NCBI GenBank assembly: GCA_963786955.1 | Contig: CAWBAT010000004.1 | Coordinates: 128,001 to 192,000 of the forward strand | Direction of reading: 5' to 3' | DNA length: 64,000 nt | From: an uncultured Acidimicrobiia bacterium | Lineage (GTDB): Bacteria; Acidobacteriota; Terriglobia; Versatilivoradales; Versatilivoraceae | Shown: piece after piece, positions 1-64,000 of the stretch | Layout of the letters: every line of letters starts with the position of its first letter | How positions within the stretch are numbered: the first letter of the stretch is position 1 | Program-made: the position numbers and the translations under genes | Notes under the pieces: generated by a model | Database searches by the model: none | Told to the model about the DNA's origin: nothing | What the model saw: the letters and a program-made list of their open reading frames with translations, nothing else

Positions 1-310
1 TGCCTTGTTGGCCAGTCATTTAGAGCAGTGGCCCCTGGCGGGCGATCAACTCTATGTCGACCTGGATCTGAGCGTAGCCAACTTGCCAGCGTGGACGCAA
101 TTAGAGATCGGGACGGCTGTTATCGCTGTAACGGACCAACCGCACACCGGCTGCAAGAAGTTTGCCGCGCGGTTCGGCCTCGACGCACTGGCGTTCATAT
201 CGTCACCCGAAGGTCGATCCTTGAACCTGCGGGGAATCAATGCACGCGTGGTCCGCCCGGGGGTTGTCCGTGTGGGCGATGTCGTGCGCAAGATTGGCAG
301 AGCTGATTAA
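1..310 (+). CDS. MOSC domain-containing protein (5' partial)
   Basis: GDQLYVDLDLS..., PHTGCKKF and LRGINARVV motifs typical of MOSC; the frame is open at the window edge. Confidence 0.85.
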   Translation, partial: ALLASHLEQWPLAGDQLYVDLDLSVANLPAWTQLEIGTAVIAVTDQPHTGCKKFAARFGLDALAFISSPEGRSLNLRGINARVVRPGVVRVGDVVRKIGRAD

Positions 311-333
311 TGGCTGGGGCTAATTACAGCGAC

Positions 334-396
334 GCCGTACCACCCGTTGCAGACGACGCGTAAGAAACAGGGCACGCCTGACCTGGAACGATCGGC
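334..396 (+). mobile_element. degenerate integron attC-like site 1
   Basis: GCCGTAC...GTTGCAGACGACGCG...GCCTGACCTGGAAC-GATCGGC: imperfect palindrome whose ends are each one base from GCCGAAC/GTTCGGC; lies just after a stop codon. Confidence 0.65.
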
Positions 397-478
397 GTAC
401 GACCTAGCGGCGCGAGCCTCATCGAAGCTTGTGCTTACAACTTACACCGGAGTATTCCGCAGCAAACGGATTGCAGCT

Positions 479-1021
479 ATGAGATTCACTCGCAGAGACG
501 CGGTCATCCAGGATTTGCCGCAGATTGTCGAGATCTACAACCTCGCGGTCGTGACTCGCGAAAGCAGTTGTGATCTCGATCCGATAACCGTAGCCGCACG
601 CGAGCACTGGTTCGTGACGCATAGCGGTAGTCGTCGCCCGATATGGGTCGCGGAGGATCGCGATGCCCCCGGCCGCGGAGTTGTTGGGTACTTGGGGTTC
701 TTTTACTTCATGAACGAGCGCCCGGGCTATTACATCACGTCAGATTTGGCGATCTATCTGCATCCTGACTATCAAGGGAAGCGCCTCGGTACGTACCTGC
801 TACGAGAGGCCATCCGGGAAGCGCCGGCGCTCGGTATTGAAGTGCTTGCCGTGACGATATTTGCATCGAACCAGCCCAGTCTTCGCCTTTTCGAGCATCA
901 CGGATTTGAGCGTTGGGGGTTTATGCCCCGTGTCGCGCGGCTTGGAGACATCGAACGCGACCTTGTGATGATGGGGCGAAGATTGGCCCCTCAACCGGTT
1001 GCAGCGGACCATGATGGATGA
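479..1021 (+). CDS. GNAT N-acetyltransferase (phosphinothricin/YncA-like)
   Basis: IVEIYN, IYLHPDYQGKRLG acetyl-CoA motif, NQPSLRLFEHHGF; ATG at 479 preferred over the upstream TTG inside the attC. Confidence 0.85.
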   Translation: MRFTRRDAVIQDLPQIVEIYNLAVVTRESSCDLDPITVAAREHWFVTHSGSRRPIWVAEDRDAPGRGVVGYLGFFYFMNERPGYYITSDLAIYLHPDYQGKRLGTYLLREAIREAPALGIEVLAVTIFASNQPSLRLFEHHGFERWGFMPRVARLGDIERDLVMMGRRLAPQPVAADHDG

Positions 1022-1072
1022 CGTGCCAAGGCACATGCGGCAGTGCACGGCCGTTCGACCGGAGCGTTAGAC
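986..1072 (+). mobile_element. degenerate attC-like site 2
   Basis: CAACCGGTTGCAGCGGAC...GTGCCAAG...ACCGGAGCGTTAGAC; R' box GTTAGAC intact at 1066-1072, R'' box eroded to GCCCCTC. Confidence 0.7.
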
Positions 1073-1097
1073 GGAATCAATACCGAAGGAGCAAATC

Positions 1098-1466
1098 ATG
1101 ATCGAACACACCCTCGACACTGCGCAGTCCATTTTGTACGTGCGACCAAAGTCCGCTCTCGAGCAAGGCGACTTTGTGGAACTCGCGAAATCGGTCGACC
1201 CACACATTCGAGAGACCGGAGATCTCGCGGGTCTAATCATCGAAGCCCCTACATTCCCCGGATGGGAAGGCCTCGGAGCCATGGCGGCCCACTTCCGTTT
1301 CGTGCGAGATCACCAGAAGCACATCAAGAAGATTGCCCTCGTAACCGATTCCGCCCTGGGAAATGTCGCCGAGCATTTGGCGTCACACTTTGTGTCTGCC
1401 GAGATCAGACATTTCTCTGCGGGGGAACTTGAGGCTGCAAAACAATGGGTCATGAAGCGCCCGTGA
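1098..1466 (+). CDS. STAS/SEC14 (SpoIIAA-like) domain protein
   Basis: FPGWE...HFRFVRDHQKHIKKIALVTD...EIRHF...AKQWV family signature; RBS GAAGGAG. Confidence 0.85.
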   Translation: MIEHTLDTAQSILYVRPKSALEQGDFVELAKSVDPHIRETGDLAGLIIEAPTFPGWEGLGAMAAHFRFVRDHQKHIKKIALVTDSALGNVAEHLASHFVSAEIRHFSAGELEAAKQWVMKRP

Positions 1467-1469
1467 CTC

Positions 1470-1490
1470 GTATAACATGGCGCTCCACCC
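1470..1490 (+). mobile_element. truncated attC 5' half
   Basis: GTATAAC-ATGGCGCTCCACCC three bases after the stop codon; no partner 3' arm visible. Confidence 0.45.
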
Positions 1491-1518
1491 ATTAAGCAAT
1501 AACTTAGCTACAGAGAGA

Positions 1519-2133
1519 ATGGCCTCCTTTGACCCGATGGAAGCTTTTTATTGTCTGCATAATTTCCGCTCAACCCTTCGGTTGTGCTACTCTCGATCCA
1601 AAGACGGTGTGCGTCGAAGGGACCTACTCCTAAGTTCGTTGGAAACCCGTTTACTGGGTACAGCCTTTTATCGAAACCAAGAGGTGTTGGCCCATGTTCC
1701 ACCTGGCCGGTACATTCTCATAAGATCGGGAAAGAATGTGGAAGCAATTCGTTTCTTCGACATACAGGCTGCACTAAGTGAAGGGGACATGTGTGGTTGT
1801 GCAAGCTATGATGTTTATGAAGTACAGGCGGCAAGAGCCACGACACAGACGGCGGCGCCAAAACATAGAGGGCAAGTTTCAGAATTTAATCTCAGAGGTT
1901 TTCATCCCTTTGCATACCAGCCTGGGCACACCAAACTTGAAGGTACATTGAGCGGGGCTTAATACGAATATCCAACCCAACTTGTCGTTGGGAAGGAGAG
2001 TGAACTCGCAATAACAGCATGGACTTCGATTGACCACGTCGATCCGACGCACCCGAAGCTGAAGTGGTTTAGTTACCGGGATGGAACTCTGAACCGGCAC
2101 ACCTTTAACTTCTCATTAACTGATTTACCTTGA
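1519..2133 (+). pseudogene. disrupted hypothetical (possibly exported/lipo-) protein
   Basis: The ORF ends at TAA 1960-1962 but the same frame continues 56 codons (YEYPTQ...AWTSIDHVDPTHPKLKWFSY) to TGA 2131-2133; a hydrophobic+Cys N-terminal stretch (WKLFIVCIISAQPFGC) is in another frame. Confidence 0.5.
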
Positions 2134-2239
2134 GTCCCTTGTTTTACGCGAAAGGAATCGCGATGGTACCGTTTGAGCGGCGGTGGACGCCATGAATTTT
2201 TACCCTAGGCTGTCAGGAACGAAATAGGAGACAGCGACA

Positions 2240-2644
2240 ATGCCTTCCAATTTGGATGATTTTGCGAAACGTTATGCCAAAGCCTGGTGCAGCCAGAGTC
2301 CGGAAAGCGTCACTTCGTTCTTCGCGGAAAACGGTTCGCTCAGCGTTAACGATGCGGCTCCTGCCGTGGGAAGAGCAGCCATCACCGAGGTGGCAAAGGG
2401 TTTCATGACGGCTTTTCCGGATCTGGTCGTGACAATGGATCACTTGATCGAGAAACCACAAGCAGTCGAGTTTCATTGGACGCTAACAGGGACAAACTCC
2501 GGGCCGGGTGGAACCGGCAAACGGGTCCGAATCAGCGGATTCGAGGAATGGCAGATCGACGCGGGCGGTCTCGTCGCCAAGTCTAGGGGCTATTTCGACG
2601 CCGATGAATACGAGAGCCAGCGTGAGCACGGAGTGGTCTGCTAG
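2240..2644 (+). CDS. SnoaL-like/NTF2 ester cyclase family protein
   Basis: FMTAFPDLVVTMD, FHWTLTGTNSGPGGTGKRVRISGFEEW; RBS AGGAG. Confidence 0.85.
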   Translation: MPSNLDDFAKRYAKAWCSQSPESVTSFFAENGSLSVNDAAPAVGRAAITEVAKGFMTAFPDLVVTMDHLIEKPQAVEFHWTLTGTNSGPGGTGKRVRISGFEEWQIDAGGLVAKSRGYFDADEYESQREHGVVC

Positions 2645-2775
2645 CCAAGGGTTGCCAGTTCCCCAATCTACCTTGAGGCCTTCCGGGTTGAAACAGCTTT
2701 TCGAATCCGTTGTTCCTCGGAAGGCGCCGTGCCGTTGAATCTCCGATTGATTATTGAAACCAGAAAGGAGCAAAC

Positions 2776-3276
2776 ATGAACAGGTTCTTTAGGTATAAGA
2801 GTCTGCAGAGTCTGAGGTCTATTCTCACCGCGGGTGGCGCGATCGTGTTACTTTTCTCAGCTTCTTACGTACTGGCAGCCGACCCCGACGCGATGGCGAA
2901 GGCGTTGACGCGCCTTGATGACGACTGGTCGAAGGCTGCGGTGGCGAAGGACGTGGACCGCGTGGCGTCGTTCTACGCTGAGAATGCGATTGCATATCCA
3001 CCGAATGAGCCCATGGCTATCGGGCGAACCGCTGCGAAGAAGGTTTGGGCATCGTATTTCGCCGACCCGACCTTCTCAATCTCCTGGAAGACAGTCCACG
3101 CGGGAGTGTCGACGAGCGGCGATCTCGGCTTCACAGCCGGCACCTACGAAGACTCGTTCAAGGGACCCGACGGTAAGCTTGTCAAAGAGAAGGGAAAGTA
3201 CTTGTGCACCTGGAGGAAGGAGAAGGACGGGACCTGGAAGGCTATCCACGACATCTGGAACCTGGATTCCAAGTAG
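2776..3276 (+). CDS. exported NTF2-like DUF4440/YybH protein
   Basis: Signal peptide, SGDLGFTAGTYE and GKYLCTWRKEKDGTWK motifs; RBS AAGGAG. Confidence 0.85.
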   Translation: MNRFFRYKSLQSLRSILTAGGAIVLLFSASYVLAADPDAMAKALTRLDDDWSKAAVAKDVDRVASFYAENAIAYPPNEPMAIGRTAAKKVWASYFADPTFSISWKTVHAGVSTSGDLGFTAGTYEDSFKGPDGKLVKEKGKYLCTWRKEKDGTWKAIHDIWNLDSK

Positions 3277-3338
3277 CAGCGTCACTATCCCGCATCGGTC
3301 GGCCCGCATTGCGCCCGGCAAGGCAAAGGTGTGCGTCG

Positions 3339-3398
3339 GCATAACCTTCGCCAGCAACTGACGGCCTTCAGCCGCGGTTCAAGCGCAATCCTTCAGGC
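3339..3398 (+). mobile_element. degenerate attC-like site
   Basis: GCATAAC-CTTCGCCAGCAACTGACGGCCTTCAGCCGCGGTTCAAGCGCAATCC-TTCAGGC; R'' box intact, central GGCCTTCAGCC hairpin, R' box mutated. Confidence 0.6.
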
Positions 3399-3443
3399 GC
3401 CGTGGAATCGAGTCAGGCTGGCAATGACCATTGGAGATAAGAG

Positions 3444-4214
3444 ATGACAAGCATGAGCGGCAAAGTTGCTCTGGTTACTGGAGCAAGCAGTGGAATCGGG
3501 CGAGCAACGGCCGTAGCCTTCGCAGCGATGGGAGCCAAGGTTTCACTCGCTGCGCGGCGGGTGGACGAGTTGGTTGAACTCGTTTGCGAGATCGAGGCGC
3601 GGGGAGGCACGCCAACCTTCGTAAAGACGGATGTTTCCGTTGCAAAGGACGTGGAACAGATGGTCAAACACACGATTGAAACCTTTGGGCGCCTCGACTA
3701 CGCTGTGAACAACGCTGGCATCGAGGGGCAGTTCTCTGGAATCACGGATTTGCCCGAGGAAGAGTGGGACCGAGTTCTCGACATCAACCTGAAAGGAACC
3801 TTTCTCTGCATGAAGTACGAGGCTAGAGCGATGCTTGCGGGCGGCCATGGCGGCGCGATCGTCAACATTGGCTCCGTAAACTCTTTCCTCGGCTTCCCTA
3901 CCGGCTCAGCGTATGTCGCCTCAAAGCATGGGCTGATCGGGCTGACGACGAGTGTCTCCGCGGAGCTGGCGCCGCAGGGAATCAGGGTCAATCTTGTGTG
4001 TCCGGGAGTCATCGATACGCCGATGCATCGCCGGCTGCGCGGGTTAATCGGTGACGAGATCTACGACGAAGTCCTGAAACAACGCGTTCATACGCGACGA
4101 GCGGGTCGCCCGGAGGAGATCGCCCAGTCCATTGTATTCCTGTGCTCGGACGAGGCCAGCTACATCACCGGCACAACACTGACGCCGGATGGCGGCTTCA
4201 CTTTGACGATATGA
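3444..4214 (+). CDS. SDR family NAD(P)-dependent oxidoreductase
   Basis: TGASSGIG, NNAG and YVASK catalytic motif. Confidence 0.95.
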   Translation: MTSMSGKVALVTGASSGIGRATAVAFAAMGAKVSLAARRVDELVELVCEIEARGGTPTFVKTDVSVAKDVEQMVKHTIETFGRLDYAVNNAGIEGQFSGITDLPEEEWDRVLDINLKGTFLCMKYEARAMLAGGHGGAIVNIGSVNSFLGFPTGSAYVASKHGLIGLTTSVSAELAPQGIRVNLVCPGVIDTPMHRRLRGLIGDEIYDEVLKQRVHTRRAGRPEEIAQSIVFLCSDEASYITGTTLTPDGGFTLTI

Positions 4215-4231
4215 CTTCACGCACTGTCGCC

Positions 4232-4263
4232 GCATAACCTGCCGCTAAGCGCGAGCGTTAGCC
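4232..4263 (+). mobile_element. collapsed attC-like site (both core boxes, internal deletion)
   Basis: GCATAAC-CTGCCGCTAAGCGCGAGC-GTTAGCC, only 32 bp long. Confidence 0.6.
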
Positions 4264-4374
4264 CGTTCTTGGAAGGACCGCCCATGTTACACTTGAGGAC
4301 GTCACTCGCAGAGCGCCCCTCAGTTTTGGAACGGAAACTGACGCGTCAAGCGTTGACTCACAAAGGAGAGACCG

Positions 4375-4899
4375 ATGCCGATCACGGCTTTCAACAGTTT
4401 TACCGATGGCCTCGATCCGAATCGCCGAAGCCGCGAGCACTTCGTGACCACCATCGATATAGCAGACGATCGTCGCTGGGTGCCCTATGCCGATGGTGTC
4501 TGGTTACAGCCCTGCCATTTTAACGTCACGTCGGGGGGATTCAGTGTTATTTTAAAAGGTCTCCCCGGCAGCATGCTGGGCACGCACTACCACGTTGGCA
4601 CGGTGCGTGGTTATACGATGTGTGGGCACTGGCGCTACCTCGAGCACGACTGGGTCGCAAAGCCTGGGACCTTCATCTATGAACCCGCCGGAGAAGCTCA
4701 TACGCTGGTTATCATGGAGGATTCACCAGAACCGGCGTTGATCCTGTTTGTCGTTGAGGGTGGCCTCATATATTTAGACCAACCCGTCAACGGTGGCGTT
4801 GCTGCCTACGAGGATGGATTCACCCTTCTCGAACTGACTCGGAAGTACTATCGCGAAGCAGGTCTCGATGCGCGCCAGCTGGACCAGCTCATTCGTTAG
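4375..4899 (+). CDS. cupin, 2,4'-dihydroxyacetophenone dioxygenase family
   Basis: HYHVG...WRYLEHDW...YEPAGEAHTL metal-binding cupin motifs. Confidence 0.85.
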   Translation: MPITAFNSFTDGLDPNRRSREHFVTTIDIADDRRWVPYADGVWLQPCHFNVTSGGFSVILKGLPGSMLGTHYHVGTVRGYTMCGHWRYLEHDWVAKPGTFIYEPAGEAHTLVIMEDSPEPALILFVVEGGLIYLDQPVNGGVAAYEDGFTLLELTRKYYREAGLDARQLDQLIR

Positions 4900-4924
4900 T
4901 TGAAGCGCCCGGCCTGAGAGAGGC

Positions 4925-4999
4925 GTCCAGAAAGCTGCCTCCAGCGAATACTCCTTCGTCGCTTCCGCTTCCCGCAGCCGCTGACGCCCAGTGTTAACT
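4925..4999 (+). mobile_element. degenerate attC-like site
   Basis: GCCTCCAGCG...GCAGCCGCTGACGCCCAGT-GTTAACT 3' arm, 11 bp before the next ATG; R'' box eroded. Confidence 0.55.
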
Positions 5000-5010
5000 G
5001 GCCACTGACA

Positions 5011-6555
5011 ATGAGAGTTAGCCGACGGGAATTCCTTAAAGTGACCAGCTCAACCGCTGTCGCACGGGCGTTCGTGAACCGCATCAACCATTCATCCATG
5101 TCTATGGAGGCAGCACCGATGTCGGACCCTGCCAAGTCCAGTGATCTCTGCTTCATGAGCGCGCGCGAGCTAGCGACGCACATCCACAGCCGTAAACTCT
5201 CTGCACGTGAGGTGATGGCGGCACACCTGGGGCAGATCCAGCGGCTGAATCCCAAGCTTAACGCCATCGTGGCCAAGCTGGATGACGACCAGTGCTTGGC
5301 CCTAGCGGATGAAGCCGACCGCCGCATCGAGAGGAGAGAGAAAGTCGGGCCTTTGCATGGCCTTCCCATTGCCTTTAAGGATTTGGAGGCGGCGGTTGGC
5401 TTCCCATGGACCCGGGGATCTCGGATCTATGAGAACGACATGCCGACGGAGGACACCGTTCTCGTTGAGCGACTGCGGAAGGCGGGTGCGGTGCCAATCG
5501 GCAAGACGAACGTGTCTGAGTTCGGGATGGGTTCCCACACCTACAACAAGGTGTACGGGACAACCCTGAATCCCTACGACCTCGCGAAGAGCGCGGGCGG
5601 TTCAAGTGGCGGCGCCGGCGCGGCACTGGCTGCCGGGATGATACCCCTGGCTGATGGCAGCGACTTCGGCGGTTCCTTGCGCAATCCTGCCAATTTCAAC
5701 AACATCGTTGCTCTGCGCCCCACTGTTGGCCTCGTGCCCACGGCCCCAACCACAATCCCGCTTCTCGGATTCTTGGTGAAGGGGCCCATGGGTCGCTCGG
5801 TCGCCGACACTGCCTTCATGCTGAGCGTGATGGCCGGGTCCGACTCCCGTGATCCCGGCTGCTATCCCTCCGACCCCACAATGTTCGCCAAGCCTCTGGA
5901 TCGCGACCTCAAGGGCGTGCGGGTCGCCTGGTGCCCGGACCTCGGAGGACTTCCACTTGACCGACGAGTGCGAGTCGTTCTGGAAGCACAACGCGCGACC
6001 TTTGAGCATCTCGGCTGCATCGTCGAGGAAGCTTTCCCAGATCTAAGTGGGGCGAACGAGGTCTTCCTCACGATCCGCGCGTGGCGATCCTGGAATTTAC
6101 TTGGACCTTTGCTCGAAAAGCATCGGGCTGAGATGAAGCCGGAGGCTGTCTCAGAAATTGAGTCGGGGGCTCAGCTGAGCGGGTCCGACGTCGCCAAAGC
6201 AATGATCCAGCACGGTGCAATCATGGAACGGATGCGACGGTTTCAGGAGAGATACGAGTTCACGATCTGCGCGGTGAATCAGGTCCCGCCGTTCGACGCC
6301 ACAATCGACTGGCCAAAGGAAATCGAGGCAGTGAAGATGGAGAACTACGTGGCTTGGATGAAGTCGGCCTACTGGATGACCGTGACTTTCCGTCCAGCCA
6401 TCTCGGTGCCGGCCGGGTTCACTTTCGAGGGGTTGCCCGTCGGCATCCAGATCATGGGCCGTTACCGCGACGATCTCGGCGTTCTTCAGATTGCCCACGC
6501 TTTCGAACAGGCGACTGGCTTCGGTCGCAAGCGGCCGGCGGTCGCGTCGAATTAA
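5011..6555 (+). CDS. amidase signature family protein, probable Tat substrate
   Basis: GPLHGLPIAFKD, GGSSGG, DGSDFGGSLRNPA; N-terminal SRREFLK. Confidence 0.95.
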   Translation: MRVSRREFLKVTSSTAVARAFVNRINHSSMSMEAAPMSDPAKSSDLCFMSARELATHIHSRKLSAREVMAAHLGQIQRLNPKLNAIVAKLDDDQCLALADEADRRIERREKVGPLHGLPIAFKDLEAAVGFPWTRGSRIYENDMPTEDTVLVERLRKAGAVPIGKTNVSEFGMGSHTYNKVYGTTLNPYDLAKSAGGSSGGAGAALAAGMIPLADGSDFGGSLRNPANFNNIVALRPTVGLVPTAPTTIPLLGFLVKGPMGRSVADTAFMLSVMAGSDSRDPGCYPSDPTMFAKPLDRDLKGVRVAWCPDLGGLPLDRRVRVVLEAQRATFEHLGCIVEEAFPDLSGANEVFLTIRAWRSWNLLGPLLEKHRAEMKPEAVSEIESGAQLSGSDVAKAMIQHGAIMERMRRFQERYEFTICAVNQVPPFDATIDWPKEIEAVKMENYVAWMKSAYWMTVTFRPAISVPAGFTFEGLPVGIQIMGRYRDDLGVLQIAHAFEQATGFGRKRPAVASN

Positions 6556-6651
6556 GGGATGAACTCGATTGCATTACGCGGGCGGCTGGGCCATTGACCG
6601 CAGTCTTGCGCAAAATAGGCTCACCCCTTTTGCAACCCACTTGATGGTTCC

Positions 6652-7989
6652 ATGCTGAAATCAGCGTGGTCGACATCAATTTTGAAGATGCCGATTCCAA
6701 ACTCATCCCCTACCCGGCTGCGGCGCAGCCTTCGCCCCTCCGGCTTAATCGCGGTCACGTTCTTCTGTGTCGCCGGAGGCGCCTTTGGTTTAGAAGATGC
6801 GGTCGGCGCCGCCGGGCCGCAGGTCGTGTTGCTGGGAATTCTCCTCTTACCCTGGCTCTGGAGTTTTCCCACCGCGCTCATGACTGCAGAACTATCCACG
6901 GCGATGCCGGAAGACGGTGGCTACGTCATCTGGGTAGAGAAGGCGTTCGGCCGGTTCTGGGGTTTTCAAGAGGGCTGGCTCAGTTGGATGTGCAGTTTTG
7001 CCGACAACGCGCTCTATCCGGTGATGTTCCTCGATTATCTCGCTTATCTGCGCGGCGACATGGGCCCCATGGAACGCTGGCTCATCGGCACAACCGTCAT
7101 TCTCGCGATCACCTGGTTGAATATTCGCGGTATTCAACTCGTTGGCTTCATGTCGATTCTCTTTACTCTTTTTGTGCTCGCGCCATTTGTCACAATGGTC
7201 TTCCTCGGCGCCTCAAGGGTAGAGACAAGTCATTGGTTTGCTTCGACTGGGAACGTGAATTGGCCTTTGCTCCTAAGCGTCCTCCTATGGAACACCTGCG
7301 GGTGGGACAATGCCGGCTGCTGCGCCGGCGAGGTCGAGAAACCTGCAAAAACCTATCCGCGCGCCATGACAATTGCCGTCCTGCTGGTCACCCTGTCCTA
7401 TCTGTTGCCGATGGCTGTCGGCGTCAGCGTTGTGACGAACTGGTCTCGGTGGAAAGAAGGCCTGTTCCCCAAGATCGCCGCACAAATTGGCGGCAGTTGG
7501 CTCGGTATCTGGTTAACAGCAGCGGCATTGGTGAGCGCGGTTGGCATGCTCAACGCGCTCCTGTGTACTTCCTCGCGCGTGCCCTTCGCCATGGCCGAGC
7601 GCAAGATGCTGCCGCGCGGGCTCGCCGCGCTCCATACCAGGCACGCCACCCCATGGCGCACCATCGTGGTAAACAGCCTTGGTGTCGCTGTTTTGATCGC
7701 GTTTTCCTTCCAGGAATTGATCGAGGTCGACATGTTCCTTTATGCTGCAGCCTTGGTCTTGGAATTCGCTGCACTGGTCTGGTTGCGGATCAAGAAACCC
7801 GAGATGGCGCGCCCCTATCGCGTGCCATTTGGCATCGCCGGTGTGATCGCGATCAGTGTTCCACCGATTGCGCTCTGTTTTTTCAGTATCGCGCTCGCCA
7901 ACAAGGCGACGAGGTATGTCGGACTGATCGCAATAGCAATTGGACTGGTAGTTTATCGATATGGTATGGGGTCGGACCAAGCGAAGTAG
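6652..7989 (+). CDS. APC family amino acid/polyamine permease
   Basis: About 12 hydrophobic segments, AELSTAMPEDGGY, AGEVEKP, RPYRVP; start uncertain. Confidence 0.9.
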   Translation: MLKSAWSTSILKMPIPNSSPTRLRRSLRPSGLIAVTFFCVAGGAFGLEDAVGAAGPQVVLLGILLLPWLWSFPTALMTAELSTAMPEDGGYVIWVEKAFGRFWGFQEGWLSWMCSFADNALYPVMFLDYLAYLRGDMGPMERWLIGTTVILAITWLNIRGIQLVGFMSILFTLFVLAPFVTMVFLGASRVETSHWFASTGNVNWPLLLSVLLWNTCGWDNAGCCAGEVEKPAKTYPRAMTIAVLLVTLSYLLPMAVGVSVVTNWSRWKEGLFPKIAAQIGGSWLGIWLTAAALVSAVGMLNALLCTSSRVPFAMAERKMLPRGLAALHTRHATPWRTIVVNSLGVAVLIAFSFQELIEVDMFLYAAALVLEFAALVWLRIKKPEMARPYRVPFGIAGVIAISVPPIALCFFSIALANKATRYVGLIAIAIGLVVYRYGMGSDQAK

Positions 7990-8385
7990 CTGATTCGCTT
8001 GAACATCTCTGCAAAAAAGGGCAGTATTATGGCCTTAATGTGCATTTTTTCGGCCCGAAAACATACCTTCAAGACAAAGAATCTGCTTTTGGCCAGAGCT
8101 TCCAAACAGCAAACGCTCATACCCACGTTTTAAACCGAGATGGTCGTGGCGTTCAAGACCTCGCAGACTCGCTTTGAAGGATTTTGTACCCTGCATGCAG
8201 AAAGTCAGGCTGTCAGGCTGCAAGCGTGTAGTCAAATTTCGGCCGCCTAAATTTCTAAAGCCAATCTAAAGATTTGTAAATTAGAATAACCACGAATAAG
8301 GGCTAGCTGAAACATTGGTGGATTGGGCTGCAGTAAATTGCCTAAGGCTTTTTGCGAATTCAGCGGCAATAGGGAGATGCCTTGA

Positions 8386-8949
8386 ATGGTGATTCATACT
8401 GCTTGCTTAAAGTTGATACCAGCCACGGTCGCTCTGGCCCGCGCGGAGATCCGTGACCGTGACGAGTTCGCCCGGTTGTTGGGGGCATTAGTCCCTAACA
8501 ACTGGCCCCCGGAAACCCTTGTAGACGCGCTGCCCGTATTCCTGGGCTGGCTGGAGGCAGCACCTGATTCGGTCGGTTGGTTCGGCTGGTACGCCCTGGC
8601 CACCGGCGATGGCACAACCGCGCCGCTTCTCGTAGCCAGTGGCGGGTTCAAAGGTCCCCCGCAAAAAGGAGCAGTCGAACTCGGTTACTCCGTCCTCCCT
8701 CAGTTCCAGGGCCGAGGGTATGCGACAGAATTGGTTTGCGGTCTGATTCAGTGGGTGCTGGAGCAGCCAGGCGTGGTCCGTATCGTAGCCGAGACCGAGT
8801 GGGCTAACCCCGCCTCGGTACGGGTTCTAATCAAGGCGGGATTTGCCCGAATCGGGCCGGCTTTGGAGCCCGGCGGTGGGCGGTTTGAATTTCCAGGTAG
8901 CGCGTCAGCCGCTGATCCCTGCACTCCAATTGCCCTGACCAGCTTGTAA
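8386..8949 (+). CDS. GNAT acetyltransferase, RimJ/RimL family
   Basis: GFKGPP...VELGYSVLPQFQGRGYATE, NPASVRVLIKAGF. Confidence 0.9.
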   Translation: MVIHTACLKLIPATVALARAEIRDRDEFARLLGALVPNNWPPETLVDALPVFLGWLEAAPDSVGWFGWYALATGDGTTAPLLVASGGFKGPPQKGAVELGYSVLPQFQGRGYATELVCGLIQWVLEQPGVVRIVAETEWANPASVRVLIKAGFARIGPALEPGGGRFEFPGSASAADPCTPIALTSL

Positions 8950-9062
8950 GAGACTTTTGGTAATCTTATGTACCGATCAAGCCGGGGAGTTGAGCTGGTC
9001 GATAAGCAGATCCCGGCTAGTTCTGCTCGACACGGAAAACTTCACTTGAGGTCTTGAGATCC

Positions 9063-9524
9063 ATGCATACAATCGCAGATAAAAAGATTCTAAACTCTCT
9101 CGTGGAGCGCCTGCGGCAGCTTAGGTCCGACACCCCGCGCCGCTGGGGTACGCTCACGGCGGGGGAAATGCTCTGTCACCTCGGGGATGCCCACGAATCG
9201 GTGCTAGGCACACGCATTCCTCCTGGGCCAATTCCTTCCGGCGCTCCACGCCCGCTCCTCAAATGGTTTGCCTTGTATACGGCTGTTCCTTGGCCGAAGG
9301 GCGTAAAGACTCGACCGGGGGTGGACCCAATGATCGACGGAACTCATCCTGTGGACTTTGAGCAGGATCGGGAACGGGCCATCCGCACTTTGAAGGCTCT
9401 TGCCATTGCGGAACCCACTACTTTTCCTGCAAGCCATTTCATGTTTGGCCCGATGTCCGCCCGAGATTGGCACCGCTGGGCTTATCGGCACGTCACTCAT
9501 CACTTGCGACAGTTTGGGCTCTAG
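9063..9524 (+). CDS. DinB/DUF1569 family protein
   Basis: WGTLTAGEMLCHL, HFMFGPMS..DW, HVTHHLRQFG. Confidence 0.85.
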   Translation: MHTIADKKILNSLVERLRQLRSDTPRRWGTLTAGEMLCHLGDAHESVLGTRIPPGPIPSGAPRPLLKWFALYTAVPWPKGVKTRPGVDPMIDGTHPVDFEQDRERAIRTLKALAIAEPTTFPASHFMFGPMSARDWHRWAYRHVTHHLRQFGL

Positions 9525-9605
9525 CCCCGGTGGCCGCAAGAAGTTAAACCCTGATCCAGTATGCCCCTTCACCAGAAAGCCACCATAAAAGATTAGGTTT
9601 GCCCT

Positions 9606-10001
9606 ATGAAAATGGACAAAAGCAAATATGACTCTATTGGGAAATTGAAAAATGGCCTTTTCAAGGAGCACTTCAAGGATGGCACCTTGTCCTGTGTTGG
9701 GAAATACAGGAATGGTGAGAAAACCGGAGGATGGAAATACTATTTACGTAATGGCTTGTTGAAAGCATTTGGAAAATATGCGAATGGTAAGTTAACGGGA
9801 AAGTGGAAATGGTATCGGGAAAATGGAAAGCTCATGCAGACAGGTGAGTTTAAGGACGAGAAAAGAGTAGGGCTGTGGAAAAGATATCATCCCAATGGGG
9901 CGTTATATGACGAGGGCGAATTCAAGGATGACCCAAAAACAGGTGAATGGAAAATTTATGATCTCAATGGAACTCTCATCAAGACAAGGAAATTTAGATA
10001 A
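9606..10001 (+). CDS. MORN-variant repeat protein (YwqK antitoxin-like)
   Basis: Tandem GxWKxYxxNGxLxxxGx(F/Y) repeats; visibly AT-richer than its neighbours. Confidence 0.85.
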   Translation: MKMDKSKYDSIGKLKNGLFKEHFKDGTLSCVGKYRNGEKTGGWKYYLRNGLLKAFGKYANGKLTGKWKWYRENGKLMQTGEFKDEKRVGLWKRYHPNGALYDEGEFKDDPKTGEWKIYDLNGTLIKTRKFR

Positions 10002-10226
10002 TGAGTCCCCTAAGAATTCGGAACTGAAGAACCAAAGGCAAAACAATAGGTTCCAGCGGCCACACTAGTCCGGATTTCTCACCACCAGCGCCGCATTTCC
10101 CCTCACCCCCTGAAGCATTCTCAAAGCTTCAGCCTCTCACGCGTTGGGGCGAGGGGAGCCGATAATTCATTATTGGCTTCCTCTTTCCAAAGGAGAGAGG
10201 AGGTGGAAAGAAATTGTCGAACTGTT

Positions 10227-10258
10227 TGTAGGGAACGCTCGCCGCAGCGTTCCCTACA
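10227..10258. repeat. GTAG-type REP palindrome
   Basis: TGTAGGGAACGC-TCGCCGCA-GCGTTCCCTACA, perfect 12-bp stem. Confidence 0.7.
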
Positions 10259-10441
10259 TTGCCAAGGAACTCTGAATTCAAATGGTTTCGCTACTCTATT
10301 GTTTCTGTTTTCCCCCAGTGGTGAGAAATCCGGGCTAGCGGTACCGTTGAACTGAAATACGAGCTTCATCAACTCAATAGCCCCATATTGTTATACTGGT
10401 GACCAACGACTTAACTGTCTGCACGATTAAGGAGGGTAACC

Positions 10442-11122
10442 ATGAACGAATCGATCTTGTTACATACCCGCCGCCGTCTTCTCGCGGGCATGACGATTGG
10501 AACCGCCGCGTTAGCCGTACCCGGCCTCTTCAGTATCTCTGGCCTCTTCGCTGAAGAACTCATGCTTACGCCGCGCCAGACGGAGGGGCCGTTTTATCCC
10601 GACCACCTGCCGCTCGACACGGACAATGACCTGATCATCGTCAACGATGACATCACACCCGCAGTCGGTGAAATCACGCACTTGAGCGGGCGCATCCTCG
10701 ATTCCAAGGGTGATCCCATTCGTGACGCGCTGGTCGAAATCTGGCAGGTCGACAACAACGGGATCTATCTGCACTCCGGCAGCAACAATCATGCGGCGCG
10801 AGACTCGAACTTCCAGGGCTTCGGCCGGTTCCTGACCGGCTCCAGCGGCGAATACTATTTCCGCACCATCAAGCCGACACTCTATCCCGGACGCACGCGG
10901 CACATTCATTTCGCCATCAAGATGAAGGGCCGAGAGAAGTGGACCACCCAGTGCTACGTCAAAGGCGAACCACAGAACGAGCGCGATTTTGTCCTTAAAG
11001 GAGTCACAGACCTCGAGGCGCGCGAGTCCTTGATTGTGGATTTCAGCCCGGTAAAGGGGTCGCGCATTGGGGAATTAGCCGCCCAGTTCAATATCGTGTT
11101 GGGGTTTACGCCCGTAGTGTGA
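10442..11122 (+). CDS. intradiol ring-cleavage dioxygenase (protocatechuate 3,4-dioxygenase-like), Tat signal
   Basis: TRRRLLAG, EGPFYP, VEIWQ..NNGIY and RTRHIHF Fe-ligand motifs. Confidence 0.9.
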   Translation: MNESILLHTRRRLLAGMTIGTAALAVPGLFSISGLFAEELMLTPRQTEGPFYPDHLPLDTDNDLIIVNDDITPAVGEITHLSGRILDSKGDPIRDALVEIWQVDNNGIYLHSGSNNHAARDSNFQGFGRFLTGSSGEYYFRTIKPTLYPGRTRHIHFAIKMKGREKWTTQCYVKGEPQNERDFVLKGVTDLEARESLIVDFSPVKGSRIGELAAQFNIVLGFTPVV

Positions 11123-11130
11123 GCAGGCCA

Positions 11131-11269
11131 TTCGAAGACATGCAGACTGCCCATGTCTTCGACACCCGGTGTTCTCCGTGGCTACCAGGCAACTCTGTTC
11201 GAAGACATGCAAACCACGCATGTCTTCGCCACCCAGCGGAGAGAAAAGCATTCTCCGTGGCTACCAGGC
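11131..11269. repeat. tandem REP-like units (CGAAGACAT hairpin family)
   Basis: Two TTCGAAGACATGC-N-CATGTCTTCG(A/C)CACCC hairpins (11131, 11198), each followed by TTCTCCGTGGCTACCAGGC, between convergent genes. Confidence 0.85.
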
Positions 11270-11274
11270 TTCCT

Positions 11275-12654
11275 TCAGAGCAATGTCCCGTGGAGAATCA
11301 TGGACGCGATGGAGAAATAGATAACCAAACCCGTCACATCCACCAGGGTCGCGACAAAAGGCGCTGAGGATGTCGCAGGGTCAAATCCCAGGCGTCTTAA
11401 TAGAAATGGGAGGAGCGACCCAGACAAGGTTCCCCAAAGCACCACCCCAACGAGAGAAAAGCTAACGGTGAAGGCTACCAATAACCAGTGGGGACCATAA
11501 ATATTGGAGAAAATCGACCAGACGGAGATTCTCAAGAACCCGATACTGCCTAATATTGTACCCAGAGCCAAACCCGAAAAAATTTCCCGCCGCATCACCC
11601 GCCACCAATCAGAGCCCCCCACCTCACTCAAGGCAAGAGCGCGGATCACCAGAGTGGAGGCCTGAGAACCGGAATTTCCACCGCTGGAAATGATGAGCGG
11701 GACAAAAAGAGCCAGCACCACCGCCTGCGCGATCTCGTCTTGGAAATGACCCATGGCCGTTGCAGTGAGCATTTCCCCCAGGAACAATATCACCAACCAA
11801 CCGGCACGTTTCTGCACCATGCGCCAAAAGTTAATCTGCATGTAAGGTTCATCTAAGGCTTCCAAACCGCCGATTTTTTGAATATCTTCTGTGGCGGCTG
11901 CCTCCGCAACGTCTAAAACATCGTCAATGGTGACAATGCCAACGAGCACCCCGTGAACATCCACAACGGGTAATGCCGTGCGGTCCTCTTCCTTGAATAC
12001 TCGGACAGCTGTTTCCTGAGTGTCAGTAACTTGGAGTGCAATGAAGTGGTGATCCATCAACTCGGAAACCTTCTGACCCAAGGGGGCCAAAAGAAATTCT
12101 CGGATGCGAATGTCATCCAGCAACACCTTGTGGTCATCGACCACATAAATCACATTGAGCGTTTCGCTGTCTTGCCCCGTCTCCCGGACAAAATCGAGTA
12201 CCTGCGCTACCGTCCAGTCCTCCTTTATGGAAATTAAATCGGGAGTCATCAAACGGCCGACGCTCTCCTCGGGGTATTCCAAGAGGGACATGGCCACAGC
12301 CCTTTCATGGGGCGCCATCATGTCCAACAACCGTTTCGACTTCGTTTCCGTAAGTTCTTCCAACAGGAGTGTTCTGTCGTCCGGGGACATCTCATTCAAG
12401 ATACCGATGGCTTCATCTTTTGCCATCGCCTGCAGCAGGTGTTCCTGCGTACTCGGCAAGAGGTATTGGAAAGTTTCCACGGCTTTTCTTCTCGAAAGGC
12501 TTCTTAAGACGACCACCTGTTCCGAGGCGGGCAGATCGCTCATCAGCTCTGCCAGATCGTTGGGCGGATAGTCTTTCAGCACCGTCGGAAGCATGGCATA
12601 ATCATGCGCCTTCAAAACCTGTTTGGCTCCCGGCAAAAGACGATGAATGGGCAT
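11275..12654 (-). CDS. mgtE: magnesium transporter MgtE
   Basis: N-domain + CBS pair + TM domain, GGNSGSQ, PFVATLVDV. Confidence 0.97.
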   Translation of the reverse strand: MPIHRLLPGAKQVLKAHDYAMLPTVLKDYPPNDLAELMSDLPASEQVVVLRSLSRRKAVETFQYLLPSTQEHLLQAMAKDEAIGILNEMSPDDRTLLLEELTETKSKRLLDMMAPHERAVAMSLLEYPEESVGRLMTPDLISIKEDWTVAQVLDFVRETGQDSETLNVIYVVDDHKVLLDDIRIREFLLAPLGQKVSELMDHHFIALQVTDTQETAVRVFKEEDRTALPVVDVHGVLVGIVTIDDVLDVAEAAATEDIQKIGGLEALDEPYMQINFWRMVQKRAGWLVILFLGEMLTATAMGHFQDEIAQAVVLALFVPLIISSGGNSGSQASTLVIRALALSEVGGSDWWRVMRREIFSGLALGTILGSIGFLRISVWSIFSNIYGPHWLLVAFTVSFSLVGVVLWGTLSGSLLPFLLRRLGFDPATSSAPFVATLVDVTGLVIYFSIASMILHGTLL

Positions 12655-12804
12655 ATCAAAACTCCTCGGGGTTTTTGATTCAGTAGAAAGGAACTCGGTT
12701 GTTTCTTAATGGTTAGTCGGATTCATTCATGTGTATTGCTTTAGCCGGGGCCGTTGAGCCCGACCGTACCTAGCAGATCCAGTCACAACAAGAACCTCCG
12801 CGAC

Positions 12805-14277
12805 TTAGCGCTCAAAAGGATCCCTCCTGGGGAGGAGATGCTTTTGGATCTTCCCCAAAGCATTGCGTGGCAATTCGGTTATTTCAACGAATCTCTGTGG
12901 GATCTTGAACGATGCCAGATTCTTGGAACAAATCTCCTTCATCCATTCCGGATTAAATTCCCCCCGAGGGACAATATAAGCGATCGGCACTTCACCCCGA
13001 ACAGGGTCGTGTATGCCAATAACGGCGGCCTCTGCAACTCCCTCCTGTTGTTCCAGAAATTCCTCCACTTCCCTTGGATAGACATTGAAGCCACTGGAGA
13101 TGATGAGGTCACTCCTTCGTCCACAGATTGTGTAATATCCGTCCCCGGATCTCATCGCCAAATCTCCGGTGGCGAAAAATCCGTCTCTGAATGCGTTTGC
13201 GGTTGCTTCCGGTTTTCGCCAATAGCCGCTAAAAACGCTAGGGCTGCGGACATAGATTTCTCCCGTCTCATTGTCCCCAACAGCGTTCCCGAAATCATCC
13301 AGCAGCTGAACACTTACGCCAGGCAGAGGGCAACCGACTGTTCCCGGCCGACGCTCGCCGATATAAGGGTTACTGGTGATCATTAAAGTTTCTGTCATGC
13401 CATAGCGTTCCAAAATGGGATGCCCGAATTTCTTGTGAAACTCTGAAAATACTTCCGCGGACAGCGGTGCCGAACCGGAAACAAATAATCGCATCTGACG
13501 GCCGATTTTCTGGCAGATTTTAAATGGCAATTCCAACAGGTAAACATAGATCGTTGGGACGCCAAAAAACAAAGTTGGTCGGAAACCGACGAAAGTGCTT
13601 TCCGCCTTGTCCCGTTCATATTTCTCCCACAATCTCAGTCTGCATCCGGAAAAAAGCCAACAATGGAGGCCATTCCCAAGACCATGGACATGGAATAAGG
13701 GGAGGCTGAGAAGGAATCGATCTGCCGAATTTATTTGCCAAAAGGACAAAAGCGTCATGGCATTGGTTGTAAAATTCTTACGAGTAAGAACAGCTCCTTT
13801 GGGAGTTCCCGTCGTTCCAGAAGTATAGATGATGGCGGCGGGCGCGTCTTCGTCTACTTTCAGCGGGAGACGATGCGAGGGCATCTGTGAAGCCTTCGTT
13901 CCCACAATTGCCGGGTCCCAAACCGGGACTGTGCTGCAGATCGACTGACTGGCCAAGATCGCGCGCGGTTCTGCATCCTCGACAATTCGAGTAATTTCAC
14001 GCTCCTTGTAAAGGACATTGATGGGAAGAAAAACCGCGCTTAGCTTAATGCAAGCCAGATAGGCGAGAAGGAAGTCCAATCCATTGGGCAGGTAAACACC
14101 TAACCGATCTCCTGGGATCAATCCTTGCTGGTGGAAGAAATGGGCCCACTGGTTGCTCCGAAGTTCGAGCTCGCCGAATGTCAAGGTTGTGAGCGTGGAA
14201 GAACCCGATTGGATCTCGAGTCCAACTGAATCTCGCCGATCGACTAACGAAATGTCAAAGAAGTGAAGAAGATCCAT
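12805..14277 (-). CDS. acyl-CoA synthetase (malonyl-CoA synthetase MatB-like)
   Basis: YTSGTTGTPKG, LPLFHVHGL, ERYGMTE, LPRNALGKIQK. Confidence 0.9.
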   Translation of the reverse strand: MDLLHFFDISLVDRRDSVGLEIQSGSSTLTTLTFGELELRSNQWAHFFHQQGLIPGDRLGVYLPNGLDFLLAYLACIKLSAVFLPINVLYKEREITRIVEDAEPRAILASQSICSTVPVWDPAIVGTKASQMPSHRLPLKVDEDAPAAIIYTSGTTGTPKGAVLTRKNFTTNAMTLLSFWQINSADRFLLSLPLFHVHGLGNGLHCWLFSGCRLRLWEKYERDKAESTFVGFRPTLFFGVPTIYVYLLELPFKICQKIGRQMRLFVSGSAPLSAEVFSEFHKKFGHPILERYGMTETLMITSNPYIGERRPGTVGCPLPGVSVQLLDDFGNAVGDNETGEIYVRSPSVFSGYWRKPEATANAFRDGFFATGDLAMRSGDGYYTICGRRSDLIISSGFNVYPREVEEFLEQQEGVAEAAVIGIHDPVRGEVPIAYIVPRGEFNPEWMKEICSKNLASFKIPQRFVEITELPRNALGKIQKHLLPRRDPFER

Positions 14278-14346
14278 GATTGGGGCGCGGCGATAAGAGA
14301 GGGCCCAGCCTTTCAGGTTGCTTCAGGCTGAAAAGAAGGGAACTTG

Positions 14347-15018
14347 CTAGACCTGAATCATCTTCAAATCTTTGTCGACTCTTATTTCTGCTTCGGTTGA
14401 ACGGGTCACTTCATCCACAGAGAGTCCTGGAGCAATTTCACGCAAAAGCAAACCGTTGGGGGTAACGTCGAGGACCGCCATTTCCGTGATGATGCGTTTG
14501 ACCACGCCTAATGCCGTCAATGGCAGCCGACAGTTCCTTTGAATCTTGGGCTTCTGGTCCTTTGTCTTATGCTCCATGGCCAAGACTACTCTTTTGGCGC
14601 CGACCGCCAGGTCCATCAAGCCGCCGACTCCCTGAACTTTTCTTCCCGGTACCATCCAATTGGCCAGATTGCCCGATTCATCGACCTCGTCTGCATCCAT
14701 AATGGACAAATCGAGGTGTCCTCCGCGAATCATGACAAAAGCTTCATCCACTGAAAAGTAACAGGAGGCCAGGGTTCTTGAAAGAATTGCATCCCCTCTT
14801 TCATGGTTGGGCAAATCTTCCCCTGTTGAAACAAGAGGGCGAAAGAACGCCAGTTGCCCTTCTTCCTCGAGCAGCATGACCTCGATTCCAGGAGGGATGA
14901 ATTGGTTCACGAGCGAAGGGATTCCCTTCCCCAGATTCACAGTTCCTCCGTCTTGCAGCTCCTGTGCGGCTCGTTTGGCAATGAATTCGTGGGTCAGATT
15001 CATGAAGGTCCTATTCAT
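14347..15018 (-). CDS. scoB: 3-oxoacid CoA-transferase subunit B-like (divergent)
   Basis: VNLGKGIP, MIRGGHLD, GNLANWMVPG, MDLAVGAKRV; the SENG motif reads EEEG. Confidence 0.8.
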   Translation of the reverse strand: MNRTFMNLTHEFIAKRAAQELQDGGTVNLGKGIPSLVNQFIPPGIEVMLLEEEGQLAFFRPLVSTGEDLPNHERGDAILSRTLASCYFSVDEAFVMIRGGHLDLSIMDADEVDESGNLANWMVPGRKVQGVGGLMDLAVGAKRVVLAMEHKTKDQKPKIQRNCRLPLTALGVVKRIITEMAVLDVTPNGLLLREIAPGLSVDEVTRSTEAEIRVDKDLKMIQV

Positions 15019-15707
15019 TCAGTGGCTTGGTTCAGTTCTTGGGCCGAGGCTAGGATTTCTTTCTGGACGACGCGCTGAACGAAGATCCCGGGAGTATGAA
15101 CCTGATTCGGATCCAGCTGACCGTCTACTACCAATTCCTCCACCTCAGCAATCGTAATATCCGCTGCGGCGGCCATTGTTGAATTAAAATTGCGAGAGGT
15201 CGTTTCATAAATCAAGTTTCCAAAGCGATCCCCCTTCCAGGCCTTGATAAATGCAAACGTGGCTTTGAGGGGAAATTCCAAAACGTAATTCTTTCCGTTC
15301 AGTGTTCTGGTTTCTTTATTCTCAGCCAGGATCGTTCCGAATGCGGTTGGAGTAAGGAATCCTCCGAGCCCCGCGCCTCCCGCACGGATGCGCTCTGAAA
15401 AAGTCCCTAGAGCATTCAGTTCAATCTGCAACTCCCCTTTTTTGACGAGATCCTCAAAAAAATGGTCCTCGCCGACGAAGGCGGCAATCAACTTTTTAAC
15501 CTGATGCTTTTCCAAGAGAATTTTAACCCCTTGGCCGTTGCTTCCAAGATCATGAGAGATGATGGTCAGATTCTTGGTTCCTTTCGTATAGAGCATATTG
15601 ATGAGACTTTGCGGGATTCCCTGATCTTCAAAGCCACCGATCATGATCGTTGCTCCGTCGACCAGGTCCACCATCGTCTGCTGGATACTGGGGAATATTT
15701 TGTTCAA
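15015..15707 (-). CDS. scoA: 3-oxoacid CoA-transferase subunit A-like (divergent)
   Basis: DGATIMIGGF, ERIRAGGAG, RNFN, VHTPGIFV; TTG start. Confidence 0.8.
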   Translation of the reverse strand: MNKIFPSIQQTMVDLVDGATIMIGGFEDQGIPQSLINMLYTKGTKNLTIISHDLGSNGQGVKILLEKHQVKKLIAAFVGEDHFFEDLVKKGELQIELNALGTFSERIRAGGAGLGGFLTPTAFGTILAENKETRTLNGKNYVLEFPLKATFAFIKAWKGDRFGNLIYETTSRNFNSTMAAAADITIAEVEELVVDGQLDPNQVHTPGIFVQRVVQKEILASAQELNQATE

Positions 15708-15745
15708 GTGCGCCCTCGGAGAATGGAATTATATTTTTGCCGAAT

Positions 15746-16771
15746 TCACGCCAGACTTCGACCGAGTACGGCAGCAATCTGACCCAGCTCCCGGATGAGC
15801 GTTTCGAATTGGTGGGGATAGAGCGATTGTGCCCCATCGCTGACGGCCTTCTCCGGATTTGGGTGGACCTCAACTAACAGACCGTCAGCGCCCGCGGCCA
15901 CCGCCGCGCGAGCCATGGGAGGAACTTTGTCGCGGCGCCCGGTCCCATGAGAGGGGTCCGCGATGATAGGTAAGTGCGAGAGTTTCTGGACAACCGGGAT
16001 CGCGGAGATGTCCAAAGTGTTTCGAGTATAATTTTCAAAGGTTCGAATGCCGCGTTCGCAAAGAATAATATTCTGATTACCCCCTGCCAGAATGTACTCC
16101 GCGGACAACAACCACTCCTCTATGGTTGCAGCAATCCCTCGCTTCAAAAGCACGGGCTTCTGGATTTTGCCCAGTTCTTTAAGCAAATTGAAGTTCTGCA
16201 TGTTGCGTGCTCCAACTTGCAGGATATCCGTGTAGTCAAGCATCAAGGGGATCTGAGTCTGATCCATGACTTCGCTGATGACAAACAAGCCGAAACGATC
16301 CGCGGCACGCCGCATCAACCGGAGCCCTTCTTCCCCGAGGCCCTGAAACGAGTAAGGTGAGGAACGCGGCTTAAAGGCTCCTCCACGCAACACCGGGATA
16401 TTGCTCCGGGAAACTAGCTCCGCAATGGTCTCGATCTGCTCCTCGTTTTCGACACTGCAAGGGCCTGCCATGATGACCACTCGTTCGCCGCCGATCTCCA
16501 GATTCTGCCTGGCATTGGTCAACCGAACGCGCGTGCTCTCAGGTTTGAATTGGCGGCAAGCCAGTTTGTAAGGAACCGTGATTCGCACGACTTCTCCGAC
16601 GCCTTCCAAAATTTCGATTTCCTTGGGATCGACGACCTTCCTGCCTACCACGCCCAAGACGGTGCGATTCACTCCGGTGGAGCGATGGATATCAAAACCC
16701 AAATCGACCAGTTTCTCGACCACGTGTTGGATCTGCGCTTCTGAAGCGCCTTCCTGCATAATCACAACCAT
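15746..16771 (-). CDS. aroF: 3-deoxy-7-phosphoheptulonate (DAHP) synthase, class I beta
   Basis: [30 protein letters not shown]. Confidence 0.96.
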
Positions 16772-16786
16772 GAGTGCTCTCGCTCC

Positions 16787-17056
16787 TTATTCTTCATGGA
16801 CAATTCTTTCCACCCGCCTGGACTCATCCAAAATTCTCTCAAAGAGCCGCTTCAAAGCTTCGTTCTCGAGAGGACCCCGATTGTCACGCAAAAGTCTTTC
16901 CAGGATTTCTTTTTCACGCTGGGGATCGTAAACGGGGAGCTGCTGCTGGCGTTTAATCTTCCCGATTTCAATCACACAATGAGATCGTTCACTCAGCAAT
17001 TTCGCGAGTTGCTGATCGATCTCGTCAATCCGTTTCCGCCAGTGGCTGATATCCAT
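16787..17056 (-). CDS. chorismate mutase (AroQ type)
   Basis: WRKRIDEID...IGKIK...VYDPQRE. Confidence 0.92.
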   Translation of the reverse strand: MDISHWRKRIDEIDQQLAKLLSERSHCVIEIGKIKRQQQLPVYDPQREKEILERLLRDNRGPLENEALKRLFERILDESRRVERIVHEE

Positions 17057-17059
17057 ACC

Positions 17060-17854
17060 TTACATTCCTCCTCGTAACCAGCGGGTGAACTCTCCTACCT
17101 TCTTTGCCAGCGACGGGTCTCCTAAATTCTCTTCCATACAACGGACGATGGCACTTCCAACGACGACACCATCCGCAACGCGCGCGACCGCTTGAACTTG
17201 CTCTGGCGTCGAGATTCCAAAGCCCACTGCGATCGGAAGCGCGGAATGTTGCCGGATTCTCTCGACGAGCAGGCTGGCTTCATCCGATACAGATTCCTGG
17301 ACTCCGGTCACTCCCGTCCGGGATACCGCATAGATAAACCCGGAAGAATAGCGGGCGATCTTCTTAATGCGTTCGCTGGTGCTGGTTGGGGCGGCGAGGA
17401 AGACACAATCCATGGAAGACTTTCTCAAGCTGGCAACAGGGATTTCTGCTTCTTCGACAGAAAGATCCGTGATCAGAAACCCATCCACGCCGCTGGCTTT
17501 CGTTTCCCGGATCAAGGATTCAAAACCATACGCAAAGAGCGGATTATAATAACTAAACAAGATGAATGGGACTTCCGTTATCTGTCGCAATTCGCTGACC
17601 AAACGGAACGCTCTCGGAAGTGTGAACCCTCCACCGTTTAAGGCGCGCTCGCTGGCTCTTTGGATCACCGGCCCATCGGCGACCGGGTCGGAAAAGGGAA
17701 CACCCAGCTCAATCAAGTCCGCCCCCGCTTCCGCCAGAGCGAGTACCGTCTGACGCGTCGTTTCAAAATCCGGGTCTCCCAATGTGATAAAAGGAATGAA
17801 CGCTTTTTTCCCTTCCTGTTTCAGCTGCTGAAATTTTGAACTGATCCGGCCCAT
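17060..17854 (-). CDS. trpA: tryptophan synthase alpha chain
   Basis: ELGVPFSDPVADGPVIQ, VSRTGVTG, VVVGSAIV. Confidence 0.97.
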   Translation of the reverse strand: MGRISSKFQQLKQEGKKAFIPFITLGDPDFETTRQTVLALAEAGADLIELGVPFSDPVADGPVIQRASERALNGGGFTLPRAFRLVSELRQITEVPFILFSYYNPLFAYGFESLIRETKASGVDGFLITDLSVEEAEIPVASLRKSSMDCVFLAAPTSTSERIKKIARYSSGFIYAVSRTGVTGVQESVSDEASLLVERIRQHSALPIAVGFGISTPEQVQAVARVADGVVVGSAIVRCMEENLGDPSLAKKVGEFTRWLRGGM

Positions 17855-17880
17855 TGTTCTAAATATTGAAGAGCGAGTCG

Positions 17881-19107
17881 CTACTGAGAGGTTGCGGCCA
17901 CCGTCTGAACATCTTTGTCTCCGCGACCTGAGAGATTAATGATGACGAGGTCTTTTGCCCCCAAACCGGGAGCGATTCGGATGGCTTCAGCCACCGCATG
18001 AGCGCTTTCCAAAGCGGGAATGATTCCTTCCAGCCGACAGAGGAGATGAAACGCGTCCAGGGCCTCCTTGTCATTCACCGAGGTATAGCGGATTCGACCG
18101 ATGTCATGCAGGTAGGCATGTTCCGGCCCTACGGACGCATAATCTAAACCAGCCGATATGGAATGGGTTGTGGCGATCTGCCCATCTTCCGTCTGTAAGA
18201 CATAGGAGTAAGTCCCCTGCAGGATGCCAGGCTTGCCTCCTTCAAATCGGGATGCATGATCCCCCAAGCATTTTCCCCTTCCTCCAGCCTCGACGCCGAC
18301 CATCTGAACCGCAGAATCCTGCAGGAAAGCATGAAACAATCCGATGGAGTTGCTGCCGCCTCCGACACAGGCAAGGAGCAGGTTGGGAAGTCTGCCTTCC
18401 TTCTCCAAAATCTGATGGCGTGCTTCCTTTCCGATAACGGACTGGAAATCCCGTACCATCAGAGGATATGGGTGAGCACTCAGTACCGAACCGAGCAGGT
18501 AGTAGGTGTGGCGCACGTTGGTTACCCAATCCCGAATCGCTTCATTAATCGCGTCTTTAAGAGTCTTGCTCCCGCTGTTCACACCATGCACTTGCGCCCC
18601 CAGGATCCGCATCCGATAAACATTCAGCTCCTGGCGCTTCATGTCCTCGACTCCCATATACACTTCGCAATCCAATCCAAGCAGAGCGCATACCGTGGCT
18701 GTGGCAACGCCATGCTGCCCTGCCCCTGTTTCCGCAATGACCCGTTTTTTTCCCATTCGCTTTGCAAGCAAAGCCTGTCCCAGGCAGTTGTTGATCTTAT
18801 GGGCCCCGGTATGATTGAGATCTTCCCGTTTTAGATAAATTTTTGCTCCCCCCAAATGGCGGGTTAGCCGATCGGCATAAAACAGGGGGGTGGGTCTGCC
18901 GGAATAATTCGCGAACAGCCAGCTCAATTCTGTTTGAAAAGCGGGATCCTGCCTTGCTGCGAGGTAAGCCTGTTCCAGTTCATCGAGAGGCTGCATCAGC
19001 GTTTCCGGAACAAATTTCCCGCCGTAGGAGCCATAATGGCCGGAATCGTCGGGCAACTTTGGTACAGAGGGAAACGACATAAGCCTCCTATTCTCCCCGG
19101 AACTCAC
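17881..19107 (-). CDS. trpB: tryptophan synthase beta chain
   Basis: [33 protein letters not shown]. Confidence 0.98.
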
Positions 19108-19733
19108 GCGTCAAACCGGAATTGATGAATCTGGTGGAAAAGGGCCGTCATTCTTTCGGGGTCCTTTTTACCGGGTTCACTCTCAACGCCACTGCAAATA
19201 TCGACCGCATAAGGATGAACCTGACGAATAGCCTCAACGATGTTCTCGTGCTTCAGCCCACCCGCCAGGATGATCCGTCCATAGGCTTTGGCGGCAACCG
19301 CAATCTCCCAATTGAAAACCTTTCCCGTACCACCCATGAGTTCAGGATCGAAGGTGTCCAGCAGATAAGCCCCCGCCGAATAGGCACTCAATAGGGCTAG
19401 ATCAAATTCGGGGTCCACACGAAAGGTCTTGATCACCCGAAGTTCATCCACCTTTTTCACATATTCCGGAGATTCAGATCCGTGGAGCTGCACCGCATTG
19501 AGTCCCACCGCATGCGCAATGCTCGAGATCCTCTCCGGACTGAACTCATCCGCAAAAACTCCAATTGTAGAAACCAAAGGGGGTAGCTCTTCAATAATCA
19601 ACTTGGCTTTGGACGGCTCGATATAGCGGGGGCTCTTCTTGCAAAAATTGAACCCCAAGGCGTCCGCGCCTAGATCGACCGCCAATTGGGCGTCTTCCAA
19701 GTTGGTAATCCCGCAGATTTTTACTTTGACCAT
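19104..19733 (-). CDS. trpF: phosphoribosylanthranilate isomerase
   Basis: [33 protein letters not shown]. Confidence 0.96.
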
Positions 19734-19736
19734 GGC

Positions 19737-20540
19737 TTAATTCAGGCTTCGAATCATCAATTCCCGCAGCGATTTTCCAGGGTTTGCAGACTTCATAAAC
19801 AACTCACCGATAAGAAACGCATCATATCCGACTCCGCGCAACATCCGAATATCGTCGGCCGTCTGAATTCCGCTTTCACTGACGAGGATCACGGAGTCCG
19901 GCACATGGGGCGCCAAGTGCACGGAGGTATTCATATCCACTCGAAACGTCTTCAGGTCTCGATTATTGACACCAATGATTCGGGCGTCCGATTCTAAGGC
20001 AATGCGGAGCTCCGGAAGGCTGTGGACTTCCACGAGCACATCCAAGCCCAGTTTCCCGGCCAATCCCATGAGTTGTTTGAGCTGCGCAGGATCGAGAATC
20101 GCGACGATCAGCAGGATTGCGTCGGCTCCGGCCTGGACGGCTTCATAAAGCTGGTAAGAATCAAAGATGAAATCCTTGCGCAAGATCGGGCGAGCAACGG
20201 CATGGCGAACCAATTTCAAATGATCCAACGAACCTTGGAAATAGTCCTCCTCGGTCAAAACCGAAATGGCAGCCGCGTTGTTCGATTCGTAATCCATCGC
20301 AAGTTGAACCGGGTCATAATCGTCGCGAAGAAGCCCCTTGGAAGGTGAGGCCTTCTTAATCTCGGCAATCACGTTGAGTCGTTCCGTCCGATCTAACGCA
20401 TCATAAAACGAGCGCAGCTTAATTCCTTGACGTCGTATCCCTTGCGACGTTGCCTCCTCGAGAACAGGTTGAGTCCTCTTCAGTTGCTCCACTTTCGCCT
20501 TCTTGTCTTGAACAATGCGGGAAAGCCGATTTTCTTCCAA
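19737..20540 (-). CDS. trpC: indole-3-glycerol phosphate synthase
   Basis: IAEIKKASPSKG, LRKDF, GVNNRDL, SESGI; TTG start at 20540 after an RBS-like GAGG. Confidence 0.96.
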   Translation of the reverse strand: MEENRLSRIVQDKKAKVEQLKRTQPVLEEATSQGIRRQGIKLRSFYDALDRTERLNVIAEIKKASPSKGLLRDDYDPVQLAMDYESNNAAAISVLTEEDYFQGSLDHLKLVRHAVARPILRKDFIFDSYQLYEAVQAGADAILLIVAILDPAQLKQLMGLAGKLGLDVLVEVHSLPELRIALESDARIIGVNNRDLKTFRVDMNTSVHLAPHVPDSVILVSESGIQTADDIRMLRGVGYDAFLIGELFMKSANPGKSLRELMIRSLN

Positions 20541-20635
20541 TCTCAAACCTCGGGTTTCTGAATTCCTTGCAGTACCAGTATACAATTGTGGATAAGAGAG
20601 TAGAGTAACGAATCCCTCACCCCAAGCAGCAAAAG

Positions 20636-20693
20636 GGGTGAAAAGATTCCGCTGGGACGGGAATGAAGCATGGCAAATGCTTCACGCCTACAA
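20636..20693 (-). repeat. GTAG-type REP copy (same family as 31695-31751)
   Basis: Minus strand TTGTAGGCGTGAAGCATTTGCCATGCTTCATTCCCG... matches TTGTAGGCATGAAGCATTCTCAATGCTTCATGCCCG... over about 55 bp. Confidence 0.75.
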
Positions 20694-20735
20694 TATTGGG
20701 GCAAGTCCCTCAAAATAATTTTAAGACATGGGTCC

Positions 20736-21794
20736 TCACGTGGCGCTCTCAATTGTTTTCACCTTCTTCTTGTTTGTGTACTCGATCAGAGCCTTCAACT
20801 TCTCCAAGGCAGCACCACTTTCCAGAGACTGTCTGGCCAATGCTACCCCATCTGCAATCGACCCGGCAACGCCAGCAACATAAATTCCAGCGGCAGCATT
20901 GAGCAGGACGATGTCACTCCTCGCATCATGACGCTTGAGCGCCAGCACATCATGGAGGATCTCCGCATTTTCATCGACGCCGCCGCCTGAATACTCTTGA
21001 GCTGGCTGGCGAGAAAATCCGAAAGTTTCCGGAAATACCATCGTTGTCTTGAGTGTTCCATCTTTGAGTTCGGTGATTTTCGTCGCCCCCCCCAAGCTGA
21101 TTTCATCTAAGCCATCCAGACCAGCAAACACCAACGCGTGCTCACAACCCAGCTGCTGTAAGGCTTCCCCCAAGAGATTTGTCAGATGCGGGGCATAGAC
21201 TCCGATGATCTGCCGGCGCGCGCCGGCCGGATTCAACAAGGGCCCCAGAAGGTTAAAGATGGTTCGAACACCCAATTCCTTCCGGACCCGGCTAACCATT
21301 TTCATGGCCGGATGAAAAGAAGGCGCAAAGAGAAAAGTAATGCCCGTCTCTGCCAGACATTCTTCCAGGATCTCCTTGGAGGCATCGACGTTGACCCCCA
21401 GCCGCGTCAGGACATCGGCACTGCCACATCGCCCTGAAATTGCCCGATTTCCATGTTTGGCTACGGGGACACCGGCTCCCGCAATGACGAATGCGGCACC
21501 CGTCGAGACATTGAAAGTGCCTGATCCGTCCCCACCCGTTCCGGCCGTATCGACCAGCCTTTCCTTCTGATGATTCAGTCTCACAGCGTAGTCGCGCATT
21601 CCGTGAACGAAACCGACCACTTCACTGACCGACTCCCCTTTGGCCGACAGCCTCATGAGCAAGGCGGCAATTTGAATTTCCGTGAGCTGTTCCTGAAAGA
21701 TTCCTTGAACACATGATTTGGCTTCTTCGCTTTCAAGATGAAAGCCTCTCTGCAATTTCTTCATGACTTCGAGATAAAAGGACTGGTAGTTCAT
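20736..21794 (-). CDS. trpD: anthranilate phosphoribosyltransferase
   Basis: DTAGTGGDG, FNVST, KHGNRA, RTIFNLLGPL. Confidence 0.97.
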   Translation of the reverse strand: MNYQSFYLEVMKKLQRGFHLESEEAKSCVQGIFQEQLTEIQIAALLMRLSAKGESVSEVVGFVHGMRDYAVRLNHQKERLVDTAGTGGDGSGTFNVSTGAAFVIAGAGVPVAKHGNRAISGRCGSADVLTRLGVNVDASKEILEECLAETGITFLFAPSFHPAMKMVSRVRKELGVRTIFNLLGPLLNPAGARRQIIGVYAPHLTNLLGEALQQLGCEHALVFAGLDGLDEISLGGATKITELKDGTLKTTMVFPETFGFSRQPAQEYSGGGVDENAEILHDVLALKRHDARSDIVLLNAAAGIYVAGVAGSIADGVALARQSLESGAALEKLKALIEYTNKKKVKTIESAT

Positions 21795-21878
21795 GACCTG
21801 TGGTTCCAAGATTGGAATCCAAACCTGGCTCGCTTCATCTTGATTTTCTTGGGGGAAATGGAAAATCCGCAGACCGGC

Positions 21879-22442
21879 TTATAACTGCAAGAAATTTTCG
21901 AGCAGTTTTTTCCCATGCGCGGTCAAGATGGACTCCGGGTGAAATTGGACACCCTCAATCGGAAAATCCCGATGGCGCAATCCCATGATCAATCCATCAG
22001 TTGACGTCGCAGAGACCTCCAGACACTTCGGCAAGGTTTTGCGTTCCACCATCAGAGAATGATAGCGCGTCGCCAGAAAACGATAGGGCAGCCCAGTAAA
22101 AATAGTCCGATTGTCATGGCAGATTTCGCTCGTCTTCCCGTGCATCAGGTACGGCGCGGGGACTACGCGACCGCCGAAAACTTGGCCAATCGCTTGGTGG
22201 CCCAGACAAACACCCAGAATCGGCTTCTTGGATTCAAAGGCCTTGATGACTTTCAACGTGATGCCAGACTGATCAGGGGTCCCAGGTCCCGGAGAAATCA
22301 CGATGCGTTCCGGGTCGAGCTCGGCAATTTGCGGGACATCGATCTTGTCGTTCCGGAAAACTTGGATATCTTGTCCCAATTCGCCCAAGTATTGAACAAG
22401 ATTGTAGGTAAAGGAATCGTAATTATCGATCACCAGAATCAT
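21879..22442 (-). CDS. trpG: anthranilate synthase component II (glutamine amidotransferase)
   Basis: [24 protein letters not shown]. Confidence 0.96.
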
Positions 22443-22451
22443 TTCCGCTCC

Positions 22452-23930
22452 TCAAAACCCTCTCTCGGCCATTTCCACGGCTTTAATCAAGGCTCGCGAC
22501 TTGTTGATCGTCTCTTGATATTCCTTTTCAGGAATCGAATCCGCGACAATCCCGCCACCGGCCTGAATGTAAGCCTTTCCATCTTTGACAACCAAGGTGC
22601 GAATCGCAATGCATGAATCCAGGTTGCCGGAGAAGTCCAGATAAAGGATGGCGCCTGCATAAACGGCCCGGCGTGTCGGTTCCAATTGGTCGATGATTTC
22701 CATGGCCCGAACTTTGGGCGCTCCCGTGACAGTCCCGGCGGGGAAGCAGGCCATCAGTGCTTCGAACCGGTCGACCTCCGGTCTTAATTGACCCCGCAAG
22801 CTAGAGACTAAATGCATGACATGCGAATACTTCTCAATAGACATCAGGTTAACCACTTCCACGCTGCCAAATTCGCAAACCTTTCCAAGATCATTTCGTC
22901 CCAGGTCCACCAGCATGATATGTTCGGCCTTTTCCTTCTCGTCCGCCTTGAGCTCTTCCGCCAATAATGCATCTTCATCTTCATCTTTTCCGCGCGGGCG
23001 TGTACCGGCGATGGGACGGTATTGGATGGATCCATCGATAATCTTGACAAGCATCTCCGGGGACGAACCGATGACAGAATGATCCTTGAGTTTCAGATAA
23101 AACATGTAGGGAGAAGGGTTGACCATGCGTAGGGCCCGATAGATGTTGAAGCTCGAGGTCGTTACGGAAACGGTGAATCGTTGAGATAATACCGCTTGAA
23201 AAATATCACCGGCCTTGATCGATTCTTTGCACTTATCCACGGCCTTTAAATAATCCGATTTCGAAAAGTTAGACTTCACCGTATCGTCTTCCGTCTGCGC
23301 CTGCCCAAACGGAGGAATCGCGACGGGCTGTTTGAGAAGTGACTCCAAGGATTCGATCTCTGACAAAGCCGTCTGATACTTAGCTTCAAGCTGGTCGGCA
23401 CTTTCATCCACAAAAACATTTGAGATGATGAGAATTTGCTGCCGGACATGATCAAATGCCAAGAGAGTCGAGTAAAACATGAGGATCGCATCCTCCAACT
23501 GGAGGTCATCCTCGCCTTGCTGCGGGATATTCTCGACCCAGCGAATCGTGTCATAGGCAAAGTATCCGACGGCGCCACCCACAAAGGGGGGAAGCCCTGG
23601 CTGCTTGACAGGTTGGTAGCGTTCGGTGACCTTCTTCATGACGTCCAACAGGTGGCCTTTTCGCTTGAGGGTTTCCTTGCCGCGGATGATTTCCACAAGA
23701 TCCCCACGAGCACTCAGAATGAGATAGGGATTGCAGCCTAGAAATGAAAAACGTGCGATCTTCTCTCCACCTTCGACACTTTCCAGCAGAAAAGCGTTCG
23801 GCATATTGGGTTCAATCCGGAGAAAGGCCGAAACAGGTGTGAGCAAGTCCGCGCTAACTGCCTTGTATATTGGGATGATGTTCCCTTGCTTGGTAAGTTC
23901 TATAAATTTATCAAAGCTTGGATAGATCAT
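22452..23930 (-). CDS. trpE: anthranilate synthase component I
   Basis: LLESVEGG, NPSPYM, EHIMLVDLGRND, GTVTGAPKVRAM. Confidence 0.97.
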   Translation of the reverse strand: MIYPSFDKFIELTKQGNIIPIYKAVSADLLTPVSAFLRIEPNMPNAFLLESVEGGEKIARFSFLGCNPYLILSARGDLVEIIRGKETLKRKGHLLDVMKKVTERYQPVKQPGLPPFVGGAVGYFAYDTIRWVENIPQQGEDDLQLEDAILMFYSTLLAFDHVRQQILIISNVFVDESADQLEAKYQTALSEIESLESLLKQPVAIPPFGQAQTEDDTVKSNFSKSDYLKAVDKCKESIKAGDIFQAVLSQRFTVSVTTSSFNIYRALRMVNPSPYMFYLKLKDHSVIGSSPEMLVKIIDGSIQYRPIAGTRPRGKDEDEDALLAEELKADEKEKAEHIMLVDLGRNDLGKVCEFGSVEVVNLMSIEKYSHVMHLVSSLRGQLRPEVDRFEALMACFPAGTVTGAPKVRAMEIIDQLEPTRRAVYAGAILYLDFSGNLDSCIAIRTLVVKDGKAYIQAGGGIVADSIPEKEYQETINKSRALIKAVEMAERGF

Positions 23931-24019
23931 TTTTGGTTACGTTTCGATTATTCGAGACCAATGGAAGAGCTGAAGTTGAATGGAATCCCTCGCCCTTCTT
24001 ACTGAAATTCAGCTATCCC

Positions 24020-24724
24020 TCAAGACATTGAAGGCGGCGTCTTTTTTCTCTGTGCTCTCTTCTCCAACTCGGTCCAAACGTCCTCGACTTCCAGCCCTTC
24101 GTTCACGAAGAGCACGAACAGGTGATAAAGGAGATCGGCTGATTCCAGGGCTAACTCTGCTTTGGACTTATTCTTAGCAGCGATAATGGTTTCGGCAGAT
24201 TCTTCTCCAATCTTCTTGAGAATCTTGTCTAACCCCTGGGTGAACAGATAGGTTGTGTAAGATCCTTCAGGCATTAGCTTTTTGCGATCTCTGATGACAC
24301 GCAGCAAACGTTCGACCACCTCTGAAAACACAGGACTTGCCGACTCTGATCCACGGGTCATGCTCACATTGGATTCTTTCTTAAGGAGTTGATGATGGAA
24401 ACAACTCTCCTGCCCGGTATGGCAGGCCGGGCCACGAGGTTCAACTGATAGAATTAAAGCATCCCCATCACAGTCCAATTCGATCTGGATAATTTTCTGG
24501 GTATTCCCGGAGGTCTCTCCTTTGTGCCACAGTTTTCCGCGGCTTCTGCTCCAGAAATACGTCTCCAGGTGCTGGAGCGAAAGTTCTAAGGCTTCGCGAT
24601 TCATATACGCCAAGGTTAAGACCTTGCCACTGGAACTATCTTGCACAATGGCAGGGATTAGCCCCTGATCATCAAACTTCAATTTTGAAATGATATCCGT
24701 TACATCGACTTTCGACATACTCAT
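24020..24724 (-). CDS. hisIE: bifunctional PRAMP cyclohydrolase / PRATP pyrophosphatase
   Basis: LWHKGETSG, DCDGD, ACHTG..SCF, KKIGEE, ESADLLYH. Confidence 0.96.
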   Translation of the reverse strand: MSMSKVDVTDIISKLKFDDQGLIPAIVQDSSSGKVLTLAYMNREALELSLQHLETYFWSRSRGKLWHKGETSGNTQKIIQIELDCDGDALILSVEPRGPACHTGQESCFHHQLLKKESNVSMTRGSESASPVFSEVVERLLRVIRDRKKLMPEGSYTTYLFTQGLDKILKKIGEESAETIIAAKNKSKAELALESADLLYHLFVLFVNEGLEVEDVWTELEKRAQRKKTPPSMS

Positions 24725-24778
24725 CGCCTAGCAGTGTTCCTAAACTGAATCCATCTTACCGCCACCGGTCCAGCGGAT

Positions 24779-25552
24779 TCAGCGCACGAGGACCCCTCGA
24801 TCTCTGAGATAGCTTTTGGTCTGACCGATGGTAAACGTTCCGAAATGGAAAATGGAGGCGGCTAAAGCTGCGCTGGCGCCTCCTACTGTCAATCCTTCAT
24901 AAATGTGCTCCAAATTCCCTACTCCTCCGGATGCGATCACAGGAATTTGCACTCTCGAAGTGATGGCGTTCAATAATTCCAAATCGTATCCGTCTTGGGT
25001 TCCATCCCGGTCCATACTGGTCAATAGAATTTCCCCCGCTCCCAATTTTTCCGCTTTTTCGGCCCATTCGAGGGTATCGATTCCCGTAGCAGTCCGGCCT
25101 CCATGGATGTAGACTTCCCAGCCCGGACTTTTAGAGCCAGGCAAGGGCGGCCGCCGTTTGGCATCAATCGCCAAGACAATGCATTGGGTCCCAAATTTCT
25201 CGGCACCTATCGTGATTAACTCAGGTTGGAGGACCGCCGCTGTATTTAATGAAACTTTGTCTGCCCCTGCTCTCAAAATTTCCCGGATATCTTCAGCCGT
25301 GCGAATCCCACCCCCCACTGTGAAAGGGATAAAAACACAGTCAGCCACGCGCCGGACCACTTCGACCATGATCTTTCGCGCATCTGAGGAAGCTGTAATA
25401 TCCAGAAAAACAAGTTCATCTGCGCCCGCCTGATCGTAGCGCCGAGCGCATTCAACAGGATCTCCAGCATCGATGAGATCGACGAAATTGACTCCTTTGA
25501 CCACCCGCCCGCGGTCAACGTCCAAACAGGGAATAACTCGTTTAGCCAGCAT
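24779..25552 (-). CDS. hisF: imidazole glycerol phosphate synthase cyclase subunit
   Basis: [25 protein letters not shown]. Confidence 0.97.
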
Positions 25553-25601
25553 GAATTCGCAATTTTATTGAAACGAAACTCCAAACACAATCTTATTCCT
25601 G

Positions 25602-25784
25602 ACCAGGTCGTTATGCGTTAGTTATCGGGGGAATTTCTGGTAGGGCGCGCTCGCCGAGCGCGCCGCGGACGGCCCGGCGGTCCGTCCCTACCCACTCAGC
25701 CGCTACAGAAGCGACAATCTCTAATCGTCACCGAATGCCTTGCCCTTACAGATTTCCCCCCGCAACTAACGCATTACACCAGGT
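25602..25784. mobile_element. MITE/REPIN-like element between hisA and hisF
   Basis: About 45-bp imperfect terminal inverted repeats (ATGCGTTAGTT..CGGGGGAA core) enclosing a GTAG...CTAC REP doublet at 25640-25691. Confidence 0.75.
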
Positions 25785-26507
25785 TCAAAGAGAAATCCGG
25801 ATCGCGTCCCCGAGTGAAAATTTCTCCTCGTAGAGGGCTTTTCCGACAATCACCCCCTCGACTCCACTCCGGCCTAAAGGTTTAAGGACACGAAGATCCT
25901 CCAAGGAGGAAACCCCGCCCGAGGCAATCACTTTAAGACCTGTCTCCTGCGCGAGTTGCTCGGTAACCATCCAATTGGGACCGCTCAGCATCCCGTCTCG
26001 GGAAATATCCGTATAGACAACTCTCTCTACACCGATCTGGACCAATGACTTTGCAAAGGTCAAAGCCTCTACCTTTTCAACCTGATTCCAGCCATGGGTG
26101 GCCAGCAGGCCGTCTCGCGCATCGAGCCCCACAACGATCCGATCGGAGTATTGTTCTACGGCTTTCTTCAGGAATTCAGGGTCGCGAAACGCGGCTGTGC
26201 CGATGACCACCCGCGAAGCACCTCCGCCCAGGATCTCATCGAGATCGGACTCGTTTCTCACTCCCCCGCCAAATTGAACCGGGATGGAAAGAGTTCGGAT
26301 GATGGCTTTCGCGATATGTCGATTCTCCGATGCATTCGACATGGCACTATCCAAATCCACCAAATGAAGCCAGGAAGCCCCTTCCCTTTGCCAACGAAGT
26401 GCCATCTCTACAGGATCATCCGAATAAATGGTTTCATCTTCTGCTCGGCCTTGTAGAAGCCGAACGCATTTGCCTCGACGCAAATCGATGGCGGGGAAAA
26501 TGATCAT
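25785..26507 (-). CDS. hisA: ProFAR isomerase
   Basis: IFPAIDL..GKCVRL, HLVDLD, YTDISRDGML. Confidence 0.97.
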   Translation of the reverse strand: MIIFPAIDLRRGKCVRLLQGRAEDETIYSDDPVEMALRWQREGASWLHLVDLDSAMSNASENRHIAKAIIRTLSIPVQFGGGVRNESDLDEILGGGASRVVIGTAAFRDPEFLKKAVEQYSDRIVVGLDARDGLLATHGWNQVEKVEALTFAKSLVQIGVERVVYTDISRDGMLSGPNWMVTEQLAQETGLKVIASGGVSSLEDLRVLKPLGRSGVEGVIVGKALYEEKFSLGDAIRISL

Positions 26508-26813
26508 GTCTCAACCTCAAATATGAAGGAGTTCTAAAATCAAGCTTGTGGATGAGTAATCGCGGTCAACAGGGGCGGGAATGAACCGCCCAATGATGAA
26601 TGGTGGGACAGGGCTTGCGATGGTTCAGGCTCAAATCTAATCTCATAGTGGAACATCTTAACACAAAGCCGGGGGCGAAAAAAGTGGAAGCAAGGTCTCC
26701 GGTACTATGTTGCCATAATTCGCGGGAATGATCGTCAGCCGGAGTTGCGGCCGGGGTCGTTGCCCCATGGGTGCTAACTTTTCAAGTCTTTCCTCGTCTG
26801 CCGCCGGAAGAAC

Positions 26814-27315
26814 GAAACGCCAAGAGCGCCAAGCACGCCTAGAAAAGAGGATACATTTTGGTTAGCCGTCTGATCTTATCCTACCCGTAGTTCTTCCGGA
26901 TGGTTTCTGGCTACCCGCTGGATGCCGTCGCGCAACAAAATCACGTTCCAATTGATGATCAACCCCAGAGACAAGCCGCTCAATTTCAAGTATGTCAGCA
27001 ACTGAGCGAGGTAGATGGGAAGAACTTTTTCGACCGTCTGGTTTTCCACCAACACCCACTGGTCGATTCGCATGTCGATGTGGTAACCCACCTCAATAAG
27101 CACCCCTTCAAACTCAAGCGAAACAACGACTTCGCATTCGACCCGGTGGCGACGCCTTTGGAGCTCTTGTGCCAGACAAGCCAGATAGGCCGATTCCAGC
27201 AGCCCGGGCCCTAAGGCGCGAGGCACCTTGAGTACAGCGTAACAATATCCTGAGCTACTTCGTCGGCGGTCATGAAGGCTCCTACTCTTGGCAAACTTTG
27301 GGTTCTTGGCGTTTC
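26814..27315. mobile_element. GxxExxY element with inverted ends made of short tandem repeats
   Basis: Left GAAACGCCAAGAGCGCCAAGCACGCCTAG; right (minus strand) GAAACGCCAAGAACCCAAAGTTTGCCAAG. Confidence 0.65.
26876..27273 (-). pseudogene. GxxExxY (PD-(D/E)XK nuclease-like) pseudogene
   Basis: LGPGLLESAY, AQLLTYLKLSG..LGLIINWN; the RBS+ATG at 27273 (MTADEVAQDIV) is out of frame by one base; the ExK motif reads ENQ. Confidence 0.8.
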
Positions 27316-27541
27316 CCAATTCTGGGCCTCATCTGCTCAACCGAGGATCCCCGAATGAACCCATCATCCAAGCTTTGGTTAGCGCTTATGGGTCAATGAG
27401 CCCGGCTACAGCACAAACTTCTGCAGCTCAGTACTAACTCGATTTCGGGCTCTGCCCCGGCCCGAGTAAGTAGAATGCACTTAGCGCTATCCGCAATGAG
27501 CGCTTTTGTTCCGCTGAAAAGAAAGTGCCCTGTATAGGCAC

Positions 27542-27937
27542 TTATTCTTTAAAGATTCCACCGACAATCAGGCCAGCCACGGCGCCTTCCGTCAGGCTCC
27601 CCAAAAACCAAACCAGTGCCATCAGATAAGGAATGGGCATAACGGAGTAGGTTCCGTAGCCCATGGAGACTCCGGCCCCAAGTCCCCACCATAATCCATA
27701 CCTCAGTCCGGTGGCAATGGACTTGTTTGAAATCATGCACCCATAGATCCAGGCGAAGGAAAAAGATGCGATCAAGACCGCCACGTGCATGACGTTCATC
27801 TTCATTTCATTCATCGGCCTCCAGAGATTGGCGGTGGCCTCGTAAGCAGACCTGAGAACGACCCCGTGAATCAGGAAATCCAGCACGGACCAAGCCACAA
27901 ACACAGCAATTACGGAAAGAATTGTTTTCTTTAGCAT
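27542..27937 (-). CDS. small membrane protein (DUF1761-like)
   Basis: Four hydrophobic helices, DFLIHGVVL..Y..TANLWRP; RBS GGAGGAG before ATG 27937. Confidence 0.75.
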   Translation of the reverse strand: MLKKTILSVIAVFVAWSVLDFLIHGVVLRSAYEATANLWRPMNEMKMNVMHVAVLIASFSFAWIYGCMISNKSIATGLRYGLWWGLGAGVSMGYGTYSVMPIPYLMALVWFLGSLTEGAVAGLIVGGIFKE

Positions 27938-28182
27938 ATCGCTCCTCCTATTGAATGTTGATCCACCCGGGACTAATTCCTGACACCCTTTGGAACGCGG
28001 GGACCTTGCTTTTACTAAACTGCTTGCCCGGCTTGGACTGGGCGACTCAGACTGTTTTGGCAAGTCGCTGATTATTTCATGACAGCCAACAATCCGAGAC
28101 TTTCGATCTCATTTTTTCTATGATTTCAGATGCAAGCGAATTATACCTGAGAAGGGAGCACCTAACAAAGAGGAGAAATAAT

Positions 28183-30335
28183 TGGTAGTGGGTCAGTTTC
28201 CGGATACGCCCTAATCCAACCATAGTCGGTGACGTGGCCACGAGAGACGGGTACGAGGAAGCGATTGTGATTTCGGTCATCCCGGCCTCGCCGTTGAAAG
28301 TGTGCTATCTGCCGTTGCCTCTGCGTATTGTTTCCTATAGTATCCGGCCACTAGGGTGATGTGAATTTCTGAGTCACCCTCCGTCAGGTCGTGAACATCT
28401 GAATTCCCAAAATCCTGACACCCAAATCAATGAGCGAAATCATCACATTCCAGCCCGTAGATTGGGTCATCATCCTGCTCTACGGGGCAGTCATCTTTAC
28501 CGTCGGTATCTTCGTTGTCCGCAAGCCGGCTACAGCGGAAGGCTATTTCCTGGCGGGCCGCAAGCTCCGCTGGCCGTTCATCGGGGCCTCGATGCTGGCC
28601 TCGAACATCTCGGCAGAGCATTTCGTCGGGCTGGCTGGCGGTGGTTATTTGATCGGAATGGCCATCGGCGCCGCGTATGAGTGGAGCGCGATATTCTGCC
28701 TGCTTCCACTGATCTTCGTCTTCCTCTCTTTTTACCTAAAGAACCGCATTTTCACCGTTCCCGAGTTCCTGGAGCTGCGATACGACGTCAGCGTGCGGCT
28801 GCTCCTTTCCTGGATCATGGTCATATTCTCCATTCTGACCAAGATTTCAATTTCGCTCTGGGCATCCGCGCTCGTGTTCAAGACGCTGTTCAACTGGGAC
28901 CCGGTGATCGTCATCTGGATCGTGGCCATCGTCACGGCCCTGTACACAATGAAGGGCGGCCTGACCACCGTGGTCTACACGGACGCCATCCAGACGGTGG
29001 TCCTCCTGGCCGGCGGGTGCGTCCTTACAACCCTCGGCTTGCAGAAAGTTGGCGGTATCGGAGCCCTCCACGCCAAGTTGCCTGCGGAACTCTTTCAGGC
29101 TTTCAAGCCGGCTTCAGACCCGAATATCCCCTGGACCGGTGCTGTTTTCGGTATTATGTGCCTCGGTGGGGCGTTCTACTGGTCCATGGACCAGGTGATT
29201 GTCCAGCGTGCCTTCGCGGCCAGAGACCTGAACGAAGGACGCAAAGGCGCGATTTTTGCCGGCGCTCTCAAGCTCCTGATCCCGTTAGTGCTTGTCGTGC
29301 CGGGAATGATCGCCAGGGCACTGTGGCCCGCCTTGCCACAAGCCGATCAAGCCTATCCGAAACTCCTTGGATCGGTGATGCCCCATGGTCTGCTCGGTCT
29401 CACTGTAGCCGGGCTCACCGCGGCCTTGATGGGCCACATGAGCGCCACATTCAATTCGATCTCAACCATGTTCACCCGTGACCTTTATCTGCGCTGGCGG
29501 CCGAATGCGGATCAAAAACGGCAGATCCTTGTGGGGAGGATCGTGGTTGCAGCAGTCGCCGTTCTGGGCGCTCTCTGGGCACCGGAAATCGGCAGATTCG
29601 GCTCACTCTGGGATTACCTCCAACAGGTGTCGATGGGCATCATTGTCCCGTTTGCAGGGGTCTTTTTTATCGGGGTCGCCTGGAAACGCATCACGACGAG
29701 AGGCGTCTGGGCCGGCACCCTGACCGGATTCGCCCTCGCGATCGTGCTGATGTCGGACCGGATTTGGACACACCTTTACAATCAGTCTCCGTTCCTGCCA
29801 TTCATGCACACCAAGTATCTGGAGCCCTGGCTGCACGGTGCGATCATCGAGTTCTTGATTAGCGTCTTCGTGATGATAGCTGTCAGCCTGGGCTCGACGC
29901 CGGAGCCAGCCGGGAAGCTGGCGACAACGACAATTTCGTGGGGTGCGTTGAGACCCCAAGCCAGTGCGGAACCAAAGCAACCGTTCCTGCAGGACTACAA
30001 GCCCTGGCTCATCCTCGTCCTGGCCACAGCGATACTCTGCTATGTCACTTTCTCGATTGGAATCATCTGATGTTTTGCCTTAGCAAATTTTAAATCCAAA
30101 TCACGAACGACACGAAACAGCGGGCGAGACGAGCCGGCTCACAATTCCCGAAATGGACAGGCCGCGGGAAATCACGGACCGCATCAATCAACTCTCGCAG
30201 AAAGTACCTTCAAAAAAACAACTTAAATTACAGTAACCAAGCTGGACAGCTGAGTGGCCGTGATCAGTGGGCTTCTTACCGATTCCCAAGCGGGCACTTG
30301 GTTGTGTAGCGTAACCGGAAACTGACCCACTACCA
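28183..30335. mobile_element. non-autonomous element: 21-bp perfect inverted repeats enclosing one transporter gene
   Basis: TGGTAGTGGGTCAGTTTCCGG at 28183-28203 and CCGGAAACTGACCCACTACCA at 30315-30335. Confidence 0.75.
28430..30070 (+). CDS. sodium:solute symporter (SSS/SLC5, SGLT-like)
   Basis: YFLAGR, ASNIS.EHFVGLAG, YTMKGGL..VVYTDAIQ, DQVIVQR. Confidence 0.95.
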   Translation: MSEIITFQPVDWVIILLYGAVIFTVGIFVVRKPATAEGYFLAGRKLRWPFIGASMLASNISAEHFVGLAGGGYLIGMAIGAAYEWSAIFCLLPLIFVFLSFYLKNRIFTVPEFLELRYDVSVRLLLSWIMVIFSILTKISISLWASALVFKTLFNWDPVIVIWIVAIVTALYTMKGGLTTVVYTDAIQTVVLLAGGCVLTTLGLQKVGGIGALHAKLPAELFQAFKPASDPNIPWTGAVFGIMCLGGAFYWSMDQVIVQRAFAARDLNEGRKGAIFAGALKLLIPLVLVVPGMIARALWPALPQADQAYPKLLGSVMPHGLLGLTVAGLTAALMGHMSATFNSISTMFTRDLYLRWRPNADQKRQILVGRIVVAAVAVLGALWAPEIGRFGSLWDYLQQVSMGIIVPFAGVFFIGVAWKRITTRGVWAGTLTGFALAIVLMSDRIWTHLYNQSPFLPFMHTKYLEPWLHGAIIEFLISVFVMIAVSLGSTPEPAGKLATTTISWGALRPQASAEPKQPFLQDYKPWLILVLATAILCYVTFSIGII

Positions 30336-30366
30336 TACAAATCGTTGCCCAAGTGTGCAATGAGAC

Positions 30367-30966
30367 CTACATGTCTGCAAAATTCTTCAGGATCTGCAGA
30401 CCCACTTGCTGGCTCTTCTCCGGGTGGAATTGCGTGGCCCACACATTCTTACGGTTTGTAATGGCGGGGAACTCGATGCCGTAATCCGAGGTTGCCAAGA
30501 CATCGTCCTGATTTTGCGGACTGGCATAATAGGAATGAACAAAATAGACGAAACTGCCTTCTTCTATCCCCCTCAGCAGTGGGTCCGGGCGTTTAATATG
30601 AAGCTGATTCCATCCGATATGTGGGACCTTTAATCCCGCGGGGATGCGCACAACATTCCCCGGGATAAAATTAAGCCCGGAATGTTTCCCAAACTCCTCA
30701 CTTTCGCTGAACAGAAGCTGTAAGCCGAGGCAAAGCCCGAGCAGCGGCGTGCCGGCTTCCACTTTTTCGCGGATAACCCCGTCCAGATTCTTCGCCTTTA
30801 AGTTGCTCATGGCATCGGCAAAAGCCCCCACGCCAGGTAGAACCATCTTATCAGCCTTGCGTATCTCTTCCGGCGCATTCGTTGCCAACACATCGACCCC
30901 AAGACTTTGAAAGGCTTTCTCCACACTGCGCAGATTGTTAATCGCGTAGTCGATGATGGCAATCAT
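30367..30966 (-). CDS. hisH: imidazole glycerol phosphate synthase glutaminase subunit
   Basis: LPGVGAF, GLCLGLQLL, KVPHIGWN, QFHPEKS. Confidence 0.97.
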   Translation of the reverse strand: MIAIIDYAINNLRSVEKAFQSLGVDVLATNAPEEIRKADKMVLPGVGAFADAMSNLKAKNLDGVIREKVEAGTPLLGLCLGLQLLFSESEEFGKHSGLNFIPGNVVRIPAGLKVPHIGWNQLHIKRPDPLLRGIEEGSFVYFVHSYYASPQNQDDVLATSDYGIEFPAITNRKNVWATQFHPEKSQQVGLQILKNFADM

Positions 30967-31601
30967 TAAAGAACCCCTTTAGTCGACGGAATTCCAACCA
31001 CCCGAGGATCTCGGGTTACGGCCATGCAAATGGCCCTGGCGGCTGACTTGAACATGGCTTCCACCATGTGATGCGAATTCTTACCGTAGAGGACCTCCAG
31101 ATGCAAGTTCATGCGGGCCTGTACGGCCATGGCTCGAAAGAATTCCTCAACCAATTCTGTATTCAGCTGACCCACCATCTCGGCGGGAAAATCGGCCCTA
31201 CAAACAATGTAGGCACGCCCTGAAAGATCGACCACGGCTCGACACAGGGCTTCGTCCATGGGAACATAGGCAACCCCGTAGCGGGATATGCCTTCCTTTT
31301 TGGCGAGTGCAACGTTAAGAGCTTCACCGAGAGCGATCCCAACATCTTCTACTGTGTGGTGCCCATCAACCTCAATATCACCCTTACACAGAATCTCCAA
31401 ATCGAACAGACCGTGCCGCGCAAAGAGAGTCAGCATGTGGTCGAAAAAATGGATCCCAGTGGAGATTTTGGACTCTCCTTTGCCGTCCAGGCCTAACCTG
31501 ACGGTGACATCGGTTTCTTTGGTCTTGCGAACGACTTCGCCCACTCGCGCATTAGCCACGTTCTTCCTCCGTCTCTGCCCATTAATAGGGCTTTCTTTCA
31601 C
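30966..31601 (-). CDS. hisB: imidazoleglycerol-phosphate dehydratase
   Basis: RKTKET, FFDHML, DGHHTVED, NSHHMVEA, PSTKG; start may be slightly downstream. Confidence 0.96.
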   Translation of the reverse strand: MKESPINGQRRRKNVANARVGEVVRKTKETDVTVRLGLDGKGESKISTGIHFFDHMLTLFARHGLFDLEILCKGDIEVDGHHTVEDVGIALGEALNVALAKKEGISRYGVAYVPMDEALCRAVVDLSGRAYIVCRADFPAEMVGQLNTELVEEFFRAMAVQARMNLHLEVLYGKNSHHMVEAMFKSAARAICMAVTRDPRVVGIPSTKGVL

Positions 31602-31638
31602 CCTGAGCGTGTGAAAAGAATGGAAAACGCCGCGTGAG

Positions 31639-31751
31639 GTTGGGGCTTTGATAAAGCCCCAAGCCTACAATGATTTCTACGTGCTTATCATCATGTTGTA
31701 GGCATGAAGCATTCTCAATGCTTCATGCCCGACCCGGCGGAATTTCTTCAC
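31639..31751. repeat. divergent pair of GTAG-type REPs between hisC and hisB
   Basis: TTGGGGCTTTGATAAAGCCCCAAGCCTAC followed by GTAGGCATGAAGCATTCTCAATGCTTCATGCC. Confidence 0.75.
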
Positions 31752-31886
31752 ACTTTCCCTGTTTCATCAATGCCATTGATTCACAAACCGTTCCGATGGA
31801 TGCAGGTTGTCGGCTGGTTCATGACAATCTCCAGAAGGCCAGGCTGCATCCATGCCAAGACCTGGCAGATCCCTGCCGGAGGCAAT

Positions 31887-32987
31887 TCAAGAAAGGTCTT
31901 TCCCCGTTACAATCCGCCCCAGGGCTGCTAAGAAAGCATCATTCTCAGCCGGCGTCCCAATGCTGATCCGCAAAAACTGCGACAGCATCGGATAACGGCT
32001 TATGTCTCGGACCAGTATCCCCTCCGCGTATAAGGCATCAAAAATGAGGCTCGGTGCTCGTTTTGTTTCAAACGCAATGAAATTGGCTTCTGAAGGATAA
32101 GCCCGTACCGTTGGAATTTCATTCAGCCGCTGAAACACTCTCTCACGTTCCTCAATCAACAAATCGATCTGAGGCTTCAATAAATCAAAATGTTCAACAG
32201 CCGCTTCAGCGGCGACCATTGAGAAGACGTTCAAATTGTAAGGGAGTTTTGCTTTGGCTATCTCCCCAACGATACCCGGATGACCCAATAAATACCCGAC
32301 CCGCAACCCAGCCATGGCCATCGCTTTTGAAAAGGTCCTCAAAACCACCAGATTCTCGAATTCTTGAAGGAGTGGAACGGCAGTCTTGCGGCTGAATTCG
32401 TGGTACGCTTCATCGACGATCACGAGTCCACAAGCCGCCCTGAGGATCTGGCGTAATTCATCCAGGGTGAGGGCCGTCCCGGTTGGATTATTGGGCGTGC
32501 AGAGAATCGTGACGTCGGCGCTTTGAACCGCCATCAACAGTTTCGGAACATCAAACTTCAGATCAGCCGTCAAATAAACTTCGTTACAATCTCCGCCAAG
32601 AATCGTTGTCATCAATTTGTAAAGAGTAAAGGTCGGCTGGGGAAAAACAACTCGTTTTCCTTTTTCCACGGTTACAAGTAAGAGCGACTGAATAAGCTCG
32701 TTAGAACCATTGCCAACCAATACTCCTTCACTTTTCCATCCTGAAAATGCAGCTAACCGTTTTGTCAATTCTTCCGGGAAGAAGGCCGGGTAGCGGGACC
32801 ACAATTTACGAGCCATCACCTTTTCCACGGCGAGCTTGATCGGAGCCGGCATTTCGTAAGGATTCTCATTTTGATTGATTTTGATCTTCGCTTCGAAATG
32901 CCGGAGCGTATAGGGTGCCGCCTTGAGCACCTCCGGCTTGATGGCCGACAAGCCCTTTTCCATTTTATTATTGGATAAGATTTTCAT
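31887..32987 (-). CDS. hisC: histidinol-phosphate aminotransferase
   Basis: NENPY, GNGSNE, PNNPTG, DEAY, RTFSKA..AGLRVG. Confidence 0.96.
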   Translation of the reverse strand: MKILSNNKMEKGLSAIKPEVLKAAPYTLRHFEAKIKINQNENPYEMPAPIKLAVEKVMARKLWSRYPAFFPEELTKRLAAFSGWKSEGVLVGNGSNELIQSLLLVTVEKGKRVVFPQPTFTLYKLMTTILGGDCNEVYLTADLKFDVPKLLMAVQSADVTILCTPNNPTGTALTLDELRQILRAACGLVIVDEAYHEFSRKTAVPLLQEFENLVVLRTFSKAMAMAGLRVGYLLGHPGIVGEIAKAKLPYNLNVFSMVAAEAAVEHFDLLKPQIDLLIEERERVFQRLNEIPTVRAYPSEANFIAFETKRAPSLIFDALYAEGILVRDISRYPMLSQFLRISIGTPAENDAFLAALGRIVTGKDLS

Positions 32988-33047
32988 AGGCTCAGCCCTT
33001 GGGCTGTACTCATTGACACAGCAACCCCTCTAAGACACCTTTCTCCC

Positions 33048-33281
33048 TCAAACTTTGGGCACAGGAGGAGGTAATACTCTGGCTTTGATTTCTGACTGGA
33101 ATTCCGCTCTCCGATGGCTACCGTCACAAAACGGCTTGTTCTGTGAATGTCCGCAGCGGCAAAGCGAAATGATCTTTCTCCCCGACAGATCAAATGAATT
33201 GCCCTCGGAATCACAAATGATGAAATCCCCTTCTATTTTAATGGACCCGTTATTGTTAACAACAATTTTGGTTTCAGGCAT
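33048..33281 (-). CDS. CDGSH iron-sulfur domain protein
   Basis: LCRCGHSQNKPFCDGSH. Confidence 0.95.
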   Translation of the reverse strand: MPETKIVVNNNGSIKIEGDFIICDSEGNSFDLSGRKIISLCRCGHSQNKPFCDGSHRRAEFQSEIKARVLPPPVPKV

Positions 33282-33438
33282 TGAACTCTCCCTTTCGATC
33301 GATTTATTCCGGCCTTAGAATGACACAGATCAGGAGAATGGATCAAGTTTGACTGGATACAGTTGATTGCATTCAGCCATTCAGTGTTATCATCACTACC
33401 CATTTGAGACACACAAGAACGATGACTCTCCGCCCAGC

Positions 33439-34323
33439 ATGATTTTGTCAAAATCAAGTCTTGGTTTTGTGTTATCCGTGATCCCAGCGTTGCTCTGGTC
33501 AACCTCTGGCGTCTTGGGAAAAGTCCTGCTCACCGGGACATTAACTCCGTCGCGTTTGGTTTTCTATCGAAGCCTGCTGGGCTCTCTGCTGCTATTTCTG
33601 ATCCTCCTTATCCGTGACAAATCGCTCCTCCGATTAAGCTGGAAAGACCTTCCCTTCTTCCTCTGTATGGGTATTTTCGGTCTCGCGTTCACGCAATTCA
33701 CCTATTACGCCGCCATTCAATCCCTGGATGTCGGTTTTGCCATTTTGCTCCAATACTTGGCTCCCCTGTGGATTCTCTTGTTTGAGCGTTTCTATTACAA
33801 GATGCCTCTGAGTTATTCGAAGATCACGGCACTGGGGTTCGCGCTTTTGGGTTGCTTCATGATTTCGACAGCAACTCCGAATTTCGACAGACTAGGCTTT
33901 CGAGGCCTCATCCTGGGAGTGACTGCGGGGATCTGTTTTGCGGCCTATGGTTTGATGACGAAACATGCTCTGAAATCGCACCATGCTTTAAACGTTTTGT
34001 TTTATAGCCTATTGTTTACGGCCATGTTTTGGGGAATTTTCGGACCCGGATCGCGGGCGCCCGTATCGGAAATTGAAGGGACGAAGGTGTGGATCATCTT
34101 CTATGTGGCCATCTTCGGTACGGTCGTGCCTTATCTGGTCTATCTTTACGCATTAAGACTGCTTGAGGCCAGCCGAGTGGGAATTATCAGTACACTTGAG
34201 CCCGTTTTTGCAGCGGCAATCGCCTGGATGTATTTGGGTGAGAACCTTTCCCTACTCCAGATCGTCGGAGGGGGATGTGTCCTTTTGGCTATTAGTATTC
34301 TTCAATCGGGGCAGAACCAGTGA
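33439..34323 (+). CDS. EamA/DMT family transporter
   Basis: About 10 TM helices, LLQYLAP, STLEPVFA, LGENLS. Confidence 0.9.
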   Translation: MILSKSSLGFVLSVIPALLWSTSGVLGKVLLTGTLTPSRLVFYRSLLGSLLLFLILLIRDKSLLRLSWKDLPFFLCMGIFGLAFTQFTYYAAIQSLDVGFAILLQYLAPLWILLFERFYYKMPLSYSKITALGFALLGCFMISTATPNFDRLGFRGLILGVTAGICFAAYGLMTKHALKSHHALNVLFYSLLFTAMFWGIFGPGSRAPVSEIEGTKVWIIFYVAIFGTVVPYLVYLYALRLLEASRVGIISTLEPVFAAAIAWMYLGENLSLLQIVGGGCVLLAISILQSGQNQ

Positions 34324-34441
34324 CCTGGATTGGGAATCCTCTGGCTTCATTTTGAGCTGCACCCGTGGGCTTTTGAGAGGCCGGAAACGTTACGTTGCCG
34401 GAGGTAGCCTAGGGCGTGGTCGTCGCGAAACCTTTTGTGAA

Positions 34442-35482
34442 TTATTCCTCGCCCTTGGTTTTGATCTGGGCCATTTGCTGAAGAATCCGCTGGTTTTCAG
34501 ACGAATCTGGATGCAATCGTAAGAATTCCTCCAATTCCCGAAGCGCTGAATCCGATTGACTCATTCGCTGATATATACCGGCCAGAACCAGCTGCGGTTG
34601 AGAATAATGCAACGGATCGATCTGCTTTGCGCGGATCAAATAGCCGACAGCCTGGTCGTCCTCGTGAAGCGCCACATAATTCAATCCAAGCAGCGCATTG
34701 GCCATCGCATCGAAAGACTGCGAGTGAAGTGCTTTGAGGTTGTAAGGCAGGGCTTCTTCAGGTTTTCCCTCAGAAAGCAAGGTCTCGCCAAGATTCACCA
34801 GAGGTTCGTAAGCTTTCGGGTCTTCCTCTAAAGCTCGGCGAAAAGTCTCTTCTGCCTTGGCATAGTCTTTTCGAAAGAAATAAACCGTGCCGAGGCGATT
34901 CAATGCCGTGATGAATCGCGGCGCCAACCGGATGGCCTCTTCGAGATGATGAATCCCGTTTTCAATTTGGCCTTTAAGCAATGCCTCATCGGCGTGGGCA
35001 TATTCGTTTTGTGCTTTGGGAGGAACGGCCAATTCCATCCACGAAACAACCTGTGGTTTGTTTCTGATTGAATTAAAGGAGCGAGGATTCAGAATAATGA
35101 CCTTGATGATTCGCCCTTTCTCATCGGCATTGGCAGGATTGATTTCCAAAGTCATGCGCTGCTCTGCCCGCTTGTTCACCTCTGCCACGAGCGTATACGA
35201 GCCTGCCTCCAGATTGCGGAAGCGAAAACTCCCGCAAAGATCAGTCCAGCCGGAAGAAGAATAAGGGTGCAAGTTCCCCGTTAAGCCGACAAAAGCGTAG
35301 GCCTTTTTGGAATTCTGTTCAGTGCCGATTCGAATTTCTCCAAAGAGCTCGAACCTTGTGGGGACGGAGGCAGGCTTCAATTTAGCCTCCGCTGCAAAGG
35401 AGGTTTGGAAAGTATTCAACATCCCCAGCGCAAGGAAAAGAAACTGGAGTTTGATAAATCTCGATGTAGCATTGCCATCCAT
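34442..35482 (-). CDS. exported TPR protein with N-terminal carboxypeptidase-regulatory-like domain
   Basis: Signal peptide, G.FRFRNL.AG.Y beta domain, tandem TPR helices; start uncertain. Confidence 0.8.
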   Translation of the reverse strand: MDGNATSRFIKLQFLFLALGMLNTFQTSFAAEAKLKPASVPTRFELFGEIRIGTEQNSKKAYAFVGLTGNLHPYSSSGWTDLCGSFRFRNLEAGSYTLVAEVNKRAEQRMTLEINPANADEKGRIIKVIILNPRSFNSIRNKPQVVSWMELAVPPKAQNEYAHADEALLKGQIENGIHHLEEAIRLAPRFITALNRLGTVYFFRKDYAKAEETFRRALEEDPKAYEPLVNLGETLLSEGKPEEALPYNLKALHSQSFDAMANALLGLNYVALHEDDQAVGYLIRAKQIDPLHYSQPQLVLAGIYQRMSQSDSALRELEEFLRLHPDSSENQRILQQMAQIKTKGEE

Positions 35483-35611
35483 GGAATCACCGTGGAGGAC
35501 GAAATTTGCCCGATAGTTATCTAAATTACCCTCGATATTGTTATATTTTATCATCCTCCAAAAATCCTGCAAGGGAAACAAATTAATCGTATCGGGTTAT
35601 TTTCCGGTGAC

Positions 35612-35763
35612 CCGCGGGTGGCGAAGACATCGTTTTGTGATGTCTTCGATTTTTTTACGAAATCAGCTCTTCCGATTGCACACGGAAAGCCCGCAGAGAA
35701 AACGTATTGGTGTTGGCAAGGACGCTGATGCATGGCACTGGGCCGAGCAAGTTCAGGCATCTC
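35612..35763 (+). repeat. repeat module A, copy 1
   Basis: Direct repeat of 37648-37797; begins with the GGGTGGCGAAGACATC-N-GATGTCTTCGA hairpin. Confidence 0.9.
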
Positions 35764-36079
35764 AGTCGTGTCACTTTCTCCTTCCAAAGATGAATTAATT
35801 TAAGCCTTGCTTCACCATACTTAAATCCTAAAGGCAGTCACTTGGGTGGACTGAATGGAGATCGAACAAAATCGTTAATAATTGAAACAGCGTCAGGTAT
35901 ACTTTGTCCGTCCCGAATACCAAAAGCGAGTTCTCGATGAAAGCGAGCTGCTACCCAATTGGAGCACTACCGAGGCGGCAAAGACAAAAGAACGAGAAAC
36001 GCTTTCCCACAGGGGATATCTATGCTCTCATCTGCCAAGTTGGTAGATCAGAGTGAATGCATTAAATGAGGAGTCACGA

Positions 36080-37534
36080 ATGAAGAGATACAAGGCCGGT
36101 CTCATCATGCCCCACCCCGAAGACCAGAAGTGGGATAGCGTTTGGAAGATTTTCCGGTTTCCCAATCTGAATCTACCGACCCTTGCCGCGCTCATGCCTC
36201 AGGAGGAATGGGACATCGAGATTCAAGATGAGTTGGTGGGTCCGCTTAACTTCGAGCGCGATTATGACCTTGTCCTGATCAGCGTCACAACTTCTGTAGC
36301 AATCAAGTCCTACGAGGTAGCGCGGATCTTTCGCGCGAACGGCGCCACGGTCGTACTGGGAGGAATTCATCCGTCTGCGCTTCCGGAAGAGGCGGCCCAG
36401 CACGCGGATGCAGTGGTGATCGGCGAAGCGGAACTAACCTTGCCGCGCCTGCTCGACGATTTCAAAGAGGGACGGCTTGAAACTTTCTACCGAATGCCCG
36501 GAATGGTGGGGACATGGGACCAGAAGTTGCCTCGCTGGGATCTTTTGGACTCGAAGGGGTACCTGTTCCGCGAGTCCATGACTGCTACACGCGGCTGCAA
36601 CTACCGCTGCACGTTTTGCTCGATTCATCTGGCTTTGGGCGGGGGGGAGTACGGTTACCGAAAGCGTCCGCCCCAGGAAATCGCCCGGATTGTCGAGGGC
36701 ATCGAGGGGTCGTTCGTCATGTTTTGGGATGATGATCTGTTGTCCGAACCGCGCTATACGGCAGATCTCTGCCGGGAGCTGAAACCCCTGAAGAAGCACT
36801 GGATGAGTCAGATGAGCGCCACGTACGCTGCCCAACATCCCGAGGTGCTCAAGCTGCTCTCTGAAAGCGGATGCACGGCAATGTTCATGGGCCTGGAATC
36901 CATCAGTCAGGGCTCGCTCAAGTCAGTCAACAAGCAGAACAACGCAGCGCAATACGAGGAAACGCTCCGGCGCATACATGACAACGGCATCGACATTCAT
37001 GCCGGGTTCGTCTCCGGTCTTGACCACGAGGATGTCCACAGCTTCGAACAGACCGTCGAGTGGGCGAATCGGGTCGGACTGTGTGGCGCGATTTTCCGGA
37101 TCCTCACTCCCTATCCGGGAACAAGGCAATTTGAGGAACTCAGGGCCGCCGGCCGCCTCCTGACCACAGATTGGACCAGCTACAGCGGCGAGCACGTGGT
37201 TTTCCGACCGCTCAAAATGAGCGTTGAAGAGCTATACTGGGGGCACAAGTGGGCTAAGCGCCAGTTCTATTCATTTCGGTCGATCGGGGAGCGCGCTGTC
37301 CGGCGCGCCAAGATCCATGGGCCGGGGGAACTGTTGAACACCTTTGGCGTAGGGATGGGCTACCGCGCCATGTTCCATCTTCCCATTGAGGATCTACCCG
37401 TGAATGTGTACAGGGACAAAGGACACCTACCGCCTCAGCCTCAGCCTATCCCATACCGGTTTCCTTATCCTCCCGTGAATAATCTGAAACTGTCGATCAT
37501 GAACCGTCTCTCTGACTTGGTTCCATTCGGGTAA
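36080..37534 (+). CDS. cobalamin-binding radical SAM protein
   Basis: B12-binding domain (VVLGGIHPSALPEEA, VVIGEAE), CNYRCTFC, LTPYPGT; RBS GAGGAG before ATG 36080. Confidence 0.93.
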   Translation: MKRYKAGLIMPHPEDQKWDSVWKIFRFPNLNLPTLAALMPQEEWDIEIQDELVGPLNFERDYDLVLISVTTSVAIKSYEVARIFRANGATVVLGGIHPSALPEEAAQHADAVVIGEAELTLPRLLDDFKEGRLETFYRMPGMVGTWDQKLPRWDLLDSKGYLFRESMTATRGCNYRCTFCSIHLALGGGEYGYRKRPPQEIARIVEGIEGSFVMFWDDDLLSEPRYTADLCRELKPLKKHWMSQMSATYAAQHPEVLKLLSESGCTAMFMGLESISQGSLKSVNKQNNAAQYEETLRRIHDNGIDIHAGFVSGLDHEDVHSFEQTVEWANRVGLCGAIFRILTPYPGTRQFEELRAAGRLLTTDWTSYSGEHVVFRPLKMSVEELYWGHKWAKRQFYSFRSIGERAVRRAKIHGPGELLNTFGVGMGYRAMFHLPIEDLPVNVYRDKGHLPPQPQPIPYRFPYPPVNNLKLSIMNRLSDLVPFG

Positions 37535-37647
37535 GCTATGTCGTGCTCTTCATAGCATTGCTTCCTCCGACTGGGACAAGAGCAGGGAAATGGGGTCATG
37601 ACTCGATATTAGATTCTGCTGCAAAACCCATCCTGATAGGCTAAAAA

Positions 37648-37797
37648 CCGCGGGTGGCGAAGACATCGTTTTGCGATGTCTTCGATTCTTTTACGAAATC
37701 AGCTCTTCCGATTGCACACGGAAAGCCGCCGAGAAACCTATTGGCGTTGGCAAGGACGCTGATGCATGGCACTGGGTCGGGCAAGTCCAGGCATCTC
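37648..37797 (+). repeat. repeat module A, copy 2
   Basis: Direct repeat of 35612-35763. Confidence 0.9.
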
Positions 37798-37829
37798 TGA
37801 AATGTCAAGCCACCCTCTTTCATGAAAAA

Positions 37830-38099
37830 AACGGCAGGAAATCTGCACCTACGCGACTTCTCAAGAAATAGAGTGAATTATTTCCCATTGCTGATGAATC
37901 ATACCCGCTCAATGCCGCATAAAATCAGGGGGGTTGCGGCAGAATCCGATGTCAAACCTGAGCCCCCTCTCTTCCCTGTTTCCTCATTTCTCTTACATAA
38001 AGCTGCTGCTTCGAAGACATGCAAATGACGCATGTCTTCGCCACCCGCCCATCTTGCTTCTCAGTTCTTGAATAATGAGATGTGGTGACCCCTTTTTTC
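37830..38099 (+). repeat. repeat module B, copy 1
   Basis: About 270-bp direct repeat of 41741-42007; contains the inverted REP hairpin at 38010-38046 and ends TGACCCCTTTTTTC. Confidence 0.92.
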
Positions 38100-38289
38100 T
38101 CCTTTTTCCTATCCGGCGAACAGTTCGGGCAGGGTTTCGGCGATGGCGTCCATCTCGCAAGCGAAATAACTATCGGGTGGATGTGAAAATGGCCTGTGCC
38201 GGCGATTTTATGTGGCAGACCGGCGCGGTCGGTTGCTATAATTTATAGCCTCGAATGAGACCGGCGTAGCGAAACACCCTGAAGAAGCC

Positions 38290-38319
38290 TTGACTTGTGG
38301 CTTTGTAAGCAAATATTCT
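38290..38319 (+). promoter_or_regulatory. possible sigma70 promoter of the propeller-mbnH-mbnP operon
   Basis: TTGACT-N18-TATTCT. Confidence 0.3.
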
Positions 38320-38425
38320 TTTTCAGATAAACCCGACGCAAGAGTCATTCCGCCTTGAACCACCCAGCGTCATGTAAAAGCGGGCGCATGAAAAACGAAT
38401 CCTATCAGTTCATTATTGGAGGTCC

Positions 38426-39754
38426 ATGATGACCCAATCGACAAAGCTCAGATTCTTTCCCCTGTACGCCCTGCTCCTGCTGATGTTGCCAGGGTGTTCC
38501 GACAAGCGGGAGGGCGGCGCCGCTCGCCGCAATGTCGAAGAGAGCCAGGCCCTGGTGCTGCTGCGTGGCCTGCCCACACTCGGCACCACCCACAGCGTCG
38601 CCATCGTCGAACTGAACCCGGACGCGGCGAATTTCGGTGCGATACTACAGGAGTTCGAACTTCCGAACCTCGCGTTCCCAATGCACCACCTTTACTACAG
38701 CCCTAACGGGCGGCTGTACTCGACCGGTCTTGACCCCAAGTGCAGCCTGGCCGAAATTGGCCTGTCGCGCAACGCCAACGGGGCCGCAGTGATCAACGGC
38801 GTCAAATGCCTCGATACCGGCGGTCAACAGGTCGGTGAAGACATCATCTGGCACAGCGTCAACGGCAAGGAATACATGTTCGTGACCTTCATGGGTGGCA
38901 CTGGCGTGGACCAGCCCGACTGCGGCTCGGTCGGCGTGTTCGATCCGCAGACTAATGCAGTTATCAAGATCGTCCAGGCGCGCAAGAGCGTTGTGGCCAA
39001 GGGTGCGCCATACATCATGTACCCGCACGGCATATCGGCGTACCAGGATCGCATGGTGCTTGGCTCTGCGGTTCACCCGGATCTCAAGACCGGCGTCGGT
39101 GATGCGATTGCCGTCATCGACCTGAACACCTTCGAGCCGATCCAGAACATCGTCGTCCAAGACGCGAAGCCGGTGGGCTTTCCATCGTCGCCGGTCGAAG
39201 TACTTTTTGTGCGACCCAGCATCGTGCCGGGCGTCGCGCCGGCCGTGCTGGTCAATACGATGTTCGGATTTGAAGTCTGGAAGATCCCGTACAACGAGGC
39301 GGACAAGAGTTTCGGCGTCCCCGTGAAGTTATACGACGGGGCGAAAGCGGGCACCGGAGTCCCACTCGAGTTCTATGGTAACGCGACCGAGTTGTTCGTC
39401 AGCCACGCTCTGCCGGGCGTCGTGAAGCGCTATAAACTCTCGGGCCTGCCTGAACTCGTTCCCTCGGGCGCGGACATCAAAGCCGAGGTGGGTGCGCACC
39501 ATATGATCTTTTTCACCACCGCCGCTGGCCGCAAGGTCATTGCAATACAGAACAACCTGCTGAATCTCGGCAACAAGGCCGACAACGATCCGACCGATGT
39601 CGATTTCATCGCCAAGCTCAACGCGCATTCGATCACCGTGCACGACCTGCAGAGCGGTGAGCTCATCGCAAAGGTCAACTTCAAGGAGCGCTACAAGAAG
39701 GGCGTCGAGAACATCGAGGCGCTGTTCGGCTCCGGCTTCGTGCACCACCATTGA
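38426..39754 (+). CDS. His-motif beta-propeller-like lipoprotein, unknown function
   Basis: Lipobox LPGC; repeated blade-like motifs (SVGVFDP.TN..IK, AIAVIDLNT); MHHLYYSP, YPHGIS, GAHHMIF, C-terminal VHHH. Confidence 0.75.
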   Translation: MMTQSTKLRFFPLYALLLLMLPGCSDKREGGAARRNVEESQALVLLRGLPTLGTTHSVAIVELNPDAANFGAILQEFELPNLAFPMHHLYYSPNGRLYSTGLDPKCSLAEIGLSRNANGAAVINGVKCLDTGGQQVGEDIIWHSVNGKEYMFVTFMGGTGVDQPDCGSVGVFDPQTNAVIKIVQARKSVVAKGAPYIMYPHGISAYQDRMVLGSAVHPDLKTGVGDAIAVIDLNTFEPIQNIVVQDAKPVGFPSSPVEVLFVRPSIVPGVAPAVLVNTMFGFEVWKIPYNEADKSFGVPVKLYDGAKAGTGVPLEFYGNATELFVSHALPGVVKRYKLSGLPELVPSGADIKAEVGAHHMIFFTTAAGRKVIAIQNNLLNLGNKADNDPTDVDFIAKLNAHSITVHDLQSGELIAKVNFKERYKKGVENIEALFGSGFVHHH

Positions 39755-39759
39755 CGTCT

Positions 39760-40888
39760 ATGCTGCGCTTGCAAGGTGTTGTTGCTGCGGCGGCGTTGAT
39801 CGCCGCGCTGCTCGCAGCAATGGCAACAGGAGGCCTGCAATAAAGAGCGTCGGGCAGCGACCCCGCTATCCGGTTTCTCGGCGCCGTTCGTGTTCGGTCA
39901 CTTCCAGGTGCCCGCCGACAACCCGCTGACCAAGGAATCGGTGGAGCTCGGCCGGCGGCTCTTCTACGATCCACGCTTGTCGGCTAACGGTAAAGTGTCC
40001 TGCGCGACCTGTCATATCCAGCGCCTGGCCTTCACCGATGGCCGTGTCACCAGTGTCGGCGTATCCGGCAAGTCGCTGGCGTTCAACAGTATGAGCCTGG
40101 CCAACCTGATGTGGGGTCCACAGCACTTCTTCTGGAACGGGCGCGCCGCCACGCTGGAGGAGCAGGCGCTGATCCCGATCCAGCATCCGGATGAAATGGC
40201 GCAGGACCTGGGGCGACTGGTTGCCGAACTCTCCACCGATGCCAGCTACCGGGAAATGTTCGAAACGGCTTACGGCGAAGTCAGCGTGGCAGCAATCGCC
40301 CGTGCGCTGGCTTCATTCGAACGCACCTTGATCTCGTCCAATTCGCGCTACGACCAGTTCCTGCGCGGCGAGATCACACTGAATCCGCAGGAGGAACTGG
40401 GACGCAAGCTGTTCATGGCCCACCCGGACGTCAAAGTGAGTCTGCGCGGCGCCAACTGCATAGACTGTCACAGCCAGTTCCTAACCGGCGGCTTCAGTAC
40501 GCGCTACGACGGCTTCTCCAACAATGGCCTCGATGACGAGGACCACCTGCGGCCCGGCCTGCAGGTGGTCACTGGCAACCCGACACATCGCGGGCTGTTC
40601 AAGGTACCGTCGTTGCGGAACGTTGCGCTCACCGCGCCCTATATGCACGATGGCCGTTTCAAGACGCTCGAGGAGGTGCTGGATCACTACGACAGCGGGA
40701 TCAGGAACAGCAGCACACTTAGCTCCCTGATCGTGGAGGCCGACAACCGCGGCGGGGCGGCGGCAGGACGGATCAGCCTGCATCTGACGGCAACAGAGAA
40801 GGCGGCCATCATCACCTTCCTGCGCACGCTGACGGACCAGGATTTCGTGAGCGCAGAAAAGTTCTCCGATCCATTCGCGCGCAAGTGA
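39760..40888 (+). CDS. mbnH: MbnH-like di-heme enzyme (bCcP/MauG superfamily), frameshift after the signal peptide
   Basis: CATCH and CIDCH, FFWNGRA, FKVPSLRNVALTAPYMHDG; signal-peptide ORF 39760-39843 is one base out of frame with the catalytic ORF. Confidence 0.85.
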
Positions 40889-41661
40889 ATCGCATGCATA
40901 GAGCAAAGTACGTCATACCGATCCTGTTCGCGCTGGCCGCGATACTCAGCATCACAGGCTGGTGGCTATACCGCGCAGCGCAGCCGATTGAACTGGCACT
41001 GTACTTTCATCCGTTCGTCGGTCCGGAGCCGCTGGTGCTCAACGAATCGCGCTATCCCAATCCGGGTGGCGAGGGTCGTTTCAAGGTGCGCGATTTCCAG
41101 TTTTTTCTCAGCAACATCCGGCTAACGGGCGGTAACGGCGTGTACATCGAACCCGACAGTTATCACCTGGTGCGATTCGACGGCACCGAACCCGCCTTTG
41201 GCATCGTGCTGCACGACGTGCCGCGCCGGGACTACCAGCGGATCGAGTTTGGCATCGGCGTGGATGCCGCCGCCAACAAGTCGCTTGCGCAACGCGGAGA
41301 CCTGGACCCCAACGGCCGCATGGCCTGGAACTGGGAGGTCGGTTACAAATTCGTGCTGTTCGAAGGCACACTGGTGCGCGGAAACGAGAGCGTTCCGCTC
41401 GTCTATCACGTTGGATTCGAGGAGAACTACCGGCTCATCGCGACCGAGTTGCACCGCGAGCCACTGGGCCACCGCCCCGCGCGGCTGGATTTCCGGGTCG
41501 ATATCCTGCGCCTCTTCCAGGGTTCTACAACCGTCGACATGGTGGCGCTACCCAGTGTGAAGTTCGATCGGGCCGACGCGGCGCTGCTCGCGCGCAATTT
41601 TGCCACCATGGTCAAGCCGATGTGGCCTGGTGCAGCCGGTCAACCCGACGGGGTCCGTTGA
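40885..41661 (+). CDS. mbnP: MbnP family copper-binding protein
   Basis: FFLSNIRL, FGIGVD...N, MAWNWEVGYKF (WxW motif), VYHVG; overlaps the mbnH stop. Confidence 0.85.
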   Translation: MNRMHRAKYVIPILFALAAILSITGWWLYRAAQPIELALYFHPFVGPEPLVLNESRYPNPGGEGRFKVRDFQFFLSNIRLTGGNGVYIEPDSYHLVRFDGTEPAFGIVLHDVPRRDYQRIEFGIGVDAAANKSLAQRGDLDPNGRMAWNWEVGYKFVLFEGTLVRGNESVPLVYHVGFEENYRLIATELHREPLGHRPARLDFRVDILRLFQGSTTVDMVALPSVKFDRADAALLARNFATMVKPMWPGAAGQPDGVR

Positions 41662-41740
41662 TTCTGCCGCGTCTCGTGCATCACGCCTCCTCGAAACACG
41701 CCGAAGTCGCGGTGCCGTCGCTGGCCAATTGGGAGAAGGG

Positions 41741-42007
41741 AACGGCAGAAAATCTGCACCTACACAACTTCTCAAGAAATAGAGTGAATTATTTCCCATT
41801 GTTAATGAATCATACCCGCTCAATGCCGCATAAAATCAGGGGGTTCGCGGCAGAATCCGATGTCAAGACTGAGCCCCTTCTCTTCCCTCTTCTCTCATTT
41901 CTCTTATATGAGGCAGCTGCTTCGAAGACATGCAAATGACGCATGTCTTCGCCACCTACCCATCTTGCTCCTCATTTCTTGAATAATGAAATGTGACCCC
42001 TTTTTTC
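41741..42007 (+). repeat. repeat module B, copy 2
   Basis: Direct repeat of 37830-38099; REP hairpin at 41921-41956. Confidence 0.92.
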
Positions 42008-42141
42008 CTTTAAATCCTTGGACGCAGTGAGCCAAGATTATCTTAGTGGTTAGGGGAGCCACCGAGCCGCTGTTGCATGATGACGTGAGCTCGTTTCAGA
42101 TCTTTGCCAACCCTCAAACCGCCCACCGAAGCGGGTTCCTG

Positions 42142-44628
42142 CTAATTGGCTCTTTGAAATTCGATGTCGTCATCGACCTGAATGGAGTCTGCTAACGCTT
42201 TGCCATTCGCATTGGCCAACTCGGCTTTAGCTTCGAATTTCTCGGTATACATCTGCGAATCGGCGACGGTAAAGAGGTGATTGAGGTCCGTTCCATCGTG
42301 AGGATACATTGAGATGCCGACGCTGATTCCGAGTCGTACTTCTTTTCCAGATCTTACCTTGAGCAACAAGGAATGAATCGATTTTCGAATACGGCTGGCA
42401 ATCTTCTCAGCAGTTTCACGTTCCGCGTTATACAGGAAGGCCACGAATTCGTCACCCGCGTAGCGAATACACGTGTCGTATTTGCGCATTTCTTTTTGCA
42501 GCACTTCACTCACCTTGACCAGAACATCGTCCCCTACTTTGTGGCCATATTGGTCATTAATTTCTTTGAATCGGTTCAGGTCCATGACGAGAATGGCCAT
42601 TTTTTCTTTGCTGCGTTCGGCTTTCTTAACGTTCTGGTCAAATGCCATAAACATGTAGCGTGAATTGGGTAGCCCGGTGAGTGGATCGGTCAGCGAATTC
42701 TCTTCGAAGTATTCGAACGAAATCGCATTTTGGATGGCGACGGCAGCCCGCTCGCTGATGGTCTCCATTAACCGGGAATGATCTTCCGTAAAAGGTTCGT
42801 TGTCACGATCGGTAGAGTACAGGGCAATCGCTCCCAGGACCGTATTCTTTGCCGTGAGCGGAAAAATCATGGCGTTGGTCAGTTGATGGGGTTTTTCCAT
42901 AAAGGCCAGGTTCTTGAAATCATTCGTTGGGTCGTTATTGACGACAGGCTGGTTGAAGGCGATGGAATAACCCGTCAGACCCTCCCCTAACGCCATCCAG
43001 TTCTGACTTAACTGCTCGGAGTATTCTCCCGTGACCATGGCCGGGTAGATCATGTCGGTCTTCTTGTTCTTCAAGTAAACAACGCTGCTGGTGAAGGGAA
43101 CAATCGACTGCAGCTTGCTACAGATAATGCGCAGCGTGTCGTCCAAATTCAAGCTCTTCCCTACGGTTTGAAAGATCTCGTGCAAGGCGTAAATCTCGCG
43201 ATGCGTCGAGGCGATTTCCGTGAAGCCTTTCTTCCGCAACAAGAGTTTTTGATCCTCGGCGGAGTCCGGTGAGGTCTCGGAGAGATGCGTGTTGTTCCCG
43301 TATTTGCTGATGTCAAGCATGGCCACTTCTTCCATCAGCTCTTTAGAGACACGCAGGAAGGCAGCCACGACTTTTGCGTCATAGTGCATCCCCGATTCGT
43401 TCTTCAGCAGGTCGATGGCTTCCGCGGATGTCAGGGGTGTCCGGTAGGTTCGCTGGGCGGTTAAGGCATCAAACGTATCGGCTACGGCCAGGATTTTGGA
43501 TCCGATGGGAATCTGGTCGCCCTTCAGCCCATACGGATACCCCGATCCATTTTCCCGCTCGTGATGGTAACGGATCATCGGCACCACCGGGTAAGGGAAG
43601 TGAATGGGCTCCAGGATGTTGGCTCCGATCTCAACGTGACGCGTCATTTTAGCAAATTCGGAATCCGTCAAACTTCCCGGCTTTGAAAGGATATATTCGG
43701 GTATGGCAAGCTTGCCGATGTCGTGCAGCAGTGCAGCGGCTCTGAGAGCATCCAGATCGTCGCTATTCTCGATCCCCATGCTCTTAGCGATCCCGACTGC
43801 GTAAACCTGGACTCTTCGTGCGTGTCCGTGAGTGGAATGATCCTTGGCATCGATGGCCAGCGCCAGGGTTTCAATAATCGACATCTGTAACTGGGAATGT
43901 TCCTTGAGTTGGCGCGAGGCTTCAACGAGACGGGAAGAATAGACCTTGTAGGTAGAAAGGGCAAACAGGGAGAAAGGAACAAAGAGTAAGTAGATTTGAT
44001 TTCCCAGGGCTCCGGCAAAGAAATTCAGTAAGCCAACGGCGACCGAAACGGACAAGAAAACCAGGCTGGGAACTCTGTACTCTTTCTTCCATTCCTCGCC
44101 AAGACTGGCCCCTCTGAATATCTTTGCAGCGGTAACCCGAAACAAGGAATAGCAGAGATAATAACCCGTCACCACCAGAATGATGGGCAGTAAGGAACCA
44201 TACCGAGCAATCTCGCTCAAGGAATTATTCAGAATAAAGACTTTACCCATCAGCCACAAGGCAGCCAGGCTTGAAAGGGCATCAGGCAATTTCTCCACCA
44301 GCTTCATCTTGGAAATTCGATAGGTCCGGAACAGCCACCAACTAAACGCGACCATTGCGACTAGATTGGCATTGGATGGACCAATCCAAAAGAAGGTGCC
44401 GAGATAGATGAGGTGATAATAACGAAGCTGTTTGCCAACAAATGGCAGCATGACGCTGGATTCGGCAAAGGAAAAAGCCAGAACGACCGCAAACATTGCC
44501 AGCAGGCTCCAATCTTCGCGACAAGTTAATGATTCCCAGAGGAATAGGACTGCGAGCGCTGCGACGCTGAGAAAGATCGTGCGGCCCTGATGTTTCTTGG
44601 GGGAGGTCGTGTCCGCTGTAATTAGCAT
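42142..44628 (-). CDS. membrane HD-GYP + GAF + GGDEF c-di-GMP enzyme
   Basis: TM N-terminus, LHDIGK, HHERENGSGYP, GAF, TDPLTGLPN, RYAGDEF. Confidence 0.93.
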   Translation of the reverse strand: MLITADTTSPKKHQGRTIFLSVAALAVLFLWESLTCREDWSLLAMFAVVLAFSFAESSVMLPFVGKQLRYYHLIYLGTFFWIGPSNANLVAMVAFSWWLFRTYRISKMKLVEKLPDALSSLAALWLMGKVFILNNSLSEIARYGSLLPIILVVTGYYLCYSLFRVTAAKIFRGASLGEEWKKEYRVPSLVFLSVSVAVGLLNFFAGALGNQIYLLFVPFSLFALSTYKVYSSRLVEASRQLKEHSQLQMSIIETLALAIDAKDHSTHGHARRVQVYAVGIAKSMGIENSDDLDALRAAALLHDIGKLAIPEYILSKPGSLTDSEFAKMTRHVEIGANILEPIHFPYPVVPMIRYHHERENGSGYPYGLKGDQIPIGSKILAVADTFDALTAQRTYRTPLTSAEAIDLLKNESGMHYDAKVVAAFLRVSKELMEEVAMLDISKYGNNTHLSETSPDSAEDQKLLLRKKGFTEIASTHREIYALHEIFQTVGKSLNLDDTLRIICSKLQSIVPFTSSVVYLKNKKTDMIYPAMVTGEYSEQLSQNWMALGEGLTGYSIAFNQPVVNNDPTNDFKNLAFMEKPHQLTNAMIFPLTAKNTVLGAIALYSTDRDNEPFTEDHSRLMETISERAAVAIQNAISFEYFEENSLTDPLTGLPNSRYMFMAFDQNVKKAERSKEKMAILVMDLNRFKEINDQYGHKVGDDVLVKVSEVLQKEMRKYDTCIRYAGDEFVAFLYNAERETAEKIASRIRKSIHSLLLKVRSGKEVRLGISVGISMYPHDGTDLNHLFTVADSQMYTEKFEAKAELANANGKALADSIQVDDDIEFQRAN

Positions 44629-45944
44629 GTAGGCTCCGAATTCACTTCAGTTTCTGCAATCGAACACACCCGATTTCGCCCGGTTCTCTTGGCTTGGTAC
44701 AAGTACGCGTCTGCCTTCTCAATGAGTTCTTTTTGAATGACGTCCAGATCGATCTGATTATCTAAAGAGGTTTCTTGGACACCGATACTGACCGTGATGG
44801 GATCCCCCGCTTCTGTGGCAAATGTTTCACTGACCAGCTTGCGGATCCCGTCCATGATCTTATGAGCCACATCCAACTTGGTGTTGGGTAAGATCACCAC
44901 GAACTCCTCGCCTCCATAGCGAGCGATGACAGAACCTTTTCTCAGGTTCGTGCTCAAAACGAAACCAAGTTTGCAGAGAACTTTGTCTCCAGCTGCATGT
45001 CCGAAGGTGTCATTGACCTTCTTGAAATAGTCGATGTCCAACAGAGCCAAACTAACGGGGAACTTCTGCTGGCGTGCATTGGAGAGTTCAACCCGCATGC
45101 GTTCTTCAAAAAACCTTCGGTTGTATACGTTCGTCAACTTGTCCGTGATGGCCATGGTCTGCATGGCGCTAAATTGACGCGCATTGCTAAGAGCTACCGC
45201 AATATGCCCGGATACCGTATAGAAGAGAGTCTTTTCAGATTCTGTCCAAGCAACGCCCTTGGTGCATCGATGAACCACAATGATTCCGATCAGCTCTGAC
45301 TTATAGAGAAGGGGGAATGCCATGATGCCGTGAATCTTGAACTCATCGAGGACCGTTTCATGGGCGGAGAGGGAAGGCGCGCCGAGAGTCTCGTCAATGG
45401 CAACGGGTTCCATTCCATTCGAAACCATTTTCAGAAGGAGAAAGTTCAATTTGGCTGTTTTCTGGGCTGAGCAGGAACTTGTTCCTTCGGCACAGGATTC
45501 GAAATACTTGGCTACGGGTTTTTCTTTCCCTAAGGAAATAATGACGCAGCGGTCTGCCGGGATGTGTTGGACCAATTGTTGGGCCGAGTTCTTTAAAATG
45601 TCGCCTAACTCGTTGGATTCATAAACCATCTTGATAATGGCGTCGGTCTTTTCCACTTGCTTCCGCCGAGCCTGAACCTCAACTTCCTCAACGGTCCCTT
45701 TGTTTGAGGAACGTTCATCTGCCAATTGGGCGGAAATCAAAGCAATCTCCCGGGCAATTTCGTTGGCTCGGTCAAATTTGCCGGTACGCCGATAGATGTC
45801 TTCAAGGCTTTGTTTGGCAGGCAGATAACGTGGGTAGCGTTCTAGCGCATCTTCCAAAAGCTCAATGGCTTTGGCATACGATTGATACTTGATGTAAAGT
45901 TCCGTTTCTACCATCAGATCTAAGACTTCGTTTTCGTATGTCAT
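44622..45944 (-). CDS. TPR-like + GAF + GGDEF diguanylate cyclase
   Basis: TDKLTNVYNRR, DIDYFKKVNDTFGH, RYGGEEF; ATG 45944 preferred. Confidence 0.92.
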   Translation of the reverse strand: MTYENEVLDLMVETELYIKYQSYAKAIELLEDALERYPRYLPAKQSLEDIYRRTGKFDRANEIAREIALISAQLADERSSNKGTVEEVEVQARRKQVEKTDAIIKMVYESNELGDILKNSAQQLVQHIPADRCVIISLGKEKPVAKYFESCAEGTSSCSAQKTAKLNFLLLKMVSNGMEPVAIDETLGAPSLSAHETVLDEFKIHGIMAFPLLYKSELIGIIVVHRCTKGVAWTESEKTLFYTVSGHIAVALSNARQFSAMQTMAITDKLTNVYNRRFFEERMRVELSNARQQKFPVSLALLDIDYFKKVNDTFGHAAGDKVLCKLGFVLSTNLRKGSVIARYGGEEFVVILPNTKLDVAHKIMDGIRKLVSETFATEAGDPITVSIGVQETSLDNQIDLDVIQKELIEKADAYLYQAKRTGRNRVCSIAETEVNSEPTC

Positions 45945-46370
45945 CTCTGCTGTCCTCACGTTATCTCTCCTCAAAATCTCTTTGCCAGTTGCCCTGCCTC
46001 GATCAACCGGACACCCATTGAATAGCATATGGCCTGCCAAAAATAACTTGTTTATTACCTATAACTTGATAACAACAAAGATGAAATCGGTCACTTCTGA
46101 TCGGACAAATTGTCCGAAAAGCGACCGCCCGGGAGTCTGGGCTACTTCCTACAAATGGGGATGAAGAGATTAATTAAGGAAAGGCTTGAAGTGTTAGAGG
46201 GCACGGGTTCGCCCGGCAAGATAACCGACTGAAGCTCTACGGCGTTGCTGAATCTTTCCTTGGGAAATACCTGGGTGGCCGCGCCGAGCCGCCCTCGGAA
46301 GCAGGGAAAGTTGACGACCTCCACAAGTAGTATGATGGCGCCAAGAAGTAGGGGGAGGAGTGTTGTTTCT

Positions 46371-47570
46371 TCAAAAGGAACTCTGGTTCAGATATTTTTT
46401 CTTCAGAACCTTCATTCCCTCTTTCCAATTCTCGTTGATGCCCACTTGGCAGACAGGAACTGTCGGAAGGACGTGCTTCGTAATCTTAGGAAAGCTATCG
46501 TGGTAGCGGAATTGAGGGCCCACAAAGTAAAGTAATGGAGGATGAGGACTCAACACGAGACCGGGGAAGTAGCCATTTTTTTGAAACTCTCCTCGCTCTT
46601 GGTGCCATCTTACCCTGAGCCAATAATCCAGGCCCTGCAGCGGCAATTCAATATCCTCACTCACCTTTAATTCCAGAATAGCCAATCTTCCCTGTTTCGT
46701 TACGCTCAGGATATCGATCATCCCTCGATCACCTGCTAGGAATGCCGGGACCTGAGGATAAACAAATCGGTTGTTCAGGGCGGGATCGATGGCGCTGATG
46801 TCCTCTAAAATTACTCTTTGAAGCAATCGTTCTGCAGATCCGCAAAAGCCTTGGCGCTCGAAACCTTCCGTTAAGGATCGAGTGTGATGAACACGAGTCA
46901 AGGCAGTGTCGAGATTGCCACAATCGGATAATTCCACAAAGCGGAGAGAAGCTCGAGCGACATCCATTTCCATCAATAGAATCTGACGGCCGGCGCCAGA
47001 AATCCAAGCCAGGCGGCTCCCCAGTACGAGGGCCCTCCCCGCAGGGGCGATGAGGATCAGCTTGACCGGTTTGGCGGGCTTTCGCTCCCGAACGTATTCT
47101 CTCCACAGCAAACCATGACTCAGCAAGCCGTCAATGTTTGCCTGACTTTCGTGCGGCCCCGCAGCAATGGCGTGCAATTGGCTCGTCCCTGAATTAAAAA
47201 TGACCCGGACATATTTCCCTGAGATGGGATACGTTAGATTTGAGGCAGTACTGGATTTGAGAATTGAGGCCCGAGGAAAGTTGTGCCTGATCAGATGAGT
47301 CAGAGTCTCTTGAAATTGATGACGCAGGGCTCTCATGGAGCGGGCTGAGCCATCTTCTTTTGTTTTTTGCAGGCTGCGCTCACCAAGAAGCGGGTAAGAG
47401 GATGGTCTGCCCCCTTCCGATGCGAGGGTCCCGCCCCGTTTGCGTTCCTGGTTATGACGTGTAGCTTTTGGGAGACGGTTTTTTCTAGGATCCATTCGAC
47501 CCCTTTTCCCTTGACCACTTAAAAGGAATCTTGTTATACAGAGAAAGTGTTTTGAGATACTTTCCAACAT
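46371..47570 (-). CDS. hypothetical protein with C-terminal PD-(D/E)XK nuclease-like motif
   Basis: IDILSVTKQGRLAILELKVSED..LPLQGLDYW; true start probably downstream of 47570. Confidence 0.6.
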   Translation of the reverse strand: MLESISKHFLCITRFLLSGQGKRGRMDPRKNRLPKATRHNQERKRGGTLASEGGRPSSYPLLGERSLQKTKEDGSARSMRALRHQFQETLTHLIRHNFPRASILKSSTASNLTYPISGKYVRVIFNSGTSQLHAIAAGPHESQANIDGLLSHGLLWREYVRERKPAKPVKLILIAPAGRALVLGSRLAWISGAGRQILLMEMDVARASLRFVELSDCGNLDTALTRVHHTRSLTEGFERQGFCGSAERLLQRVILEDISAIDPALNNRFVYPQVPAFLAGDRGMIDILSVTKQGRLAILELKVSEDIELPLQGLDYWLRVRWHQERGEFQKNGYFPGLVLSPHPPLLYFVGPQFRYHDSFPKITKHVLPTVPVCQVGINENWKEGMKVLKKKYLNQSSF

Positions 47571-47734
47571 TGTAAGTCATCCAATAAAAGCTTGTCAGCA
47601 TGGATTGTGTGCCAGCCTCGGATCGACAATATCAGTCCCAGAAAAGCATCCAGCAATCTGCCTGAGGTTGTGGCAGGCTTTTGACCCTGTTCACGTCATT
47701 CAAAGAAGAATCATTCAAAGAAAGGGGAAAGTCC

Positions 47735-48862
47735 GTGGTACGAAAGGTTAACGTTGCTCTCATTGGCCATCGGTTTATGGGAAAAGCCCATAGTAATGCC
47801 TATCGTCAAATGCCGCGCTTCTTTGAAAGCGCTACCATTCCTGTTATGAAGGTGATCTGTGGACGGAACGAAGAAGACGTCAAAAAGGCGGCGACCAACC
47901 TAGGATGGGAAGAATGGAGTACTTCCTGGGAAGACGTGCTTCAAAGGAAAGACATCGATGTGGTCGATATTTCCACCCCGGGTGACCTTCACACGCCTAT
48001 TGCGATTGCTGCCGCCAAAGCTGGAAAGGTCGTCTTTTGCGAGAAGCCCCTGGCCAACACCTTGGGCGAAGCGAAAAGAGTCCTGGCGGCAGTGCGAAAG
48101 GCAGGGGTCCTTCACATGATCTGCCACAACTACCGAAAGGTTCCGGCCATTGTGTTGGCTCAAAAACTGATTGCAGACGGCAGCCTGGGAGACATTTATC
48201 ACTTCCGCGGCACCTATCTGCAGGACTGGTGTATGGATCCTAAATTTCCACTTTACTGGCGCTTCGACAAGGCAAAAACAGGATCGGGGGCTATCGGGGA
48301 TTTAGGGTCTCATGTCACCGATCTCGCCCGATTTCTCATCGGTGAAATTACGGAGCTTTCGGCAACCCTGGAGACTTTCATTAAAGAACGTCCGTTGCTG
48401 GATAATCCGAACAAGAAGGGCAAGGTCACGGTTGACGATGCCAGTTCAGCCGTGGTCCGATTTGCCAACGGAGCTCTGGGAAGCATCGAAGTGTCCCGTT
48501 TTGCCAGCGGCCGAAAGAACTACAATCGCTTCGAGGTGAACGGCAGTAAGGGGTCCCTGGTATTTAATCTGGAACGTCTCAATGAACTGGAACTCTATCT
48601 CGGCAGTGACCCGGCTCACATACATGGTTTTCGCAACATCCTGGTTACCGAGAATGTGCACCCCTACATGAAATGGTGGCCACCCGGACACATCATTGGC
48701 TACGAGCACACCTTCACTCATATGGTTTATGACTTGATGCAGGGAATCTCGAAAAATCAAATGCCCTCGCCAAATTTTGAAGATGGAGTCAAGAACCAGT
48801 TGGTTCTCGACGCGATGGAGCGCAGTTCCAAATCGAAAAAATGGGTGAAAGTCGGCAGTTAG
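47735..48862 (+). CDS. Gfo/Idh/MocA family oxidoreductase
   Basis: IGHRFMG, CEKPL, HNYR, GDLGSH. Confidence 0.95.
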
Positions 48863-48884
48863 AAACTCCCTAAGGAGGCATGAA

Positions 48885-49886
48885 ATGTCACGACCCATTA
48901 CACTCTTCACCGGACAGTGGGCCGACCTGCCCCTGGAGGCCTTGGCTAAGAAGGCCAGCGCCTGGGGATTCGATGGACTCGAGCTAGCCTGCTGGGGCGA
49001 TCATTTTGATGTCGAGAAAGCGCTGGAAAAAGATAGTTATGTCAGAGCCAAACGAGATCTTCTGAATAAATACGGCCTCAAGTGTGCGGCCATTAGCAGT
49101 CACCTGGTTGGACAATGCATTTGTGATGAGCCGATAGACAATCGTCACAAATCCATTCTGCCGGAAAGAATCTGGGGAGACGGCAAGCCTGAAGGAGTCC
49201 GTCAAAGGGCGGCCGAGGAGATGAAAAATACCGCTCGGGCCGCGAAGTTTTTTGGAGTGGATAGGGTGAATGGCTTTACGGGCAGCAGTGTTTGGTCAAA
49301 ACTCTACTTCTTCCCACCTACCAGCCAGGCAGACATTGAAGCCGGCTATCAGGATTTTGCGAAGCGCTGGCTACCGATCCTGGAGGTTTTCAAGGCCGAG
49401 GGAGTCAAGTTTGGCCTTGAAGTGCACCCAACTGAAATCGCTTACGACATCATTACCAGTCATCGGGCTCTACAAGCGCTTAACCATCATCCAAACTTTG
49501 GATTTAACTTTGACCCGAGCCATTTTATTCATCAATTTGTAAATCCTGTGGCTTTTATTGACGAATTCCCAGATCGGATCTTCCATGTTCACGTGAAGGA
49601 TTCGCGGGTTCAGCTCAATGGGCGCAATAGTATCTTAGCTTCTCACTTGGACTTCGGAGATTCCCGTCGCGGCTGGGATTTCGTCTCACCCGGCCGGGGT
49701 GATGTGAAATGGGATGAGATTATTCGGGCCCTGAATCGAGCAGGGTACCAAGGCCCCCTGTCCATCGAATGGGAAGACTGTGGAATGGATCGGGATTGGG
49801 GCGCTCCTGAGGCCCTCGCGATGATCCGAAAGCAAGATTTTACTCCGTCGAAAGTCGCTTTCGATGCGGCTTTTGCCTCGAACTGA
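48885..49886 (+). CDS. sugar phosphate isomerase/epimerase (IolE-like TIM barrel)
   Basis: LEVHP, FDPSH, HVHVKD, SIEWED. Confidence 0.92.
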
Positions 49887-49948
49887 GCAGGGTACGGGCA
49901 GGTTACACCTCGCGCTGAAGTGATTTCCAAATAGAAATTGGAGGATTC

Positions 49949-50914
49949 ATGAAAATAGGAGTTCTTACCGTTTTGCTGGCAAATAAACCTTTGGAAGAAG
50001 CCTTGGACTACCTCAAAGACCTGGGAGTCGAGGCGGTCGAGATTGGTTGCGGGGCATACCCGGGCACGGCTCACTGCAACCCGGATGTGCTTTTGTCCAG
50101 TGATCGAAAATTGAAAGCGTTTAAAGAAACGATTAGCAGTCGCGGACTCATTCTCAGCGCCCTCAGCGTGCACGGCAACCCAATTCATCCCAATAAGAAG
50201 ATCGCCAAAGCCCATCATCAAGATTTCGAAAAGGCCGTGAAACTCGCACGCAAGCTGGACGTGGAACGAGTGCTTACGTTCAGCGGTTGCCCCGGATCGG
50301 ATCCCCACGCCATGATACCCTCATGGATCACCGCTCCCTGGCCACCGGAGTTTCTCGAAGCTTTAGGTTGGCAGTGGAAAGAGCGCGTCATTCCTTATTG
50401 GAAGGATACCGTCAAGTTTGCCAAGAACAATGGAATCCGAAAGATCGGTTTGGAAATGCATCCGAATCTCGTCGTTTACAATGTGGAGTCGCTTCTAAAG
50501 CTTAGAAACGCGGTGGGCCCTGAGATTGGCTGCAATTTCGATCCCAGCCATTTATTTTGGCAGGGAGTCGATATCGGCGCCACGATTCGGGCTTGTGGCG
50601 ACGCCATCTTTCACGTTCATGCCAAAGACTGCAAGCTGGATCCTCGCAACATCGCGGTCAATGGGGTTCTGGATCCGAAAAATTATACCGACGAAATTCA
50701 TCGATCCTGGATCTTCCGGACTGTCGGCTATGGGAATGACTATGCCGTTTGGAAAGACATCGTGAGCAATCTCAGACTGGTGGGATACGATTATGTCTTG
50801 AGCATTGAACATGAAGATAGTTTGATGTCTTCTAATGAAGGTCTCCGCAAAGCCATCCATTTCCTCAAGCAGGTCGTCATCTCAGAACCGAGAGGCGAGG
50901 CCTATTGGGCATGA
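49949..50914 (+). CDS. sugar phosphate isomerase/epimerase (IolE-like TIM barrel)
   Basis: LEMHP, NFDPSHLFWQG, HVHAKD, SIEHED. Confidence 0.92.
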   Translation: MKIGVLTVLLANKPLEEALDYLKDLGVEAVEIGCGAYPGTAHCNPDVLLSSDRKLKAFKETISSRGLILSALSVHGNPIHPNKKIAKAHHQDFEKAVKLARKLDVERVLTFSGCPGSDPHAMIPSWITAPWPPEFLEALGWQWKERVIPYWKDTVKFAKNNGIRKIGLEMHPNLVVYNVESLLKLRNAVGPEIGCNFDPSHLFWQGVDIGATIRACGDAIFHVHAKDCKLDPRNIAVNGVLDPKNYTDEIHRSWIFRTVGYGNDYAVWKDIVSNLRLVGYDYVLSIEHEDSLMSSNEGLRKAIHFLKQVVISEPRGEAYWA

Positions 50915-50962
50915 TTTTCTGAAGGTTTTCAGTTGCTGATTGATCGATAAAGGAGAACCTCA

Positions 50963-52159
50963 ATGAAAGCTCAGTTCATTTATTATTTCGTCACCTTCTC
51001 AAGCTTAGTACTCTTGCCCTTAAGTGTTTCCGGTCAAAAATATTCAGGACGCAAGGTCTGGGTGCTAAAAAATGACAAGGTAGAAGTCATGATCACGCCA
51101 GGTGGCGGGCATATCGCCAGTGCCAAGCTGGTCTCAGGCAGAGGAGCCGATCTCAATCCATTTTGGCAGCCGCACTGGAAAAGCATCGAGCCCGAGGAAT
51201 GGAATCCTTCGCTCCCGGAATATGGCGATCCACCCGAAGCCCGCCTCTTGGCCTCAATTCTGGGGCACAATATTTGTCTAGATTTTTTTGGGTCGGTGAG
51301 TCCCGCCGAATCGGCAGCCGGAATGACGGTTCACGGAGAGGCACCCATACAAACTTGGAAGGAGTTGGGCGTAACCGACTCGAGCTTGTCTTACAGCGCC
51401 ACTTTGCCAAAAGCTCAACTGAAAGTTACCCGTCAAGTGGCACTCACGCCGAATTCGTCCGTCCTATGGATTGTCGAAAGTGTAGAGAATTTGGGAGATT
51501 TCGATCGTCCATTTGGCTGGCAGCAACATCCGACGATGGGTAGACCTTTTCTGGAAAAGGGGGCATCGTTTTTTGATGCTTCAGCGACCTGGTGCAGGGT
51601 GGGCCCCGGATCCTTTAGTAAAGGGAATCGATTAAAGAGTGGCGCTGAATTCCAGTGGCCGAATGCACCCGGCGTAGACGGGAAAACCGTCGATCTCAGA
51701 GCATGGCCACAAGGGGAAAAGTCCAGCGATTTCGTTACGACTTTGATGGATCCTTCCCGCGAATGGGCTTATTTCACAGCTATCAACCGAAGCAAGGGGC
51801 TTCTGGTCGGATATATCTGGCCGCGAAAGGAATGGCCCTGGCTGGGAATCTGGGAAGAAAATCTATTTCGAAGCGCCAAGCCGTGGCAGGAGCGTGAAGT
51901 GACACGCGGACTCGAATTTGGGACCACGGCCTTTCCGGATTCTCGCCGTGCGGCCATTGAAATGGGTCATCTGAACGGTGTCCAGACTTATCGCTGGATA
52001 TCGGCTCGTGAGAAACAGACGATTGGCTACGGGCTATTCCTGGCCTCCATCCCGGAAGACGCAACCGGTGTGAGTGATGTACAGATGATGGAGAATTCAA
52101 TCGTTATTCACCTCACGGGCGTGAAAGAGAGCATTAAATTGGCTGTGAAGCGGCCCTGA
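50963..52159 (+). CDS. exported galactose-mutarotase-like fold protein
   Basis: Signal peptide; GHNICLDFFG, VHGEA, WQQHPT, GLEFG motifs reminiscent of aldose epimerase-like proteins. Confidence 0.6.
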   Translation: MKAQFIYYFVTFSSLVLLPLSVSGQKYSGRKVWVLKNDKVEVMITPGGGHIASAKLVSGRGADLNPFWQPHWKSIEPEEWNPSLPEYGDPPEARLLASILGHNICLDFFGSVSPAESAAGMTVHGEAPIQTWKELGVTDSSLSYSATLPKAQLKVTRQVALTPNSSVLWIVESVENLGDFDRPFGWQQHPTMGRPFLEKGASFFDASATWCRVGPGSFSKGNRLKSGAEFQWPNAPGVDGKTVDLRAWPQGEKSSDFVTTLMDPSREWAYFTAINRSKGLLVGYIWPRKEWPWLGIWEENLFRSAKPWQEREVTRGLEFGTTAFPDSRRAAIEMGHLNGVQTYRWISAREKQTIGYGLFLASIPEDATGVSDVQMMENSIVIHLTGVKESIKLAVKRP

Positions 52160-52240
52160 GCGGCACAAGGTTGCCGCCTGGACTTTGGTTTAAATGTAAT
52201 TTGGAGCAATAAAACATTGTTTGTTAGTAAATCTTCACCC

Positions 52241-52400
52241 CCAATCGTCCCCCCTTGTCCAAGGGGGGACGATTGGAAAGAAGCAAGCGGGAATCCGGAA
52301 GATCACGCATTGGATACAGTGCCGATTTTGGAGGTTCCACAAATCCGACAATAGCAATCAGAATAGCAAGAACGGTGTCCCCCCTTCGACAAGGGGGGAC
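52241..52400. repeat. pair of GTCCCCCCTT/AAGGGGGGAC palindromes (REP-like, possible terminator)
   Basis: 17-bp perfect stem at 52241-52276 and 10-bp stem at 52377-52400, between convergent genes. Confidence 0.75.
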
Positions 52401-52492
52401 TTCAGGGGGGATCCGTCATCCCGCAGGCAGAGATGGCAGAATGGTGAGTAACTCTCGCAGTTGGGCCAAAACAATCTTCAGCTGGTAAAATT

Positions 52493-53095
52493 CTAGCTCT
52501 GGTGCTCCGGGTGGGTACAGCCGGGAAATTCATCCAGTACGCCATTCCCTTTGTAGCCGAGTTCATCAAGACCAATTCTAGAAGTATAAAACCCTTCGAT
52601 GGTCACTTCCTTAATTGCCTTAAAGAATCTTGCTGGCAGCGGGTTGTTTGTGGGAGGATTTTTGATTTGGCTCATCTCAGTCAAGATTTCAAACTGCTGT
52701 TCTTTTGAAAGCTCAACAAAAATCTTTCCATGCCGCGAATGGCTTGTCTTGTCCAACCATTCCAGGCCATCTCGATAAAGTTTCTTGAGGCTGGATGGCG
52801 CCTGACTCACGATCATATCGATATACTCGTTCACCTTGGCTTCGCGGGCGCCCGGAGTCTCATCCGTGGGGATGATCCATGAAGCCAATTCCGTGACTGT
52901 GGCATATTGCGGCGGATTGAAAAAGACCGGGGTCTTCGCAGCATGAGGATCGGAGACCGGAGGAACGGCAGCCGGGAGGTGATGTCCTTCAGCGGACGCT
53001 TGACCTTTGAGTATAGGGAAGCTGGCCGCTGTTCCTAATCCAAGAGCAACCTCTTTGATGGCTTTCCGCCGACTCACTGGGTTACGATTTGGCAT
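52493..53095 (-). CDS. gluconate 2-dehydrogenase subunit 3 family protein (Tat)
   Basis: SRRKAIK, IIPTDETPGA, TIEGFYTS.IG..ELGY.GN. Confidence 0.9.
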   Translation of the reverse strand: MPNRNPVSRRKAIKEVALGLGTAASFPILKGQASAEGHHLPAAVPPVSDPHAAKTPVFFNPPQYATVTELASWIIPTDETPGAREAKVNEYIDMIVSQAPSSLKKLYRDGLEWLDKTSHSRHGKIFVELSKEQQFEILTEMSQIKNPPTNNPLPARFFKAIKEVTIEGFYTSRIGLDELGYKGNGVLDEFPGCTHPEHQS

Positions 53096-53332
53096 TAGAT
53101 TCTAACTCATCCTCTCGAGCCGCTGACACAAGTTCTCAAAGACTTGAACTCAACTTATTGAAGCTATCTTATCTCAGGTCACTTCTTTTTCAAACTTTTC
53201 GCTGGAGGATCTCCAGAAAGAGTTACATGATTGAATTTGATCTTCGAACAGCGCTCTTTGCGCTTCTCTCAGGACGGTTCGACTCCTTAAAAGGATGATA
53301 TCTGTTTGAAGAAAAAGTTTTCTTCAAAACAC

Positions 53333-53361
53333 TTGCTCATTTGGGAAGAAATCACTAAGAT
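53333..53361 (+). promoter_or_regulatory. possible sigma70 promoter upstream of the STAS gene
   Basis: TTGCTC-N17-TAAGAT. Confidence 0.4.
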
Positions 53362-53562
53362 AAATTTCACTGCTTATCAACAGCCTTCCGGGTTGTTTTT
53401 CTGTGTTCGAAGTGGAGCATTCACGTGATTCGCTCCCTCCGGTTTCGAGCTTTTCTAAGGCCTGGCCCTGGTTAGCCCTGGGAGGTTCGTCGATTCAGCG
53501 TCATCTGAGTGACTTGTTCCCGTTGAAATCAGTTCGATTGGATTCGAGGAGGATCTACTAAT

Positions 53563-53967
53563 TTGAAATTTACACTTAGGGTTGTGGGAGATGTTTGTGT
53601 CCTAAAGCTCGATGGGAAATTTATGGCTGGAGGAGATAGTTTCTTCCTTCGAGAAAAATTAAAGAACGTGATCAGTATGGGAATTGAGAATGTCCTGATC
53701 GATATGGATAGTGTTCCCTATATTGACAGCACGGGAGTCGGGTTTCTCGTCAGCACGCACACTTCAATGACCAATGATGGTGGACAACTCAAGCTGCTGA
53801 AGGTGAAACCCAAAATATTGGAAGTGTTCAAGATCATGAATTTGCTCTCCGTCTTCGAGATCTTCGATGACGAAGAGCCGGCCATGAAGAGCTTTGAATC
53901 AAAAAAAGCAGTTGAGCCATCGCCCAAGAAGAAAAGGGCGACGAAGGCAGTCAAAGAAGCTGACTAG
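53563..53967 (+). CDS. STAS domain anti-sigma factor antagonist
   Basis: VPYIDSTGVG phosphorylation motif; RBS GAGGAGG, TTG start. Confidence 0.93.
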   Translation: MKFTLRVVGDVCVLKLDGKFMAGGDSFFLREKLKNVISMGIENVLIDMDSVPYIDSTGVGFLVSTHTSMTNDGGQLKLLKVKPKILEVFKIMNLLSVFEIFDDEEPAMKSFESKKAVEPSPKKKRATKAVKEAD

Positions 53968-54153
53968 CCTGGTCAATCTGCTAGGGGGTTTTCTAAAACC
54001 TTCTGCTGTTGCCGATTTCCAGGACTTCCCGCCTGATTGAAATCCTAGCTTGGACTCTTACCCATTCATACGGCTCCAGTTCCAGAGTTGATTATGCTTT
54101 CCTCTATTCTGTGTGCAGTATTCCTTAGGCGGCATATTCGTGCTGCTCGTCCG

Positions 54154-55581
54154 TTGAAAAGGGAAAGAGCCCGGTGGCTAGCCCTGTGTCTTTATTGCTG
54201 GGCATGGGCAAAGAAACTCTGGACAGTGGCGGCACTGGCTTCCCCACTCTTCGCGCAAAGCATGGCGCCTCAATCCAAACCCATCCTGATCCAACCGGAA
54301 GTTCAATTTCAAAGATTCGATGGATTTGGAATCACGCTCGGAAATGGAGCGGCCCAAGAGATCATGGGGCTTCCCGAAAAGGAGAGAGCCCGACTGATGG
54401 ACCTACTCTTCGGATCTCAGGGGACGCATTTCAACTTGGTCCGAAATGAAATCACCTGGGCTGCGAAGCGCCTTCCCATGACCCACCCGTTGTACCTTCG
54501 CGGTCTGCAGTTTTCTCTTGTCGATGAAAAGAGTGAAACCCATCAATTCAACTTGCTCCGGGAAGCACAAAAGCGGAATGAAGTAATTCCTTATGGTTGT
54601 AACTGGAGTCCCCCCCCGCTCTGGAAGACGAATCTTTCCGAAAAAGATGGGGGAGGATTAATGACCCAGCATTACGAAGATTTTGCCGCTTACTTAGGAG
54701 CTTACATTGATTCTTACAAAAAGCTGCGGTTTCTCGAAATTCCTTTCCTGAGCTTTCAAAATAGTCCTGAAAGCTCAGGGCCGTTTCAAAGCTGCCTCTG
54801 GAAAGCCGATCAAACAACAGAGTTCCTCAAGGTGCTGGCAAAACAATTCAAAGGGCAAGGAATCCGCACTCGATTTCTCCTGCCGGAATTAGATTGGAGT
54901 TCGCTGGCCGAGTTTCTCAAACCCATCATGGCAGATCCGGAAGCACGGCAATGGGTATCCGGAATCTCGGCTCACTCTTATGCAGGAGATAACAATGACC
55001 GGTCGAAAATTAGAGAAATTTCGAAAAGGTTTAATCTGAAGTTGTGGCAGACAGAATATGCCCTACCGTCCGCAGAAGATTCGGCGGGGCTGGATGGCGG
55101 GTTGCGTCTGGCTGAACAGGTCATGAACGACCTGCTCTATGCAGAATGCCAAGCATGGTTTTACTGGGTTCCCTTGGCCTCTCCCCCATGGAAAGGTCGC
55201 ACCGCCCTTCTAGATAAAGAATCCAATTCGTTCAAGCTGACAAAGCGATTCTGGTGCCTGGCTCAATTCAGCCGTTTTATCTCAAACAATTCAGTCCGGA
55301 TTATGGCTAGCGGCGGGACCTCTCCAGTCATTGCATTCCGAAACTCCGGCTACAATGCCATTACTCTCGTCCTCTTGAATCGCTCGGAAGAGCCTGTTCA
55401 TGAAACCATCCAGACACGAGACTGGAACCTCGAGCGTACGGCGGCTTATCGCACTGCTCAAGAAGAAGACTGTGCTGTCATCCCCTTACCAGGAGAGAGC
55501 GGCCCAAAATTGTCATTGACTCTCGCCCCTCGAAGTATCACCACCTTCACAGCCCAGATTCGCCGTCTTTCCTCACGCTAG
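54154..55581 (+). CDS. GH30-like glycoside hydrolase, atypical acid/base site
   Basis: FQRFDGFG, WSPP.LWKTN, FQNSPE, AHSY, LWQTE, AQFSRFI, L..RSITT. Confidence 0.8.
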   Translation: MKRERARWLALCLYCWAWAKKLWTVAALASPLFAQSMAPQSKPILIQPEVQFQRFDGFGITLGNGAAQEIMGLPEKERARLMDLLFGSQGTHFNLVRNEITWAAKRLPMTHPLYLRGLQFSLVDEKSETHQFNLLREAQKRNEVIPYGCNWSPPPLWKTNLSEKDGGGLMTQHYEDFAAYLGAYIDSYKKLRFLEIPFLSFQNSPESSGPFQSCLWKADQTTEFLKVLAKQFKGQGIRTRFLLPELDWSSLAEFLKPIMADPEARQWVSGISAHSYAGDNNDRSKIREISKRFNLKLWQTEYALPSAEDSAGLDGGLRLAEQVMNDLLYAECQAWFYWVPLASPPWKGRTALLDKESNSFKLTKRFWCLAQFSRFISNNSVRIMASGGTSPVIAFRNSGYNAITLVLLNRSEEPVHETIQTRDWNLERTAAYRTAQEEDCAVIPLPGESGPKLSLTLAPRSITTFTAQIRRLSSR

Positions 55582-55674
55582 TATTCAATTTGTTTGGGAT
55601 TGGAATGGATCTTGCTTTTACCAACTCCTGAAAACCAATTCCAAAGGAAATGATTGGAAGAGGAGGACTTGCTT

Positions 55675-56337
55675 ATGCGTCGGAATTACCAGTTCATCTT
55701 TTTGAGTTGCATTCTCGTAATTGGGGTCGCCTGCAGTGGCCCTGGGGTGACCAGTTCAGATTCAACAGGTATTGAGGGGCCGGCCCTCGGCAATGTCAAG
55801 AAAGACATGGACGCCAAAAAAAGCGCTGAAACGCTCGCTCCAGGAACAGTTATTCAAGCTTCATTGCAACATTCTTTAACGACAGAGCGCAATACGCCTG
55901 GAGACCCGATCAGCCTTACCGTAATCCACGATGTCAAGTTGAATGACAAAGTGTTAATTCCTAGCGGGAGCACTGTGAAAGGTATCGTCGCGGAATCGAT
56001 GAGGTCGGGACGAGTCAAAGGCGTCGCCTACATGGCCCTGCGATTTATTGAAATCAACCTTCCCAACGGTCAGAGTTATTCTATCCAGGCCTCCAATGTT
56101 TCACGGCTAGCCGAGACGACCCATAAACGAGATGCTTTGATGATTGGTGGCGGCGCTGGAGCGGGAACATTAATTGGAGCCATCGCAGGCGGAGGCAAGG
56201 GAGCGGCCATTGGAGCCGCAGCAGGAGGCGCCGCGGGGACAGGGGCAGTGCTGGCAACGCGCGGAAAAGAAACCGGGTTCCCCTCCGGATCCACCATTCC
56301 GATCAAATTGACCCAACCACTAAAAATTGCGACTTAG
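55675..56337 (+). CDS. lipoprotein with VirB10/TrbI-like domain and glycine zipper
   Basis: Lipobox VAC, IPSGSTVKG, GGGAGAGTLIGAIAGGGKGAAIG. Confidence 0.8.
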   Translation: MRRNYQFIFLSCILVIGVACSGPGVTSSDSTGIEGPALGNVKKDMDAKKSAETLAPGTVIQASLQHSLTTERNTPGDPISLTVIHDVKLNDKVLIPSGSTVKGIVAESMRSGRVKGVAYMALRFIEINLPNGQSYSIQASNVSRLAETTHKRDALMIGGGAGAGTLIGAIAGGGKGAAIGAAAGGAAGTGAVLATRGKETGFPSGSTIPIKLTQPLKIAT

Positions 56338-56552
56338 GAATCCAATGGGATGACATAGGCGCTTAAATGATTTCGGGGAGGGAACCACCAAGGGAGGGCT
56401 TACTCAGTTTCGAGCTGCCCCTAAAGAGAGGTGGAGCGGGCGCTCCTGCGCACGCTGAACGCATGCGGGGGAACAGCGGTCCCACGCGCGCATTCCAGCC
56501 AAAGAAGTTTAGACCGTTGAAAATGTGTTTAGGTGTTTCTGAAACGCAGTAC

Positions 56553-56945
56553 TCAGTTATGGCTGGTGAAATCAAACTTCAGCTCATACACGCGACCGGG
56601 CAAATCGATAGGAACAGTGTAGTTTACATGGATCAAAATCTTGTCTGACATTCTCTCTATTTTGATATCTTGTTTCTCTAAATGGATCCCCATTTCTTTT
56701 GCCTTGTGGATCACTAAATCCTGAGTATCGAGCGCTGCTCCTTTTTTCGACGACCCCAGTCCGGAAACTTCATAGACTGCCAATTCGTCTAAGGCATCTT
56801 TCAACTCATAATGGCTTACATATGGGGGAATGAATTTGTACCCAAGATAGCCTAAAGCCCCCAGCAGGAGAAAAGAGAAGAGACACCCCAGGTTCCCCCG
56901 CCCCTGCTGGTTTTTGAGGTTTCTCCGGTTAGACGCGGATTTCAT
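56553..56945 (-). CDS. DUF4845-like membrane-anchored protein
   Basis: QQGRG + TM helix + [13 protein letters not shown]; overlaps the proS stop. Confidence 0.7.
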
Positions 56946-58648
56946 GGCGTTCCATTCTCCGCCAACATTTCTTTTGCTTTGGCCTCGAGTAAAGAGACCT
57001 CAATCTCATCGGTTTTCCTGGAGGCACGATGGATCCATTCGATCTTGCCCTCAGCAAACTTCTTACTACCGAAGTTGATCCGGTAAGGGATGCCGATCAG
57101 GTCAGCATCCTTGAATTTGACTCCCGGCCTTTCCTCGCGATCATCCAGCAAGACATCTATACCCAAGGAATTCAACAACGAATAAGATTTCAGAGCTGCT
57201 TCCACTAAGGATGAATCTTTCATATTCAGCACCGAGATCACACAATGGAAGGGTGCGATCGAAAAAGGCCACGCGATCCCATCGGAATCATGACGGATCT
57301 CAACTGCCGCGGCCATAATTCTCTCGAGCCCGATGCCATAGCTTCCCATCACAATGGGAACAGCCTTGCCGTCTGCCTTCAAGACATGAGCGCCCATGCT
57401 TTCGGAGTACTTTGTGCCTAACTTAAAAATGTGCCCAACTTCGAGAGCCTTGCTCACCGCCAACGAGTTGCCGCATTGGACACAGGGGTCTCCGGCCTGA
57501 ACAAGTCGAAGGTCGGCATACTCAGCCACGTAGTCTCTGCCAGGCTCTACCCCGGTGAGATGAAAGTCATCCCGGTTGGCCCCGCAAGTTAAGTTCATTT
57601 GATCTCGCAAAGCGAGGTCCGAGAGGATTCTCAGTTTCGTTACCCCGACAGGCCCTAGCGATCCAGCTCCCGCTCCCATCACTTCCTCAATTTCCTCCGG
57701 ACGCGCCGGGCGAACTTCAACCCCCAAGAAAGACTGCAGTTTCATTTCATTCAACTGGTGGTCCCCTCGAACCAAAGAGAGCACAGGTTTCCCCGCTGCC
57801 ACATAGACCAGTGTTTTGATTTGCTGCGAGGGTTTGAGCTGAAGAAAGCGGGCAACCTCTTCAATTGTTTTCTGACCGGGAGTCGATACCAGCTCAGGGC
57901 GTTCCGGGCCTTTGGTTTCATTCGTGGCCTCCGGTCGCGATGTTGCTTTCTCCATGTTGGCCGCGTAACCGCAGCTGCAATACACAATCTGATCCTCACC
58001 GGCGTCGGTAACCACCATGAATTCGTGGGATTGCCGGCCACCCATCATTCCACTATCTGCTTCAACGACACGATAGCGAAGCCCGCAGCGATCGTAAATC
58101 CGGCAATAGGCCTCATAATGTTTTTGGTAACTGATATCTAAACCTTCCCAATCCATATCAAATGAATAGGAATCCTTCATGGTAAACTGCCGGACTCGAA
58201 GCAAACCGGACTTGGGCCGGGGTTCGTCCCGAAACTTGGTTTGAATTTGATACCAAATCTGAGGAAGTTGCCGGTAGGAGCGCAGCTCATCGCGGGCAAT
58301 GGCGGTGAAGACTTCTTCATGGGTCATCCCCAAACAAAGGTCTCGGGTTGCGCGGTCTTTGAGACGAAACATATTCTGTCCCATGGCTTCCCAACGACCA
58401 CTCTCTTGCCAGAGTTCCGCTGGCTGCAAGGCCGGCAAATAAAACTCTTGGGCTCCCATCCCATCGAGTTCTTCGCGGACAATCTTGGCGATCTTATTGA
58501 GAACGCGCTGAGCCAGCGGCAAATAGGAATAAATCCCCGCAGCTAACTGGCGAATGTACCCGCCTCTCAACAAAAGCACATGACTCGGAACCTGGGCATC
58601 TGCCGGCGCTTCCCGCAACGTCGGGATGAACATGTGGCTCCAGCGCAT
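56942..58648 (-). CDS. proS: proline--tRNA ligase
   Basis: [37 protein letters not shown]. Confidence 0.98.
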
Positions 58649-58867
58649 GAAGACTCCTTCAACCTTAATGATGGCCTCGATACCGCATTCGAAAGGAAGC
58701 CTGCAACGGGTCCACTGTCACAGAATCTTCCCGGGATCGAGGAAGCGTTAGCGAAAGGCTAAAGTAGTGTATCTTCCTCATGACGTCAAGTGAATTGTAG
58801 ATTTTAGAGTCCTCTGAAATCCAGTCCAGATGCGGATATCCAGACAAGCCCTTTCTTTGGAATTGAA

Positions 58868-58896
58868 TTGAATCTCGCGAGGATATTCGCTAGAAT
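58868..58896 (+). promoter_or_regulatory. possible sigma70 promoter of glyA
   Basis: TTGAAT-N17-TAGAAT. Confidence 0.45.
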
Positions 58897-59017
58897 GCCG
58901 TTGCTTTAATTGCTGCGAACGCTCGAAATACTGTTCACCCGTCTCATTTAAGAATGATCATTTTGAAATCTGGGTTCAGCTCGAAGTGATCGATTTGCAT
59001 CCATAAGGTGAAGAGAA

Positions 59018-60289
59018 ATGCCTACAAATGTTGATGTACGCGCGGGAAACACCCTTCAATCGGTGGATCCCGAAGTCTATGCCGCTGTTTCGTCTGAGAC
59101 CAGACGCCAAGCTTTCCATCTCGAAATGATTGCTTCAGAGAACTTCGTCAGTGAGGCTGTGCTCGAGGCGATGGGCAGCGTCTTCACCAATAAGTACGCG
59201 GAAGGCTATCCCGGAAAGCGCTATTACGGAGGGTGCGAATTCACCGATGTGGTCGAGACTTTGGCTATTGAGCGCGTCAAACAACTCTTCGGGGCAGACC
59301 ATGCCAACGTTCAGCCCCATTCCGGAACCCAGGCCAATATGGCAGTCTATATGACCGTTCTCTCCCCTGGAGATACGATCCTGGGGATGAATCTCTCCCA
59401 TGGAGGCCATTTGACTCATGGCCATCCCTTGAACTTTTCGGGGAAGATGTATCGAGTCGTTCCTTACGGGGTTCACAAAGAAACGGAGACCATCGACTAT
59501 GATGAGTTGGGAAAACTTGCGCACGAACACAGACCGAAGTTAATTGTGGTCGGTGCCAGTGCCTATCCGCGAATCATTGACTTCGAACGCATTGCTAAAA
59601 TCGCAGCTTCTGCGGGTTCCCTGGTGATGGCAGATATCGCTCACATCGCGGGTCTTGTGGCCGTGGGGGAACATCCGAGCCCGGTTCCACACTGTGATTT
59701 AGTGAGCAGCACAACGCACAAAACACTTCGAGGACCTCGAGGAGGAATGATTCTCTGTAAAGAGAAATTCGCGAAAGACATCGATAAGATGGTTTTCCCC
59801 GGCACTCAGGGAGGCCCTCTCGTCCACATCATCGCTGCCAAGGCCGTTTGTTTCCACGAAGCACTCCAACCAGAATATAAGTCCTACATTCAGCAGGTCG
59901 TCAAGAACGCCAAAGTTTTGGCCTCGACCATTCAGGACCGGGGTTACCGCATCGTTTCGGGAGGCACGGACAATCACTTGATGCTCGTAGATGTTTTCTC
60001 AAAAGGAATTACAGGGAAGCAGGCCGAAAAGGCTCTTGAGAATGCCGGTATTACAGTCAATAAGAATACGATCCCATACGATACAAATTCTCCTATGGTC
60101 ACAAGCGGGGTTCGCTTAGGAACTCCCGCCTTGACGACTCGTGGAATGAAAGAAGAAGATATGAAACGGGTCGGTGCATTCATTTGCGATGTCCTGGATG
60201 ATATCTCCAATGAACTGACCCAGACCCAAACGAAAGCTAAAGTCAGAGAGTTGACCCGGAGGTTCCCACTTTACCCTTCGAGGACTTAA
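59018..60289 (+). CDS. glyA: serine hydroxymethyltransferase
   Basis: [32 protein letters not shown]. Confidence 0.98.
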
Positions 60290-60732
60290 TGTCGCGACCA
60301 ATGAGGCATAAGTTTTCCGACTTTCGGTCGAATTGACTTGGCAGCCTCGAAAGTCACCATTCCCGGCCTAGATTTTCCGTTTGGATTCCTCATTTTCATA
60401 AGACACACGCAATTAAGAACTTCTTGGGAAATGCATCTCTCAGAAAGGGCTGTTCAATTTTGTTCTTTCATAAATGGTTGCAATGGGCACGACATACGAT
60501 CTGTCCAATTTTCAGTGGATTACGATCAAAGTAAACCTTTTGGGCTTAAAATGGATCTATTAATTTGGAGCCCAAAGTGCTTGGTGTAAGGTGTGTGTTC
60601 TAGTTTGAGGGATGGGGAAAGGCAGCCCGACCAGTGCTGTAAGACAACGCAATCGATAACTTGCTAAAATAGGGTCGGGACAACCTCAGATGAGATAACA
60701 TCAAAAGGCTAAATTAAGAAGGGGAGTCGAAA

Positions 60733-61035
60733 ATGACACTAAAATCCTGGCGAAATCTCGGTAAGGCTTCACAACATATTGTCAAGCGCTCGTTGGATAA
60801 TCGGATTGTTTTCTGCGCAAATTGTGAGGCTAATCGAATACTTGCGGTTAACTCATCAGGGACTTTGACCTGTTCAAGTTGTGGGTCTGAAAGCTGGATG
60901 TATTTATCTGCACCATTGACTGCCAATTTCAGAGAATACGATGAGAAGAAGGCTCAAGAAGAAATCGCCGTAAATCGATACCTCCACAAGTTGGAGCACG
61001 AAAACTTTTTCACCCCAGACGGGGCACTGGTTTGA
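60733..61035 (+). CDS. small putative zinc-ribbon protein
   Basis: CANC...CSSCGS; RBS GGGGAG. Confidence 0.65.
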   Translation: MTLKSWRNLGKASQHIVKRSLDNRIVFCANCEANRILAVNSSGTLTCSSCGSESWMYLSAPLTANFREYDEKKAQEEIAVNRYLHKLEHENFFTPDGALV

Positions 61036-61153
61036 TTTGATGCACACCGATGCCAGTTCTTAAAAATTCTCTCCGCTGAAGTTCCTCCTCTCCTCCTTGT
61101 CAAGTGGGGGAGACGAAGACCGCAAGATTCTTCGTTTCCCCCGTTTTTTTGTC

Positions 61154-61696
61154 TCACTCTTCGTCTTTCGTTTTCCAATACCGAGAAAACTCTTTCAAGA
61201 AACAGAGGGATTCTAAACTGCGCATCCGCTCCAGGAAGACCTTCCCGATCAGGTGGTCGTATTCATGCTGGATCACACGCCCTTGCAGCCCTTGTGCTTT
61301 AAATTCCACGACCTTGCCGCTCTCGTCATAAGCTTGGACTTTTATTTGTTTGTAGCGCGGTACCAACCCTCTTAAGTCGGGAATGCTCAGACACCCTTCC
61401 CAGTCTTCATCTAATTTTTCAGAGCTGATGGTCAAGGTGGGATTAATCAAAACCATTAAGGGTGTGGGGCTAAGCTTTGTTGTTTCAGGGTATTCCAGAG
61501 CATCGATGACCGCAATTTGAAGCGATTCATGCACTTGGGGGGCAGCAAGACCCACACCTTCGTACTCCCTCATGGTTTCGATCATGTCTTCAATCAATCC
61601 CTGAATTTGACTCCCAGGAATTCCGCTGACAGGGACGGGCTTTGCGACTTCTCTGAGGACTGGATGGCCCAGCCTGGCGACCTTAAGAAGGGACAT
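61154..61696 (-). CDS. def: peptide deformylase
   Basis: GVGLAAPQ, EGCLS, QHEYDHL. Confidence 0.97.
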   Translation of the reverse strand: MSLLKVARLGHPVLREVAKPVPVSGIPGSQIQGLIEDMIETMREYEGVGLAAPQVHESLQIAVIDALEYPETTKLSPTPLMVLINPTLTISSEKLDEDWEGCLSIPDLRGLVPRYKQIKVQAYDESGKVVEFKAQGLQGRVIQHEYDHLIGKVFLERMRSLESLCFLKEFSRYWKTKDEE

Positions 61697-61884
61697 GGGC
61701 TTCGCTCCGTTACAATAAGAATCCTTCTATATAGATAGATGCAATTGTCAATCGATCCGACAAAATGACTCCTGCCTGATAAATTGTAGCAATTTTGTCG
61801 CTTGGAGAAATCAGGAATTCTTATACGATTTGACCTATGGGGTAATTTCGACCCAATTTCACTAGAGACTCTGACCAAAACGAT

Positions 61885-62577
61885 ATGAGACCTTTACTTG
61901 TGGGGCATCGCGGCGCGTCGGCATATGCTTTGGAAAACACCCTGGAGGCTTTTCGGCAGGCAGTGGATATGGGCGCCGATATGGTCGAGTTGGATGTCCG
62001 TGAATCTCTCAACCATGAGTTTATTGTGATCCACGACAAGGATCTGAGAAGAATTTCCGGCAAAAATGTTATCGTTCATAAAACGCACTCTCGGGATTTG
62101 TGTTCCACCCAACTCCACAACAAGGAAAGGCTCCTGCGTTTGCCGGAAGTTTTTGATCTGTTACCTACCGCCCTCGGCATCATTGTAGAACTCAAAAGCA
62201 TTCGAAGTTATCAAAAAATGGGAGACTTTATCGCTGTGCGGGCAAAAGAGCGCCCCGTTATCCTTGCTTCTTTCGACCTTTCCCTGATCAAGAGGATTCA
62301 GGACAATTCGCCAAATCTTCCCATTGGGATCGTCTCCCATACACTGAACAACATTGCCAAAGCCAGCCTTATGGGAATACGCTTTGAAAATGTTTGTCTG
62401 GATTTTCAAGCCATCAATGCGAAAGCAATTAGGGAACTCAAGATTCAAAAAATAAAAACATTTGCCTGGACGGTTGACCGGGCAGAGGATATCCGGAGAA
62501 TGATTGAAGTGGATATCGACGGGATCATTTCTAACAAGCCTGATGCGGTTCGCCGGATATTGGACCAGGTCAAGTGA
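61885..62577 (+). CDS. glycerophosphodiester phosphodiesterase
   Basis: GHRGAS..ENT, ELDV, IHD, AWTVD. Confidence 0.93.
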   Translation: MRPLLVGHRGASAYALENTLEAFRQAVDMGADMVELDVRESLNHEFIVIHDKDLRRISGKNVIVHKTHSRDLCSTQLHNKERLLRLPEVFDLLPTALGIIVELKSIRSYQKMGDFIAVRAKERPVILASFDLSLIKRIQDNSPNLPIGIVSHTLNNIAKASLMGIRFENVCLDFQAINAKAIRELKIQKIKTFAWTVDRAEDIRRMIEVDIDGIISNKPDAVRRILDQVK

Positions 62578-62703
62578 AACGGCATTCTATACGAATGTGT
62601 ACCTGCGGCTGTACAATTCTCATTGTCATGAAAACGGATTTGTGTTACCTGTTGCCCCGATTCCATCATCATTTACAAAATCAATCATTGAAGGGAGTAG
62701 ATT

Positions 62704-64000
62704 ATGCAAGGTGTTACATCAGCGGGAGCGCTTCTGGCACTGCTCTGCCTATCATCTGGAATCGCTGCGGCGCAGTCACAACAGGGCGCACCCGAACCCA
62801 GCCTCATCAGCAAGTCTGTCACGGCTATTGGTTACACGGTCGGCGGTGGCTCGACCAAAGTTGATCTGAAAGGCACGAGCTTGATGCCTCGAGCCACTGG
62901 CGAAGCCAAGGTCGAAGCCAAGAAGGGGATCACCAACGTTGAGGTTGAGATCAAGGGTTTGGCGCAACCTTCGAAACTGGGCGCGGAGTTTTTGACTTAT
63001 GTACTGTGGGTGGTATCGACGGAGGGACGGACCAGCAATATTGGGGAGCTTCTGATCAACAACGACGGCGAATGCAAACTCCAAGCGACTACTCAGTTGC
63101 AGACCTTTTCTCTGATTGTCACCGCCGAGCCGTACTTTGCCGTGCGTCGACCCAGCGAAATGGTAGTCCTGGAGAACGACGTTCGCAAGGGCACCAAGGG
63201 GAAGATTTTCCCGGTCAACGACTACAAACTCATGCAGCGGGCCCAGTACCAGAAGTTGGGCAATCCGCTGGCGCTGACGCTGGATCTGAAGAATGTTCCA
63301 TTGGACATGTATGAAGCCCGTAACGCAGTGGACATCGCCAAATCGCGCGGGGCCGATAAGTATGCGCCGGAGATTTTCACCAAAGCAGAAGCTAGCCTGA
63401 AAATGGCAGAAAATGCGCTCGCCAGTAAGGCTAACAAGAAGGAGATCATCTCGACGGCGCGGCAGGCGGTGCAATTCTCGGAAGATGCTCGGGCGCTGGC
63501 AGTGCAACGGCAGGTTGAGGAGCGGATAGTCCAGGAGCGCGAGGCCGCGGCAGCGAAGGCCAAGGCAGCAGCAGAAGCCAAGGCCGCGGCGGAAGCGGCG
63601 GAAGCCAAGCGCAAGGCCGACCTGGAGGCGAAACGCCAGGCCGAGTTGGCCGCCGCCCGGGAGGCACAGATGAAAGCCGAGGCCGAGGTCGCGGCGATGA
63701 AAGCCAAAGCTGAAGCAGACGCTGCAGCAGCTAAAGCCAAGGCGGAGCAGGACGCGCTAATGACCAAGGAAGAAGCGGCCAAGGCGGCGGCGCGGAAAGC
63801 GGAAGCCGACAAAGAGGCCATGCGGGCCAGCCTCCTCGCACAATTTAACCGCATTCTTCCAACGCGAGATACTTCTCGTGGCTTGGTGGTCAACATGGGT
63901 GACGTGCTCTTTGACACGGGAAGGTATACGCTCCGTCAAGAGGCTCGAGAGGCGCTGGCGAAGCTATCAGGCATTGTGTTAGGGCATCCAGGCCTGAACC
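62704..64000 (+). CDS. OmpA family protein with Ala/Lys-rich coiled coil (3' partial; not in the ORF track)
   Basis: Own translation: signal peptide MQGVTSAGALLALLCL, EFLTYVLW, VTAEPYFAV, then RGLVVNMGDVLFDTG at the start of the OmpA domain; RBS AGGGAG. Confidence 0.9.
   Translation, partial: MQGVTSAGALLALLCLSSGIAAAQSQQGAPEPSLISKSVTAIGYTVGGGSTKVDLKGTSLMPRATGEAKVEAKKGITNVEVEIKGLAQPSKLGAEFLTYVLWVVSTEGRTSNIGELLINNDGECKLQATTQLQTFSLIVTAEPYFAVRRPSEMVVLENDVRKGTKGKIFPVNDYKLMQRAQYQKLGNPLALTLDLKNVPLDMYEARNAVDIAKSRGADKYAPEIFTKAEASLKMAENALASKANKKEIISTARQAVQFSEDARALAVQRQVEERIVQEREAAAAKAKAAAEAKAAAEAAEAKRKADLEAKRQAELAAAREAQMKAEAEVAAMKAKAEADAAAAKAKAEQDALMTKEEAAKAAARKAEADKEAMRASLLAQFNRILPTRDTSRGLVVNMGDVLFDTGRYTLRQEAREALAKLSGIVLGHPGLN

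Follow-up and report, generated by a model that had tools for sequence, protein, structure and literature searches.

What does the MbnH/MbnP pair do outside methanobactin operons, and how are the active sites of SBP56/methanethiol oxidase proteins built and matured? Both questions are joined by a cassette at positions 38426-41661 of the 64,000-nucleotide stretch analyzed here (the window), where three coupled genes on the same strand encode a propeller lipoprotein, an MbnH-type di-heme enzyme, and an MbnP. The open reading frames span 38426-39754 (442 aa), 39890-40888 (332 aa as called), and 40885-41661 (258 aa). The stop codon of the propeller gene lies 5 nt before an ATG at 39760, the mbnH and mbnP frames overlap by 4 nt, and each of the three proteins has a lipobox or an N-terminal anchor. 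The initial annotation described these genes as tightly coupled and richer in G+C than their surroundings, and both points hold: the ORF coordinates are exact, and the cassette block has a G+C fraction of about 0.61, versus about 0.50 in the flanks. At finer scale, values of 0.60-0.617 over 38500-41499 compare with 0.46-0.53 in most flanking 1-kb segments, and the region of a nearby radical-SAM gene (36000-37499) reaches 0.56-0.58.

MbnP/MbnH pairs have otherwise been described in copper-uptake contexts beside TonB-dependent transporters (PMC3621798; PMC9426467). The cassette departs from this arrangement. Neither a TonB-dependent receptor nor a copper gene was found within about 10 kb of it in the window, and the MbnB family (PF05114) has no match in the genome, which is 93% complete. 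These searches bear out the claim, made from the sequence at the outset, that methanobactin genes and a TonB receptor are missing. The locus is likewise unlike a methanobactin operon (MbnA, MbnB, MbnC, and the TonB-dependent MbnT), given the absence of PF05114 and of an MbnT-type transporter near the cassette. A B12/radical-SAM gene at 36053-37534 was considered as a fourth partner and rejected, as none of 63 loci had a tblastn match to it. An Rfam search of 37400-42200 returned no RNA family.

The first gene (38426..39754, forward strand) encodes a lipoprotein with an LPGC lipobox (Cys24) and a predicted seven-bladed beta-propeller fold (AlphaFold model, pLDDT 90.2). Its distinguishing motifs are M86-H87-H88, Y199-P200-H201-G202, A357-H358-H359, and a terminal H440-442, and W142 and W285 are its only tryptophans. 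Every motif listed for the cassette at the outset (MHH, YPHG, AHH, the terminal HHH, two CXXCH, and MAWNW) was recovered, as was the count of two Trp in the propeller. The protein of the window matches no Pfam or NCBIfam family, a phmmer search of the PDB gave nothing usable, and its matches in a protein atlas are hypothetical proteins only, plus a 10% share of SBP56. Conservation is pronounced. Residues H87, H88, H201, H358, and H359 are invariant in an alignment of 24 diverse sequences and are present in 175-177 of 177 core sequences (H87 in 176, H88 in 175), and the core family as a whole conserves 10 His and has 150 of 403 columns at least 98% identical. Members from different phyla are 65-91% identical, and the propeller and MbnH genes have dN/dS values of 0.13-0.21. 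When the alignment is combined with the AlphaFold model, the invariant His, Glu, and Asp residues are predicted to occupy the innermost (first) strand of blades 2-7. The histidine motifs emphasized initially are therefore kept, and they appear to lie on the innermost strands of successive blades.

By profile and model comparison, this protein is a distant homologue within a divergent branch of the SBP56/methanethiol-oxidase superfamily. The family profile retrieves 2ece by hmmsearch (E 3.5e-5), and hhalign of the family against four canonical SBP56 proteins gives a probability of 96.3% (E 1.9e-9) over 306 columns. The same 2ece is the best structural match of the propeller model (Z 30.8, rmsd 3.5, 360 residues; Foldseek E 2.7e-10), with lactonase-type propellers nearly as good in the fold search (Z 27-29). 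An analogy with methanethiol oxidase had been drawn from the sequence, and the profile and hhalign results indicate that real, if distant, homology underlies it. The window protein itself does not match PF05694 even at E<=10; 26 of 42 family members do so at E<=1, and only one of them (P0151) passes the cut-off, with 34.7 bits versus 34. Other seven-bladed enzymes with a His-lined central metal cluster, namely the CuZ domain of nitrous-oxide reductase and thiocyanate dehydrogenase, give fold matches (Z 22.9 and 22.4) far below those of SBP56 and the lactonases and share no sequence signal with the propeller; their likeness to it is one of principle only.

How much of the SBP56 site is retained? 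The seven blades, an HH pair in blade 2, and a Glu in blade 5 are common to both. H87/H88 align with the HH of the SBP56 XHHX motif (His73/His74 in SELENBP1, His89/His90 in the Hyphomicrobium enzyme), and hhalign places the invariant E258 opposite Glu252 of human SELENBP1. The HH pair and Glu252 belong to six cavity residues of SELENBP1 whose mutation is reported to abolish activity (PMC10362175), and His89/His90 are the proposed copper ligands of Hyphomicrobium methanethiol oxidase (PMC5739008). In contrast, the HXXH of SBP56 (SELENBP1 His137/His140) has no counterpart and falls in an SBP56 insertion that is gapped in the propeller family, SELENBP1 Asp189 aligns with Pro200, beside His201, and the AHH pair aligns with GPQM of SBP56. 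Because of these three differences, the propeller site is not the methanethiol-oxidase site, and the metal and substrate therefore cannot be transferred from that enzyme. The cassette propeller also lacks the CSSC motif and the C-terminal Cys of SBP56, but it is a lipoprotein and has the extra invariant H201 and H358/H359 as well as the HHH tail. Two of five cassette-bearing genomes tested also encode a canonical SBP56, and because both coexist there, the two proteins are not interchangeable. A sister clade of propellers is fused to a plastocyanin/azurin domain, which suggests a redox role in the wider propeller family; linkage to MbnH/MbnP was seen at none of eight mostly short loci of that clade.

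The third gene (40885..41661, forward strand) encodes what is, judging from its sequence and predicted fold, a divergent, membrane-anchored MbnP. The protein matches PF20243 (1.1e-37; 130.2 bits versus a cut-off of 27), and all six matches of its model (pLDDT 89) at E<=1e-3 are chains of 7l6g, the Methylosinus trichosporium MbnP (E 6e-8, TM 0.54). MAWNW, at residues 146-150, is identical in 7l6g, and in an alignment of 26 sequences H94, M146, W148, W150, and H175 are invariant, as is the MAWxW motif. The copper site of MbnP is described as a kynurenine formed from the WxW Trp together with a His and a Met (PMC11951088). As in known pairs (TIGR04052/TIGR04039), the di-heme enzyme and its partner are adjacent. 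However, both cassette proteins fall under the NCBIfam equivalog cut-offs (39.2 bits versus 140 for MbnP with TIGR04052; 275.5 bits, 5.5e-82, versus 362.85 for MbnH with TIGR04039), the gene order is H then P behind the propeller, and the proteins are membrane-anchored. Furthermore, canonical MbnP is named for a four-Cys motif that is absent here, with no invariant Cys in the alignment.

The middle gene is more problematic. Its MbnH-type di-heme body (39797..40888, forward strand) contains the CXXCH motifs CATCH and CIDCH and matches CCP_MauG PF03150 (9.7e-60), and its closest structure is 6e1c (E 2.7e-63), which we take to be the M. trichosporium MbnH. A frameshift in this gene had been overlooked in the initial annotation. 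An extra A at 39831 on the forward strand puts the signal peptide and the heme domain in different frames: the orphaned signal-peptide frame (39760..39843, forward strand) runs for 27 codons to a TAA at 39841-39843, whereas relatives stay in frame through the lipobox Cys, and the body frame is open from 39797, with the lipobox Cys codon at 39836 and the first usual start, a GTG, at 39890. No intact export signal, as needed for c-type heme attachment, was found for MbnH in the window, and because of the frameshift the protein is not exportable as written. The extra base is missing from 7 of 7 aligned relatives, from the congeneric genome G002, and from all four environmental contigs of relatives that span the site. 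In relatives, the mbnH frame reaches 300 codons or more at 54 loci, and most of the N-termini listed for them include an in-frame hydrophobic segment; four have an over-extended frame and are unreadable. A programmed +1 frameshift was considered, since the insertion makes AGGAGG just 5' of CAA-TAA, but was rejected because only this assembly has the site, there is no re-pairing of CAA in +1, and translation would miss the lipobox Cys. A restart at GTG 39890 was also rejected, as its product would be cytoplasmic and without heme.

The insertion thus reflects either an error in the assembly or a recent loss of function. We judge the chance that the cassette in this genome is a recently inactivated remnant, whose MbnH is neither exported nor heme-loaded, to fall just short of even. 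The confinement of the extra base to this assembly would fit such a history, as would the lack of any frameshifting indel when about 12 kb of the window's flanking coding sequence is compared with G002, and decay of the cassette is seen elsewhere (L063, L043, L045, G252, and G258). However, mbnH dN/dS is 0.145 versus G002 and 0.18 versus L006, and therefore selection has not been relaxed for long. The genome is in 9 contigs, such that a one-base consensus error is possible, and similar one-base insertions in G002 core genes look like assembly errors. In a search of sequencing runs, at most 0.30 of the sampled words occurred in any one run.

The three genes travel together elsewhere. Of 63 genome loci, 57 have MbnH downstream of the propeller and 55 have MbnP there; among the eight without MbnP, six are at contig ends, and the other two are interrupted by a prophage (L043) or an IS element (L045). 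Thus, the co-occurrence on which the initial proposal depended is upheld, with the full triad present in 55 of 57 judgeable loci from at least seven phyla with unrelated flanks. Among 70 genomes of the G041 genus, propeller and MbnP occur in an identical set of 21, where they share contigs, and both are decayed in 2 of those 21. A family-level sample around G041 showed cassette-type MbnP in G041 alone of 201 genomes, plus one weak match. Among 31 loci with unrelated flanks, neither a conserved neighbor gene nor a linked transporter was found. The literature search yielded no work joining MbnP with a propeller, or MbnH with a selenium-binding protein.

The cassette is also mobile. A block at 38258..41666 (forward strand; G+C 0.60-0.62) is common to the window and G002, with 95.1% identity over 3412 columns, and is likely the transferred unit. 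In G002 it sits elsewhere in the genome: the rest of the 64-kb window is unmatched in the 20-kb neighborhood there, and the flanks of the window are located on other G002 contigs. Two 255-nt direct repeats on the forward strand, at 37830..38084 and 41741..41995, bracket the cassette; they are 91% identical, lie 3911 nt apart, and are the only full-length copies in the genome. A shorter core (about 40-70 nt) recurs at about 40 dispersed places. Inside the shared block, a promoter-like site at 38290..38319 (forward strand; TTGACT, a 16-18 nt spacer, and AATATT/TATTCT, 9/12 matches) is conserved in G002 and L006, but such sites are no more numerous than in shuffled sequence.

What might such a unit accomplish? 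In methanethiol oxidase operons, the gene order is given as mtoX-SCO1/senC-mauG (PMC5739008). The cassette likewise encodes a MauG-like di-heme enzyme and a periplasmic copper-binding protein alongside the propeller, but with MbnP instead of SCO1/SenC. We consider it about an even proposition that the cassette is a mobile, self-contained unit for a copper-dependent oxidase of the periplasm that MbnH and MbnP mature, in parallel to mtoX-SCO1-mauG. The propeller would be a membrane-tethered periplasmic metalloenzyme with a central cavity lined by the invariant His87, His88, Glu138, Asp139, His201, Glu258, His358, and His359. By analogy with characterized MbnH, the MauG-like di-heme enzyme would oxidize the MAWNW Trp of MbnP to kynurenine and so create the MbnP copper site, after which MbnP might give copper, and perhaps electrons, to the propeller, thereby filling the place of SCO1/SenC. 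We infer copper as the metal, this direction of transfer, and catalysis; the propeller cavity is most likely a copper site that oxidizes a small substrate, and a thiol is our guess for that substrate, by analogy, from family resemblance alone. The cuproenzyme interpretation offered initially thus gains from the co-occurrence, the His conservation, and the SBP56 homology, but the frameshifted MbnH of this assembly counts against it here. A more specific proposal, which we regard as possible but rather doubtful, is that, in this clade, a new SBP56-like propeller oxidase is the obligate client of the MbnH/MbnP "metallo-mystery pair", with MbnP as a dedicated copper donor or electron partner replacing SCO1.

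It could instead be that the propeller captures or stores copper without catalysis, binding the metal or a chelate at the membrane and exchanging it with MbnP for TonB-independent acquisition or buffering. Such a role is reminiscent of the copper-uptake contexts near TonB-dependent transporters noted above for other MbnP/MbnH pairs (PMC3621798; PMC9426467), of the 10 conserved His, and of the ligand-capturing surface lipoproteins BtuG and XusB, which are among the propeller fold matches (Z ~24). We find it unlikely, however, since the nearest relatives by profile and fold are SBP56 enzymes rather than BtuG, conserved Glu and Asp accompany His on the inner strands in an active-site-like manner, the cupredoxin fusion of the sister clade suggests electron transfer, no transporter is linked in 31 loci, and 150 of 403 columns at 98% identity or more would be extreme for a mere binding protein. 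Somewhat similarly improbable, in our estimation, is that the propeller is itself an MbnH substrate, with W142/W285 oxidized or cross-linked into a cofactor and MbnP serving as a second client or copper donor. These two Trp residues, the only ones in the window protein, occur in 177 and 176 of 177 core sequences, and the model places W142 on the inner strand of blade 3, near E138 and D139. Moreover, mauG is linked to mtoX, and tryptophan tryptophylquinone (TTQ) has been proposed for methanethiol oxidase (PMC5739008). Yet TTQ in that enzyme is itself putative, human SELENBP1 made in E. coli is reported to be active without MauG (PMC10362175), W285 is only near-invariant in the wider family, and the known substrate of MbnH is given as MbnP (PMC11951088), whose MAWxW is invariant here.

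We give still less credence to a putative two-subunit enzyme, in which MbnP, with its kynurenine-copper center, would stay bound to the propeller as its redox or cofactor subunit rather than act as a transient chaperone. MbnP could then be likened to the small subunit of methylamine dehydrogenase, which bears the cofactor and sits on a propeller heavy chain, or to a stand-in for the fused cupredoxin of the sister clade. The plastocyanin/azurin fusion itself, the perfect co-occurrence and joint decay of propeller and MbnP in the genus of G041, and the membrane tethering of all three proteins are compatible with this arrangement, and the classic client of MauG is described as the small subunit of a propeller-containing dehydrogenase (PMC6405878). 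Indeed, a MauG-family enzyme (E ~1e-29) beside a seven-bladed propeller and a small Trp-bearing client is common to both systems, but the cassette propeller and MbnP have no seen sequence relation to the methylamine dehydrogenase subunits, and the mau operon is absent. In marine clades, MbnP is 42-50% identical and the propeller 65-72%, and this far faster evolution of MbnP fits a loose partner better.

If the obligate-client proposal is correct, the cassette would amount to a new kind of maturation system for a cuproenzyme, carried from phylum to phylum in soils, sediments, and sea water, and its propeller enzyme may oxidize a volatile thiol or related small molecule. The 65-91% identity across phyla and the presence of the propeller family in sediment and soil sequence libraries suggest that the family matters ecologically, possibly through sulfur or copper cycling. 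All three genes are covered by contigs from RNA libraries of relatives, although DNA carry-over is possible. Cultured carriers include Ruegeria, Leisingera, Alteromonas, and Vibrio strains, which opens the idea of an MbnP-client enzyme to ordinary genetics and protein chemistry. Among isolated neighbors of the cassette, a gene for a Cys/Met PLP enzyme lies on the 5' side in L010, CDF transporters are encoded near L038 and L042, and an Nramp gene is found near L059.

The cassette at 38426-41661 comprises three genes on the same strand. Gene 1 (38426-39754) encodes a propeller lipoprotein of 442 residues, gene 2 encodes a di-haem enzyme whose open frame is called from a GTG at 39890 to 40888, and gene 3 (40885-41661), which overlaps gene 2 by 4 nt, encodes an MbnP of 258 residues. 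The initial annotation proposed that these genes constitute a copper system in which a His-rich propeller is coupled to MbnH and MbnP, without methanobactin genes or a TonB receptor. All of the motifs that it named are present (MHH, YPHG, AHH, the terminal HHH, two CXXCH and MAWNW), as is a lipobox (LPGC) in gene 1, and lipobox or N-terminal anchor sequences tether all three proteins to a membrane. The absences that it noted also hold. Neither a TonB-dependent receptor nor a copper gene was found within about 10 kb of the cassette, and neither an MbnB-family protein nor a canonical SBP56 protein was matched in the genome, which is 93% complete. TonB-dependent transporters are described as the usual neighbours of MbnP/MbnH pairs (PMC3621798). 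The genes within about 10 kb encode a solute symporter, histidine-biosynthesis enzymes, an EamA transporter, a TPR protein, a B12/radical-SAM enzyme, two GGDEF proteins and sugar-type oxidoreductases. The G+C content of the block is 0.60-0.617, versus 0.46-0.53 in most flanking 1-kb windows, with the exception of 0.56-0.58 across the radical-SAM gene (36000-37499).

Gene 1 matches no Pfam or NCBIfam model, even at E<=10. Its AlphaFold model, made with 42 sequences (pLDDT 90.2, pTM 0.87), is a seven-bladed propeller whose top Foldseek match is 2ece, the SBP56 protein of Sulfolobus tokodaii (E 2.7e-10). The same structure ranks first in an all-against-representatives search (Z 30.8, rmsd 3.5 Å, 360 residues). 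Because lactonase-type propellers follow closely (Z 27-29), fold alone would not decide the kinship of gene 1, but sequence does. The family profile matches 2ece (E 3.5e-5) via the motif AIVDLDPxSxxFGxIL...P(L/M)HH, and 26 of the 42 family members match PF05694 at E<=1, one of them above the cut-off. Furthermore, hhalign of the family against four canonical SBP56 proteins from Ruegeria genomes gives a probability of 96.3% (E 1.9e-9, 306 columns). Judged by these three comparisons, gene 1 belongs to the SBP56/methanethiol-oxidase superfamily, in which it represents a divergent branch that the current Pfam model does not cover.

Among 24 diverse sequences, which are 29-91% identical to the window propeller, the invariant residues include H87, H88, E138, D139, D173, H201, E258, P313, L314, H358, H359 and Q375, and the terminal His is nearly invariant. 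The His motifs of the initial annotation are thus conserved, with five His residues (H87, H88, H201, H358 and H359) unchanged throughout. In the core family, each of H87, H88, H201, H217, H327, H358, H359 and H440-442 is present in 175-177 of 177 sequences, the HHH stands at the C-terminus of 175, and 150 of the 403 alignment columns show an identity of 98% or more. In propellers, the first strand of a blade is the innermost and lines the central channel. When the residues are laid over the strand order of the model, each invariant group falls at the first strand of its blade: H87 and H88 in blade 2, E138 and D139 in blade 3, H201 in blade 4, E258 in blade 5, P313 and L314 with the nearly invariant E315 in blade 6, and H358 and H359 in blade 7. 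The HHH tail comes after the inner strand of the closing blade. From the model, we infer that the invariant residues would line the predicted central channel.

Mutating any of the cavity residues His73, His74, His137, His140, Asp189 or Glu252 of human SELENBP1 is reported to abolish thiol oxidase activity (PMC10362175), and His89, His90, His140 and His412 are given as the proposed copper ligands of the Hyphomicrobium methanethiol oxidase (PMC5739008). In the hhalign alignment, the HH pair of SBP56 proteins is shared with gene 1 (H87/H88), Glu252 of SELENBP1 has its counterpart in E258, and the invariant GAE of SBP56 lies opposite the GED segment of gene 1. In contrast, the HXXH motif lies within an SBP56 insertion that gene 1 lacks, Asp189 is opposite Pro200 (beside His201), and GPQM is opposite the AHH pair. 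As aligned, the predicted site of gene 1 is in the same place as the SBP56 site, partly the same, and rebuilt.

Gene 2 matches the Pfam family CCP_MauG (9.7e-60) and, below the model cut-off, the NCBIfam 'MbnH family' model (5.5e-82). The nearest PDB match of its di-haem body is 6e1c ('Di-heme enzyme', E 2.7e-63, residues 6-329), which we take to be the structure of M. trichosporium MbnH; canonical peroxidases (about 1e-41 and weaker) and MauG (about 1e-29) match more weakly, and BthA (6NX0) gives 1.6e-12. Gene 3 matches the Pfam MbnP family at 1.1e-37 (130 bits versus a cut-off of 27). Its model (pLDDT 89), which begins with an N-terminal helix at residues 3-31, has only six fold matches at E<=1e-3, all of them chains of 7l6g, with which it has the MAWNW segment alone in common at the sequence level. 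In 26 cassette copies of MbnP, H94, M146, W148, W150 and H175 are invariant and no Cys is conserved. In the characterised MbnP, a Trp of the WxW motif is reported to be converted to kynurenine by MbnH, and the copper site to consist of this kynurenine, a His, a Met and a solvent ligand (PMC11951088).

The best-supported reading is that the cassette encodes a predicted periplasmic metal-dependent oxidase with a dedicated maturation pair, and this oxidase is most likely copper-dependent. MbnH would make the kynurenine-copper site of MbnP, and MbnP might then pass copper, or perhaps electrons, to the propeller. A parallel arrangement is described for the mtoX-SCO1/senC-mauG operon (PMC5739008). 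Rival explanations are that the cassette captures copper without catalysis, that the substrates of MbnH are the propeller's own Trp residues, or that the product is a stable two-subunit enzyme. Regarding the Trp residues, gene 1 has only two, as the initial annotation noted, and W142 and W285 are each present in 175-177 of the 177 core sequences. Within the literature accessible to our search, no paper was found that connects either MbnP or MbnH to propellers or selenium-binding proteins.

The gene 1 family is widespread among organisms and, as judged by the databases searched, tight and isolated in sequence space. At least 891 homologues were found at E<=1e-3. Among these, the top 120 show 76-91% identity, lack any Pfam domain and are without exception either unnamed or annotated as 'hypothetical'. 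When 1.84 billion cluster representatives were searched in full with HMMER, only 120 clusters reached E<=1e-3, 22 of them at E<=1e-30, and many were fragments. Scanning genomes with gene 1 yielded 63 loci (54-89% identity to the window protein), with the locus of the congeneric genome G002 counted once (as L009). By record title, the carriers belong to Acidobacteriota, Binatia, Gemmatimonadota, Verrucomicrobiota, Limnocylindrales, Acidimicrobiia, Bifidobacteriaceae (a MAG label) and many Alpha- and Gammaproteobacteria, including Ruegeria, Leisingera, Kordiimonas, Sneathiella, Vibrio sagamiensis, Alteromonas, Colwellia and Bowmanella.

As the copper proposal would have it, the propeller homologues co-occur with mbnH and mbnP: tblastn places MbnH after the propeller in 57 of the 63 loci and finds MbnP in 55, a count that includes the decayed remnants of L063. 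Six of the eight loci without MbnP are contig ends (L008, L023, L036, L041, L046 and L057); of the others, L043 has a prophage terminase inserted downstream, and L045 has an IS240-type transposase truncating the propeller. The flanks of 31 loci hold nothing in common: a TonB receptor is absent from all of them, and copper genes do not recur. In the genus of G041, cassette-type MbnP and the propeller occur in the same 21 of 70 genomes and on the same contigs, although these genomes are kin and the figures are counts rather than statistics. Both genes are degraded in two of the 21, G252 and G258. Decayed cassettes, with propeller and MbnP fragmented together, are seen at L063, G252:C2:124183-126353 and G258:C12:702892-703408, and the G258 remnants are apparently fused via a deletion. 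Genome G266 carries an extra, more divergent cassette-type MbnP (G266:C36:196971-197627; 41% identical to the query, E 5.5e-54) apart from its single propeller gene. In Vibrio sagamiensis, a 603-residue Cys/Met-metabolism PLP enzyme (L010, 3359-5167) lies directly upstream of the propeller, beside an AsnC-type regulator; this neighbour, at one locus only, is a weak hint at sulfur amino-acid or thiol metabolism.

In a sister clade whose identity to the window propeller is about 30%, none of eight metagenome loci has MbnH or MbnP nearby (tblastn; only four with more than 1 kb of flank), which shows that the MbnH/MbnP link is confined to the core clade. Sister-clade propellers are fused to DUF1264 (L085, 691-2505; L090, 1158-4634; and proteins P0146, P0151, P0162 and P0181), and two of these, L090 and P0162, also carry a plastocyanin/azurin domain. 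These domain fusions link DUF1264 to the propeller family and support a redox role for that family.

Conserved as a unit, the triad is also mobile. Among 41 genomes (that of the window and 40 relatives), only the window's genome and G002 carry the propeller. The G002 cassette lies at a different site: the stretch in common is window 38258-41666 only (95.1% identity), and the flanks of the window's cassette map onto other G002 contigs. Relative to L006, a locus whose record title indicates a different lineage, cassette dS is 0.25-0.31, which is no higher than that of some core genes between the two congeners (0.12-0.47) and points to a recent transfer. A 255-nt direct repeat brackets the cassette (37830-38084 and 41741-41995, 91% identical), and no other full-length copy of it occurs in the genome. 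Its core (about 40-70 nt) recurs, in the manner of a REP or MITE-type element, at about 40 dispersed places in this genome and is found in G002 too. The surrounding stretch, 35347-46425 (the B12/radical-SAM gene, the cassette and the two GGDEF genes), is a variable region, missing from the syntenic site in the congeneric G001 and rearranged in G002, where the GGDEF genes are on another contig. Downstream of the G002 cassette, at a distance of about 3.5 kb, is a gene for a group II intron reverse transcriptase/maturase (L009, 13787-15178).

The initial annotation overlooked a break in mbnH, whose signal peptide and haem domain are in different frames. The typical signal peptide opens at an ATG at 39760, five bases past the gene 1 stop, and its frame ends at a TAA at 39841-39843. 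An extra A at 39831 accounts for the break: the window reads CAGGAGGCC where relatives read CAGG-GGCC, with one base fewer in all seven aligned, and in those relatives the signal peptide stays in frame past a lipobox Cys and leads into the conserved segment ...TPLSGFSAPFVFG(H/R)F. The extra base is also missing from G002 and from all four environmental contigs across the site (one each from two DNA and two RNA libraries), which are relatives 90-99% alike. In 54 loci the mbnH frame spans 300 codons or more, and most of the N-termini have an in-frame hydrophobic segment, four being unreadable with the frame over-extended. Because the signal peptide is out of frame, MbnH as assembled can neither be exported nor receive haem. 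The extra base is either a consensus error or a real mutation. None of the sequencing runs checked proved to be that of the source sample, the highest share of sampled words in any run being 0.30, and no other frameshifting indel relative to G002 was found across about 12 kb of flanking coding sequence. Given mbnH dN/dS values of 0.145 versus G002 and 0.18 versus L006, the break, if real, is recent. Single-base insertions occur in G002, in two core genes and, twice, in its propeller gene; they are probably assembly (consensus) errors. Those in the propeller gene (L069, G002:C11), at window-equivalent 38676 and 38777, cut it into three frames, and those in the core genes lie at window-equivalent 49165 and 50264, both genes being intact in the window.
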